Assembly: GCA_020184695.1 (NCBI GenBank)
Contig: JAANOX010000017.1
Span: 124,001-188,000, forward strand
Direction of reading: 5' to 3'
Origin: Histomonas meleagridis 2922-C6/04-290x
Lineage: Eukaryota > Protista > Parabasalia
Length of the DNA stretch: 64,000 nucleotides
This document shows, in pieces, positions 1 through 64,000 of the stretch. The position numbers and the translations under genes were made by a program. Position 1 is the stretch's first letter. Each line of letters begins with the position of its first letter. Below the pieces are notes generated by a model. That model was given only the letters and a program-made list of their open reading frames with translations, did no database searches and was not told where the DNA came from.

Positions 1-1489
1 GCAAATTCGAATTATCACTTTCAATATTTAATAATGGACTAAATATAACACGTGATAATAATGGAAGTAAATGTATTGAGTTATCTTCATTAATTAATTT
101 AACTAATTCAAATAATTTTTGTGTTTTATCGATTTTATAATTCCCATCACGAATCGAGATTGCATGTAAAAGATCAGGAAAATCAATAAATGAAAGATTA
201 TATAGTTTTGGAATTATATTTCTTAAATCTTGATAAGGATCAAGTATTAAATCAACTAAACGTGTAGCTGAAATTTGTTTGATATCTATCGGTTGATCAT
301 CAGATATAATAATTTCAAGTAAAGATTCTGCAATTGTATTAGAAGAGAATTGTGTTGATGATTTTAATTTGTTTAAAAATGTTTCTACATAAAAATCTTT
401 TTGAGGTTGGTTAAATACATTTAATTGGAAATCAAATTGAAATATATCGGAAAGAATTGTTTTCGCTTCATCACGAACCCATTGTTCTTTGTGATACATG
501 AAACGTAACCATGAGCAAACAAGTGTAAAATCATCAGAAGCATCGATAACGTCTGTAATTGATTGGAAAAGTGCTGAATTTTTAGACATTGGAATACATT
601 GAAGATGGGCAATTTGTCGATTTGTGAGATGTACAGCTGTAAGAGATGGAAATTGTGACGCAACAAGCTCAAGTGCAATGTTTTTAACAGCAGGATCAAA
701 AAGTCCCGCACAAAGAAGAGGATCAAGAAAATCTAAAATGTTGAGATTATGTTCAAGAGCATATGTGTAGAATGATTTCCGAACTGATTCACATGGATGT
801 GATGCAAAAACAATACTAGATTCGCGATTAACTATTTTGGAAAAGTCGCAAAATTCAATTAGATTACGATCAACAGGTAACTCACCATTGTTGATTGAGT
901 TGATTTGTGACGTTATGGACATTACTGTTTTGATCTCTTTACGCGTTTCATCTGTCGAAATTTTTGATAATTTTTGATGTAATAAAGGATGTTGAAGTGC
1001 AAGAATTGGATCAAGAAGAGGAAGACCAACAACTTCAAAATCAGCCATTGATATCAATTCTAGAAGTGGTATTTTCATTGGTATAACATGAAGATAATTC
1101 ATTGCAGCATTGACAATAGTTTTTGTTGCTGGAATTCCAGAAACTTTAAGAAGATCAATACAAAGTGCACATGAAAGAGGCAAAAGATCAGGAATTTTAA
1201 AAAATGGTAAAATTTTTTCTGCTAAAGATAAACATGTTGGTGAAATAAATTTTTGAATTTCTATTGCGCTTCCAAACTTAAGACGAGAATCTTCCTCAAG
1301 TTTTAGACGTACGAACATTTTTCGGCACCATGCTCTTAGAACCATAAATAAATGGAAAATTGGTATTACTTCTCCTTGTCGTATTGTATTAAAAATTCGT
1401 TCCATAATTACCTTATCTTGAAGAATAATTTCTGGCATTGAATCTTCTAGAAATTCTGCAAGCTTTGCATAAAAATCAACATCATTCAT
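1..1489 (-). CDS. Long helical hypothetical protein, 3' end runs off the window (absent from the ORF track)
   Basis: Manual translation is open from ATG at 1489 (MNDVDFYAKLAEFLEDSMPEIILQ...) to position 1, about 496 codons with no stop. Divergent from RPL13a. Confidence 0.8.
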   Translation of the reverse strand, partial: MNDVDFYAKLAEFLEDSMPEIILQDKVIMERIFNTIRQGEVIPIFHLFMVLRAWCRKMFVRLKLEEDSRLKFGSAIEIQKFISPTCLSLAEKILPFFKIPDLLPLSCALCIDLLKVSGIPATKTIVNAAMNYLHVIPMKIPLLELISMADFEVVGLPLLDPILALQHPLLHQKLSKISTDETRKEIKTVMSITSQINSINNGELPVDRNLIEFCDFSKIVNRESSIVFASHPCESVRKSFYTYALEHNLNILDFLDPLLCAGLFDPAVKNIALELVASQFPSLTAVHLTNRQIAHLQCIPMSKNSALFQSITDVIDASDDFTLVCSWLRFMYHKEQWVRDEAKTILSDIFQFDFQLNVFNQPQKDFYVETFLNKLKSSTQFSSNTIAESLLEIIISDDQPIDIKQISATRLVDLILDPYQDLRNIIPKLYNLSFIDFPDLLHAISIRDGNYKIDKTQKLFELVKLINEDNSIHLLPLLSRVIFSPLLNIESDNSNL

Positions 1490-1565
1490 TATTCCATATT
1501 TCTAAACGTACATATGAATAAACGTTTTTTTACAATTCAAAAATAACCGTTTTTACAGCGGTTTT

Positions 1566-1576
1566 GGCCGACCTTT
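1566..1576 (+). promoter_or_regulatory. Ribosomal-protein promoter motif GGCCGACCTTT (contains M5-like CCTTT), preceded by CGGTTT
   Basis: 6 nt upstream of the RPL13a ATG. Identical 11-mer upstream of RPL34 and a variant upstream of RPS13. Confidence 0.55.
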
Positions 1577-1582
1577 TTTGCG

Positions 1583-2179
1583 ATGTCAATAGTTATTGAT
1601 GGTAAAGGTCATGTCTCTGGACGCTTAGCAGGTGTTATTGCCAAGCAATTACTCAATGGAAGGAAAATCGTTGTTGTTCGTGCCGAAAGTATCGTTACAA
1701 CTGGTGACCATCGCTTCAATTATCACAAGTATCGCCGTTTCTTAAGAAAGACAACAAACTCCAACCCACGTCACGGTCCTTTCCATGAACGCGCACCAGC
1801 TGAAATCTTCGCTCGTACAGTTCGTGGAATGGTTAACTATAAGACAGCTCGCGGTGCTGCTGCTTTCGCTAGACTTAAGGTTTACGAAGGCATCCCAGAG
1901 AAGTACGAAGGAGTCAAGAAACTTGTTGTTCCAACTGCTCTTCGTGTTGTCGCAATTCGTACTGATCGCCCAGTTACAACCCTCGGAAAGATCTCAACAA
2001 CATTCGGATGGAAGTATGGTCATGTTGTCAAAGCTCTTGAAGAAAAGAGAATTGCAAAGGCAGCTGAATTACACGAAGCCAAGAAAGCTGAAAAGGAAAA
2101 GAAGCAACGTGCAATTGCCGCTGCTAACAAGCAATTAGGCGCTGCAGCTGTTAAGTTCCTCGAAACATACGTCGAGTAA
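1583..2179 (+). CDS. RPL13A: 60S ribosomal protein L13a (uL13)
   Basis: IDGKGHVSGRLA...NPRHGPFHERAPAEIFARTVRGM...RLKVYEGIP signature. Confidence 0.97.
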   Translation: MSIVIDGKGHVSGRLAGVIAKQLLNGRKIVVVRAESIVTTGDHRFNYHKYRRFLRKTTNSNPRHGPFHERAPAEIFARTVRGMVNYKTARGAAAFARLKVYEGIPEKYEGVKKLVVPTALRVVAIRTDRPVTTLGKISTTFGWKYGHVVKALEEKRIAKAAELHEAKKAEKEKKQRAIAAANKQLGAAAVKFLETYVE

Positions 2180-2553
2180 ACATTTTGCTTTTTGAAAACG
2201 ATCATTTTTTATTCAAATAAATTTAGTAAAAGATTTCATACAAAAGAAACAACTCATTACAGATGACAAAATCCTTCATTTTCGTTCATTGTGAATTGTT
2301 TAAGAATAAGGATTTATTGTTTTAAGCCAAAGATTTTGAAAATAGGGCTTTTAATACTGTATTGAGCATTAATCAGAAAATTTTATCATTTACAAATTTA
2401 TCTTAACTTATAACATGACCACGTCATTTGTACAAATATCCTTTCTAGACAAAAATTTGAAATTTAAATTTAAATAATCAAATTAATAAAAAATATCCTG
2501 ATTTTGAAATAAGAAATGCGTTTATAAACTAATATGCACTTTGGAAATTATTT

Positions 2554-2835
2554 TCACTCCGGAACGCCATCAGGCACTGTCAATCCCATTACAGTCATAT
2601 CAGTGTAAAATGCGTGATAAATGGTTGTCCAAGAACCTAAAATAAACATTGCAACCCAGAATAAAATGATGCATTTTTTGCTAAGTTTCTTAAGAAATTC
2701 ACTTTCATGACTTCTTTTATTTGCATAAACCCAGCACATTAGCCAAGCTAAAGGCATCAATCCGAACCCTACATAATACATAATTTTTGCGTTTTTTTCA
2801 TATTTATCTAGAGGTTCTTTGCGATTTGGATCCAT
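2554..2835 (-). CDS. PEN2: Presenilin enhancer 2 (gamma-secretase subunit)-like
   Basis: 93 aa, YYVGFGLMPLAWLMCW, second TM ending SWTTIY, C-terminal GLTVPDG; matches the PEN-2 layout. Confidence 0.7.
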   Translation of the reverse strand: MDPNRKEPLDKYEKNAKIMYYVGFGLMPLAWLMCWVYANKRSHESEFLKKLSKKCIILFWVAMFILGSWTTIYHAFYTDMTVMGLTVPDGVPE

Positions 2836-2911
2836 TTTATGCGGGGGTTTTCACAGACTCTGTTTGATTTTCGATTTATTTTGTTTTGAATCAGAATTCG
2901 ACCATTTAAAG

Positions 2912-3409
2912 ATGATGAGGGATGCACAGAGAATTCTTAGGGAACTGAAGAAAGCAAAAAGAGAGAACAACGATGAAATCTTTTTAAAAACAAAGACCGA
3001 TAATTTTCGTGAATGGTTTGCAATGATTAAAGCTCCTGATGGCACTCCATTTGAAGGACATTACTTCGAACTTCAAATCGATATACCAGAAAGTTACCCA
3101 ATAGAACCACCTAGAGCTAAATTTATCACTCCTATTTTCCATCCAAACATAAAATTTAAGAATGGTGAAATTTGTTTGGATATCTTAAAAACAGAATGGA
3201 CTCCAGCGTGGGGTATTCAAACTATGTGTACAGCAATTCAACTCCTTATGGGTGAGCCTGTTCCAGATAGTCCACTTAATACTTTGGCAGGAAATCTACT
3301 CAGATTAGGAGATAATGTTGGATATTATTCAATGGGTTCAATGTATGCAAGAAGGTATGCTCCTACAAAAAATATCTTTCTTGAAGAAGCAAATAATTCG
3401 GAATCATAA
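2912..3409 (+). CDS. Ubiquitin-conjugating enzyme E2, PEX4-like (likely start ATG 2912)
   Basis: FHPNI...GEICLDILK active site; C-terminal PDSPLNTLAGNLLRLGD resembles plant PEX4 PDSPLNCDSGNLLRSGD. Confidence 0.85.
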   Translation: MMRDAQRILRELKKAKRENNDEIFLKTKTDNFREWFAMIKAPDGTPFEGHYFELQIDIPESYPIEPPRAKFITPIFHPNIKFKNGEICLDILKTEWTPAWGIQTMCTAIQLLMGEPVPDSPLNTLAGNLLRLGDNVGYYSMGSMYARRYAPTKNIFLEEANNSES

Positions 3410-3522
3410 GAAATGATTTTTTTTAGAAACTCATTTTCATAACGATACAAGTAAATAATTCATTTTTCGAACAGACTTAGTGAAAATTGTGATATTTTGT
3501 TTAAGAAATTATATTATGAGTT

Positions 3523-3894
3523 TTACTTGCCCTTCTTTCCTTTGTTCTCAGCAGCAGCTTTCTTTTCTGCAGCAGCCTTCCTTTCAGCAGCTGCTCTAGC
3601 TTCTTCTTCCATGAATGCATTGATAATTCTTTCTTTAACAACAGATGCACAATAAACGCCTCCATATGGACGGGAAACTGTGCGCTTGTGCTTTGGTAAT
3701 CTGGCGAGCTTCTTTGTTGGTAAGTGTTTGATACCTGGGAGTGGTTTTCCGGTTTCACCACAGATCATGCCCTTCACTCTCTTTTTGATATAGTGGGCGA
3801 CAAGCCTGTTTCCTGGTGTACGAACTGGAACAACACGGTTGCGGAGTGTATGGTAAGGATTGCTGCGACGTAATGTGTATCTGTTATCACCCAT
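3523..3894 (-). CDS. RPL34: 60S ribosomal protein L34 (eL34)
   Basis: RTPGNRLV, LPGI, RTVSRPYGGVYCASVVKERII. Confidence 0.96.
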   Translation of the reverse strand: MGDNRYTLRRSNPYHTLRNRVVPVRTPGNRLVAHYIKKRVKGMICGETGKPLPGIKHLPTKKLARLPKHKRTVSRPYGGVYCASVVKERIINAFMEEEARAAAERKAAAEKKAAAENKGKKGK

Positions 3895-3898
3895 TCCA

Positions 3899-3909
3899 AA
3901 AGGTCGGCC
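3899..3909 (-). promoter_or_regulatory. GGCCGACCTTT motif upstream of RPL34
   Basis: Identical to the motif upstream of RPL13a, 4 nt from the ATG. Confidence 0.55.
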
Positions 3910-4461
3910 AAAACATCAAACCGAAAAAACCTTAAAATATATTCAATTTTTAAATAGTTTACATGCTTTCTGGATGTTGGAGAAAGAAAGCATCAAAAAA
4001 TGAAAACCATTTCTTTTGAATTATTTTATTATTTTGTTTGCTAGCTATATATATTGAAAACAATGTTGGTTGAAGAAAATATGATTTTACATTGGTTTAC
4101 AAAATTTTTTGATGAACATTCAATGTAATCCTGCTTTTTAATTATGTTTTTCTTTTCTTCTCCTTGTGCTGTTGATGTAGCAGTGGTATCTTCTGGAGAT
4201 TCTTGATGTATATATCATTTCGAAGATGAAAAAATCGGAGCAGGATTTGTACATCAAGCTTCAATTTTTCTAATTTCAATACATGATTCAATATTTTCTA
4301 TGAAGTCTCACAATCCCCAAATTTCAATTGGATGTCAACCACAAAACGATCAATGTCACTTTTTTGAACTCCACATAATATTGAACCACAAATTCTTCTT
4401 TTAAAAATCAATGTATTATTCAAAATATCTCTGAATTCACAGCGATAGAAGAACAGAATTT

Positions 4462-5364
4462 GTGCAAAAAGAAATAATGGCTATACTTCATTGTCTGCAT
4501 ATACATGATAAAAAATGGGAATGGGGATATTATTTTTTGATTGGGCTATACTTTATTTGTTTTCTTTATGGCTTAATTCCTCTGATAAGACATCGAAAAG
4601 AATTTCTAAATCTACCAAAATTAAACATTGCGACTAGAATTACATTCACCGTTGTTCTGTTTATCAAATTTGCTTTTGATTTATGTTCAATTTTTATTAG
4701 TCAAGAGGATTATTCACCTCGAAGCCTTACTATTTTCGGTCTTATATTTCTCGAACTTCCAGCACATTTTGTTTCCACGTCATACACTCTTGTTCTTGTA
4801 TTTTGGTTATCGATATGTCATCAAATTCTTCCGACACAATATTTCAAAATCTTTCGAAACATGAAAATTGTTTTGATCATATACAATGTTATCTTTTATC
4901 TTCTTTATGTCTCAGGCGTTGTTATCCAAATAAATCCAAAAGATTATTTTCATTCACATTTTGCTTTTGCGTGGAGTGGAATTGTAGCTATTTCGCGTGA
5001 TGTAATTTTAGCCATCATTTTTGTGATCTTTATAATTTTCTTTAAGGCCGGTCTTCGAAATGATCCATTTGCCGAAGAAACACAAGATGAGAAAAAATTA
5101 CTTGTGTACACCATTATCCTTTCGATCTTTCTTCTTTGTCGTGGTACGATTACTCTTGTACAAGGAATAGCGTTTAATATACCGCGCGATTGCGTTGCCG
5201 GGATGTTTACGATTTTCATAATCAGCGAAATTTTGTTCGAGGCGCTTCCCCTTACGTTCTTCTTATACTCGAACAATGGGTATCTTATGCAACAGAACAA
5301 TTCAAGAAGAAACTCCGAATTACTTAATCCATCCAGATTGATTAGCTCATTTAGTAGCACATAA
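4462..5364 (+). CDS. Seven-TM membrane protein (TOM1/THH1 or GPCR-like)
   Basis: About 7 hydrophobic segments, ELPAHFVSTSYTLVLVFW, SEILFEALP; likely start ATG near 4477. Confidence 0.55.
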   Translation: MQKEIMAILHCLHIHDKKWEWGYYFLIGLYFICFLYGLIPLIRHRKEFLNLPKLNIATRITFTVVLFIKFAFDLCSIFISQEDYSPRSLTIFGLIFLELPAHFVSTSYTLVLVFWLSICHQILPTQYFKIFRNMKIVLIIYNVIFYLLYVSGVVIQINPKDYFHSHFAFAWSGIVAISRDVILAIIFVIFIIFFKAGLRNDPFAEETQDEKKLLVYTIILSIFLLCRGTITLVQGIAFNIPRDCVAGMFTIFIISEILFEALPLTFFLYSNNGYLMQQNNSRRNSELLNPSRLISSFSST

Positions 5365-5385
5365 AAAACAAAAATTGTTTATAAA

Positions 5386-5736
5386 TCACACTTTCTTACT
5401 GACGGGTTTTGGTTTTGAATGTTCTTTCTTAACACTACGTGGTGCTGTACGACGTATCGGTTTAGATTCAGCATTTTTGGTTGATGCTTTAGAATCAATT
5501 GGTTTGGTTTGAACTGGATTCTTGGATAAATATTCAGCTGCTCGTTGTGTATCACCTCCAAAATCAGTAATAAGCATTTTAAGAGGCATTTTTCTGACTG
5601 ATTCAGGGATTGCAAGAAGTGTAAGTTCAAGTGATGATTGTAAATTGGCGCATATGTTTTCCGCATTAGCACGGATAAGCTCACATCTACTTGCAACTTC
5701 TTTGTCGAAGTCTGCGAGAAGAGTTTCTTGGTCCAT
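5386..5736 (-). CDS. Borealin/Nbl1 N-terminal domain protein
   Basis: LADFDKEVASRCELIR...LAIPESVRKMPLK resembles the Borealin N-terminal helix. Confidence 0.6.
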   Translation of the reverse strand: MDQETLLADFDKEVASRCELIRANAENICANLQSSLELTLLAIPESVRKMPLKMLITDFGGDTQRAAEYLSKNPVQTKPIDSKASTKNAESKPIRRTAPRSVKKEHSKPKPVSKKV

Positions 5737-5897
5737 TTAAAATCTAAACGGAAAAAATAAAAAGTGCCAAACAAGTGTATTTTCTTTTGCAAAATGGTGT
5801 ACACCATTTAAATTAAGTTACCGATTATAACAATTCCACTTTTTGTTGTATTTACATTGTTTTGAAAACAATTTGATCCAGAAGTTGAAACATTACA

Positions 5898-6776
5898 ATG
5901 CAAAAGACCGAAAATAATAGTCCACATGATGAAAAACCAAAGTGGCCAAAGCCAAAAGTTGGTGGCAATCTTAGACATAAATTCTCAAAACAAGAAGATG
6001 AAACATTAAAAAGAATTGTTCAACAACATGGAGAAGGAAACTGGTCAGTAATTGCCTCTTGCATGAAAAATAGAACTGCACGTCAATGTCGTGAAAGGTA
6101 CAAAAACTATCTTTCTCCAAATATAAAAAACGATCCATGGACACAAGAAGAGGAAATTCTTCTCGAAAAAAAGTATGCTGAGTTGGGCCCCAGGTGGGCA
6201 AAGATCGCTCTCTTTTTCGAAAGTCGTTCCGATGTAAATGTAAAAAATCATTGGACAGCAATGATGAACAGACAAAGCCGCGAAAAGCTTCTTAATCAAG
6301 AGCGAATGGATGTTAGACAAAAATATGAATCGCCACTTGTTCCTATGATTCCATTATATCCAGCCAATGCAATGATAGCGATTCCACATGCAACAATATA
6401 CCACCAAGTACCAATGCAACAAATCCAAACCATTCCCATTAACACATATGGCCAAATGGCGCCAATTGGAATTCCACATACGTTATATCAATATCCACCA
6501 AATATGTTTCCACAAAACGCTGTTCAACCTACCATGCAGCCGCCCATTAGCCAATACAATGGAGTCAATGTTGGAACAAATTCTATTAATTTTCAGCCAA
6601 ATCAAAACCATTTAAATTACATTGACTCTTCAATCCAAACAGAAAATCCAATAAAAACTGAGGAGATACAAATAAAGGATGAATTGCAAGATAGCAGTGA
6701 TGGAATCAGTGATATTGATCCTTCATTTAAATATGATACATCTTTTGACGCTTCGTTTGACTTGTTTGATTTTTAG
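5898..6776 (+). CDS. R2R3 Myb transcription factor
   Basis: KFSKQEDETL...W..IA..M.NRTARQCRERY.NYL...WTQEEE..L......GPRWAKIA. Confidence 0.95.
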   Translation: MQKTENNSPHDEKPKWPKPKVGGNLRHKFSKQEDETLKRIVQQHGEGNWSVIASCMKNRTARQCRERYKNYLSPNIKNDPWTQEEEILLEKKYAELGPRWAKIALFFESRSDVNVKNHWTAMMNRQSREKLLNQERMDVRQKYESPLVPMIPLYPANAMIAIPHATIYHQVPMQQIQTIPINTYGQMAPIGIPHTLYQYPPNMFPQNAVQPTMQPPISQYNGVNVGTNSINFQPNQNHLNYIDSSIQTENPIKTEEIQIKDELQDSSDGISDIDPSFKYDTSFDASFDLFDF

Positions 6777-6962
6777 TTCAGATTTTTTTGTTGTAAAAAA
6801 TTTTTAATATAGCAAAAATCTTTCACTGCAATGGTCTTTAACAAAAATGAATTGTTTAATAAAGCTTGTTTCCATGTGGTTGAACTTTATATTTTGTTTT
6901 ACTGATCAAAATGTTTTTTATATTATTGAAAATCAAAAGAAGATTCAAAAAACAAATAAAAA

Positions 6963-7036
6963 AGCCACCGGCGGGACTCGAACCCGCAACCCCAAGATTA
7001 AGAGTCTTATGCTCTAGCCGATTGAGCTACGATGGC
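6963..7036 (-). tRNA. tRNA-Lys(CTT)
   Basis: Reverse complement folds as a cloverleaf: GCCATCG/CGGTGGC acceptor stem, TAAGA-CT-CTT-AA-TCTTG anticodon arm, GGTTCGAGTCC T arm. Confidence 0.95.
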
Positions 7037-7140
7037 ATCCGTATATGCAAAATATATATAATATTTATTAATTCAAAATGATTAACGATTTTTTAAGTTG
7101 AGGCAGCTATAAAATTTGGATAATTTTCACTGGTATTACA

Positions 7141-9684
7141 ATGGAACAGAGGTTAACAAATGAAGAACAAGTGAAATGCCTTCAAGGCCTTGTGTTAATT
7201 CAAAAAATCATACGAGAATTGAATTTTACAAATATCGAGGAGTCAGTAGCAAGGATTTTAAGTTCGTTTAGTAGTAATTCAATAAATTACACCTTATGCA
7301 ATTTAACATACAGATATTTTGTAGCAAGAATACTTGACTTTGATATATGTTTAAATTTTATAAAAGTTATTAATAAACAAAAAAAGACCATACTATTACA
7401 GATCTTTTTACACAATTACTTCTCGATTTAGGTACACAAGAATCAAATTTTTTACTTGAAAAGTTGATCGAAAAAGAAGTGATAAACCCAAATGTAGTTA
7501 AAAACAAGAAAACATTATATTTTATACATTATAAAACTCAAAATGAAATTGAATCATCCCATTTTAATTTTGATCAATTTAATGATGAGATAAAATGTAA
7601 TATTGAAAAGCTATCAAAGAATAATTGGGAACTTCATAAGCAATTAATTAAAGAAGGAGTTAATCCGAATGAAATTGCGAAAATAATTCGAAAAGATGAA
7701 ATAGAAAAACTTCAAGAAATATCATCACAACCAAATTTTGATTTTAGTCAACTAATTAAGCCATCACTTTATGAAAGATATTCATATATTAATCAAAATG
7801 CAGTTACATTAATTGATTATGCAGCATTTTTCGGATCAATTAAATGTTTTAAGTATTTATTATTAAATAATGCAAGGTTAATGAATGCGGGGAAATATGC
7901 AGTTGCAGGTGGAAATCTTGAAATTATTCATTTATGTGAACAAAACCATTCATCATTCTCAAATTCACTTGAAAATGTAATAGAATTTCATCGAAATGAT
8001 ATCTTTGATTATATTTATGAAAATAAAATTTTTGGTACTCCAAATTTTAATCAGTTGGCAAAAAAATGTATTATTTGCAGTAATTATGAATTGTTTTTGT
8101 TTTTTAAAGAAAACGAAAATATAAAATTAGATGGAATTTCTTCTGATATAATAAAAAGTCGTAATATTCTTTTAACCAAATGCTTCCTTGAAAATATTGA
8201 TCTTGAAAAAGCATTTGTTGCTTCTTCTGAAATTGGCAATATAGAAATATTTAAATTACTTCTTGAACAAAAAGGAATTGATATCAATGCTAAAGATATT
8301 TATTTGTTTTATTTAAAATTTATTTTAATAATTTAATATTTCAAAATAATATTTGGAAATTATTTAAATTATTTTATACAGCACTTATGTACGCATCTGA
8401 AAAAGGTCATACAGAAATAGTTAAATTACTTCTTGAACAAAAAAGAATTGATATTAATGCTAAAGACATTTATTTGTTTTATTTAAAATTTATTTTAATA
8501 ATTTTATATTTTTAAATAATATTTGGAAATTATTTAAATTATTTAAAACAGCACTTATTTGTGCATCTGAAAAAGGTCATACAGAAATAGTTAAATTACT
8601 TCTTGAACAAAAAAGAATTAATATTAATACTAGAGATATTTATTTGTTTTATTTAATATTTATTTTAATAATTTTGGATTTCAAAATAATATTTGGAAAT
8701 TATTTAAATTATTTAAAACAGCACTTATTTGTGCATCTGAAAAAGGTCATACAGAAATAGTTAAATTACTTCTTGAACAAAAAAGAATTAATATTAATAC
8801 TAGAGATATTTATTTGTTTTATTTAAAATTTATTTTAATAATTTTATATTTTTAAATAATATTTGGAAATTATTTAAAATATTTAAAACAGCACTTATAT
8901 ACTCATCACAAAAAGGCCATACAGAAATAGTTAAATTACTTCTTGAACAAAAAGGAATTGATATTAATGCTAAAGATATTTATTTGTTTTATTTAATATT
9001 TATTTTAATAATTTTGGATTTCAAAATAATATTTGGAAATTATTTAAATTATTTAAAACAGCACTTATTTGTGCATCTGAAAAAGGTCATACAGAAATAG
9101 TTAAATTACTTCTTGAACAAAAAAGAATTAATATTAATACTAGAGATATTTATTTGTTTTATTTAATATTTATTTTTAATAGTTTTGGATTTCAAAATAA
9201 TATTTGGAAATTATTTAAATTATTTGAAAACAGCACTTATTTGTGCATCTGAAAAAAAGGTCATACAGAAATAGTTAAATTACTTCTTGAACAAAAGAAT
9301 TAATATTAATACTAGAAATATTTATTTGTTTTATTTAATATTTATTTTAATAATTTTTGGATTTCAAAATAATATTTGGAAATTATTTAAATTATTTAAA
9401 ACAGCACTTATTTGTGCATCTGAAAAAGGTCATACAGAAATAGTTAAATTACTTCTTGAACAAAAAAGAATTAATATTAATACTAGAGATATTTATTTGT
9501 TTTATTTAATATTTATTTTAATAATTTTGGATTTCAAAATAATATTTGGAAATAATTTAAATTATTTTGGACAGCACTTATGTATGCATCTAAAAATGAT
9601 CATACAGAAGTAGTTAAATTACTTAAACAAAAAGAAAATGACAACAACACGAAAAAAATTAATTTATCATTATTAAATATATAA
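7141..9684 (+). CDS. DUF3447-like + ankyrin gene 1; 8 inserts, 32 spacers of 17 nt; one frameshift at the A7 run 7379-7385
   Basis: N-terminal LIDYAAFFGSIKCFKYL domain, then TAL..ASEKGHTEIVKLLLEQK.ID/NIN repeats at ~170-nt period (T codons 8378, 8548, 8718, 8888, 9058, 9230, 9401, 9571); TAA at 9682-9684. Confidence 0.8.
8298..9570 (+). other. Eight (17-nt spacer + 1 codon) x4 modules splitting ankyrin hairpin loops
   Basis: Example 8468-8547: ATTTATTTGTTTTATTT-AAA-ATTTATTTTAATAATTT-TAT-ATTTTTAAATAATATTT-GGA-AATTATTTAAATTATTT-AAA gives KD-KYGK-TAL. Confidence 0.9.
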
Positions 9685-10122
9685 ATAAAAGATAAACCTT
9701 AACAATATTTCAAATAGTAAAAGTAAATTTTTGTAATCATTTTTTTCATATTATTATATTTTTGATTTAAATAATCATTAAAAATTATTGTTCATTATCT
9801 TATGAAATAAGGAAATTAAACTAATCAATGAGGCATATTTGGGGCATCCTGATACAGTTTCCTCAACTTTTTAAATTGATATTATCCGTTTCACAACACA
9901 AACAATGTTCAAATCTTCATGCAACAAAACGACATACAATCCACTCGCCCAAATTCGTAATTTTATGAGAGGTGGTGATATGTTCCAACTGAACGGTTTT
10001 TACTCCTAAATTAAAAGATATAAAGCTGCAAGTCTTTTATGGCTCCTTCAGTAATTTTAGTTGAAATGTGTTAATTCTTTTTAATCAGTTTCTAGCCAAA
10101 ATATTAACTTCATAAATATAAA

Positions 10123-10305
10123 CATTCATTTAATAACGCATCACAAAAAGGTTATACAAAAATAGTTAAATTACTTCTTGAACAAATAGGAATTGATATT
10201 AATGCTGAAAATAATATTTATATGTTTTATTTAAAATTACAAGATAAAATTTGGAAATTATTTAAAATATTTTTGACAGCATTTAATATTGTTATCGATA
10301 ACTAA
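10123..10305 (+). pseudogene. Detached ankyrin fragment with three 17-nt spacers
   Basis: ASQKGYTKIVKLLLEQIGIDINAEN-N[17]K[17]G[17]L-TAFNIVIDN*; spacers 10216-10232, 10236-10252, 10256-10272. Confidence 0.7.
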
Positions 10306-10391
10306 AAGATATTTTAATAAAACTTTTATATTATATAATAGTCTTATATGTGTAGAATATTTTATCTATATAAATATTTTTTCTTATGTGA

Positions 10392-11471
10392 ATGTATAAT
10401 GAGTTATGTACGTTTAAAATTTTATACGTCATTTTTTTCCTAAAAATCAAAACAGAAATTCGAACGGTATTTCATTATTGCTTTCTTCGTGGATTATCAG
10501 TTGAAGATACATATCATGAAATGATCATATTTCATGGCCATAAGTTTCCTCAACCCAGAACAATTAAGAAATGGTTCGAGAGATTTGAAGAGAAATCAGA
10601 AAGCATCGAAGATTCACCCCTTACGGGGAGACCCAAAAAGGGGTTAGATTCCAAAATCCTCGATATTCTTAACAATGAACCATTTTCTTCAGCCAGGTAC
10701 ATAGCAGATATATTAGACGAACCAAAAACAACAATATAACGTGTTTTACATGAACAATTAAAGTCCAAAAAATTTAATTGTAAATAAATCCCTCATCAAC
10801 TAACGAATTCAAACAAACTTAGTCGAGTTGAGATGGGGAAAGAAATGTTATCAATTTTACTCGGCAACAAATATTCATGGATCAACATATTTACTAGTGA
10901 TGAATCTTGGTTTTATCGGATATCTAATTATACCTTTCAATGGCTTACTTTTTATTCACAGCGTCCAGAAAATCCGAAACAATTAATTAATACTCGAAAA
11001 ACGATGATCAGTATTTTTTTTCTACGGAGGGGTTTATTTTGATACAGACTTTACCTAAAGGAAAAAAAATTTGATTCCACATCTATGAATGAGGTTGTTC
11101 TTAAAAACATTTATAAGAAGGTAAGAGAAAGGAGACCTGTAACTGGTACAAAAGGCTGCATGATTCATATGGACAATGCACTATTTCATAACTCCGATAG
11201 TGTATCAAATGAAATCAAAAAATATGGACTTGCACGCATGCCACACCCACCCTACTCTCCAGATATTGCTCCTTGTGACTTCTGGCTATATGGGTTTTTA
11301 AAAAAAAAGTTGAAAAATTACCAGTTCAATGGGGAGGAGGCCTTGATTCAAAAAATCGTCGAAATTTTGAGCACGATAAAAAAGTCAATATTACAACTAA
11401 TATACCGCGAATGGTGTCTCCGTCTTAAATGGGTAATTAACAACGGAGGGGAGTACTATTGGAATATATAA
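10392..11471 (+). mobile_element. Mariner (DD34D) transposase, inactivated
   Basis: HTH ending GRP, TSDESW, HMDNA, HPPYSPDIAPCDFWLY; internal stops and frameshifts split it into 3 ORFs. Confidence 0.9.
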
Positions 11472-11832
11472 ATAAAAAAAATCTAATTATTATTTATTCA
11501 GAAAAAGGCATGTTGCACGAACTTTTGGACCATCCGATATAAGAAAAAAATATTAGGAACAGGATTCATTTTATCATCAAATAAAATTATAATGAATAAC
11601 TTACTTAAATATTTAATTTCATAATAAAACAAGATCAAAAAAGCTTTCTATTACATTATTAACATTTTGATTCTATAAATGGTTATTAATAATCTATTAT
11701 TAATGAAATTGATTCGATATTTAGTCGTTCATGAGTTCAATTCATTTGAAGATCAAAAAATGAGTTTTTTTTATATTTTGATATTATAATTAACATTTCA
11801 CATCCAAATGATTTCCAATGTTTGAGCTATTA

Positions 11833-11961
11833 ATTAATGTTATTTTCCGAGATAAATATGTTTAAAATCGAATTTTACGATCAAAATGCATAGAAAAAAC
11901 CTTAAAAGTTAAAACAAGAAAATCGGTTTCTAAACATATTTATCTCGTAATAATATTAATT
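11833..11961. repeat. Inverted repeat, MITE-like, about 130 bp
   Basis: CGAGATAAATATGTTTA (11848-11864) is the perfect reverse complement of 11931-11947, with imperfect extensions on both sides. Confidence 0.6.
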
Positions 11962-13005
11962 TATTTTAATTTACGAATAATAAAATAAATAGAATATATA
12001 CGTATTTTATAAAAAATGAATTAAATATGAATATTGTTAAAAATGGTTTTAATAATCTGCGATTTCAATATATTTACAATATCCATCTATTACTTTATTT
12101 TTATTGTTTTATTAGATATTTTTATGTGATTTATTTCATTTTATCTATAATATTCGTTTCGGGAGTGAAAATTTTTATTGCATTTTCGAAAGTTAATATG
12201 ATTATATATAAATTTTGTACGTATTTGAATTTCATGTAACTTATTTGAAGAATTACTGTTTTTCATTTTGTATTCCAATGGTTCGATTCAATAATTCTAT
12301 ATTTTTTTGACTTTTTTTTTACTAAATGCTTATTTTTTTTCATATTCTAAAAATAATAACAAAATAATTAGGTAAATCATAAAATGTTTGAAATTATTTA
12401 AATACTTAGATAAATAATAAAAATATTCTTATTTTTGTATTAAAGAAATTCAATGACGATATGAAATTTGATAAAAAATGCGAACAGACATAGGCAAAAA
12501 AATCATGTTGTGAGATGAAGATCAATTATACTTTTCCATTGTTTATATCATAATGTATTTTAATTTAGTTTGACATATTTATGATAAGGTAAAAATTATT
12601 ATGGTTGTTAGTTTTTTATAGAAACTTAGCGATAATTTATGCAATTTCTTCATATTTTTCATTATTAAATATTTGTTTTTCAAAGACCATTCTCTGAAAA
12701 AGAAATTCATAATTTAGAAAAATATTTTTGAAATATTTATGCATATTTTTTGAAATCAATTTTTCATTAACATTCAGATTATCTCAAAAAATTATACAAT
12801 AAGAAAATATAAATATTTATTTATCTTACAATTATATGCAATTTATTGATATTCATTTTCTACATTGCCACAATTATTTTCAAGATTTATTATATAAACT
12901 CCAAAATTAATTTGATACGAAAATCATTCAAAACACATTATTATCTAATTTATTATTTCTAATATATATCTATACAATAATACCCTATTATTCGTTTTTC
13001 ATTAT

Positions 13006-14461
13006 TCAGCATTTATTTAAAATTATTAAAATATGTTGTGCAACTCTCTTTAAATTGCAAAGTAATCTATGAGTTAGTTTTATTGAATTTATTTCAAAAT
13101 TATTATAAATATCAAAAATTGTATCTAAAACAATTTGTAATCTTCGATTAATTTTGTAAAATCGGAAAACATTCACAGTCATTTTTTTGTGCAAACTTTC
13201 AATGTGATTTGAGCATGTTGAGATTCCTAATGTCTGTCTATTCCATAAACCATTTCGATTATTACTACTTTTTGCAATAAGTTTACCATTTAATTTTCGT
13301 AAATCAAATATTTTCGCAAATTTCATAATCGTTTTTGAATCGATTTCTTTATTAATAATTAGTTCATTAACATCTGCAATAGATTGAACTTATTGAACCT
13401 CATAACTATCAATATTAGGTTGAAATAATAATATTTTGACAATTTGTGCAATAAAAGACCCCGAACCAATTTTCTCAATTAAATGCCTATAACATAAAAA
13501 TTGTTCTAAATTTTCATGATTAACAAAAGATTCAATAGCACTCCCTTCATCAGATAATACTGGTAAATTATTTAAACGATCAGAATTAGTAATTTTTTGA
13601 TACATTGATAAATAAGTGAATATAAATTTTCAGATTCCGATGGACCTAAAATTAATTCTAAAGGAATCGATGCATTATTGAATATTAAAAGTGGTATTGA
13701 ATACACATAAGGACGTAAAGCATAAAACGAAGCATCCATTTGAATATAAAGACTACCACCATCGATAGATAGAAATTCTAAAATTCCAGGAGAAATCCAA
13801 ATGAAGCATTGAACTGGTTTATTATCATATACTAATAAATTTTTAATATCTGATTTTTCATATAAATATAAAAAGAAAAAACCACTTTTTGAAGAAATAA
13901 TTTCTTCCAAACTTGAACATTTTGTTTTTTGATTCGAAAGTTTATAATACCAACAATTTGAAAAATAATTTGCCTCAAAAAATGTTTTAAAATTCCATTC
14001 GAAGTATTTTTATATATTATTTTACCAATCATCTGAAGCGGATGAATTATTCTGAAATCTTTTTTATGATTGTTTATTATTTCTTCATCCAATGGAAACA
14101 CAAATATAAACTTTCTGGAAGAATTATCTGTTTCTTCATGAAGAAGGTCGATTACATGTTCGCAAAGAATTCGGCAGCCTATTGTTCCTGTTTCAGAGGT
14201 TTTTTGTAGATGCAATTTGAAAATTATTTGATCACATTTGGAACATGATATCGAAAAATTAATATCATTATTTTGTCTAATGGTGTGCTTTTTACATGTA
14301 ATAAATAATGGTAAATTTTGAATAAATATTGTAATATCGAAATATGATAAATAGGGAAAACCTGGAAATTTTAAAACAGACAATTGCTTGTGAAATACAG
14401 TATTGAGATAATTCTGTCTTAAACCTAATTGAAGGTAAATGCAGCCTTGTTCAAAGTTCAT
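13006..14461 (-). mobile_element. Mutator-like (MULE) transposase, fragmented
   Basis: QMDASFY (D1), VLSDEGSAI (D2), LCYRH (CxxH), SNHIESLH (E), spread across frameshifted ORFs. Confidence 0.75.
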
Positions 14462-14923
14462 TTGATAAAACTAAAAATGTCAAAAAAAGTATGCCATTTG
14501 ACTCAAACGCAGTCACCATTGTTTCATAAAAAAAGCCCTTCCATTGAGCTACGAAAATTTCACAAGAACAAGGTAATTACCTATATATAATCATTAGATG
14601 CAGTAAAAGTTAATGGTCTCAACTTTTTATTCAGAAATGTTCCTAAAATCTAATATCATGATAATGTTTAAAAATCATTTTAATTATTAACTACAACACA
14701 ATATATTTGTTTTTAATTGAAGTTCAAGTTATTTCAAACATTAAAAAATACATCTAGTATATGCTCTATGTTCACAATTTTTTTTAATTTTGAGTATCAC
14801 ATATTGAATAACTTTATGTCGAGTGTATATTACAAATAAACTCTTTGTTACAGGAAAAAAATAATAATTACAAACAAACTTAAAAAATCATATCAAAAGC
14901 ACTATTTTTTATGAAAACTCCAA

Positions 14924-14998
14924 ATCACCGTGGAACAATAGGTTTAGTTCGTGAGGCTCATAACCTCAAGGTTGGAAGTTCGAGTCTTCCCGGTGGTC
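14924..14998 (+). tRNA. tRNA-Met(CAT)
   Basis: ATCACCG/CGGTGGT acceptor, GAAC/GTTC D stem, TGAGG-CT-CAT-AA-CCTCA anticodon arm, GGAAG-TTCGAGT-CTTCC T arm. Confidence 0.9.
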
Positions 14999-15164
14999 TT
15001 TTTAATTTTTTTCATTTTACGCGGGTATCAAAGATTGCATCAACAAATTTTTCGTAATAAGAACAAAAACAAAACAAACAGTCCATTAAAAAATCAATGA
15101 AATTTGAATCATATTACATAAAATAAATTAATTTTATTTAATGAACATTAACTATATTGCTTAG

Positions 15165-16271
15165 TTAGTAAGAAATAAGTTGTTTATAAAGTTCTTCTAT
15201 TTGATCCTTTATCACTTTTGTCGAAGCATATTTTGGAGGATTTGCTATGAAAATTGTCGAAATTATTTTTTGAACTTTATCTTCTGGCATTTTATATTTA
15301 GAACAAATATAACAAACAATTAAAAGCGCTGCAAATGAAACACATTGGAAAGTTATTCCTTCAATTTGTTTTTGGTCCGGACGAATTTTTGACTGAAGTA
15401 TTTCATCTTTCGGAAACAAAACATCACTATGACTGACAACATGACTCTGTGCAAGTGAAATAACCTTTTCAAGAATCCAATCGACAGTGACTTCTTGTGA
15501 TTTCGCATCTTTCATGAAGTCAATATCAATTTGTGGCTTTGGATTTAATTGAAATAAAAACTCACTTGGTACAAAACATGGAGAATAATCACTGATGAAA
15601 AACGCAACAAGAAAAAACTTAACATTATTCTGCATACGACTCCCAAGAACGCGACAAACTTGTGCTGAACCTAGAGAAGAGTGTAGAATTACTGCTAACG
15701 ACCCTATCTCTGGATCAACATGGTCTTGTTTGTGCTTTGCAACAGCTGGAGGTGGCGTTGAAAGTAATGGAAGTTGGAAAATAATGTTTTTGGGTTGTGG
15801 TGATCTTGAACTTGGTGGCGTTTGTAATATGTTTTGATTGATTTTCTTTTGGCGGAGCTTTGGCGGAAGTTGACATGTATTAATGACAGGTGATTGTTGA
15901 TTATTTATATTTGATAATCGTGGACTCCTTCGTGGTGACTCTGTTTTTGTGTTGAACATCTCGCAGAGTTGTTCTACTGATACAGATGTGTTTTGTATTG
16001 AATGGAAGTATCTTTGGATTAGTTTTCTCGTTTCTTTGGGATCATGTTCTGAGACTTCTTGAATCGCCTTATCATCTGGATTGTTTGGCTCAAGCCCGGT
16101 TTGAAGAATTAGGTGTCGTATTGAAGCAAGTTGAGCCTCAGTGTAAGGCGAACCCATGATAAAGCGGACGTTTAATAAATGTAAACGGTCGTTTGATGTG
16201 ATGATATTTCCTTCAATATGCAGTTTAACATAAGGATTACCACAAAAATATTTTCCACTCTCGATTGCCAA
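15165..16271 (-). CDS. Hypothetical nuclear-type protein (S/P-rich middle, Tudor-like segment, weak LIN-9-like resemblance)
   Basis: 368-aa ORF; PEIGSLAV...FLVAFF...VPSEFL beta-rich block. The true start may be the internal MGSPYTE. Confidence 0.5.
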   Translation of the reverse strand: MAIESGKYFCGNPYVKLHIEGNIITSNDRLHLLNVRFIMGSPYTEAQLASIRHLILQTGLEPNNPDDKAIQEVSEHDPKETRKLIQRYFHSIQNTSVSVEQLCEMFNTKTESPRRSPRLSNINNQQSPVINTCQLPPKLRQKKINQNILQTPPSSRSPQPKNIIFQLPLLSTPPPAVAKHKQDHVDPEIGSLAVILHSSLGSAQVCRVLGSRMQNNVKFFLVAFFISDYSPCFVPSEFLFQLNPKPQIDIDFMKDAKSQEVTVDWILEKVISLAQSHVVSHSDVLFPKDEILQSKIRPDQKQIEGITFQCVSFAALLIVCYICSKYKMPEDKVQKIISTIFIANPPKYASTKVIKDQIEELYKQLISY

Positions 16272-16694
16272 TCGAACATTACATTATCTTCTGAATATAA
16301 TGAATTTATTTTAGTTTTTCGGATGTTTTAAATTTTTGGCGAACGTTAACTTTTAGTCAGATAACTTTTCAACCGAATTTTCTTCTCAAAAATCCCGCTA
16401 AAAATAATAAACATTTCAATTTGGCTAAACGTACGAAAGACGTTTAAAATCAACAATCAAAAACAAAAATTATAGAAAAAAAAGAGTTTAAAAAAAAGAG
16501 TATGGCGCAGATGCCAGAAAATAAGAAAGGTGTATAGTTCCAGAACGTTATCACGAAGATAAACGTATTGGAAAGATACAAAAATAAAAAAAAATTCAAG
16601 AAAATCTACACGAAGTAGAGTATTTTTTTGGCTACACAAGCCGACGAAATATAAATTTTGTTGATGCAACAACAAAAAATTAGGGATTTTTTGA

Positions 16695-17792
16695 TTACAT
16701 ATTGTATGGCGCGAAGCCTACAGTAATCATTGGAGGAGGAACAATCCTCTGTGGTCGCAATAGCTTTGGTGAGTGGTTCAGTTTATAGGAATTGCATTCA
16801 AGATAAGAAATTTTGCTCAATTGTTGCATAAAGGAATCTGATGAATTAATGTCAAATGGTGTTTCATCAGTAAAGAATGGATGAGATAAGATCTCTGCAA
16901 CAGTGGGACGCTTAGATGGATCGAGACTGAGCATCTTCTCGATCAAGTCAATAATACAATAAAATTGTTTTGGTAAGTTATCTTCTAAATACTCGTGGAG
17001 AATGGGCTCGCAGTTGCACAAGCTGCTCATAAAAATGTTTGAGTTTGGATAATTAGCAAATTCGGGCCAATTATCATTATTTGGTGATCCGCAAATGTTG
17101 AAAATTGACATTAGACGTGAGACTTCATTTGAACTAGTAGAGTTAAAGAGAATTTTGCCTGTTATAAGAGTATAGAGTAAGCAGCCGAGGCTCCATATAT
17201 CTATGGAAGTTGTATAATGATTGTCATGCATAAGAAGCTCCGGTGCGCGATAGCTCATAGTAACCACATTGTATGTCAGTGGTTTAATTGTGTGGTCAAG
17301 ATTTCGAGCAAGCCCGAAATCTGCAAGTTTAATTTTCCCTTCCGAATCAATGAGAACATTGGAAGGCTTAATGTCTCTGTGGGCAATGTTCTTTGAGTGC
17401 ATATAGCCTAAAGCATTTAATATTTGAAGCATGTATTGCTTGACATTTTTATAGTTAAGACCATGCCCTTCTTTTATAAGAGAATTTAAATCGCACTCGC
17501 AACATTCCAAAACTAAGTAAATTTGATGGTTCTCATGACAGTTGAATATTTTTTTGAGAGAGATAATATTTTCATGAGAATTGTTCATTAAAAATTTTGA
17601 TTCTCTGTAATAGGCCATTGGGAGGCCTTGCATTTTATCAAATATTTTTACCTTTTTTAAAGCGACGATTTCTCCTGAAATTTTATCTCTCGCTTTATAA
17701 ACAGTGCTATAGCACCCTGAACCTAATTCCTGAATTAGGTCATAGTGTGCTTCGATTGTCCCTCCTCCAGGATCAGGAGTCTGGGAATCCAT
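16695..17792 (-). CDS. CMGC/CDK-family protein kinase
   Basis: LGSGCYSTVYKA, VALKK, PMAYYRE (PSTAIRE position), HRDIKPSN, DFGLAR, VVTMSYRAPE. Confidence 0.95.
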   Translation of the reverse strand: MDSQTPDPGGGTIEAHYDLIQELGSGCYSTVYKARDKISGEIVALKKVKIFDKMQGLPMAYYRESKFLMNNSHENIISLKKIFNCHENHQIYLVLECCECDLNSLIKEGHGLNYKNVKQYMLQILNALGYMHSKNIAHRDIKPSNVLIDSEGKIKLADFGLARNLDHTIKPLTYNVVTMSYRAPELLMHDNHYTTSIDIWSLGCLLYTLITGKILFNSTSSNEVSRLMSIFNICGSPNNDNWPEFANYPNSNIFMSSLCNCEPILHEYLEDNLPKQFYCIIDLIEKMLSLDPSKRPTVAEILSHPFFTDETPFDINSSDSFMQQLSKISYLECNSYKLNHSPKLLRPQRIVPPPMITVGFAPYNM

Positions 17793-18736
17793 TGACGAAA
17801 ATGTTTTTCAAACCGCCGACCAAACAGAACCTCACACAAATAAAACGGTTATTTACAAAACCAACAAGTACAAAAACGTTGGGTTATGAAAAAGTGAATA
17901 CGATTAAGGCGAAAACCGCTATAAATGGAATGTGTTGGACACATTCGAAGATACATCCAAATGACCAAATAAGCCAAACAGAAGCATACCAAAAAAAATT
18001 TAATTTTAAGTTAATCGTAAGACAGATGAATTTAGTACAAAATTCTTTTTAAATGATATTTCGATTTTAGGTAAAATCAATCAATAAAATTAAGCATACT
18101 TTGATACAAATAATTTATAAAATGTTATCTCTATGCCAAGAACTAAATGTTTTTAATTAAACAAATTTGTTATTGTCTTAGATGAAACAACATTTATTCG
18201 AATAAATTATCTTTTGGGCAAAATACTTAATAATAATTTATGTTGAATAAACATGTGTTTGTTTTCTTTACTATGTCAACAAAATATTTTTTTCTAAGAC
18301 AAGGATATAACATGTGTTGAGGATAATAATCAAAAATTTATCTTATTATTTTTGAAAAATAATTATATTTAATTTTGTTTAAACTTTTTATTAATAAAGT
18401 ATTATGAATTTATAGAAATTAATTTTGATATCAAAAAATTTACATTATGTATATTTTCCATCATCAAGGAATTATCTGATTTTTTTGGAATGTTTTATTT
18501 TTATATACATAACATATCTTTGTATAGCACGAATTTTTAATTTTTTTTTTTTTTCATTGTCTATCGGCTTTATAACTCTTCGTCCAACCGACTCTCTGGA
18601 TTCAAAAAATGACAATCAGTTGACGGTTTTTCTGACTTAAATTTGTATGTCGTAAACTTATCGATCAGCTGCCACCGAAAATCTTTGAATAGAATGAAAA
18701 CGAATTTTTGAAAAAAACCGACGAATCATTCGGCGT

Positions 18737-21700
18737 ATGGGAGGCTCTTCTTCAGGCACGAAGCAAGATGAAATGCTTGTGGCACGTAAAAATTTGCCAT
18801 ATTCCAAACCAGCAGATTTTGTTCATTATCTAGAAAAAACAATTTCCATTTTTTACTTTTATAGTCCTGTTGAACAAGAATATATTCATAAAGGTTCGGA
18901 TTTATGTCGACTTCTTCTAGGTTTTTATAATCAAATTAATGATAAAAACAAAGTTATTGAGAAAATAATTCAATCAGAAACGGATACCAAATCTGAAACA
19001 TTATATAATCTTGATTTCCTTCATGATGCTTTCGTAACGTCAGCACAAGAACGACAAGACAACTATTTTTCTGTTACTGCTCTTAAATTCTATTCTTTTC
19101 AACAAAATTTCGGACCATTTTTACCATCCAAAGGTAAAATTGAAGGACTTGTTCGTCCAGACATAGGGATTGTTATGGACGCAATTGAAGCCTCATTTCA
19201 AAATGTTTTTGTTAGTAAAGTCAAAAAAGGATTTCAATATAATGCATATACAGAAATCACCAATTTCTTATGGATGTCAGATCCAGTCTCAGCATTTACT
19301 CCACCCACGGTAGCCTTTTTACCAAAGTTTACTCCACCACGACCATTTAATGCAACCTCAATTTGTACTCATGGTGTTTCCTCCAATGGTAAAATGTTGT
19401 TTGTTCTTTGTGGTTCTAATCAACTTCAAGTATTTCCATTAATGAACAATGGTGCAATTCAAAATCCGATAACTGTCGATTTGAATACTTTATTCAACAG
19501 TCCATTACCACAATTTGATCAAGGCACATCATTAGTAGCCTTTAAAGACAACATTAAGATTTATTATCATGATCCTACCAAATATCTTAATTATTATATT
19601 GAAATGCCAATTTCACGATTAGTCTCATTTGGCGATAAACTTAGTGTTAAATCTGTTCAATCACAAAACAATTTATTATGTGTATTAAGTGATGGGATTA
19701 CACTTGTTGAATTATTTAAAGATTTCTGGGTTAATGTATATGAGATTAAAGAAAAAAGACAAGCATTAATTCGAAGAGTAAAATTAGCACCAGGTAATGC
19801 ACCATTATATCAAAATATTCCAACATTATTCCCTAATACGAATTATGAATTAATTCCAATTGAAATCAATGGTAATTGTATAGCATTTACATATATAGTT
19901 GATCGAACTCAGAAACAATCATTATATCGAGTGTTTAGTTTAACAACAGGACGACATATATTAGATGAAATATTTCAATCTCCTTCAAGTATATTTGGAG
20001 CTTGTATTGATCATTTTAATGCATGTCATTGGACAATATCATTTAAGATGCGACGTTTTAATGTAACAAAAATATTATATCGAGGTTCAATTGATCCATT
20101 AATTATTGGGTATAAGAAACATGAAGTTAATCCAGGAAGAAAGATTAAACCTAAAGAAGTATTTCCATATTTAATTACATTATTAAATGATCATATTCCT
20201 TATTCATTAGGATCACAAATTATTAGTCCAATGTATTTATCACGAGATATTAAAATGATTCATCGATTATTAGATATGTTATTAACATTATTAACATTAC
20301 CTAAAGAAAAGAATTCACAAATTAAAATTAAAGTAATGAATTCAGCTTTACAAGTATTAACATTTTATTTAGATTGTAATTTAACATTTATACAAAGTAA
20401 TAAACCAGATATTGATATAGTTAATAAGACATTTGAAGTTATTATGAAATTACCTACAAATTTAGCCGGCTTTTTATTCTTTAATCATTTAGATTACTTT
20501 ATTAATGATATTAGTGAATATCAATTAAGTGTATTTGTTGAATTATTTAAGACAATTGAAAATGAAAACTTATTAATGTATATATATAATAAAATATCAG
20601 AATCTACAGTAATACATAAAATACCATTTAATAAACCAAATTCATTTTCAGATTTAATACCACAAACTATAGATGTAACAATTGATAATGTATCAAATAA
20701 AATCATTACATTATTAATCATTCATCAACGTAATTTATTTATGAGAGGATATAATTATATTAAGAATGAATCTAATGCACAAATTAGTTATTCAGCTAAA
20801 CAAGAAAATAAAACAAATTTAGATTTCTTAGGTGAATATGTATTAAATGTTATTAATAAGTTTGATTTAGCTATTTCAAATTGTAAGTCATATTATGAGT
20901 TAAATAATTCATTAATATATTGTTTATTTATGAATTTAATACGATTAATATCACCATTTGTAAATTATCATACATTTGCACAAATAGCTGCGCCTTATAT
21001 TATTATCCCATTTGATAAATTATTAAAACTTTCAAATGATTCATCATTTTCACATTTACAATATTTAATTTATGTATTTGGTGAATTAGCAGCAGAATTA
21101 GTTAGAGGTGGTACAATATCAGATTTTGAAGAGAAATATCTATGGTTATTAAAATCAAATTATCGATTAAGTAGTAATGATTCAATTATGAATGTATTAG
21201 ATTCTGATGAACCTATAGGTTTTAATGATGTCCGAATTCCTGAGTTTTTAAGTAAAGATGATTTATTAAATACAATATATAAGAAATTTAGACCTCAATT
21301 TAATAAACCTGCAATCTTAACACCAGAAGTAAGGAAAATGGATCGACTTAGTTTATTAGCATTTTCAAAACATTTGGATTGTTTTGATGAATTAATTGAT
21401 TCAAATGAAAAGAAACAAATATCACCACAATTAAAGAAAGCTTGTGAACAAATGATGAAGATTCGTAATACATATCGAAAATTAGTTAAAGATGGTGAAC
21501 CTACTGATGATATGTATACTAAGTTAATGATGTTATTACGTTTAAATCCTTCATATAATATAAATGAAATTGATCCAAATTCTTTAAGTGATTTTGTAAC
21601 TTCTAATTATTCACCTACAAAAATAACTAATTTTATTAAGATACAACAAAATAGAATTAAAATTACTCCAACAGGTTTTGCTTTAATTGATAAAGTTATT

Positions 21701-24700
21701 AATGTAAATTTAGCATTTGGTGAAATCTTAAGTTATACATTAAGTAAAATTGATAAATTTGAAGGATTAAAATATATATTACAAATTGTTGATTTCTCAG
21801 AAACTCAACAACAAAAAGTAGATGAATTCTTTTGTCAAATAGCAAAAATATTAGAAACTTATCCTAATAATAATGTTATTTTAATGGCTTATCGATTCTT
21901 TAGAGATGTAGAAAACTTAGAAACAATTCAAAACAATTTCTTATATAAGATTTATGATTTACATCAAAAATTCCCTCGTAATTATGCATTAATAGCATTA
22001 GCATTAAGTTTATCAAATAAATTAAACTTTGTACCATTACAAATTTATTCTGATTATGATGTAAAGAATTCATTTGATTGGTTATTAATATCAGAAGCTT
22101 CACAACATATGAAACCACCAACAGAATTTGTAGATAATATATTAAGATCAATAGAATTAATACAACCAAATCGTATTCATTTTGTATTAAATACATTATA
22201 TTTCTTTTTGCCTTATATTTCAGATAAAGAATTAGAAGAATTATTTATGAAATTATTACAATTTAATTTTGATTTAACTTCAGATCCAATTATATCATCT
22301 GAAATTATACAATTCCTTCGACATATATTATCTAAAACTTCACCATTTAAAGAGAAAATTGAAAATATTATTTTGAATTTAGATTTAACTAAAGAACAAG
22401 AACGAATTATGATTGGAATCTTTTCTATTTTTGGTTTATCTATGGAAAATGAACGACCATTTTCATTAATTAGGAAAAATATTAATCGTACAACAGTCGA
22501 ATTTTATTATACAGTTCCAAGTGATAATAATATGTTATATTATTCAGCACCATTTAAATTAAATACACCATCAAAATTATTAGAAAATGATAATAAATTA
22601 ACTTATACAGTATCATTATATGAACCTGATTTTAAACATTATGATTATTTCTTAAAATATTTTAATCTTTGTGTATCTGAAAAAACTGTTACTTCAATTA
22701 CTTCAACAATGTATATGCAAGCATTTGCATATTTTTGTCAATTCCCAGATTTTGTAACTAAATTAACACCAGAAATAATGAAAATATTATGTGATCAACC
22801 TATACCATTTTCAGATTTATATGGAGTTGTCGATGCAATTAAACATTATTCAAGTCGAAAACCATTAAAAGACTTAAAATTCTTTAGTCCATTACAATTT
22901 AAGAATCAAGATTTTATATCATATTTAACACCACAAATTAAACTTGATTCAGACGAATTCCGAATTACTTTTGTTAAAACAGAAGGAGATTTTAAAGGTT
23001 ATTTTGGTATAGTATCTGATTCTATTGATGGATTTGCTACAAGATATACATTAGTACAATTTCCAGAAGGTAAAGTTTATCCAGTTATAGATCCTAATTT
23101 TAGAATTCCTATACAACAAAGTCGGAATTTACAAATATATATTAATCCTCGAACTCGAATTTTTAAGATTAATAATAATCCAATACCATTTCCATTAACT
23201 AATTCATTTCGATTTATCATTACAGTTAAAATAGGAACTGAATTTACACTTAATGTTAGTAATGAAAATGTATTTACTAATTCATATTTCTCTAATTATT
23301 CTGGTTATCAACCACGTTATGAAGCTTATCAAGATATCTTAAATGAAGTTACAGAATTTAAGAATATTAATCCCGAATTAATTGATATACAAACTATTAA
23401 ACCTATTTATAAAGGTATATCAGATATACCAATTCATGATAAATTAAGACTTAACTTTATTATACCACCAGATTTTATACCAGTCCATATCAGTTTTTCA
23501 ACAGAATCAGGTCAAGAAATTACATTATCAATGATTAATGGACTTTATTATCGATTAATGAAACAATGGGAAACTATATCATTAATGAGAATTACTAATA
23601 TTAATATAGAATTAGTACAACCCGTAATTTTTAAGTTATTTTCTATTTTTGTAGTACAATTAGAAAGTTTTGTACCTTCATTATTAACTAATAATTCATT
23701 TCCATTTTCATTAAAAGAACCTATATGGAGTGATAATGCAGAAGTTAATCATATTTATGGATCATTTGAAAAAGAAATGATATCAGCATTAAAATGTATT
23801 ATCTCTAAAGAAGAATATTTAGATTTAATATCATTAGGTATTAAAGCTATGGTTAATTCTAAACAATTACATTTATTAGCTTATCCTAATAAAGCACATA
23901 AATTTATTATACCATTTAATCCTAATACTATTTTTAAAGATCGGAATGCAATAATAACTTATAATGATTTCTTAGGTGTACAAAAAGGTGCAGCCACAGT
24001 TAATGGTAATGGAGTTTCATTTCCTTATATCTTAGCTAAAAGTACAAATGAAATTAAAGTACATTTTAATGACATGTCTAAATATATCTCAATATTATCA
24101 TTTGATCAAAGTAATTCTTGGGTATTTGGTAGTGGATTTGAATTATTATTATTATTAAAGAATTTTATATTTATGATCAAAAATCAAAAAGAAAAAATCA
24201 TTGCAAAAAATGTATTTTTAGATTGTTATATAATTCATTCACCATTTATACAAATATTTTTACCACAATTTTATGAATTTATTCGAATGCAATTACCTAC
24301 ATCACCTATTGATCAAGATAAAGAATATTTACAACGTTTAATATTAATGGCTTCTATAGCTAAATGCCGTAATGAGTTTTATTTCATCAATTGTTATAAT
24401 AGTGAATATGATATATTAACAAATAAAAATGCTATTCAACTTACTCCATTCTTCCCTGAATTCTTCTTTGGTAAACTTGAACCACCTAAAAGTAAAACTT
24501 GTATAATCCCTTATACACCTATTGATCCAGTATTATTAAATGGGGATTATAATAAAATATTACAAACTATTCGAATATTAAATAAGGAATATAATACATT
24601 ATCATCATTTCCATTTTGGTTAATTATATCATATTGGTTTAGAATTAGTGAATTTTGGCATGGACAAAAAGAATTTATTCATCCTACAGTCGATCGATAT

Positions 24701-26455
24701 GATCCAACTAAATATGTTATCCGTAATTCTAATCAAATGAATATTACTGTAAAAATCACATTAAATAATCCACGAACACAAATTCCTTATGATTTAATAT
24801 GTACATATTCACAAAGTGAAACATTCGAAGATGGAGAATTCTTACAAGGAGCACAAATATTACGACCTTTTGTAGTAGGACAAGGTAATACATTTATATC
24901 ATTAATTGGACAAGGTAATACTGATCCATGGAAATTATTTACTATTAAATTAGAATATCCAGAACAAAGAACTATTGTTGATAAATCACCTTATCAAGTT
25001 AACATAGATGAAATTCATGATGTATTTATTAGTGATATGCAACAATTTGCTTGTAAATGGAAAGAATCACATACAGAAGAATTATTACAATTATTTTCAC
25101 GTACACAATTACAATCGCCTACATTTGGAGATGTTGAATCTATTGCTAAATCATCATCATTATGTTCACAATTCTCACCAAATGTTGTAATATTACGAGC
25201 ATTATTAATACATTATTATAATTATATTCGTTATAAACATAGAAACAATTTAAATAAACAAATTTTAGATTCATTACGTAAATTAATCTCTATAGATGAA
25301 GCAGCTAGTGGTATTATTGAATCAATTATTACACCTAAAGAATGTATGATTACGTCACCAAGATATGCACCTCAAATGGTATTTAATCGACATGCAGCAC
25401 AACGTATTATATTGGATGGTAAAGGAGAAACTAAATGGTCAATGGTATCACAATTAACACAATACGTTCAAAAGTATAAAGCAGAAGGTTTACGTTATAA
25501 ATATTTCCCTTGGCATATCCAATTCGAAGGTGAAAGTGCTATTGATGCAGGAGGACCAGGACGAGAAGTTGTTGTCGAAGTAGCTACATCTATCTTTGAG
25601 CCTACAACTAAATTAATGGTCCAATTAACACAATCGAATACATTTGTTCCAGATGAAGAATCGACGACACGTTTAAATGATTATTATACTATTGGAGTAT
25701 ATTTAGGTATTATAGTTCGTAATGGCTTTAGTCAAGATTTACCATTTGCAAATATTGTTTGGAAATATTTAGCAGGAGAAAAAATCACAAAGAAAGATAT
25801 AATGAATGAAGACTCAACTTTAGGTACTTTATTCAAGAACTTAAATGAAGATTTAATCACTACAAATTGGATAATCACTGGTTGGAATCAAAAGAAAATA
25901 CTTTTGCCAAATCATAAAGATGTTAAAGTAGAAAAAGATGATATTGATCAATATATCGATGAATTTATTAATTATCGAATTAATTCGATATTACCAATGT
26001 TGGAACAAATGAGAAATGGGTTTAGAGATAACATCGGATTTAAACATCATAACTTATTGTCCGGTTGTACATTATCAAGGTTAGCACAAGGAAGCGGAGC
26101 GATCTCTGTACAATATTTGAAGTCGATTACTACTGTGACAGGTTTCTCGGATGGAATGCAAAACCCAATCATACAAAGGTTTTGGAGAGCTGTCGAAAGA
26201 TTGAATCAGGAACAATTGAAGTTGTTGCTCAAGTTTATTACGACGTTCACAAGATTACCAAACTCTGTGATAGCTCCAAACTTTAAGCTGAAAATAGATA
26301 ATAACGTGAACGTAAGCGGTGACCCGAATCAGCTGCTGCCAAGCGCTTCAACATGCTTCAACTTGTTGCATTTGCCGTCCTATACTGACGATGAGGCAGC
26401 GTACGAAAAAATAGTTTACGCTATAACATACTGCCAAACAATGGAAAATAAGTAA
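18737..26455 (+). CDS. Giant HECT E3 ubiquitin ligase (2572 aa) with a possible N-myristoylation site
   Basis: C-terminal FEGESAIDAGGPGRE...FW..V...LLKFIT...LPSASTCFNLLHLPSY; N-terminus MGGSSS. Confidence 0.93.
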   Translation: MGGSSSGTKQDEMLVARKNLPYSKPADFVHYLEKTISIFYFYSPVEQEYIHKGSDLCRLLLGFYNQINDKNKVIEKIIQSETDTKSETLYNLDFLHDAFVTSAQERQDNYFSVTALKFYSFQQNFGPFLPSKGKIEGLVRPDIGIVMDAIEASFQNVFVSKVKKGFQYNAYTEITNFLWMSDPVSAFTPPTVAFLPKFTPPRPFNATSICTHGVSSNGKMLFVLCGSNQLQVFPLMNNGAIQNPITVDLNTLFNSPLPQFDQGTSLVAFKDNIKIYYHDPTKYLNYYIEMPISRLVSFGDKLSVKSVQSQNNLLCVLSDGITLVELFKDFWVNVYEIKEKRQALIRRVKLAPGNAPLYQNIPTLFPNTNYELIPIEINGNCIAFTYIVDRTQKQSLYRVFSLTTGRHILDEIFQSPSSIFGACIDHFNACHWTISFKMRRFNVTKILYRGSIDPLIIGYKKHEVNPGRKIKPKEVFPYLITLLNDHIPYSLGSQIISPMYLSRDIKMIHRLLDMLLTLLTLPKEKNSQIKIKVMNSALQVLTFYLDCNLTFIQSNKPDIDIVNKTFEVIMKLPTNLAGFLFFNHLDYFINDISEYQLSVFVELFKTIENENLLMYIYNKISESTVIHKIPFNKPNSFSDLIPQTIDVTIDNVSNKIITLLIIHQRNLFMRGYNYIKNESNAQISYSAKQENKTNLDFLGEYVLNVINKFDLAISNCKSYYELNNSLIYCLFMNLIRLISPFVNYHTFAQIAAPYIIIPFDKLLKLSNDSSFSHLQYLIYVFGELAAELVRGGTISDFEEKYLWLLKSNYRLSSNDSIMNVLDSDEPIGFNDVRIPEFLSKDDLLNTIYKKFRPQFNKPAILTPEVRKMDRLSLLAFSKHLDCFDELIDSNEKKQISPQLKKACEQMMKIRNTYRKLVKDGEPTDDMYTKLMMLLRLNPSYNINEIDPNSLSDFVTSNYSPTKITNFIKIQQNRIKITPTGFALIDKVINVNLAFGEILSYTLSKIDKFEGLKYILQIVDFSETQQQKVDEFFCQIAKILETYPNNNVILMAYRFFRDVENLETIQNNFLYKIYDLHQKFPRNYALIALALSLSNKLNFVPLQIYSDYDVKNSFDWLLISEASQHMKPPTEFVDNILRSIELIQPNRIHFVLNTLYFFLPYISDKELEELFMKLLQFNFDLTSDPIISSEIIQFLRHILSKTSPFKEKIENIILNLDLTKEQERIMIGIFSIFGLSMENERPFSLIRKNINRTTVEFYYTVPSDNNMLYYSAPFKLNTPSKLLENDNKLTYTVSLYEPDFKHYDYFLKYFNLCVSEKTVTSITSTMYMQAFAYFCQFPDFVTKLTPEIMKILCDQPIPFSDLYGVVDAIKHYSSRKPLKDLKFFSPLQFKNQDFISYLTPQIKLDSDEFRITFVKTEGDFKGYFGIVSDSIDGFATRYTLVQFPEGKVYPVIDPNFRIPIQQSRNLQIYINPRTRIFKINNNPIPFPLTNSFRFIITVKIGTEFTLNVSNENVFTNSYFSNYSGYQPRYEAYQDILNEVTEFKNINPELIDIQTIKPIYKGISDIPIHDKLRLNFIIPPDFIPVHISFSTESGQEITLSMINGLYYRLMKQWETISLMRITNINIELVQPVIFKLFSIFVVQLESFVPSLLTNNSFPFSLKEPIWSDNAEVNHIYGSFEKEMISALKCIISKEEYLDLISLGIKAMVNSKQLHLLAYPNKAHKFIIPFNPNTIFKDRNAIITYNDFLGVQKGAATVNGNGVSFPYILAKSTNEIKVHFNDMSKYISILSFDQSNSWVFGSGFELLLLLKNFIFMIKNQKEKIIAKNVFLDCYIIHSPFIQIFLPQFYEFIRMQLPTSPIDQDKEYLQRLILMASIAKCRNEFYFINCYNSEYDILTNKNAIQLTPFFPEFFFGKLEPPKSKTCIIPYTPIDPVLLNGDYNKILQTIRILNKEYNTLSSFPFWLIISYWFRISEFWHGQKEFIHPTVDRYDPTKYVIRNSNQMNITVKITLNNPRTQIPYDLICTYSQSETFEDGEFLQGAQILRPFVVGQGNTFISLIGQGNTDPWKLFTIKLEYPEQRTIVDKSPYQVNIDEIHDVFISDMQQFACKWKESHTEELLQLFSRTQLQSPTFGDVESIAKSSSLCSQFSPNVVILRALLIHYYNYIRYKHRNNLNKQILDSLRKLISIDEAASGIIESIITPKECMITSPRYAPQMVFNRHAAQRIILDGKGETKWSMVSQLTQYVQKYKAEGLRYKYFPWHIQFEGESAIDAGGPGREVVVEVATSIFEPTTKLMVQLTQSNTFVPDEESTTRLNDYYTIGVYLGIIVRNGFSQDLPFANIVWKYLAGEKITKKDIMNEDSTLGTLFKNLNEDLITTNWIITGWNQKKILLPNHKDVKVEKDDIDQYIDEFINYRINSILPMLEQMRNGFRDNIGFKHHNLLSGCTLSRLAQGSGAISVQYLKSITTVTGFSDGMQNPIIQRFWRAVERLNQEQLKLLLKFITTFTRLPNSVIAPNFKLKIDNNVNVSGDPNQLLPSASTCFNLLHLPSYTDDEAAYEKIVYAITYCQTMENK

Positions 26456-26479
26456 AAAGGAAAATAACTCTTCATTTCA

Positions 26480-26835
26480 CTTGTACGTTAATGTCTTTCG
26501 AGAAGTAATTGAACTGTTTCTGAAAGTGGAAATAAGCGCAGTGTGATATATAAAATAAAACATATAAATATCCTTTGTATAAACATCAGTTCCTTCGTGT
26601 TCAGGAAGTAATTGAACTATTTTTGGGTTAACAAATGAAGATGTAATCACAAGTGCTGTTTAATATGGTTTAATAAAGTTTCAAATAAAACATATAAATA
26701 TTTTTGCATAAACATCAATAGCTTCTTGTTCAAGAGGTAATTGAACTGTTTCTGTGAAACCATTTTCAAATGCTAAAATAAGTGCTGTCCAAAATAATTT
26801 AAATAATATCCAAATATTATTTTCCAAAATAAACA
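26480..26835 (-). pseudogene. Degenerate ankyrin remnant (2-3 units) with residual 17-nt spacers
   Basis: G[TATTATTTAAATTATTT]W-TALILAFENGFTETVQLPLEQEAIDVYAKN[ATTTATATGTTTTATTT]E...TALVITSS... Confidence 0.65.
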
Positions 26836-27079
26836 GAAAATAAACAAACCACCCTCAAACCAACCCAAACAAAGAAAGAACTTAGAGAAAGCAATCCATG
26901 AAATTATTGATAAATCTACAGAACAAATGCAGCAAAAATAATTTATAAGTGTTGTAACTTATATTTTTATTTGAATAAACAAACTAATTTATTTAAACCA
27001 AATAACCACACGTTCATTGAACATGTTTATTCGAGTGATAACATAATAAACACGCACTATATGTAAAGCACTCAATATG

Positions 27080-29206
27080 CTATAGTTCTTTATCAATTTC
27101 TGTATCGTCGTTGACACTTTTGCCATTTTGTTCTTCTTTTCCATTGTCATCTGCGCCCGAGCGATCACTCTCCTCATCAATTTTTTCCGTATTATTATCT
27201 TTGGACGCATCCTCTGTGTTATTGATTTGCACATTTTCCATATTATTGTTTTGAGCATTTTCTGTGTTACCATTTTCGTTGTTTGTAATTTCTTCTGCAT
27301 TTTCTGTGTTTTCACTTTGAGTATTTTCATTGTTAATATTTTGAGTATTTACATTTTCTGTGTTATTATTTTGCGTATTTACATTTTCATTATTAATATT
27401 TTGAGTATTTGTATTATTAATGTTACTATTTTCATTACTTAAACTTTCTTCTGTATTTTCATTGTTAATATTTTGTGTATTTCCATTTTCATTATTATTA
27501 TTTTGTGTGTTCAAGCTTTCTTCACTTTCTGAGTTATTACCATTATTCTGCGCATTTCCGTTCTCTATATCCAATCCGGGCTTTGCCAATATCATTACAG
27601 ATTCCACGACTGTGCAATCAGCCCAAGAGGACGCATGCAACACCGGCGGCGGCACATCTTCAGTGATAAATTTCATTATTCTCTCTGCGTCTTCTCTGGA
27701 TAGAGGAACCTTTCTATTCACGCGTGGAACATTATAAATTATTTCTCTTCGTAAGTCATCATTATTTTTTTCTCTTGTGACGCAGCATCCCGCAAGTTCT
27801 TCAGCGTCTTTAATTTCATCCTTTAAATTTGCCCTATCGAAGTTATTACAATAAAAACTTTCTTTCCACCATTTCGGATCACTAAACACGAAAATCGGAG
27901 TAAATTTTACAGGATCTTTAAAACGTTTCCTTAATACTTTTATTTCAGGACTTGTTCTTTTCTTATAAAATAATATATAACATTGACTATTAAGTACCGT
28001 CTTTAAATCGACTTTAGTAACATTATCATCGTTATATAAATACCATTGATTATGAGTTTTGGCATAACATTGATAATGGCCGACATTCATTAAGCCAACA
28101 TGAAATATAACGGCGACAAGATCATATACAGTCCTTGTGCATGTAATGTTCATTGGTAAAAAATGTGAAAAGTCAACGTTTTCATGTGGAAATGATACGT
28201 TTTGATGCATCTTCCCAATGCCAAACCATCGCCTCCCATAACGTGTAACTTGGATTGTAAATATTTCGGGAAGTTCTTCTAATACTTGGAACATTTCACA
28301 ATCATTTGACGAACATTGTTCACATTCACATTGCGTAGATATGAACAATGATTGTAACCCTTTTTCCATTTGGATCGATTCAGATGTTCCATGATTTAAT
28401 ACGGAAACAAATGAGCTCCCAAATGTCCCATTCGCTTCCGACCTAAATACATCATCTGTACATCCATATGATCGACACATGTATTCCGATGTACGTGGTA
28501 ATCCTTCCCATCCTTCAGTACGTATTGGCACTGATAAGAATGAGAATTCATCAGAGAATTCGCGATGGTTTCCACATTTATGACAGACAATATGCGTTTT
28601 GGTTTTGCCAACAAGAATTTTCTTAAGTAATGGATCTTGAGTCATGGAACCAGTTAATAATACATAAAACTCAGAGGCATCTTGATGAACAGTTGGACTT
28701 AGTTCTGTGATTAATTGATGAATGATTTTATTAAATGAACTACTCTGATTACATGCAATGGAAAAGGTACGGCATAAGGGGAGGTGTGAAAGTGATGATG
28801 CAATAACAACTGGTCGACAATTGGAAAGGGCGGCAAAAACTGAATTCGCATAACAACTACTCCCTAAATTTTTGAAACCACAATGAAGCTTCTGAGCAGG
28901 AATAGAGGGAACAGCTAGACATGTAGTAAGTATGAACTTTTTGGGACATTCAAAACGTTTTTTACATTCAAAACATAAAATGTTAAAAGGATAAACAAAG
29001 TAATAAAGATAGTGTGAAGTATTCTTATAATGTTCTTGAACACTCTTTTTGTTTGCAAATATATTATAACAATTAAGACATATGCAATAAGATGAATTAA
29101 CTCCTGTTTGAATTTGTAGCTTCCAAAAATCTGAAAGAACACCAGAAAGATACAAATCAGCTAAAACGCTGTCTGATTTGATTTTATGAATGCATTTTCC
29201 TTCCAT
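27080..29206 (-). CDS. Ubiquitin-specific protease (USP/C19) with N-terminal Zn finger and Asn/Glu-rich tail
   Basis: GFKNLGSSCYANS Cys box, QDASEF, GHYQCY His box, YNDDNV. Confidence 0.93.
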   Translation of the reverse strand: MEGKCIHKIKSDSVLADLYLSGVLSDFWKLQIQTGVNSSYCICLNCYNIFANKKSVQEHYKNTSHYLYYFVYPFNILCFECKKRFECPKKFILTTCLAVPSIPAQKLHCGFKNLGSSCYANSVFAALSNCRPVVIASSLSHLPLCRTFSIACNQSSSFNKIIHQLITELSPTVHQDASEFYVLLTGSMTQDPLLKKILVGKTKTHIVCHKCGNHREFSDEFSFLSVPIRTEGWEGLPRTSEYMCRSYGCTDDVFRSEANGTFGSSFVSVLNHGTSESIQMEKGLQSLFISTQCECEQCSSNDCEMFQVLEELPEIFTIQVTRYGRRWFGIGKMHQNVSFPHENVDFSHFLPMNITCTRTVYDLVAVIFHVGLMNVGHYQCYAKTHNQWYLYNDDNVTKVDLKTVLNSQCYILFYKKRTSPEIKVLRKRFKDPVKFTPIFVFSDPKWWKESFYCNNFDRANLKDEIKDAEELAGCCVTREKNNDDLRREIIYNVPRVNRKVPLSREDAERIMKFITEDVPPPVLHASSWADCTVVESVMILAKPGLDIENGNAQNNGNNSESEESLNTQNNNNENGNTQNINNENTEESLSNENSNINNTNTQNINNENVNTQNNNTENVNTQNINNENTQSENTENAEEITNNENGNTENAQNNNMENVQINNTEDASKDNNTEKIDEESDRSGADDNGKEEQNGKSVNDDTEIDKEL
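27240..27560 (-). repeat. Imperfect tandem coding repeats (NTQNINNEN-like) in the USP tail
   Basis: Repeated NTQN(I/N)NNEN units in the translation. Confidence 0.7.
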
Positions 29207-29580
29207 GACAACTTATTTTAGCAATAGTCACTTTTTTCTGAAAATGAAAAAAAAAACGATAGGATGTTTGAATTACATATTGCCATTTTGAGCCTCAAAT
29301 ATTTGTATTAAATCATGTCATTCAAAAATCCGACCCCAGGATCCTATCGGCACATTACTTTTTACTGTGGAGATAACCGACCGTTAAAACCCCGCCAAAA
29401 TAACCGTAAAAGTGGTAGCTCTAAAATGTCACTTTTCTTTAGGCCCAAAAATTTTTCATAAGAGCAAACGGTCATTTTGTGGACTTTCTGTGAAAAATCA
29501 GAGCCGTTTCGATTTAAATATCGCGATATTCATGAATTTTCAAATAAACCGTATCGCGAAATAGTGTTTTTCTCCTTGCA

Positions 29581-32500
29581 ATGGGAAACAACGAAAGCAA
29601 TCCGCCACAACTCATTAGTAATCCAGAATTAAGACAAATAAAATGTCAAAATCCAGAATATATGCAAAGGTTACTATATCTTGAATATTATCTCTTTAAT
29701 CTCAATGACAATAATTTTGAAGATACTGCCTGTAAGGTCCTAGCTTATTTTGATCCAACTTATAGTTTTACTTGGACAGCCATTGTTTTTAATTTAATTT
29801 TTACGTGCTTTCATTCAAATCACGGAAATGATTTCAAAATTTATGTTAACTTTATAATAAACCTTACTGAAAAAATTGGAGACGATCTTCAAATGATGGA
29901 ACGTTTTGTACAATTTCTTTGTGATACAGCACGTTACAAACAAGAAGCAAAATATTTTCTTCAGATGTTAATTGAAAGTGATATTATTAAACCAGAAAAA
30001 GTTTTAAGAATAAGAACGTTATATTTTTCGCATTATAAAACAGAAGCTGCTATTAAAAGATGTGCTAAAGATGTTCCTTTTTATGAGCAATTCTTTAAAT
30101 CATTTGATGAACTTAAGAAAGATAATTGGAAACTACATAAAAACCTTGTTCATGACGGAGTTAATCCCTCCCAAATAGCATTAATTATTCGAAATGACAA
30201 TATTGAAAAACTTCAAGAAATGTCTACACAAGCCAATTTTGACTTTAATCAAAAAATAGAACCATCTCTTTATGAAAGATGTTCTCTTGTTAATCAAAAA
30301 AGTGTATCACTTATTAATTATTCTGCATTTTTCGGATCCGTTAAATGTTTCAAGTTTTTATTGCAAAATGATTGTGATACATCTGATGCATGTAAATATG
30401 CTATTGCAGGAGGAAACTTCGAAATATTACAACTTTGTGAGCAATATCATTTATCGTTTGATAATACAATAGAAACAGCAATTGAATATCATCGGAATCA
30501 AATGATTAAATATCTTTATGAAAATAAAATCGTTATATGTAATGATCTTTCTCAAATAGGATTTTTATGCGTTATTCATAGAAATTATGAAATTCTTGCA
30601 TATTTAGAAAGCTATGGAATGCTTATAAATGATAAAATTATGAATAAGGCAGCTATTATAGGGAATTTATATCTTGTTAAACACTTTGTAGAAGGGAATA
30701 AAATACCAAAAGATATTTTACCATATGCTGCATTTAGTAGAAATGTTGAAGTTGTAAGATATGTTCTTACATTTGAAGAAATTGATCTAAATGCAAAAGA
30801 TATTTATTTGTTTCGCCTGATGTTTTCTTATAGTTTTTAATATTTTTATTTTCCACTTGGAAATTATTTTAATTATTTTATCCTGCATTAATAAATTCTC
30901 AAAGCAGATATAATAAAGAAATTTTTAGTTTGCTTCTAAATCAATATACAATTGATGTTAATATTAGAGATATATTTTTGTATTATATGTAATTTGTTTG
31001 AATGAATTAATATTTTAATTAATATTTATGAAATTTATTCATTTTATTTTATACACCATTTGTTTTTGCTGCTTCTTCAGGTAACACTGAAGCTCTTAGA
31101 TTAATTCTTCAAAAGGAAAATGTAAATGTTAATGCAAAAAATGTTTATTTTGATTCATCAAAGTTTAATATTATAACTTTTAATTTCCTTATATAATTTG
31201 GAATTTCTTTATATAATTACATACAGCGTTATTCCGTGCTTGTTTAAATGGATATCCTGATATCGTAAAAATACTTCTTAATGAATGTAAAATCGATATA
31301 AGAATCAAAAGTATTAAATTTTTTTATTTAATGTTAGTTTTTATGATTTGATATCACTAAAGATTATTTGGATGTTATTTTATTGATTTAAAACTGCACT
31401 TTTCATTGCTGTAGAAATGGGGAGAAATGAAATTGTTGATTTACTTCTTGAACATGGAGGATTTGATGTAAATAGCAGAGATATAAATTAGCTTTATTTA
31501 ATATTTAAAATAATAAATTCTAATTTCATTAAAATATGTGGTGTTTTTTTAATTCTTCTGATTTCCCACTTTACCATGCATGTAATAAAGGATATCTCCA
31601 AATTACCAAAACACTTCTTCAACAAAAGGGAATTAATATTAATGCTAAAAATATTTATTTGTTTAATTTAAAGTTTATTATCAAAAAATAAGGTATTTAT
31701 TTGATATTTTTAGGAAATTGTTTATGATATTTATTACACCACTTATAGCTGCAGCTACACATGGTTATTATGAAATAATTCAATTACTTCTTGAACAAAA
31801 AGGAATTGATGTTAATGCTAAAGATATTTATTTAAATTTATATGATGTTTTTTACAAAACCTTATAGTTAAAATGAATTATAAAATGTTAAATAAAAATA
31901 TTTGAAACAGCATTAATGACTGCAGCTTATAATGGTTTATTAAAAACTACAACAATACTTCTTCAACATAAAGGTATTAATCTAAATGCAAAAATTTGTT
32001 TATTTAATATGATATTTTTTTGGGAATTATGATGTTTAAATATGTTATAACTTGTTTTTTTAAATTAAATAATTCAACAGCACTAATTATAGCAGCTAAA
32101 AAAGGTTATTTTGAATTAGTTAAATTACTTCTTGAACAAAAAGGAATTAATACCAAAATTAAAAATACCGTTACTATTGATAATTTTACATTTCATAACA
32201 ATATTTGGTGTTTATTTTAATCATTTAACACAGCATTTATGGAAGCAGTTGCTCATAATTGGTTGGTAACAGTCAAAATATTCTTAGAAAATAGTAATGT
32301 AGATATTAATGACAAAGGAATTTTAGTTCTTTATTTGAAATTTCTTATAATAATTTCATATTTCAAAATAATGTATAAAATTTATTTTTATTATTTGAAA
32401 CAGCACTTCATAAAGCAATTACAGTACATAATTACGATATGGTTAATCTATTTCTTCAAAGAGGAATTAATATTAATGCGAAAGATGTTTATAAATTTTA

Positions 32501-32966
32501 TTTGAAATTAATAAAAATTATATCTTGTTTCATAGAAATAATTGGAATTTAATCAATTTTTTTGAGACTGCTCTATTCAAAGCAATTCGTTTAAATGAAG
32601 TAAAGATTGCTAACTTACTTCTTCAACAAAATAATATTGAAATAAATGTAAAAAATAACGATTTATTTTTTATGATATTTGATTCAATAATTTGAAGTTT
32701 CAAAATGATATTTGGAATTTTATTATAAAATAAAACACACCTCTTATGATAGCTGCTTACACTGACAATATAGACATCGTTCAGATGCTTCTTGATAAAG
32801 GTGCTAATAAATATGAGAAAAATTTATATTCTTTTAGTATAAAGATTATTTAACTCATTTAAAATTTCATAAAAATTTTTGGAATATCTTCAATTTTTTT
32901 GAAACAGCACTCAACATTGCTCTTAGTAAAGGGCACAATGATATTGTTAAATTAATCAATAACTAA
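29581..32966 (+). CDS. DUF3447-like + ankyrin gene 2; 13 diverged inserts, 51 spacers
   Basis: MGNNES start; 13 stop-free ankyrin segments at ~170-nt period; TAA at 32964-32966. Confidence 0.85.
30802..32903 (+). other. Thirteen 17-nt spacer / single-codon clusters
   Basis: Insert lengths 80,81,80,80,80,83,81,80,63,80,80,80,80; GGN exactly 23 nt before the TAL-position codon in 9 of 13. Confidence 0.88.
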
Positions 32967-33216
32967 CAAATCAAAAATAAATCACGGATAACTTCAATAG
33001 TAAATATTTCGTTGATTATGTCGGTAAATTTTATTAATCTGTATTTTAAAACTATTTTTCATCAAAATAGCAAATTTTACACTTTTCGACATTTTTTTAT
33101 GTTGATATTTTTACATTATTTTAATACTAACTATTTTTCATATTTTAGATTGACTTTCCACTTTAATACTATTCGTGAATTGTCATAATACAAATATTAT
33201 TTAAAAACTTTTTTAT

Positions 33217-35709
33217 TTACAACTCCTCTATAAATTTATGTACAAATGCCGCGGACTTTTTCAACTTATCATTTGTATCTTGCTTCAATCCCTCGTTTAT
33301 TAAGTTTTGTATGTATGTCTTACTTAGTCTTACATTTACTTTTTCTTGCAGTGCATCTCCGATTTTATATATTAAACAGTACACCTCAGACAAAACATTC
33401 TCATTAAATAACTTATGATCCCAAATAATTTTTAACACATTAAGCACAAAACCACATTTCTGCTCAAGTTCTTCAGGTGGGAAAAACGAAAATATAAATG
33501 AATAAGCTCTACAAGTGACAATCAAAAACAATAAAAGTGTTGATCGCTCAGAATTAATATCAATCACATTAAAAGAGTAACTTATTAATTGTTCCAAGTT
33601 ATTAATTGATTGAGGTGTTGGCTCATTTGTTGATTCGAGTATTAAAACCATTGCACGTATTGCATCAGGTAACATTTCTTTTAGACCTGGTTGATTTTCA
33701 TTTTCTTGGACACAGCTAAAAATAGTAGAAATAACATTCTCACATTCATTTAATATTTTTTGTCCAGCAAAATGAAACAAATTCCCAAAACATAAAAACA
33801 AAATTTTCAATGAAAACGGACTGTATTCAAAAATTGAATAGCCCTTATATAAAGTTTGCAAAACATTGCCAGAGTATTCAAAAACTTCAGAACCGGCAAC
33901 TTTCAATAGAGTCGATACGGTTAATAACGTCTCCTCCCACAATCTCGAATCTTGAATATCTTCAATCATTTTGATAAGTAATTGAAGAACAAAAGGACTT
34001 GTCGACATAATAAATTGACGACTAGCCTTATTAATTATTGTCATCAAGGTTGAGCAATAACCTATCTTAGTATTTAAAGGAACTAATAGAATTGCTCTAT
34101 AAATAAATTCATAAAGTGATTGAATGTTTTCTTCAATTGCATAAGTTGTATTACTTATATAAGCATTAAAAGCAATAAAGACAGAACGAAAAGATTCTGT
34201 AGGTTCATTAATTCGATCGGTGAACATTTTACACAAAACGTCATAATATAAATTGAGAATACTTTGATCGTTGTTGGTAGTGAAAATTGTGTAAAGCAGT
34301 TTACAATTCAATTGAATCCCAAGTTCAGATGAATTCATCGCGTTAATGCACGCGTCGATTAATAAGTTTCTTAGATTTTCTACGGGCCAGATAACTTTGC
34401 CATATGCTTTGAAGTACTTATTTAATATCCATAATGCTAAAATATGATTTTGATAAAATGATCTTTGGGTAACACAATTTAATAAATGCTCAAAATTAGA
34501 AAATATATAGTTTTCATTAAGCGCGGAAATTGGCGTCGTGGTTAACATGTAAATTGTTAAAATTGACAAATATATTCCATTATTATCTGATTGAGTTAAT
34601 GTGGAATAAAAATTTTGGATAAGCGGGAAAACAACATTGGGGTTAATTGAATTTAATTTTCGAAGAATTTTCGATGATTGAACAGAACATGTATTTTTAA
34701 AATCTTCATTAGTTTGATCATACCGAATAAATGGTAAAAAGTATGAAACTAATTGTTGTGAATATGTTACTAAATATGAATATTTGCATGAATGTTTTGA
34801 TTCAATATCAAATAAATTGTACCAAAAGTAAAAACCGCTGATGTTACCTTTTTCAATGATTTTTTTAATTGCCGATGCAATTTGTGGGAAAACATTATTG
34901 ACATTCAAAAAGTCGTGCGAAAAAAATACAATATCATTCAAAAAGTGAATAAAGGTATTGAAAATTTGTGCATCGTTAAAATGCGAAATATTTTGCTCTA
35001 ATGAATTAACAATTGCGAATATGCCCTCCAAGGGAAATAAACTAGGGACTTTGCGAAATAAAAACGCAAGTGAACTTGTAAATTCGTTTTGAAGTTGAAC
35101 AAGATTTGGTTGAGTAATTTGAATAATGGATAAAAATATTTCGAAATGTCGAATTACAATTGGCTGGAATTTGCTTGGGTTTTCTTGAACCATTGTTGAA
35201 ATTGGAAGTTGGTAAACTTCATTTAATGCATGTACTAATCCACATCTAAAATCAAATGAAGTTTTTTCGGATTGAAGGTGGTCATAAATTTCACTACAAA
35301 TATTGATAAATAAATCATAATTATTTTCAAGCAAAATAATAAGAGATATAATAAATCCACATAAGTTTCTAAAATTAGCATCACTGTACGAGAGATGTAT
35401 CATCATATCCTTTTTCAAATTTTCTTTTGTTTGCGAAAAAATTGGATCCATCCATTTTTCTCGAATCGATTGAATTGTGTGGACTTTAGGATTTATTGCA
35501 TAACATATAAGTAATACAGCTGCCATCAAAACTTTTGGATCTGTTTCATGATGGATAATTTCTAATGAATTATCTAAGGTTTCCTTAAAAGAAAGAACAT
35601 CATCCCCTAAAAAGGAAATTAAGTCTTTTTGAGCAGCGGTCATTGATTCTTCATCATTTGCATTAACATATATTTCTATTGATTCTCGTAAAGGATTTGG
35701 TGATAACAT
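33217..35709 (-). CDS. Importin-beta/HEAT-repeat protein
   Basis: 830-aa helical protein; AAQKDL, AAVLLICYAINPK..., IREKW..., TKENLK, N-terminal IBN_N-like pattern. Confidence 0.6.
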   Translation of the reverse strand: MLSPNPLRESIEIYVNANDEESMTAAQKDLISFLGDDVLSFKETLDNSLEIIHHETDPKVLMAAVLLICYAINPKVHTIQSIREKWMDPIFSQTKENLKKDMMIHLSYSDANFRNLCGFIISLIILLENNYDLFINICSEIYDHLQSEKTSFDFRCGLVHALNEVYQLPISTMVQENPSKFQPIVIRHFEIFLSIIQITQPNLVQLQNEFTSSLAFLFRKVPSLFPLEGIFAIVNSLEQNISHFNDAQIFNTFIHFLNDIVFFSHDFLNVNNVFPQIASAIKKIIEKGNISGFYFWYNLFDIESKHSCKYSYLVTYSQQLVSYFLPFIRYDQTNEDFKNTCSVQSSKILRKLNSINPNVVFPLIQNFYSTLTQSDNNGIYLSILTIYMLTTTPISALNENYIFSNFEHLLNCVTQRSFYQNHILALWILNKYFKAYGKVIWPVENLRNLLIDACINAMNSSELGIQLNCKLLYTIFTTNNDQSILNLYYDVLCKMFTDRINEPTESFRSVFIAFNAYISNTTYAIEENIQSLYEFIYRAILLVPLNTKIGYCSTLMTIINKASRQFIMSTSPFVLQLLIKMIEDIQDSRLWEETLLTVSTLLKVAGSEVFEYSGNVLQTLYKGYSIFEYSPFSLKILFLCFGNLFHFAGQKILNECENVISTIFSCVQENENQPGLKEMLPDAIRAMVLILESTNEPTPQSINNLEQLISYSFNVIDINSERSTLLLFLIVTCRAYSFIFSFFPPEELEQKCGFVLNVLKIIWDHKLFNENVLSEVYCLIYKIGDALQEKVNVRLSKTYIQNLINEGLKQDTNDKLKKSAAFVHKFIEEL

Positions 35710-36158
35710 GGGCTAAGTTAACGGATTTTGAGTGGGGCGCCCCAAAATTCACTCCCATTCTCAAGATCATGATTAATGCGCATGAGCTATCATAACGAAA
35801 TAAGTTTATTGTCTTTATGATGGTGTTAGTGTTTATGCTGCTAAACAATGTAAAAAATAATAAAGATTAATTTTATATGTTAGTTTTTAATGTAAATTGT
35901 TTTATTTAAAAATATTAAATAATTAAATACACCGTGAAAAACTGTCTCCTTTCATACAGCTACGAAGAATTGCATGGAAAAAATATATAATGATCCTTGC
36001 ACTAGAAGTTATTTGTTGCCTAAAATGCAGAACATTTTAACTTTTACAATGCAAATTGGAAGTTGTTAAAAACGAAAGACTATAAATGATACATTCTTCA
36101 AAAAGGCATTGCAAGTGAAATACATTAATATTATTTCATATTTATTGATTAAACTTCG

Positions 36159-36186
36159 TATATATATATATATATATATATATATA
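36159..36186. repeat. (TA)14 microsatellite
   Basis: Direct read. Confidence 0.9.
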
Positions 36187-36354
36187 CTTTTTTATGAGAT
36201 GAAAAAAGCTCCTATGAATGACATTTTTATCAAAATATACAGGTTTCCACTGCATCTATAGATATTTTTATTGATTTTTTTTTTGTTAGGTCAAACCCGT
36301 ATCGGAATCAACTTTTTGAATTGAACTGGAATTCATTTTTTTTTCATTGTTTTT

Positions 36355-38702
36355 ATGTCTGAGAATAATATTCAGGAAATATCAACATATTTAACAGAGA
36401 AAATCATTTTTGGTTTAAGCAAAGAAAACACTTCTAAATCTTTGTTAAAAATGATTGAAATATTTGATTATAATTTTCCTCATTCTTCTAATTTAATTAT
36501 TTGTCAAATGCTATATATAGCATTTAAGATAAAAAATGATTTTGATTTATATTTAAACTTTATAAAGGAAATTGAACAATTTGAAGAAACAAATAAAATC
36601 AATTCTGAAATATATGATGTATTCACCAAATTTCTTTTATTTAAAAATTGTTCAACTTCAAATTATCTTCTTGAAAAATTACTCGAAAACAACATAATTG
36701 AACCAAAAGTTGTGTGTAATACCGATAAAATATATTTCTTGCATTATATGACACCTCATGAATTTAATAAATTTTCGTCAAGTTTTTATAGCAATGAAGA
36801 TAGTATTTTTGTTGATCATTATGAAGAACTTTCAAAAAATAATTTTGAGCTTCATAAGAAGTATATTAAAGAAGGAGTTAACCCGAATGAAATAGCGAAA
36901 ATAATTCGAAATGATGAAATCGAAAAACTCCAAGAAATATCATCTCAAGACAATTTTAATTTTAATCAAAAAATTCCAAAATCACCTTATGAAAAATGTT
37001 CATTCGTAAATAAGGAAAATGTTTCATTAATTGACTATGCAGCATTTTTTGGATCAATTAAATGTTTTAAATTTTTACTAATGAATAATGTAAATGTTAA
37101 TAACACAGGTAAATATGCAATTGCAAGTGGAAATCTTGAAATCATTCATTTATGTGAACAAAATAATTCATCATTTGAAGACTCATATAAAACAGCAATT
37201 ATGTTTCATAGAAATGATATCTTTAAATATCTTTATGAAAATAAAATTGGAAAAATTATTAATATAGAAAAGTTAGGTATTATATGTGTTTCATATCATA
37301 ATTATGAAATTTTTTCATTTCTTGAAAAAGAAGGAATGAAGATTACTGATGATATAATGAATGAAGCTGCAAAAATTGGAAATATATTTTTTATCAAATA
37401 TCTCCTAAAAAATAATCAAATTACAAAAAATATATTAAATTATTCATCACAATCAGGAAATTTGGAGCTTGTTAAATATATTATAGAACAAAAAGGAATT
37501 GATATTAATGCTAGAAACATTTATTTGTTTTATTTGATATTTATTTTAATAATTTGATATATCAAAATAATATTTAAAAATTATTGAAAATATTTGATAC
37601 AGCTCTTATGATAGCATCTAATTTTGGTTACACAGATATAGTTAAATTACTTCTTGAACAAAAAGGAATTGATATTAATGCGAAAAATATTTCATTCTTT
37701 TATTTCAAATCTCATGTTTTGTTTTAATTTTTCTAAAGATTAAATGGAATTTAAATAAAATATTACATCTAGCACTTACAGATGCTTATGAATTCGATAA
37801 CAGAAAATTATATTCATTTCTTATTCACAAAAGTTCAGATGATATAAAAGATATAGACATTTACTTATCTTATATAAGTTTTCTTTTAATAATTTATTGA
37901 TAAAGAATATTTGGAAATAATTTTAAACGTTTTATACTGCACTTATATTTGCAACTGCAAAAAACCATAAAGAAATTGTTAAATTACTTCTTGAGCAAAA
38001 AGGAATTGATATTAATACTAAGGATAATATTTTTAATATATATTGGAAATTTTTTATGATAATTTATTATTGCAAAATAATATTTGAAAATTTTTCAAAT
38101 TATTTTATACGGCACTTATGTGGGCATGTATAAAAGGGTATACAAAAATTGTTAAATTATTACTGAAACACGAAATAATTGATATAAATTCTAAAGATGT
38201 TAACATCATTAATTTGTTGTTTAATTCCTTAACATTTTGTTTTAATATAATATTTGGAAATTATTCAAATTATTTCGAACAGCATTTATTTTAGCATCTG
38301 ATTATGGTCATACAGAAACTGTTAAATTACTTCTTGAAAAAGAATGCATTGATGTTAATATTCAAGACATTTATTTGCTTTATTTAATATTTATATTAAT
38401 AATTTAAAATCCCAAAATAATAATTAAAAATTATTTAGATTATTTCGAACAGCACTTATGTGGGCATCTTATTATGGTCATACAGAAATAGTTAAATTAC
38501 TTCTTGAAAAAGAATGTATTGATGTTAATATTCAAGACATTTATTTGCTTTATTTAATATTTATATTAATAATTTAAAATCCCAAAATAATAATTAAAAA
38601 TTATTTAGATTATTTCGAACAGCACTTATATATGCATCTAGAAATGGTCATACAGAAATAGTTAAACTAATTCAATGCTATATGCAGACTTATAATATAT
38701 AA
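36355..38702 (+). CDS. DUF3447-like + ankyrin gene 3; 7 inserts, 28 spacers
   Basis: EGVNPNEIAKIIRND...LIDYAAFFGSIKCFKFL; T codons at 37599, 37769, 37936, 38109, 38279, 38449, 38619; TAA at 38700-38702. Confidence 0.85.
37519..38618 (+). other. Seven 17-nt spacer / single-codon clusters
   Basis: Decodes to RN-DDKD, KN-QNGH, ID-K-GY, KD-NEIEY, KD-VFGR and QD-NKKR (twice). Confidence 0.85.
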
Positions 38703-39050
38703 TATGGTGCAATTATTAAATAAAAAAAAATATTCATTTAGTTAATAAAATTGGGATCAAAAAAATGATTTGAATCATTTCATTTCCATTTATATATATA
38801 TCAATGTTTCCAAAATGAAAAAATCTATTCGCATAACATATATATCTTAAAAAGCTAAGAATCAATAATTTGATGCTTGAGGAAATGAAATCACTATCGT
38901 AAATATTAGTAACTTTTATTTCACTGTTCATTTCATTATGATTGGAATAGATTGTATAAATAAACTCTTCGATTTTCAAAGTAAACATCAGTCAACTTCA
39001 ATAGGAATTCCTTTTAATTTAACATTTAAATAATTACAATTTTTTTTTTA

Positions 39051-42000
39051 TTAAACAACAAGAAATAGTTCATAAGGATCACCGTTTGATGTTCTACAAT
39101 TTCTTAATTTCGCAGTTCCAGGCACTTTCATTTCTTTTCTTTGAGATGCATAATTAATATTATCGACATTACCTTTTTGTTGATAATTTTGTGCCATTAA
39201 TAACACATCAGATTCCCAATCAGGGAACGACATTTCATAATTGGAGATATACCATTTAGGCTCTTTACATTTAAAGAAAAATGTTTTAATATTTAAATCC
39301 AATTCATATTTTGTAATAATTCTTTTAGCCTCATTACAAATCATTTTACCGAATTCAGTAGCAGCGTCTAAAATTTTCCAAATTGAAAGTGTATTTTGAG
39401 ATTTATTTAACGAAAAAATGAACGAATCATTTGTTTCTCTAATTCGGCAAAAGTTTTTATTAGAATTACAAGCCAAAAATATCGATTCTGATAATTCGAC
39501 TCTAAATTTTATTAAGATTTTAGGATCAATTATTTTTGAAATTTTATTTAAATTTACGATTTTTAATATTATTATCAAAAATGATTTTAATGAAGGCTCT
39601 AATTCACAAGGTAATACATGATCTAAAGGTATAAAAATAGGATAAATTCGATAAAATAATGTTTTAAATGAATTCGTAATTTGATCATATCGATTCTCAG
39701 TCGTTTCAAAACATATTAAAACATTTGTTAATTTCATCTTAGATTTCGAACTTAAATAAAATCCTTTTATAATCATTGAATGTTCATTATCATCCATAGG
39801 TATTATCACGAAATCATTTATAAAGTTTTCTTGGAATTTTTGTATTTGTTGAAGTATCGAATTAATAGTAAATATATCAAATTGTGAATTTTCATTAAAT
39901 TTTTCACCAGTTTTAACATGTAAAGTTTCTTCGGCAAGTTTTGTTTGGAAAATTACATTTAATTTATTATCAATTACAAATAAAATTATAGGTAAATCAT
40001 TATTAGACTTCGAATGTTTTTCAATCAAATTCTTCGATTTATTTATATTATATTTTATGTTTGAAAGATTCGAAAGTTCTTCTTCATTATTATTATTATT
40101 ATCATCAATTGTATTATCATTCATAGATTTTAATAAGTTTTTACCTTCTTCTTGTTCAGCTTTTGCGAATTTTATTAAATAATGAACAAGATAAATACTT
40201 AAAGAATATATTAAAATTATGATAATAAATATTTGGATAAAATATATATAAATGTTTCGATATTCATTACTTAGATCATAAATTTGGATGTTAAATTGAT
40301 TATTTAAACTATCAAAAAATTCCGAAACACTTTGTACTCGTGAAATATATACATTTGATTCATTTAACACAGAAATTGTTAAGAAATTAATAAATGAATC
40401 AGGTATTATATTAATATAATTAGTAAATTGTGTATCTAATGATATTTCTCCAAATGTTTTATCAATAGAAAATGCAATTTGTTGTAACTTAGTATAGTTC
40501 AAATCAACTAAATAAGAGTTTATTAAATTTGTAGAATATAACGGTAACAAATTAACTTTTCCAATGTTCGAAAAAACTTGTATTATCGATGTAATATTTT
40601 TTCCAACATCATTAATAGTAAATTCAGTTACGCCGAAGAATACAATTAATGCAACAATAAATATACATTCAAGAATTAAAGTAAATTTCAAATATTTTAT
40701 TATGGACGTATCTATCCATCGATTAGGCATTCCTTGATGATTAGATCTCTTTTCAAAATTATATTTCTTCGATATTTTCGACTTAGGAATTCTTCGTAAT
40801 AATATTAAAAGTCGCTTAAATCGTTTACTTGATGAAACTAAAACAATTATTATAATACTTACAAATAATACTAACAATAAAATCGCTAATATCATAAAAC
40901 ATAATTCGAATTGTTTATCAAATAATAGAAAATCTGGAGGATTATCTATTAAATAATGTGTAGAATATATTAATGAATTAAATAAATTTTCAATGTCATT
41001 ATAACAATTAGAAACAATTACAAGTGAATAATTTATGTTTTCTGCTATACATCTAAAATATGAATCACAATATTCTTTAGTTGAATGATTTCGATAATTA
41101 ATACCATATAAAAAATTACCATATTTTAATTCATTTATATAAAACTCATTTAATATATTATATGTATTATAAGCTATATCAAAATATTCATTTATTTGTC
41201 CTGATGGATTCCAAATTTCTTTTTGTAAATTATATAAATCAACCATAAACGATTGAATGTTTACAACTGTTTTAGTTCTTGGTATATAATTTAAATGCTT
41301 TACGAAAAGCGCAACGTTAATTAAAAAATAAAATAAAAATCCAATAGTTAAAGCTAATGAAAATATAGAAAATTTACATTTTCGTTTTTCTTTTCTTATA
41401 TCTTCATGATAACTATTATAAATATCATCAGAAACAAGTTGTAAAATTTTTGGAGACTTTTTAATACTTATATAATTATATAAGTAAAATATTAATTGTT
41501 TTCGTTTTCTTCCAAGTTCAGAAGCTAATCGATACATTAAAACAGTCTCTGATACCCAAGCATGATACCAAAATTCTTTTTCTAACAATTCTATTTCATT
41601 TTGCATTTTTAATACTATTTCTTTATCATTTGGATAAACTAAATCATTATTTAACATATAAATTGTATTTGCACTATACATAAAAATAGTATTATAAAGT
41701 GAATTACAAAATCGATAACAATATTTAATTATTTCTTTCGAATTATTTGTTTTTAAGTATAATGAAGCGCGAACAATATTCCGAAAATTTAATGCATTTA
41801 TTTTAGCAATATCCATTGATTCGATTAATACTTTTGCTTTTTTATTCAAATTTAAATTATAAATAAAAATTATTTTATCAAATCCTTTTCGTGTTAATGA
41901 AAATGTTAATTGATATAAAAATAATATTATATATGAACAAACTATTATTAATGGTAAGATATAAAACATATAATAATCAGTATTATTATATGATAATGTT

Positions 42001-42803
42001 AAAATACAGACAAATGATTCATAAAGACAACAACTAAGTGCTAAACCATTCATGAAAAAAGAACAATAAATTCGAAATATAATAATATATAAACTCATAA
42101 AAATGCCAAATACAAAACGAGTAATTAATAAATTACTGTTTTTTGGCCCATAAAATACATTTAAATGCCATGAAAGAATAAAATAAATAATATAAATAAT
42201 ACCACCGATTGAGTTGGAGAAAAAAAATGGATGAATGATATGATAGGATGTCAATGAGTTAAATACTGCTTCAAAAAGAAAAACGATTGAAATGCAGATG
42301 TGAAATGAAATACAAATAGAATCAACTTTTAAAACTTCCCCAACTGTATAACTATAATAACTTCCTTTACAAAAAATGTTTATAAGCAGAATTATAAAGA
42401 TAGGAAATCCATATATCCATGTATATGTAAAACATTTAAGAACAAATGAATAGTTGATTGGATCAGAAAAAAGACATACAGTAAGAATAATGATAATAAA
42501 GGAAGTGATAAAAATAGCAAATTCTTGGGTTATAAAGATTTCTTTAGGAAGAATTTTTTTGGAAGAAAAACTTACAATAAATGATAACACATCAGAAGCT
42601 GCAAATTTGCTTTCATTTGATTCTGGGATAAATGTCATAGAAGTATTGATAATTAAAATTACAAAAAATAAAATCGTGACAAAAATATTTTTCTTTTTGT
42701 GTGTGGATATTTCTTGATGAATTCTATTTATTATTTCCATAAACTTATAATTATAAGATTTAGTTAAGTTGAATTGAGTCACATAATCCCCTTCTTCATC
42801 CAT
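39051..42803 (-). CDS. Multi-TM receptor with PAS-like and degenerate class III nucleotide cyclase domain (likely start ATG 42803)
   Basis: Many TM helices; LPIILFVIDNKLNV PAS-like segment; SFPDWESDVLLMAQ aligns to the cyclase FDIWGDTVNVA motif but lacks the catalytic residues. Confidence 0.6.
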   Translation of the reverse strand: MDEEGDYVTQFNLTKSYNYKFMEIINRIHQEISTHKKKNIFVTILFFVILIINTSMTFIPESNESKFAASDVLSFIVSFSSKKILPKEIFITQEFAIFITSFIIIILTVCLFSDPINYSFVLKCFTYTWIYGFPIFIILLINIFCKGSYYSYTVGEVLKVDSICISFHICISIVFLFEAVFNSLTSYHIIHPFFFSNSIGGIIYIIYFILSWHLNVFYGPKNSNLLITRFVFGIFMSLYIIIFRIYCSFFMNGLALSCCLYESFVCILTLSYNNTDYYMFYILPLIIVCSYIILFLYQLTFSLTRKGFDKIIFIYNLNLNKKAKVLIESMDIAKINALNFRNIVRASLYLKTNNSKEIIKYCYRFCNSLYNTIFMYSANTIYMLNNDLVYPNDKEIVLKMQNEIELLEKEFWYHAWVSETVLMYRLASELGRKRKQLIFYLYNYISIKKSPKILQLVSDDIYNSYHEDIRKEKRKCKFSIFSLALTIGFLFYFLINVALFVKHLNYIPRTKTVVNIQSFMVDLYNLQKEIWNPSGQINEYFDIAYNTYNILNEFYINELKYGNFLYGINYRNHSTKEYCDSYFRCIAENINYSLVIVSNCYNDIENLFNSLIYSTHYLIDNPPDFLLFDKQFELCFMILAILLLVLFVSIIIIVLVSSSKRFKRLLILLRRIPKSKISKKYNFEKRSNHQGMPNRWIDTSIIKYLKFTLILECIFIVALIVFFGVTEFTINDVGKNITSIIQVFSNIGKVNLLPLYSTNLINSYLVDLNYTKLQQIAFSIDKTFGEISLDTQFTNYINIIPDSFINFLTISVLNESNVYISRVQSVSEFFDSLNNQFNIQIYDLSNEYRNIYIYFIQIFIIIILIYSLSIYLVHYLIKFAKAEQEEGKNLLKSMNDNTIDDNNNNNEEELSNLSNIKYNINKSKNLIEKHSKSNNDLPIILFVIDNKLNVIFQTKLAEETLHVKTGEKFNENSQFDIFTINSILQQIQKFQENFINDFVIIPMDDNEHSMIIKGFYLSSKSKMKLTNVLICFETTENRYDQITNSFKTLFYRIYPIFIPLDHVLPCELEPSLKSFLIIILKIVNLNKISKIIDPKILIKFRVELSESIFLACNSNKNFCRIRETNDSFIFSLNKSQNTLSIWKILDAATEFGKMICNEAKRIITKYELDLNIKTFFFKCKEPKWYISNYEMSFPDWESDVLLMAQNYQQKGNVDNINYASQRKEMKVPGTAKLRNCRTSNGDPYELFLVV

Positions 42804-42864
42804 ATCTGGAACTTTTTCTATGAAAATAAAAATATGACATTCAATTTTTTTTATCAATTATTTT

Positions 42865-43134
42865 ATGCCAAACCTAATGGAACAAAAGGAAAATATTATT
42901 TCGATCAAACAACATTCATTAATCAAAAAAGTAATTGAATACTGTGAAAAACAAATAGCTAATGAAGGGTTTGAAAAAATTATCCTAGTAGGTGAAGGAA
43001 AAGCTGTTAATAAATGTATATCAATTGTCGAAATTTTAAAACGAAAGTATCAAAACTTAAAACAGAGCACAACACTTGATGAAGATCCTAACCATCCAAA
43101 TGAACCACGATTGACCATTACTTTGTCCAAATAA
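42865..43134 (+). CDS. Alba-domain protein
   Basis: IILVGEGKAVNKCISIVEILKR...EPRLTITLSK. Confidence 0.8.
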   Translation: MPNLMEQKENIISIKQHSLIKKVIEYCEKQIANEGFEKIILVGEGKAVNKCISIVEILKRKYQNLKQSTTLDEDPNHPNEPRLTITLSK

Positions 43135-43457
43135 TTTTATTAATTATCTTATTAATAAATCTATATGTATGAATAAAACAAACCTATAAATAAACTTAAT
43201 TAACAATTTGAAAATTATTATTATAATCACTTATAAAACAAATTAAATGTTTCTTCCAATTATTTTTTTAAGCTTATTAACTATACTTAAGTAGTGTATA
43301 TTTGGTTAAAACGTTGTAGATTAAATGATCTTTAATAATATTTTGCATTTGCATTGATCAAAATTTCAATCATAAATTTTTTATTTCGCTTTGATCTCTT
43401 TTGAACATTTATGAGTTCTTATTTTTGATAATAATGTTTTTGAAACACTTTCTTCTA

Positions 43458-46400
43458 ATGGATCAATATTTTGCATTATTGTTGTACGATCATTTTCTAT
43501 TTAAAAAGTCAGTCAATTATCAATTATCTGCAGATCTTAAAAAATAACGAAAACCAAATTTCCTCTTTTCTCTTTATTCAAGAACATTAGAACCAAAGTA
43601 AAAATACCTAAATATTTCCCGTGGTTTGTTTATGTTATTGTTTTTATACAAACTTCTGCAATCATTTTATATGTAGATTTACCTTCTAATTTATTATCAC
43701 CAAATATTCTACCAGAAACAGGCGATCATTTCTTGTTGATACTTTTGTTAACTCCATGGTATGGAGAATTGAATTTTGCTTTATATGATCTTATTATTAT
43801 CTTAATTATACAATTTTCTATATTTGCTCTCATTTTTTATTGTATGCAAATAACTAAATCCGGGAAGTTTGTTTCAATTCATTATTTAACAATTATTCGT
43901 TATTTAATTTTTTTATTTTCAACAATTTTAGTCATTCCTCTTTTATTTAGATTTGCTGCCAGTATAGAATATCTTATTATAACCAAAGATATCACTGCGT
44001 TAATTCTTAACATCATCAGTTATATATTTCAATTTATCATTATTTTCATAAATTCAATTTTTTTTGAACAATGTGGCTTTATATCAGAACATTCTTTTTT
44101 GTTATATGATGGGAGTAGCACATGGGTCTTTTATTTAACTAGTTCCATTTCTATTATATTTTCTTTTCTTCAACCATTTTTTAATTTTAACATTAAACTT
44201 AAACAAGGAATTGCATTTATTATATTAGTATTAAATATTTTTATCTTTTATTTTCGAGTAATTCCAATGATTCATCTTACTATACTTGAACAATTTATTG
44301 ATACTACATCTATTTTATATATTCCAATAATATTAATAATAAATTCATTTAATGAAATTGCTGTTTTATATAAATTTTTAATATTTTTATTATTAAATAT
44401 TATTTATTTAATAATATTATATTCGATTTGTAAACAATGTAAAAAGAAATCAATTGAAATGTTATCAAATAAAATGATTTCTCATTTTACAATTAATAAA
44501 TTCACGTTATATAACTTTTCGACATTAATTCGAACATATTCTATATATATTTCTAATCCAAATGATTTAGAACAAATTAATAAACTTAATTTATTTAATG
44601 AAAATGTTTCAGCGCAAATAGAAATATTTCGATTTTTAGGATTATTTCCAAATAAAAGGGAACAAATTCTTGATGAAATTAATAACATAAAAACAAAGAA
44701 TATTCATAATAAGTTTTTATTGTTTTTAATTCATGAAAGATTATCAGAGTTAACATTAAGATCGAAAAAAGAAGATCGAATATATTTCAACCAATTATTT
44801 CGACAATATATTAAAAGTATTATTAAATATTGGAAATATAATTATAAAAAATCGAAGTATTTAAGTTTAAAATATGGAATTAATTCTATTTGGTTATATC
44901 ATGAATTAAACCATGAAATTAAATCATTAATAAATCGTTTTCCTTTTGATATTAAAGTACGTGAATATTATATAAATTTCTTAAAGATTACTAATGGCGA
45001 TATTGAAACCATTAAAAACCAAACTGAAATTAATAACCAATTAAAATCAAATCCAAATAATATAACAGATCCTTTATTACATTTCATATCATCAAAGATG
45101 CCAAATATTTTATTATATTTAACAAAAGAAGAAGTTAATAATTGTAGTTATACAATACAATATTATTCTAAAAAGAATTCATTCCATCAAAATACAACGC
45201 AAACAATTTCAAAATGTTTAAGTAAACCTTTAAAGACAAAATTATATTCTGTGTTCTTTAGCCATATTTATTCGATTATTTTATTAATATTCTTTGCATT
45301 TTTAGTAATTGATCATGAATATACTTCTTCTTCGATATCTGATACCACTACTTCTATTATAAACAATTCGATTGATCAATTTTATATTAGTTTTACTAAT
45401 TATTTAACTCCAATAGTATCTTTTAATAAAATTGTTACATTTAAAATAGGTAATAGTAGTTCATGTGTTAATTTTTTTATAGAAATTAATACGAAAATGG
45501 CAACATATTTTAAACAATTTCCTGAATTAAAAAATTATTCTTCTTATTATATCGCACCGAAAATTGCATTTTTTAATTCACAAGATCAAAATAATTTTGA
45601 CTTTTGTAAATGCGTAAGTTATATTTTAAAGTCACCAACAATTTATGCTAATGAAAGTTTTACAAATGCAATTAAAGCTATTAATAGTACTATAAATCAA
45701 ATACAAATTGAAGTTCGTAATTTTGCTCATAGAGATCGATTTATTATAATAACTTGTAGTTATTTAATCGGTATTATATTTATTACAATTATTTACCTCT
45801 TTTCGATATATATATATTTATCATTTAAAAATCGAAATTTTAAAATTTATAATGAATATTTATGTTCTAAGAAAAGAAAAGAATTACTTTTGCAAAATAA
45901 AATCGATGAATCTTGGGAACTATTAAAATATTTCGAACCTAAAATTCGAGATTTTAATAAAAACGTCAATTATCAAAACAAAAGATTTTCGAATACATTT
46001 ACTAATGATTCATTTTCAAGTTTCTCTTCATCACAAAAAAACACATTAATTGATAAACCACAAGAAAACATTGAGTTACATATAATTGATAATGAAGAAA
46101 TTGAAGAATTAAAAATAGAAAATGAGAATAAAACTAATAATAATAACAAGAAAAATGAAAAACTCAAAATAAAAGAATTTATGTTTTCTTATTTAAATGT
46201 ATGGATTGTATGTTTTATTATATTATATATATTAGTAATTCCACATTTATTACGTGTGAATTCACAAACATTAAATCATGAATCATTTCGAAAAGATTCT
46301 GCGCTTCCAACTATTTATTTAATAACATTAGTAGATAACATTTATAAATCGATTGTGAATAAAGACATTTACATTGATAAAATCAATTTTTTCTCAAACA

Positions 46401-47653
46401 AATTAAGTAATTCGACAAATGAAATAAATTATTTATATTTAGAAAATAGATTAGATGAATATAATCAAACAATTAATATGAAAACTTTAGTCGAAAAATT
46501 TGTACAAAATGAATTTACACAAAATGAAACATTATATTATTTCATACCTAAATTATTTAATTTTGTAGAGAAATGTTTTATTGATGTCTTTATATATAAA
46601 GCAAGCACAAAAGAAATATTTCATATGACGGACACTTTTTTTTATTTTATTTTTATTATAATAATTTCAATTATTATATTTATATGTGGAATCAAAAAAT
46701 ATTATTTAATAAATAAATCAATAGGTAAATTATTTATATTCCCACATCGTTATTTCAAAAACAATTTCATACAAAAATCAAATTTTCCCGAAAATTTATT
46801 AGTGATAACTATTAATTCTGAAACAGGTAAAATATTTTCTGTCTCTGAGAATAGTCAAAACATAATAAATATTTCATCATATTCTTTAATTAATAAAGAT
46901 TTTAATGAGTTATTCATCCAAAATAAAGCAAATGATCCGCAATTTTTAGTATTAAAGAATTCGAATCAACGAATTTTCCGCGTACAAAAAATTGTTAAAG
47001 GTCAAATTATGCAGTTTTATCTTTTGGATGATTTCGGTAACATTTTAAACAAGTCAACAAATCAAAATAATATAACACAACTATCGAAATCAATGTCATC
47101 TTTTTTCGCTAAACAATTTGCTGATGTTGATTCGTTCACTTTAAAGAATTCGTATTTCATTTTTATTCATTTTAAACATGTCTCTTTCCAAGAAATCGAA
47201 TCTATTTTTTCTGCGTTTGTTTTACTTCTTAAAAAATCTTTCCCCAACGTAAATATCATTAAATCTTCCGGATCATTAATCATATTATCTTTGTCTTCAA
47301 CTATAATTTCTACGTTGTTTTTCATTAGGGAAATTTTGTTGAATCAAAGAATAGCTGTGGGTATACATTCGATTTTGATATATTTCATTAAGGAATGTAA
47401 ATTCTCGATGTTCATCGATGATAAACCGAATGTAAAATGTGAAACTTTGCTGATTTCTCATTTGGAATTCGCTTTTTATTCGGTGTCCGAAAATTTGATT
47501 GCGTTCGACGTCGAAATTAAAAATTCGGAAAACGATTTGTTTAAAGATGTAATATTCGATGATGTCGATATGCCTTTGCTAAATGATGAAATTCATTTGG
47601 TGTCTATTAAAATCCAGGACTTTTTGTCAATGGTAATGAATGCTTTTCATTAA
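43458..47653 (+). CDS. Multi-TM PAS/degenerate cyclase-like receptor; one frameshift at the A6 run 43539-43544
   Basis: ATG 43458 frame stops at AAA TAA (43542-43547); the adjacent frame is open from 43541 into the 1306-aa ORF; architecture parallels 39051-42803. Confidence 0.6.
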
Positions 47654-48042
47654 TTAGAAATATTATTGTTGTTTATTAATAAATTGTTTTTGTTTTTTCA
47701 TTTATTATTATCGATAGAAAATGTATAACACATTTATACAATTCGTTTCCACATATATTTAAATTGATGTTTTCGTTTGAATATATTTTACATATTTAGG
47801 TTGATATCAACAAATTAAGCAATACTGTGTAATTTAAAGACATTATTAAGCAATTTGGGATGTAGGAAAAATCCTTCATTGAAAATTCTCTATTTTTTCA
47901 TCCTCTACACCAAAGAAAATTTTTGGCAAATTTGTTAACTAACAAAAAATTTGATTAACTGAAGTGCAATTAAAAAGTATGATAAAAAGCGCCTTACAGA
48001 CTCATTATATTAAAATAATTCAAAAAAAGAACAAACAACAAA

Positions 48043-49101
48043 TCAGCCGTTTATTATTCCGCTAAAGAAACTTAAAATACAAGAAAAGCTATTTGCCAAA
48101 GAGCCGAAGAACAAAACGATTGGCAAACATTTAATTTTTGGGTCGTCCGCTCCTAAAATTTGTGCATGAATCCAAGTTATAGCCAATATTATCTGTGCTA
48201 TTGGTAGCGCGGTGAGTCCGAAAGCTATGTAGCCGAGAGGTTCGAATATTTTTTTGAGTTTTATTTCGTTTTTATTTTTGTCGATTTTTGTTACATAATA
48301 AGGCAAAAGTAAATGAAGAATTTGCGATTGGATAAGAAATGGAAATGAAAAAAATGAAAAAAGGTTAGAGATAATTGAAAACAAAACAAATATTTTTTCA
48401 TTTCTTTTATGATAATAATATAAAATTAGATAAACAGTTAATGAAACAATATCAAAATATTGTGAAAATGAAATTATAAAATTCGTTGACTTGGAATATA
48501 ATTGACGAATAGGAGAAATAAAACATTCGTTAGATAATAAATCAGCTGATGGATGACAATAGCGATAATAACATAATGATGAAGTATATGGTGAAATCGA
48601 TAATATGCAACAATAGATAAGAATGACAAAATAGAGTGAAATTGAATAACTTTCGTTGTTGGATTTGTATAAATAGAAAAATATCGATGATAAAATGAAA
48701 AATAATGCAATTAAAAAATGTAATTTTTTGGATTTACGATGATAAAAAATTAACTTAAGACTGGATAAAAATATGAAACTAAGATAGATAAAAATGCTCC
48801 ACATGTCTGGATGAATATAATCGATATTTGGAAAAATTGAAGATATTATTAAGAAAACTAAAGCAATACATGGAAATGAAACTGAAACAAAAAAATTTCG
48901 TACAAATGGAATGTTAACCATTTGATATGCATTAAGTGATAATTCATATGAATTTGATGGTGGGGCTTGAAGAAAATCATTTGCTTGGAAAACTTCAAAA
49001 CACTTTAATCTATGAAAAAGTAGAGCACCTGGACCAACTGTCATTTTCCATCCTATAAGAAGAACAATGAAAGACGGAATAAGCTTTAGGACTGGAATCA
49101 T
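48043..49101 (-). CDS. Hypothetical multi-pass membrane protein
   Basis: 352 aa, about 8-9 hydrophobic segments. Confidence 0.65.
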   Translation of the reverse strand: MIPVLKLIPSFIVLLIGWKMTVGPGALLFHRLKCFEVFQANDFLQAPPSNSYELSLNAYQMVNIPFVRNFFVSVSFPCIALVFLIISSIFPNIDYIHPDMWSIFIYLSFIFLSSLKLIFYHRKSKKLHFLIALFFILSSIFFYLYKSNNESYSISLYFVILIYCCILSISPYTSSLCYYRYCHPSADLLSNECFISPIRQLYSKSTNFIISFSQYFDIVSLTVYLILYYYHKRNEKIFVLFSIISNLFSFFSFPFLIQSQILHLLLPYYVTKIDKNKNEIKLKKIFEPLGYIAFGLTALPIAQIILAITWIHAQILGADDPKIKCLPIVLFFGSLANSFSCILSFFSGIING

Positions 49102-49451
49102 CTGAAAATTTGGAAACTTTATTAAACCTTTTCAATAATATTATTTTTTTTGACATAATTTATGACACACAATTTCTTTTTCATAAAAATATCAGTATAA
49201 ATGTTTCATAGTTTTTTTTTTTTTAATGCATAATCCTCAAGTACTTCAAAAAGAAGTGGACATGTTCATGCATAATCTATGATTAATTAATTATTATCAT
49301 TAATTAATGATATATAAAAAGCAAGAAAATAACGAACCCTAAACGAAAGCCACTGGGAATAGCTTATAAATAATGGAAATTTAAGAAGTTTTAACAAAAA
49401 TCTAAAGGCAAATTTGGTGATCATCAAAAACGGTTTTACTTGTAAGCCGAT

Positions 49452-49877
49452 ATGGAAGACAATTTCAACCCATATACATCAAAAACATTACAAGGTAATT
49501 GGTATGAGGAAAGGTATTTCGAAGCTGACGAAAGAAACCAACATGTGACAATGCACACAAGATCAAAAAATGATGAAGTTTCTAATATCCCAAGAATTAC
49601 AAGAAGAATTCAACCAACCAGCCAAATATTTCAATTAGAAAATGATGAGACACCAGCACAGCATTATATGACCGTGTCACAAGAAGCATATACTTATCAC
49701 AAGCCAGATCCAAAAATGAATACTACACAAAGGAGAATTAACACAACCCCTGAAAAGCTTAGACAGATACTTGACTTTAAATTTGATGGATATATTCCTG
49801 ATTATTCAATGAAACCAATTCCTCCAGAAGAACAATTCGAAACTACTTATCAAAAAGCGTTTTCACCAAAGAAGTAG
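49452..49877 (+). CDS. Probable flagellar microtubule inner protein (GNW.EER motif)
   Basis: YTSKTLQGNWYEER at the N-terminus, as in CFAP68/CFAP107-type proteins. Confidence 0.5.
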   Translation: MEDNFNPYTSKTLQGNWYEERYFEADERNQHVTMHTRSKNDEVSNIPRITRRIQPTSQIFQLENDETPAQHYMTVSQEAYTYHKPDPKMNTTQRRINTTPEKLRQILDFKFDGYIPDYSMKPIPPEEQFETTYQKAFSPKK

Positions 49878-50118
49878 GCTTGATGTGAATATTATAGAAC
49901 TAATAAAAGGTTTTGTCAACATAGTTTTTTCAATGCATTCCCTTTTTCCCAAGGACAGCCATTTTGCAATCAATACTTGTTTCTTTAGATTTACTGTGAT
50001 AAGGTACTCTGGTGTTTTTTTTTTTGTTAACATTAATGTAATTAAGGAGATATATTTAATGGGTATTTTTAAGACGATTATTTAGAACACAAAAAGTCAT
50101 AATACAAGCACGTTTATA

Positions 50119-51120
50119 ATGAGTGCAAATATCAACCAATCAATTACCAAGGAATATGAAAAATCTAAACAATTTATCCGGGGTAACATATACTCCCAAC
50201 TTCAACAAAAAGGGGAAAAAGTCCTTGGTTTTCAAAATATATTTTTGATACTTTATGATTATTTATCATCAGATCTCATTGTATCAGCGCAACAAGCATG
50301 CCAACACCTTATCCAAGATCAGAGGGTTCTTTTTGACTATATATTGACATCAAATCTTAATTTAGATTCACATTTTAATCAGAGTCAAGAATTTCCATCA
50401 TTTGATCTTCTTCTTATTGTTTCCCTTTTAGCTACAAATGGTTCTTGTAATGTTCAAAACAATTTTTTTCTTCTTTTTCAATATTGCAGAAACTGTTTAT
50501 GTTTTTTAAAAACAATAAATCCAGATGATACAGTATATCTTAATGATCTCTTTACGCCAAAGCAAGTACAAGTTTCAGAAGCCATAAGTATTTTCAGCAA
50601 ACGAATCTGTTATATTATCGAGATGCTTTTAATATTATATTATACCATGCCGCCAAACCAACTTATTTCTAACTTCCTCAACTCATCACTTATGAGTTCC
50701 TGCGATCCAGAGATGGATGATTATACACTTTCGATCATTGGTCGAATTAACATTTCAAGCGGTGACATCGAACTCGGCCAAGAATTCTTTGATCGTGTTT
50801 CGGATGAAACTTTGCAACAAATGAACAATGCATTTCTATGCTTTTATCAGTGTCAATTTGGAAAAGCAGAAGAAATATATAAATCGATTGATGATCCAAT
50901 AGCTAAAGCGAATCAAGCTGTGTGCTTAGTGTATTTAGGACGCATTGAAGAGGCACATAAGGTATTGGTCGGGTTGGAAAAGACAGACACCAAAATAATG
51001 TGTTTTTTGTCTTTGAATACTAACATGAGATTCATTAGAGATGTGTTGCTTTCAGAAAATGATTCATCACAATTACCAGAAAATTTTCCAAAAAATGCAG
51101 AAATAAGAAGTCCAAATTAA
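50119..51120 (+). CDS. TPR protein, TRAPPC12 (TTC15)-like
   Basis: IGRINISSGDIELGQEFF and NQAVCLVYLGRIEEA resemble TRAPPC12 TPRs. Confidence 0.55.
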   Translation: MSANINQSITKEYEKSKQFIRGNIYSQLQQKGEKVLGFQNIFLILYDYLSSDLIVSAQQACQHLIQDQRVLFDYILTSNLNLDSHFNQSQEFPSFDLLLIVSLLATNGSCNVQNNFFLLFQYCRNCLCFLKTINPDDTVYLNDLFTPKQVQVSEAISIFSKRICYIIEMLLILYYTMPPNQLISNFLNSSLMSSCDPEMDDYTLSIIGRINISSGDIELGQEFFDRVSDETLQQMNNAFLCFYQCQFGKAEEIYKSIDDPIAKANQAVCLVYLGRIEEAHKVLVGLEKTDTKIMCFLSLNTNMRFIRDVLLSENDSSQLPENFPKNAEIRSPN

Positions 51121-51394
51121 ATAAATTTTTATTTTGCGATGTAAAATTGTTTTTTGGGTCTTATGCTGTCATAAAGAAAGACACTAATCTGCTTAAGAAC
51201 GTGATAAAAAAAATTTAGAAAAATTTATTATTTTGTATACTAAATGTTGTCATATGATTTTGAGAATTGGATTCATTATATCTTTTTTTGATTTGCTTAC
51301 CAAGCAGAGATTAATTGGGTATCTTTATAATAATATTTGAAATTATTTTTTATTTCAATTTTTAATGATAAATTCATTACCATTTCATTTTGAT

Positions 51395-51913
51395 TTAGTC
51401 GTAGTGCCAACCTAATCCTTCATATAAGTCATCACATGTTGTAGCACATGTTCCTTGTACTTTCCATGTACGATTTGTTAATGTGTTAAGTTTTAACCTA
51501 TTTCCTAATTCACTTGTTTAATTGCGTTTGGAAGATCTTGCTTGTTAGCATAAACAAGTAAAATAGCATCACATAATTCATCTTCTTCAGAAGTTTATGT
51601 AAAGCGTCATGTACTTCATCAATTCTTCCAAAATCATTAGAAGAGAAAAAAAATAAGTCCTTGTGTGTTGTGGGAAAAATAACGCCAAAGGGGAAATGTA
51701 TATTGACCTCCAATATCCAAAACATTCATGTTAAGTCCTTTATATTCAAATATTTTATTAAAACCAATTGTTGGAATTGTTGTTACATGTTCACCAATTT
51801 TAAGTTTATATAAAATTGTCTTTTTTTTTTTGCTGCATCAATTCCTAATATAAGAATTCTTGTTTCTTTGTTCCTGAACCATTTATAAGATTGTTGCTAA
51901 ATATGAAACCTAT
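51395..51913 (-). pseudogene. ADP-ribosylation factor pseudogene
   Basis: [54 protein letters not shown]...LYEGLGW; ATA in place of ATG, P-loop Gly lost, several frameshifts. Confidence 0.85.
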
Positions 51914-52265
51914 TTTAAAAATGATATGATTTCATGGTTGACCATAATTTCACTGATATATATCATGTTTTGTCTGACCAAAATCTAGAGTTTGAACTTT
52001 TTGAAAATCATAAACATTTGATTTCACGTCACTTTTCATTATCCAACAATCTGTACAGATCTTATGCTTTATTTAAATTACAATTTTGTTTATGAAGGGC
52101 CTTTAGTGGCCACTTTGATTGTGATAATTAGAAACATAGCAATTTACTATAACAACAAAAAATATTTTTCCATAAATTATGTAAATACTTATTTCTGATA
52201 TTTACAAATATCCGTTAATTTTTATCGTGTCCGATTGTTTTTAATTCAAATAATTATACAACCCA

Positions 52266-53102
52266 ATGAGTCACCTTGAAGAAAACAACCAAATCTTTGA
52301 TGATTATGCGCATGTAAAACTAAAACCTCTGTGCCCAAGGTCAGGCTTTCCTTTATACAAAGCTTCAAATTCCAATAGATTTTTTTTCAAAGATATAGAA
52401 ATAACGATATGGTCCATTGTCGTTTTTCTCGTACCTTCTTGTGTTTTTGTTACATTTTTGATTTCCTTTGTTTACCTTACCAAAACCTTCACAGATAATA
52501 CTTTATACAGATTTTTCCGGGTCGAATTTGTTTTGTCCTGTTTCATGTTTGTGTGGTCTTATATGTCTGCGGCCTGTACCAGCTCACGATATTCATCTTT
52601 ACCAATAGAACAAACGAATACATTTTATTCAAATGATCCAGAAATCGGCTTAAATGATTTTAAATCAGAAAGAAATATCAATAGTACGCATATTCACCCC
52701 ACTCCCACTTTTTTTACTTCATATATTGTTCGAGGTGATATCTGTAATTGGACCAATAATCGTATTAGCCAACGCAACCATAAGCAATACATCCTAATGG
52801 CATTTTGGGGTTTTGTCTATTGCTTGTCGGCCTTTGGGATTTTCTATTTCTCCGATATCATAGATACAACACCTCTTGCTTACCAACTTTCGTTTGTGTG
52901 CGTTGGAGTAGAGCTCTGCTTTGGAATTGGGTTTTTGATCACGTTTATCAGCCATCTCATTTTGTCTTTGATAGAAGAGGACAATGGACTTGATCAAAAC
53001 GAACAGAAGCTTTCAATAATGCAAAGACTGAGGAAAATTTTCGGAACTGGAAATGTTTTGTTGTGGTTTATACCAACAAAAATTAAGTTGTTAAACGAGT
53101 AG
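52266..53102 (+). CDS. DHHC palmitoyltransferase-like protein with degenerate motif
   Basis: 4 TM; GDICNWTNNRISQRNHKQY replaces DHHCPW.NNCVG..NHK.F; FG...LLWFIP tail. Confidence 0.6.
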   Translation: MSHLEENNQIFDDYAHVKLKPLCPRSGFPLYKASNSNRFFFKDIEITIWSIVVFLVPSCVFVTFLISFVYLTKTFTDNTLYRFFRVEFVLSCFMFVWSYMSAACTSSRYSSLPIEQTNTFYSNDPEIGLNDFKSERNINSTHIHPTPTFFTSYIVRGDICNWTNNRISQRNHKQYILMAFWGFVYCLSAFGIFYFSDIIDTTPLAYQLSFVCVGVELCFGIGFLITFISHLILSLIEEDNGLDQNEQKLSIMQRLRKIFGTGNVLLWFIPTKIKLLNE

Positions 53103-53183
53103 AAATTACTGTATTAAAATATTCGCTTAGAAATATTTTTTTTTCTCTTTATTTTAGTTTATTTTTATTATAATTTGTTGCAT

Positions 53184-54037
53184 ATGTCTGAAATTGAACA
53201 ACTCAAGATCGCAATTGAAGAATTAAATGAAAAAAAAAAAAAATCATACCTTCAAAGTAAGATAGGTTTGCTTATAGAACAGCAAAAATATCAAAACTAT
53301 TATGAAAATATTATAAGATGAAATTGCTGAGAATGCTAATTGAAAAAGGATTTTATTTCAAAAATGAAAATGTGTATTCTTAACACTTTGGTTTTGTCTA
53401 TCTTATTTGGTGTTTAATTCCATTTCGTGAAAAAGCACTTATTTTTGCTCTAGATTCAGGATGGGATGAAATTGATCAATTACTTGCTGATCATGGAGAC
53501 CTTAATTACAACATTCAAACTGTTCATTTTGCTTTTTTAACACTGCTGATAATGTATATTTTAATTCTAAAACGCACATTATCGCCTGCAAGAATGGAAA
53601 CATCAGAATTGCACAAATACTTTACAAAGTTCCCACAGTGAATCCTAATCTTCAAAATATTCATTTCAGCAAATTAGAATTAATTTCAATAATTTAATGT
53701 TTGATTTATATCCCCCGAATATGATTTAATTGTTTTGTACAGCACTTATGTATGCAGCTTCTGAAAATAGAGTCGAAATTGCTAAAACTCTTTTGGAAAT
53801 AAAAGGTATCAATGTTAATCTTATGAATATTTTTATGTTTTTATCAATGTTTGTTGATTTCTTTTTCTAATGTTTGTTGATTTATTTTATATATATAAAT
53901 ATTTAAATACACTTCAAATAGCAAGGCAAAGGTGCAATTATGCAATTGTAAAATTAATTGAGGAATCAATTCAAGAAGTAAATCATTCGTCTATATTTTT
54001 TAAATATATATATATTTTTTTTGAAAGCACCTTTTAG
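53184..54037 (+). CDS. Small ankyrin-repeat gene 5 (no DUF3447-like domain) with 17-nt spacers
   Basis: EN[17]W[17]G[17]E-KAL (53372-53431); QT[17]N (53522-53538); QN-RNRC-TAL (53659-53738); MN-NSFN-TL (53829-53908). The 5' end and stop are uncertain. Confidence 0.6.
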
Positions 54038-54540
54038 AAGTATACACCCAAATTACTGAGTGTTTACAAAAATCTTTTATATTTTTGCAAAAAAGAGTAT
54101 CCAATCAAAAAAGTCGAAGACAGTGCACCGACTTCATATAATATTTTGAAGACTGTACTTGTTTGGGATGTTTCGGATCGTCTGTTTTTGCGTGACTTTA
54201 AAATATAAAAGTATCCACAACTAATTGCTTATTTAATCAATATTAATAAGATAACTTTTCTTTAGTGTTCCTAACATGTACGAGTCACATTCACAACAAT
54301 CAACATAAAAACCTTACCGTTTCAATCAATATTAATCAGCAATGGTATCTTTGGTGTCTCACATAACCTGTACATACATCCCCAATTCCCAGCAACATAA
54401 TCACAAATGATAAAGTCAATAAATTTCAACAAGAAATCATAATATTCTACATTATTCATAAACAACATTGTTTTTTCCTCTTTTTATTTTTTTTGTGATA
54501 TAAATAAAGATTTAAATCTTTGATTTTATTGTTTTTGTTT

Positions 54541-55029
54541 TCAGAAATATATTAAAGAATCATTTCGATTAAATTCAATTGCTGTTTCATATGCTTTATC
54601 AAATGATGAATAATTGTGTTCACAAAAATGAATGATTTCTTCATTTCCACCTGCAACTGCATATTTACCTGTATTATTTACATTTGCACCATTCATAAGT
54701 AAATATTTGAAAAATTTAATAGATCCAAAGAATGCTGAATAATCAATTAATAAAACATTTTTTTGATTAGCAAATGAACATCTTTCATAAAGTGATGGCT
54801 CAATGCTTTGATCAAAATTAAAAGCATCTTGTGATGACATTTCTTGAAGTTTTTCTATTTCATTATTTCGGAGAATTTTTACAAGTTCATTTGGATTATG
54901 TCCTTCTCTAATTAATTGGTAATCATCCTTTGATAGTTCTTCAAAATTATGTAAAAAGTATTTTTCAAATGGATCATCATTTCTCTTTTTGTTTTCTATT
55001 TTTGTTGTACAAAGAAAAAACATAATCAT
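54541..55029 (-). pseudogene. Inverted DUF3447-like segment of a broken ankyrin gene
   Basis: EGHNPNELVKILRNNEIEKLQE...LLIDYSAFFGSIKFFKYL; no ankyrin array follows on this strand. Confidence 0.75.
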
Positions 55030-55591
55030 TAACCAAAATATAAAAGTTTTCGGATTTTTATTTTTGAGATACTTTAATTATGAGATTTTAACCTATTTAC
55101 AAAGAGAAGGATTATCAAAAACAAAAGTTTCATTAACTTACAATAATCTTTCATTTATACATATGATTTTTAAAGGAAAAAAATTTCAAGTGAAACTTTT
55201 TTTGAAGTATTGAAAATGGTAACACTATAGTTGTGAAACGGTTCTTTAAAGAACAACAAAAATATGTTAATATTACTAATGCAAATGTTAAATTTCATGA
55301 TTGTATGTTTAAAATTTAAATTTTTTACACTAACAATTATTTAGGCAGCAAAAAATAATCATTTGCAAATTGTTAAATACTTGCTAAAACAAAAAGATGT
55401 TAATATTAATAAAGATTTTTATGTATTTTGCTTAATATTTGTTTTGAGTATTTCAAAATTTTTAAAAATATTTGAACTTTATTTAAATTATTTAAAACAT
55501 TACTTATGTATACATCTGAAAATGGTACATAGAAGTAGTAAAATTACTTCTTGAACGAAAAGGAATCGATGTTAATGTACAAACCTACTAA
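55030..55591 (+). pseudogene. 3' part of the broken DUF3447-like/ankyrin gene
   Basis: YFNYEILTYLQREG, SIENGNTIVVK, AAKNNHLQIVKYLLKQ, KD[17]N[17]Q[17]E[17]K-TLL (55417-55496); frameshift after ENG. Confidence 0.7.
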
Positions 55592-55680
55592 AATTTTATT
55601 AAATGTCTTGCAATTCTACATTTTATTATACAAAATTCGTCAAGAACTTATATCGCACACATTTCAGATCTACAACAAAT

Positions 55681-56640
55681 TTAAATTATACATGAAAGCG
55701 ATGACTCCAACAGCTGTAATCGTTTCAACAATCTGTCTATTTCGCACCTTATTCCATTTTCTCCTTTCTGTACTTTGCAATGGTTGAGTTCTTCCCTCCT
55801 CTCGTAAAGTTCCGCGTGCAGACCATTTATTACAACTGATAAACGCGACTGCTGTCCGATGTGTGCGCGATACTGTTTTCGACTTGTTGTTCTTTGTTGT
55901 TTCGGAGCGAGGCGTTCAATAAGTTCATCGTTTTGATCGGATATAATTAAATTATTTTTGATGCGCGATTTCATTTCGGACTTTTCGAGCGTTGAAATTC
56001 GAGATTGAAGACCTTTAAGTTTAAGTTTCATGTTGTCATTGTCACGTTTGAGGTTACCTATTTCGCGGCGGAGTGTTTGGGGATCAAGAGGCTGTGGATT
56101 AGTTGACTTTGGATGAAAAGATTCTGACTCTTGATTCGGAAGTTTCGAAATTTCTTCGATTTGGGATCGAAGCTTTTTAATTTTGAGAGCTCTGTTCTTG
56201 CAGCCACCTTCATTGGCAAGAACTCGCTTAGCTTTTTGGATGTCTGTCAAGAGAATCGAATTTTGTGAACGAAGTTTACGAACTAAATCTGCCCTTGGGT
56301 CTGCTTGTGGCTTCTCTTGCAAAGGGAGTTCTTTTTGAGGTGAGATTTGCTTTAATTTAATCTCAAGATCATTCGCTTCTTTTTTCTTATCTTGAACTTG
56401 TTTCGATAGATTAACTATTTGTTTTGATATTTCTCTCACTTTTGCTTTATGGTCTTCGTCTTCTTCTATTTTTGATTGTTTTAATAGGAATAATTCTTTG
56501 CGCTTTTGATCTCGAATTGCTTCAAGTTCTTTGATTTTGGCTTTTTTTCTTTCGTCAGATACATTTTCATCTTGATATTCATCACTATTTTGACTGTATT
56601 CTTCGTCATCAAGCGCACTAAAGTTGTATATCATTTCCAA
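55681..56640 (-). CDS. Coiled-coil protein, CCDC13-like
   Basis: LRSQNSILLTDIQKAKRVLANE...RALKIKKLRSQI; heptad pattern. Confidence 0.55.
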   Translation of the reverse strand: MEMIYNFSALDDEEYSQNSDEYQDENVSDERKKAKIKELEAIRDQKRKELFLLKQSKIEEDEDHKAKVREISKQIVNLSKQVQDKKKEANDLEIKLKQISPQKELPLQEKPQADPRADLVRKLRSQNSILLTDIQKAKRVLANEGGCKNRALKIKKLRSQIEEISKLPNQESESFHPKSTNPQPLDPQTLRREIGNLKRDNDNMKLKLKGLQSRISTLEKSEMKSRIKNNLIISDQNDELIERLAPKQQRTTSRKQYRAHIGQQSRLSVVINGLHAELYERREELNHCKVQKGENGIRCEIDRLLKRLQLLESSLSCII

Positions 56641-56808
56641 ACATCCATTTAACGGTCTTTAAACGGTCGCATTTCCACTCTTTGAATGGATAATTAATGG
56701 AATTCCAGGAGAGTTATACAGAACAATTACATGCGGGTAAGAAAAAAATCAAGGTAATCAATAGATGATGTAAGAAAAAATGGTAATATATTTCACATCA
56801 ATTATCGT

Positions 56809-57264
56809 TTATGCAGTAAGTGCGGAAGCTGTTTGTGCGTTATACTTCCAGTTTGGTGCGATGATACGCCTTGATTTGTAGTAACGAGCAAGACGGTGGA
56901 TACGAGATTCAATAAGAATAAGTCGATATTTTCCGTCAATATCGTGGCTGGATCTTTCAAGGTGCTTACGTACATTGACTGCTTTCTTGATTAAATAATA
57001 TAATTCTTCTGGAAGAGCTGGCGCTAATCCGTTGGCTTTAAGGATACGGAGAACCTTATTACCAGTAACTGCACGAACTTGACCAACGCCATGGCTATCA
57101 CGAAGCTTTTCACCAATTTGTGATGGTCTGATTCCTTTCTTTGCATAATCGCAAATGAGTTGGACAACATTTTCGCCTGAAAGTTGAAGCCAATGTGGAG
57201 CTGTTCTGCGGTATGGGATTGTTGAACCTGAAATACCTTTACCCGGAGAATGAAGACGACCCAT
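56809..57264 (-). CDS. RPS13: 40S ribosomal protein S13 (uS15)
   Basis: [14 protein letters not shown]...[10 protein letters not shown]...[16 protein letters not shown]. Confidence 0.98.
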
Positions 57265-57268
57265 TTGG

Positions 57269-57279
57269 AAGGCTTGGCC
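57269..57279 (-). promoter_or_regulatory. GGCCAAGCCTT motif upstream of RPS13, preceded by ACGGTTT
   Basis: Variant of the RPL13a/RPL34 motif at similar spacing from the ATG. Confidence 0.45.
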
Positions 57280-57559
57280 AAACCGTAAAAACTTCTTTTG
57301 TGACTCAAAAAGTCAAAATTCATTTTCCGAACAAGGAAAGACAACTCTATTTGGCTCTACACTCTGGTTAGCAACAAATTTCTAAATACTTAACAAGTTT
57401 CTCAGTAAAATAAAAATAACTGTCACTAATTGGAAAGAGATTATTTTATTTATCAATTGATTTCAAATTATACTTTTTAGCATTATACTTTTTATTTTTA
57501 AATAAAGCAATTTAAATAAGTCACAAAAATGAAATCGAGAGAAAACGATGGTGGATTGA

Positions 57560-57715
57560 AGAGGTAATTTAATTATTTCTATGTTACCATATTTAAATCC
57601 ATTCATAAGTGCATTTTCAAATAATTTAGATAATTTCAAAAAATTATTTTGCAATCCAAAATTATTAAAATAAATTAAAAAAAACAAATGAATATCTTTA
57701 GCATTAACATATATT
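57560..57715 (-). pseudogene. Solo degenerate ankyrin unit with one decayed spacer cluster
   Basis: VNAKD[spacers]...W...E-NALMNGFKYGNIEIIKL; the Gly micro-codon position reads TGA. Confidence 0.6.
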
Positions 57716-58096
57716 CATTTATATCAAATCCATCTTTCTCTATCATATATTAACAAGTTTAATATTTTGTGATTTTGATGAAAAAGGTAAAATATTATCC
57801 GGTATTTGATTGTTTTGAAGAAAGTCGAAAATGGATTCTTTATTGATAAATTCCCGTTTGTTAATTCACAATATTGTAAAAAATGACAACACCACACATA
57901 ATTTCAAAAGTTTATTAAAAAGTGAAGAACTTTAAATAACCGTACCGAAACCATCATTATATGGCCACATCACAAACAAAAACGATGAAGTTTTCTCCAC
58001 TTTTTGAACAGCACGATCTCTCAAAAATTGGGGAATGGGTTCATCGATTTCTTTCTTTCAAATTTGAAATAGACCATCGTTAAGGGCACTTTAATA

Positions 58097-59767
58097 ATGC
58101 GTAAGGCTGTTGTTGCTACAGCTGTTGCAGCTGCAACTGTTGCTACCGGTGTTGCTCTCTATAAGGCAAAGAATCACAAAGAAGATGAGGAAGATTTTGA
58201 TATCAAAGATTTCCATTGGGAAGATCCAAAAGAACTTACAGAACTTGATAAGAAGGTCTATGAACTTGCAAAACTTTATGCTCCAGATGCATTAAAACTT
58301 CTTGCAGAAATCATCCGCATTCCAGCTGATTACTATGATCAAGATCCATTATGTGGAACATCCAATCACGAAACTCAACGCCTTGATTACTTAAAGAAGC
58401 GTATTGTTGAACTTGGTGCTGTTCTTGATGAAAAGGATGTTGACTATGATGCATTTGGTAGCCTTGTTTGGACAGTCGCTGATCCAGATGATGACACACC
58501 AGAAGACAACAAACGCGTTATCTTTCTTGATGGCCATAGTGATACTGTTTATCCACTTCGCGATAACTGGCATGAAGAACTTGGCGAAGGTATTGATTGC
58601 TTTGATGGTTTAAAGGATGCCAGTAAAGTCAATGAAGAACATATGCGTCGTGAACTCAACTACATTCCACCAAAAGATAAATGGGATCAACTTTTATTTG
58701 GTCGTGGTTCAGCCGATCAACTTCAAGGTGTTGTTTCACAAGTCTTTGCCACAAAGATTCTTCTTGAAACACGTGAATTAGGATCACTCAAAGGTGCAAA
58801 GATTGTTTCCATTGCCACAATTGCCGAAGAAGATAACGATGGAGGTGCTCCAATGCACATCATGCGCAAGCAAAACCTCCAACACAGCCAAGTCCCAGAT
58901 TGTGTTGTTATTACAGAAGGTACTGGTGATCTCGATCTTGGTCCATGTGGTATCTACATTGGCCAACGTGGTCGTTGCCAAGTTCAAGTCGAAGTTATTG
59001 GTAAGAGCTGCCATGGTTCTATGCCACATATGGGTATCAATCCACTTGAATATGGATCAATGATCATTGCCGAAGCAGCTGAACAAGCGAAGAATGGCTT
59101 CAAAGACCACAAATTCCTTAGCAAGGGCACACGTACAGCCTCATGGTGCAATCTTGAGACTCCATCTGATTGCGCAGTTCCAGCCAAATTCACATTCCGC
59201 TTTGACCGTCGTTACACTAAAGGCGAAGACGCAGACATGGCCATCCAAGAGATCGAATCACTTAAGAGCGTCAAGCGCGCACGTGAAGCAGGATGCGAAG
59301 TCAATATCACAATTCCAATGTACACTGGAGTCAGTCACAAAGGCGTTGCAGCAGATAACAAGCAAGATTACATGAGTTGGGTCACATATCCAACAGATCC
59401 AGTTGTTAATGCTGCAGTCGATGCATATAAGAGATGTGTCACACCTTACGTCGAAGAGAAAGAGAAGTACACACCAGACGACTTAAGAAAGCAACCAAGA
59501 GTACAAAGATGGATCTTCTCTACCGATGGCGTTGGCTACCCATTACCTAAAGACAACCTTCCATTCTCTATCGAAGGCAAGAACTGGACCACAAACGGAA
59601 AGTTCGTACACCCGCCAATGTTCGGTATTGGCGCCGGATATGAACATCACTGCCATAAGCTCGGTGAATATTTACATAGGGAACACATTTGGTGCCCAAT
59701 TGCTGTGATGGCACGTTTCCCATCACTTTTCGTTGCTGAGCGTGCTGCACAAGAACAACAACACTAA
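58097..59767 (+). CDS. M20 metallohydrolase, YgeY-like (bacterial type), with N-terminal Ala/Val-rich extension
   Basis: DGHSDTV, GRGSADQ, EEDNDG, GQRGR, SCHGS, FLSKGT, PSDCAV, DRR.T.GE match the YgeY pattern. Confidence 0.85.
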   Translation: MRKAVVATAVAAATVATGVALYKAKNHKEDEEDFDIKDFHWEDPKELTELDKKVYELAKLYAPDALKLLAEIIRIPADYYDQDPLCGTSNHETQRLDYLKKRIVELGAVLDEKDVDYDAFGSLVWTVADPDDDTPEDNKRVIFLDGHSDTVYPLRDNWHEELGEGIDCFDGLKDASKVNEEHMRRELNYIPPKDKWDQLLFGRGSADQLQGVVSQVFATKILLETRELGSLKGAKIVSIATIAEEDNDGGAPMHIMRKQNLQHSQVPDCVVITEGTGDLDLGPCGIYIGQRGRCQVQVEVIGKSCHGSMPHMGINPLEYGSMIIAEAAEQAKNGFKDHKFLSKGTRTASWCNLETPSDCAVPAKFTFRFDRRYTKGEDADMAIQEIESLKSVKRAREAGCEVNITIPMYTGVSHKGVAADNKQDYMSWVTYPTDPVVNAAVDAYKRCVTPYVEEKEKYTPDDLRKQPRVQRWIFSTDGVGYPLPKDNLPFSIEGKNWTTNGKFVHPPMFGIGAGYEHHCHKLGEYLHREHIWCPIAVMARFPSLFVAERAAQEQQH

Positions 59768-59982
59768 AGAAATTTAAGTTTTATATTGGTTTTTTGAAAA
59801 CTTTATTTGTGACGGTTGAAGTCCAGCTCTATTGGGAATGAAGAGCAATCGTTTTTGCATTGAAATTCAAACGGTTATAAAATTAAAAAATGATTTTAAT
59901 AAATTTTTTGTAAATAACAAAACTATGGATGGATTTCACATTTATTTAGTATTGTAACATGACTTTACAGAAATTCATTCAG

Positions 59983-62900
59983 TCAGTGTTTTTCAAGAAG
60001 ATCTTCTTCATCAGAGTTTTTGATGTCTAATCCTATTTTATGTGCTGGATCAAATTATTTGTGTAAATGCTAAATATTGTTTTAAAACGAAGAATTATTG
60101 TAATGACCTGTTTGCAAAGCAAATAAATATCTATAGCATTGATATCAATTCCTTCTTTCTCAAGAAGCATTTTAACTATTTCAGTATGACCTTTCCTATA
60201 TGCATATTTAAGTGCTGTGCTAAAATATTGAAATATTTCCCAAATATTATTTTAAAATGCTAAGGTAATTATTTAAACAATGAATAAATCTAATAAATAT
60301 CTATAGCATTTATGTCAATTCCTTCTTGTTTAATAAGCAATTTAACTATTTCAACACGACCTTTTGTGGATGCACAAATAAGTGCTGTATTAAATTATTG
60401 ATATATTTTCCAAATGTTATTTTAAAGCACTAAAATACTTGTTTAAACGTTACATAAATCTAATAAATATTTTTAGCATTGATGTCAATTCCTTTTTGCT
60501 CAAGAAGCATTTTAACTATTTCTGTGTGACCATTTTTAGATGCATAAATAAGTGATGTATTAAATTATTGATATATTTTTCAAATATTATTTTAAAGCAC
60601 TAAAATTTTTAATTCAGCAATGAAAAAAACGAAATAATATTTTTTGCATTAATGTTAATTCCTTTTTGCTCAAGAAGTATTTTAACAATTTCTATATTAC
60701 CATTTTCAGATGCCAAAATAAGTGGTGTTTCAAATAATTCACAAAAATTCCAAATTTTGATTTGAAAGAAAAAATTATTTGAGAAAACCATAAATAAAAT
60801 AAAAATACATTCTGCAAATTAACATCAATCCCTTTATACTTAAGAAGTAATTTTGATGTTTCATTTTGAAAGCTTGATATAGCATGAAGAAAAGCTGTAT
60901 TAAGTTATAGAAATAAACTCCATTTGTTATTAGAGATCATTGAAATATTAAAATAAAATCTATGTAAAACATACAAATATCTTTTGCATTAACATGAATT
61001 TCTTCATGCTCAAGAAGTAATTTAACCATTTCTATATTACCATTTTGAGATGCATACATAAGTGCTGTTTTAAATTATTTAAATAATTTTCAAATATTGT
61101 TTAGTAACATAAAACTATTAAAATAAATCCAAAATAAAACAAATAAATAAATTGTTTCTTATTGACATCAATTCCTTTTTGTGCAATAAGTAAATTAAAT
61201 ATTTCGGTAAAATTGTGACTAGCTGCAGTAATAAGTTCATATCCAAATATTGTTTTAAAATACAAAATAAAATCAATTAACAAGATTAATGTCGATAACA
61301 TTTCCTTTATATTTAAGAATTAATTTAACAATATCCGTTCTACCATTTAAAGAAGCACATTCAAATAGCCTACTATCAAATAAAATAAAGATATTTTATT
61401 AATATCAAATTTGTTATGTTTAAGAAATAATTTGAGTATTGGAATTCTAAATCCTACAAAGTTAAATGCTGTATTAAATTTTTTGAATAATTTCCAAATA
61501 TAGTTTTAGTACATGAAATTATTTAAACGAATTTGATGCATAATAAATGTATATTTTTAGCATTAATATCAATTCCTTTTTTTTCAAGAAGTAATTTAAC
61601 TATTTCGTGTTCATTTTGTTTTAAAGCTATAATAAGTGCTGTTTCAAATAATTTAAATAATTTCCAAATATTATTTTGAAATCCAAAATATATAAAATAA
61701 ATATTAATTAAGAAAAACAAAAATTTTCAAAATTAACATCAATTTCTTCTTGTTCAAGAAGAAAATTTGCCATTTCAATATCACCTTTTTTTAATGCGAG
61801 CATTAATGTTGAGTTAATTGATATAAACAAACACCAAATTTTACGTTAAAAATCGGAATTATTATTACATACCTCAAACATAATAAATAAATATCCCTAC
61901 TATTTATATTAGCATATCCATTCTCAATAAGAAATTTGAGAGTATCTATATATCCATTTTTATATACACCGCATATTGATACTTTAAATATATCCAATAA
62001 TTTCCAAATATTATTATGAAACCCTAAATTATTGGAAAAAATTTCCATTAAAAGAATGAAACATCTCTATCATCATATATTCCTTGATGTTTAAGAAATA
62101 AATCAATTATTTCGCTATGACCATTTTTAGATGCTAACATAAATGCTGTATAAAACAATATAAATAATTTCCAAATATTATTTTGAAATCCAAAATTAAT
62201 AAAATAATTTCTAAATAAATTAATTATATATCACTTGCATTTATATCAATTCCTTCTTGTTCAAGAAGTAACTTAACTATTTTTGTATATCCTTTTTTAG
62301 ATGCAATTAGAAGTGCTGTCTTAAACATTACTTTGAAATATAAAATATATAAAATAAAAATGAATAAAGAAAAATAAAAATTTTCAAAATTAACATCAAT
62401 TTCTTTTTGTTTAAGAAGTAGTTTAACCATTTCTATATTTCCTTTTTTAGATGAATAAAGAAGTGCTTGATTAAAACATTTGAATATTTACCAAATATGA
62501 TGTTAAAATATCAAAGAAATTAAGGATATATCGAATAAATGAAATTAATTCCTTCAAAACTTATGTCAGTACTTTGATCAAGAATTGTTTTGACAAGTTC
62601 AGCGTGGCCATTTTCATATCCAAAAATAAATTCTATTAAAAATATTTCGAATGATTTTCAAATATTTTCATTAAATCCAAAAATATTTATGAAATATTTA
62701 TAACAAACAAATAAATATTTTTAATATTGGGATGATTTCTTTTATAATCAAGAAGTAATTTAATTGTTTCTTGATGATTATTTTCATATGCATACATAAT
62801 TGATGTTTTAAATAATTTGTATAATTACCAAAAATTAATTTCATATTTCAAATTATTAATATAAAAATTATATAAAATAAGTTAATTGATTTAAAATTAA

Positions 62901-64000
62901 TGTCAATTTCTTTACGTTCAAGAAGTAATTTAACTATTTCACAATAACCATTGATAGATGCTAAAATAAGAGCTGTATTAAATATTTTTAGTTAACACCA
63001 AAATTATATTTTAAATTCGAAATTAATAAGATAAATTTTAATTAAAATAAAATAAAATCATGTAAATTGACATCAATCTTTTTATGATTAAGAAGTAATT
63101 TAACAATTCCGATATAGTTATTTTTAATAGCAAACATTAGTGCTGTGTAAAATAGTTTAATTAATTACCAGTTATTATAATGAAATTTTATTTGATTTAA
63201 AGAAAAATTAAAACTAACAAATAAAAATTTGCTGCATTCACATTAATCCTTTTATAATTAACAAGCAATTTAACGATTTCAATGTATCCATTTTGTGCTG
63301 CATCAATAAGTGCTGTCCAAAATAATATGTAAATATTCTAAATATTAAAAAGAAACTCCAAATAATTAAAATCTAAAATTAAAATAAAGAAAGAAAAATT
63401 TACTGCATTAACATTAATTCTTTTCTGCTCAAGAAGTAATTTAACAATTTCAATGTTATTATTATGAACTGCCATAAAAAATGCAGTATAAAATCTATCA
63501 AATGAATTCCAAAAATGTTATTGAAATTCCAAATGATAAAAACGATTTATGTTTTTTTCATTTATTTTAATACTTCTTTGTTCAAGAAGAAATTTAACTA
63601 CATCAAAATAACCTTCACTACATGCAACAATTAATGGTGTATAAAATTATCAAAATAAATTTTATTACATATTTTAAAACTCCAAATTATTAAAATATTT
63701 TTTACTAAATACAATGAAACATATTTTATATTTACATCAAATTTTCCTTTATCAAGAAGTAGTTTAACAATTTCTTTGTTTCCTGATCGAGCTGCTGACA
63801 TTAAAGCCTCTTTTGGTATTTCATTTCCATTTGAAAAATGTTTAAATAGAAATATATTTCCACTTTCGACTGATTCTATTATCAATTCTTTAAAATTTAA
63901 TTTCTTTTCTGTCAAAAAAGACAAAATTTCATAATTGTTATATATAATACATTTTTTAGCTAATTCAGTCAAATCTTCTTCTTTAATGTTTTCATTATCA
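59983..64000 (-). CDS. DUF3447-like + ankyrin gene 4 (5' end outside the window); 23 inserts, about 85 spacers
   Basis: Frame open to position 64000 (DNENIKEEDLTELAKKC...); ankyrin segments at ~170-nt period; TGA at 59985-59983. Confidence 0.85.
60049..63720 (-). other. Twenty-three 17-nt spacer / single-codon clusters
   Basis: Decodes to AN-NKGY, HD-KRGN, KS-NEGK, EG-DDGN, SD-RWGY, RD-ERGN, KD-RNGN, QN-MFGE, KN-NSGN and others. Confidence 0.88.

Follow-up and report, generated by a model that had tools for sequence, protein, structure and literature searches.

Micro-exons of animals and plants can be as short as 3 nt without disturbing the reading frame, and many of them code for surface loops. 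The introns of parabasalids and diplomonads are few; their 5' site is GTAYGT, and branch site and 3' end are fused in one motif, ACTAACACACAG. Protists with few introns usually require strong splice signals. U12-type introns follow the consensus RTATCCTT at the 5' site and TCCTTRAY at the branch site. The tRNA-type bulge-helix-bulge introns, the IRE1 substrates (HAC1/XBP1) and the non-conventional introns of Euglena are short, are cut and religated without GT-AG ends and need a defined RNA fold at their junctions or across them; T4 gene 60, the 'byps' of Magnusiomyces mitochondria and the internal eliminated sequences of ciliates are examples of frame-breaking coding inserts that are absent from the protein. 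In Stentor coeruleus 92.8% of introns are 15 nt and 7.2% are 16 nt long, with an A at position 10 of 15 (PMC9505925). Some tunicates (Fritillaria and others) have 95% non-GT/AG introns (PMC13326754); more than 60% of Amoebophrya introns are non-canonical in an analysis covering only lengths of 40-1000 bp, and many introner elements of this genus have inverted and direct repeats, forming hairpins (PMC7789003). Parabasalid genomes are reported to be intron-poor, and the Histomonas genome paper, in which ankyrin genes go unmentioned, describes no gene with more than one intron (PMC8529796).

Gene 2 lies on the + strand of a 64,000-nt stretch of Histomonas meleagridis DNA (the window) and is an expressed ankyrin-repeat gene with a DUF3447 N-terminus and 13 repeats. 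It is laid out as 13 ankyrin exons of 87-90 nt, split by 13 inserts; when the spacers within these inserts are taken out, a single 838-codon ORF with 0 internal stops is obtained. The best explanation overall, held with a probability of about 0.8, is that the inserts consist of intron-like cut-and-join units, length-ruled and non-canonical, which are removed from RNA; they point to a very small type of intron that has so far gone undescribed. The ankyrin hairpin loop x-x-G-x would thereby be written as single codons, each behind a 17-nt (rarely 18-nt) intervening sequence. The features are listed below with the source of each assignment in brackets; "kept" marks the letters predicted to be retained.

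29581..32966, + strand: ORF of gene 2, with the stop codon TAA at 32964-32966
29508..33018, + strand: transcript extent in contigs of the RNA runs (contig ends)
29581..30801, + strand: N-terminal exon, 407 codons, DUF3447 and ankyrin-like region without interruption (ORF, Pfam)
30089..30105, + strand: decoy, a spacer-like 17-mer with matrix score 10.1, above the true-spacer median, not removed (RNA contigs collinear)
30802..30881, + strand: insert 1, 80 nt; kept 30819-21, 30839-41, 30859-61 and 30879-81 = DNGY; four 17-nt spacers
30882..30971, + strand: ankyrin exon 1, 30 codons (boundaries; in RNA contigs)
30972..31052, + strand: insert 2, 81 nt; kept 30989-91, 31009-11, 31030-32 and 31050-52 = VNEY; spacers of 17, 17, 18 and 17 nt
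31053..31142, + strand: ankyrin exon 2 (boundaries; Pfam Ank positions 4-32; RNA)
31143..31222, + strand: insert 3, 80 nt; kept 31160-62, 31180-82, 31200-02 and 31220-22 = KLGH
31223..31312, + strand: ankyrin exon 3 (boundaries; RNA)
31313..31392, + strand: insert 4, 80 nt; kept 31330-32, 31350-52, 31370-72 and 31390-92 = NDGK
31393..31482, + strand: ankyrin exon 4 (boundaries; RNA)
31483..31562, + strand: insert 5, 80 nt; kept 31500-02, 31520-22, 31540-42 and 31560-62 = NLGD
31563..31652, + strand: ankyrin exon 5 (boundaries; RNA; Pfam Ank 3.8e-6)
31653..31735, + strand: insert 6, 83 nt; kept 31670-72, 31690-92, 31710-15 (a 6-nt piece) and 31733-35 = KKLGI
31736..31825, + strand: ankyrin exon 6 (boundaries; Pfam Ank 2e-8)
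31826..31906, + strand: insert 7, 81 nt; kept 31844-46, 31864-66, 31884-86 and 31904-06 = DINE; spacers of 18, 17, 17 and 17 nt
31907..31993, + strand: ankyrin exon 7, 29 codons (boundaries)
31994..32076, + strand: insert 8, 83 nt; kept 32011-13, 32031-33, 32051-53 and 32071-76 = DDLNS; four 17-nt spacers
32077..32166, + strand: ankyrin exon 8 (boundaries; Pfam)
32167..32229, + strand: insert 9, 63 nt; first codon 32167-69 joined to the exon, then three spacers; kept = TYGN
32230..32319, + strand: ankyrin exon 9 (boundaries; RNA records 10 and 14)
32320..32399, + strand: insert 10, 80 nt; kept = EHKE, without Gly
32400..32486, + strand: ankyrin exon 10, 29 codons (boundaries)
32487..32566, + strand: insert 11, 80 nt; kept = ELGE
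32567..32656, + strand: ankyrin exon 11 (boundaries)
32657..32736, + strand: insert 12, 80 nt; kept = DEGN
32737..32823, + strand: ankyrin exon 12, 29 codons (boundaries)
32824..32903, + strand: insert 13, 80 nt; kept = KKGE
32904..32966, + strand: last ankyrin exon, 20 codons and the TAA stop at 32964-32966

The first aligned base of the RNA contigs at gene 2 is 29508 in run X4, 29608 in X5 and 29603 in X6; record 16 of X5 ends at 33018 and is followed by 24 more unaligned letters, which are possibly poly(A). The N-terminal exon matches the Pfam profiles DUF3447 (6e-11) and Ank_2 (1e-8) and is collinear with the RNA contigs, with 0 gaps. Single 30-residue exons score 22-34 bits against Pfam Ank (PF00023; cut-off 21.1 bits) and cover profile positions 4-32 of 33, so that positions 33 and 1-3 remain for the missing loop; we take Gly to be the consensus residue at the third of these loop positions. 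Repeat starts lie 33-35 residues apart once the spacers are removed, and the gene displays the usual marks of an ankyrin protein, namely Ank and DUF3447 profile matches, a spacing of ~33 residues and an x-x-G-x-T loop. The DNA is ~24% GC, yet the exons of gene 2 keep the 838-codon frame open.

The sequence-only reading proposed that each insert alternates 17 nt of spacer with a 3-nt codon. Measured from the exon boundaries the inserts are 80, 81, 80, 80, 80, 83, 81, 83, 63, 80, 80, 80 and 80 nt long, in agreement with 12 of the 13 lengths first given; insert 8 is 83 nt, not 80, a mismatch of bookkeeping because exon 7 is one codon short and an Asp codon lies behind the first spacer. All 13 decodes listed above could be reproduced, and for insert 8 the residues stand, although the 18+16 split first used for it fits less well than four 17-nt spacers (with Leu = CTT). 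In gene 2 the spacers are 17 nt in 49 of 51 cases and 18 nt in the other two, and the kept pieces are 3 nt except for two of 6 nt; the step sizes are therefore 3 for kept pieces versus 1 for spacers. In 9 of 13 inserts GG does lie 23 nt ahead of the codon at the Thr position, as first stated; Gly is the third of four kept codons in 9/13, and GG accounts for only 0.26% of triplet starts within spacers. As claimed, stops are absent from the kept codons (0/54; chance ~0.013).

A sharp optimum at this grid was to count in favour of the model. Stops alone do not provide it, as stop-free grids number nine, with s=15, r=2 among them; a spacer matrix built from the other genes in the window was applied to gene 2 in place of the stop-only test and gave +210.9 at period 20 and offset 0, with all other offsets and periods at or below -59. 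Across 25 inserts of exactly 80 nt, T is found at columns 17/37/57/77, R at 1/21/41/61 and GG at 58-59. Variant inserts change by whole units, 63 nt being one 17-mer fewer and 83 nt one codon more; in insert 9 exactly one 17-nt unit has been lost naturally, and a 46-nt loop on a named H. meleagridis contig contains two spacers. The uninterrupted, independent ankyrin proteins used for a loop profile yielded only 11 loops, insufficient for a useful score.

Transcript evidence was taken from assembler contigs, not reads, of runs X4, X5 and X6, whose label 'RNA?' is the tool's guess; the junctions viewed in gene 2 are 1-6, 9 (one side) and 13. The contigs align as pieces 29508-30801, 30879-30971, 31050-31142, 31219-31313, 31390-31483, 31559-31653 and 31733-31808, with 0 mismatches and with 9, 9, 8, 8, 7 and 11 unaligned letters between them at junctions 1-6; the 17+3 decode predicts 12/12 of these piece ends and 6/6 letter counts. 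Exactly 12 letters are kept per insert at these junctions in the three runs (15 at insert 6, seen in X6), and 68-69 nt are gone per insert, 69 nt at insert 2. The RNA piece at insert 9 begins at 32226, one base upstream of the last triplet, and the spliced form at insert 13 is seen in X5 record 16, whose alignment starts at 32901; both positions are those predicted. Word content is consistent with these junctions: 0.53-0.59 of gene 2 31-mers are present in the RNA runs, against a prediction of 0.60 with all spacers out and 0.98 with none, and for a second array at 60200-63720 the share is 0.25-0.30 against a predicted 0.29. In the bin over insert 8, RNA depth is 0-56 versus a DNA depth of 1103. 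Unspliced forms also exist, as a contig at 32627-32762 over insert 12 in X4 and X5 and a contig at 32794-32930 over insert 13 (X4 record 12), which indicates that the spacer-bearing locus is transcribed and then processed; the first spacers of inserts 12 and 13 have the second-weakest and weakest matrix scores in gene 2 (-0.4 and -1.7).

At the level of the gene family, RNA loose ends after a shared anchor read ...GCTAAAGAT AAA AAT GGA AAA ACAG; DNA loose ends after the same anchor run into the first spacer, ...AAT ATTTATTTAATTT. Another RNA consensus, AAA TAT GGA AAA ACAGCACTT, is what window units 8468-8547 and 8808-8887 are predicted to yield. From the boundary letters, the counts, composition and these family-level strings, we infer that the grid triplets are what remains of each insert in gene 2 RNA. 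That single triplets on the 17+3 grid are read as codons is supported by 6/6 RNA junctions, the matrix optimum and the coverage of Ank positions 4-32.

The spacers were said to have fully diverged in sequence, which is overstated since conservation is seen for R at position 1, for T at 2-4 and 15-17 and for A at 14. Of the 17-nt spacers (n=49), 47 begin with A/G, 40-44 have T at each of positions 2-4, 37 have A at position 14 (p 5e-10) and 44 end in T at position 17. At the 5' end R-T-T-T is followed by W (position 5) and by T at 6-8, unlike the U12-type consensus, and the spacers as a whole give a U-rich consensus of R-T-T-T ... A-T-T-T; C makes up 5% of spacer letters, and G + C is nearly absent. 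Interiors are more alike between spacers of the same rank (identity 0.51) than between different ranks (0.42; permutation p < 0.0005), and their divergence is about that of third codon positions, which are near saturation between gene 2 repeats (identity 0.50 versus 0.41 expected from composition, at a repeat-to-repeat protein identity of 34%). The view that length and triplets have been under long-term selection, as opposed to recent duplication or decay, is supported, with 49/51 spacers at 17 nt despite repeats of 34% identity; the pN/pS of 0.88, at a saturated pS of 0.49, compares paralogous repeats, for which it carries no information, and is no refutation. In young repeats the varying columns fall on triplets in 6/12 versus on spacers in 3/68 (p = 2e-4); the x-x-G-x loop columns are the least conserved columns of the unit.

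Removal of the units would be guided by a strict length ruler and weak terminal signals (a purine at +1, an A at -4 and a 3'-terminal T), and probably also by their tandem or ankyrin context. It would not rely on the spacer interior, whose drift is about as large as that of synonymous sites. A divergent spliceosome operating at minimal intron size is slightly favoured as the machinery, by analogy with the 15-nt introns of Stentor and their fixed-position branch A. The gene 2 units resemble these in being ultra-short, AU-rich and tight in length (17 nt in 49/51, 18 nt in 2), with A14 of 17, conserved in 37/49, as the candidate branch point; the near-invariant tiny length and fixed A of the Stentor type are found without the accompanying GU-AG. 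They differ from Stentor introns in having canonical ends in 0/51, in standing in tandem with 3-nt exons and in occurring in ankyrin loops only. With the introns of tunicates and Amoebophrya they share precise RNA-level removal and a large-scale break of the GT-AG rule; however, those introns are ordinary, of variable length and without single-codon exons, whereas the gene 2 units are fixed at 17 nt and no hairpin or conserved structure was found in them. Like animal and plant micro-exons, the kept triplets are single-codon exons that preserve the reading frame, but micro-exons are isolated between long GT-AG introns and often alternative, while here three or four stand in a row, 17 nt apart, in each repeat across a gene family.

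A dedicated non-spliceosomal pathway of RNA-level removal, for example a ruler-type endonuclease with an RNA ligase or another factor recognising the 20-nt periodic U-rich array of ankyrin transcripts, is a tentative though serious alternative and contests only the machinery part of the explanation. GT-AG, GC-AG or AT-AC ends are found in 0/51 spacers at any equivalent boundary giving the same product; the termini are mostly AT..TT and GT..TT, and none of the 51 has the GT/GC...AG ends of U2-type introns or, among gene 2 spacers, the AT..AC of U12-type introns. Trichomonas and Giardia introns come from the same lineage and are also removed from pre-mRNA, but their motif ACTAACACACAG, searched with up to 2 mismatches, does not occur in gene 2; the window total of three (two mismatches each) is that of chance. 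The lack of canonical ends and of the trichomonad motif, taken with the intron-poor genomes of the lineage (PMC8529796), weighs against a conventional spliceosome, and the 3-nt exons between tandem inserts and the confinement of the system to ankyrin loops within the window also speak for a separate pathway. The 17-mer motif is moreover insufficient: the decoy at 30089 stays in the RNA, and spacer-like 17-mers are common in other coding sequence with no depletion (z = +0.9), so that the known signals alone cannot account for specificity.

Several forms of such a pathway are disfavoured by the structure searches. RNAalifold finds 0 consensus pairs in 24 inserts with flanks, and single inserts fold no better than shuffles (z-scores -1.0 to +0.8); in contrast to systems defined by a fold, the 24 aligned inserts have no conserved pairs, and the folds of bulge-helix-bulge, IRE1-type and Euglena non-conventional introns are not found in them, which argues against these and against stem-guided cleavage. 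The interiors of gene 2 spacers have drifted and are still removed, which argues against sequence-specific guide RNAs. The tight lengths and fixed-position A resemble the minimal spliceosomal introns of Stentor (PMC9505925), and tunicate spliceosomes handle mostly non-GT-AG introns (PMC13326754). It is possible, but rather doubtful, that the 17-nt units constitute a new class of intervening sequence, with non-spliceosomal machinery that gauges length and otherwise reads only the +1 purine and the 3' A-T-T-T in a 20-nt periodic array.

Removal from RNA itself could be denied if the RNA were transcribed from a second DNA copy lacking spacers (a retrocopy or the result of programmed DNA elimination in some nuclei), with the spacer locus silent or germline-like; this is highly improbable, although rare variants do get dropped from contigs. 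The spacers are present in DNA contigs from two samples, in a named NCBI assembly and in a metagenome scaffold, and over ~1.8 kb no mismatch separates the RNA contig from the window exons. The RNA runs contain unspliced contigs over inserts 12 and 13 but have a depth of 0 in the bin 33083-33200 between genes, so that the spacer-bearing locus must be transcribed; ciliate internal eliminated sequences leave the DNA, whereas here the DNA contigs hold the inserts and unspliced RNA exists.

The chance is slimmer still that each insert is two larger introns around one 9-nt micro-exon, or that the 9 letters have some other source off the grid. The RNA coordinates of gene 2 do fix only the number of letters and the first and last of them; a block ending in GGA would, however, read ...ATTTGGA, and the family RNA reads ...TATGGA and ...AATGGA, which are grid codons. 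The period-20 R/T signals and sharp matrix optimum, natural variants that gain or lose exactly 17 or 3 nt and the concentration of varying columns of young repeats on triplets likewise oppose it. Least probable of all is ribosome bypass of inserts retained in the mRNA, or a decaying pseudogene with joins produced by template switching or assembly; repeat genes do yield rare pseudo-junctions, such as the 93-nt 'introns' of Giardia ankyrin genes, spliced in ~0.5-13% of reads (PMC10711314), but bypass elements stay in the mature mRNA while the dominant gene 2 contigs of three runs are without spacers, precisely and in frame at the junctions viewed, the words absent from RNA fit full removal, the removed pieces are 17 nt and not a whole repeat and lack the direct repeats that template switching needs, and the 838-codon frame is open in DNA of ~24% GC.

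As intron-like units removed from RNA, the 17-mers probably have a single origin in an ancestral repeat, from which they spread by repeat and gene duplication; their confinement to ankyrin loops and their constant position between codons would follow from this. Each kept piece is one codon, so skipping any combination of them stays in frame, and this layout could let the frame stay safe while variation arises in the x-x-G-x hairpin residues, which in ankyrin proteins belong to the target-binding surface. A literature search found no paper on such 17-nt ankyrin-loop inserts; runs of single-codon exons and 17-nt inserts without canonical signals would be a new extreme of gene structure, the more so as the organism is described as nearly free of introns. 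They raise the testable question of how three or four weakly conserved bases, together with a length ruler, could set the cut sites, for which gene 2 is an informative case, as its spacer interiors have drifted and removal persists. An RNA-processing step specific to the parasite could serve as a diagnostic marker or drug target.

A protein-collection search for a gene 2 protein derived from mRNA returned only paralogues, at 41-47% identity and all ending at a spacer; a metagenome search for orthologues gave one distant relative at 32% identity, and relatives in ENA have at most 61% identity to any window gene. Among public proteins, P0008 and P0009 (Histomonas, NCBI) and P0001-P0007 (metagenome) all end by reading into the first spacer; public models of this gene family are wrong, being cut short by the inserts. 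Most of the ankyrin repertoire of this poultry pathogen is therefore unannotated and missed in proteomic searches. The 90+80 architecture of gene 2 recurs in at least four other ankyrin arrays in the window.

The window, eukaryotic DNA rich in AT (GC 20-41%), has long standard-code ORFs, and its sole Rfam matches are two tRNA genes, Lys-CTT (6963-7036, minus strand) and Met-CAT (14924-14998, plus strand). Gene 2 and the other ankyrin features are as follows.

From 29581, plus strand: N-terminal part of gene 2, 407 codons with DUF3447 and ankyrin-like matches
8211-10206: ankyrin array, 170-nt period (90+80)
37453-38672: ankyrin array, 170-nt period (90+80)
60135-63807: ankyrin array, 170-nt period (90+80)
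26570-26788, minus strand: decayed ankyrin fragment with a partial 39-nt insert, immediately downstream of a 2572-codon HECT-like ORF; probably a pseudogene remnant

The 170-bp unit (90+80) carries T-tracts phased alternately 13 and 7 nt in all arrays and lies near the nucleosome repeat and helical phasing; this closeness may be coincidence.

The best named relatives of gene 2 are H. meleagridis proteins at 47% identity. The DNA runs in which the window occurs, made in 2021 on two samples of a single organism, agree with the published genomes of virulent and attenuated H. meleagridis (PMC8529796), and the source is probably this species or one very close to it. Past codon 407 it continues as 13 ankyrin exons of 87-90 nt, with inserts of 80, 81, 80, 80, 80, 83, 81, 83, 63, 80, 80, 80 and 80 nt in the loops; an earlier, sequence-only reading had given the same lengths for 12 of the 13, its 80 nt for insert 8 becoming 83 nt by the measured exon boundaries. 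Insert 8 splits cleanly into four spacers, each 17 nt long, and retains pieces of 3, 3, 3 and 6 nt. Across the gene the spacers are 17 nt in 49 of 51 cases and 18 nt in two, and the kept pieces are 3 nt save two of 6 nt; kept pieces thus step by three and spacers by one, as predicted if the former are translated and the latter removed. The 30-residue exons match positions 4-32 of the 33 in the Pfam Ank profile, so that the missing loop would supply position 33 and positions 1-3, the third of these four being the conserved Gly of the Ank consensus. When the spacers are taken out in silico gene 2 is one ORF of 838 codons with a repeat spacing of 33-35 residues.

Contigs (rather than reads) of three putative RNA runs and one DNA set were aligned to gene 2. 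In each RNA set one contig matches 29508-30801 without mismatch and goes on at 30879-30971, 31050-31142, 31219-31313, 31390-31483 and 31559-31653; a last piece, 31733-31808, is aligned in the X6 set only. The unaligned letters between pieces number 9, 9, 8, 8, 7 and 11 at junctions 1-6; once the bases attached by the aligner are counted, every one of these inserts leaves exactly 12 nt in the RNA, or 15 in the case of insert 6 (83 nt), so that the losses are 68, 69, 68, 68, 68 and 68 nt. The RNA thus lacks discrete pieces that add up to 68-69 nt per loop, and with the 12 or 15 nt that stay an ankyrin frame is regained. The decode in which each 17-nt spacer is removed and the following triplet kept (17+3) predicts the greedy alignment ends and the unaligned-letter counts exactly at all six junctions, including one-base extensions that arise from chance identity between a codon letter and the adjoining spacer letter. 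The DNA set serves as a control, with a collinear 2373-nt contig in which the inserts are present. The share of sampled gene 2 31-mers found in the RNA runs is 0.53-0.59, against a predicted 0.60 with all spacers removed and 0.98 with none removed; for the array at 60200-63720 the share is 0.25-0.30 in RNA (predicted 0.29) and 0.75-0.81 in DNA.

Loose ends at the level of the family support the decode letter by letter: from one anchor the RNA reads on as ...GCT AAA GAT AAA AAT GGA AAA ACA G, and from that same anchor the DNA runs into the first spacer. Retention of the nine letters as one contiguous 9-nt block of the insert would give ...ATTTGGA and is contradicted by the RNA family string AAA TAT GGA AAA ACAGCACTT, which is the product expected from the window units at 8468-8547 and 8808-8887. 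Unspliced collinear RNA contigs are also present, covering insert 12 (32627-32762) in the X4 and X5 sets and insert 13 (32794-32930) in X4; as the intergenic bin 33083-33200 has an RNA depth of 0, the locus with its spacers is transcribed, and precursor and product both exist. Of all first spacers in gene 2, those of inserts 12 and 13 have the lowest matrix scores (-0.4 and -1.7), which, for the subset of contigs covered, is no more than suggestive that the strength of the terminal motif may bear on the efficiency of removal.

The 17+3 decodes proposed from the sequence alone were reproduced for all 13 inserts, together with a GG that 9 of the 13 carry 23 nt upstream of the Thr-position codon (GG occurs at 0.26% of triplet starts within spacers) and the lack of stops among the kept codons (0/54; chance about 0.013). 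A stop-codon scan over grids, offered there as a sharp test, does not discriminate, since several other grids are stop-free too, including s=15, r=2. The sharp optimum that was sought appears with an independent position matrix, built on spacers of the window's other genes and run over gene 2 with no coding interpretation: gene 2 totals +210.9 when the period is 20 and the offset 0, and no other offset (-10 to +9) or period (14-26) scores above -59.

Full divergence of the spacer sequence, as had been claimed, is rejected; the termini are conserved, and interiors of the same rank share excess identity. Among the 49 gene 2 spacers of 17 nt, 47 begin with a purine (p 1e-17), 40-44 have T at each of positions 2-4, 37 have A at position 14 (p 5e-10) and 44 end in T at position 17. 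Interior identity in gene 2 is 0.51 when the two spacers compared have equal rank in their inserts (first to fourth) vs 0.42 when their ranks differ (p < 0.0005), the latter being about the expectation from composition. The interiors drift roughly like synonymous sites, with the loop codons as the most variable columns:

Table. Normalised excess identity over 26 units of five genes
Whole spacers: 0.38
Spacer interiors: 0.34
Third codon positions of exons: 0.30
Second codon positions of exons: 0.64
Micro-codons (kept triplets): 0.20

In gene 1 (8298-9400), whose repeats are young and nearly identical, 6 of 12 micro-codon columns are variable vs 3 of 68 spacer columns (p = 2e-4); loop residues thus change faster than the surrounding inserts.

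As a general rule, neutral DNA gathers indels alongside substitutions. At the protein level the gene 2 repeats are only 34% identical, with third positions near saturation (0.50 vs 0.41 expected), so that an almost invariant 17 nt indicates selection on spacer length, as had been suggested. Among these repeats pS has reached saturation (0.49) and pN/pS comes to 0.88, a value that says little for old paralogous repeats and does not refute constraint; identity by codon position (0.67 at second, 0.48 at first, 0.50 at third positions) and the intact frame show constraint. No close orthologue of gene 2 was found in the metagenome or among ENA relatives.

None of the 51 gene 2 spacers has GT-AG, GC-AG or AT-AC termini under any product-equivalent boundary, and they lack the 3' motif of trichomonad-type introns; when 24 inserts were aligned together with their flanks no consensus base pairs emerged, and single folds of inserts are no more stable than shuffles. 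The system belongs among intervening sequences removed from RNA, but for each described intron class tested the sequence or structural hallmarks are missing. The 17-mer alone is insufficient to specify removal: 37 spacer-like 17-mers at or above the median true-spacer score occur in 27 kb of other coding sequence, where the window shows no depletion against synonymous shuffles (z = +0.9), and a decoy in the N-terminal exon (30089-30105) scores 10.1, above the median of true spacers, yet is kept in the RNA contigs. Tandem arrangement or ankyrin context must therefore contribute to specificity; nearly all window loops hold four spacers and a few hold three, and a two-spacer loop of 46 nt occurs in a named H. 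meleagridis contig (WSYJ01000138.1, 5895-5940). The drifted spacer interiors of gene 2 argue against guide RNA pairing with the spacer body.

The units taken out would be the 17-mers one by one, in an intron-like cut-and-join reaction that is guided by a length ruler together with weak signals at the spacer ends. By analogy, a divergent spliceosome is slightly favoured as the machinery, because the 15-16-nt spliceosomal introns of Stentor (PMC9505925) resemble these spacers in their tight length distribution and fixed A near the 3' end, and spliceosomes processing mainly non-GT-AG introns exist (PMC13326754). A dedicated non-spliceosomal pathway is an appreciable though tentative possibility, in keeping with the lack of a canonical signal in the spacers, the single-codon exons, the specificity problem of the 17-mer and an intron-poor lineage; the H. 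meleagridis genome paper reports no gene with more than one intron and leaves ankyrin genes unmentioned (PMC8529796). As the units are confined to ankyrin loops at phase 0, with rank-specific consensus sequences common to several genes, the simplest account would be that they arose once, in an ancestral repeat, and spread as repeats and genes were duplicated.

A literature search found no paper describing 17-nt units in ankyrin loops. The public gene models all terminate by reading into the first spacer, both in two NCBI proteins (P0008 and P0009) and in seven from a metagenome relative (P0001-P0007); the ankyrin exons behind the end of P0008 are unannotated (WSYJ01000138.1 of GCA_020186115.1, 4001-6100). 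The ENA metagenome scaffold L001, from a relative at 46% identity, has 80-nt inserts as in gene 2 at 1594-1673 and 1767-1846, which decode as SSGY and YGGE; the system thus extends beyond one assembly.
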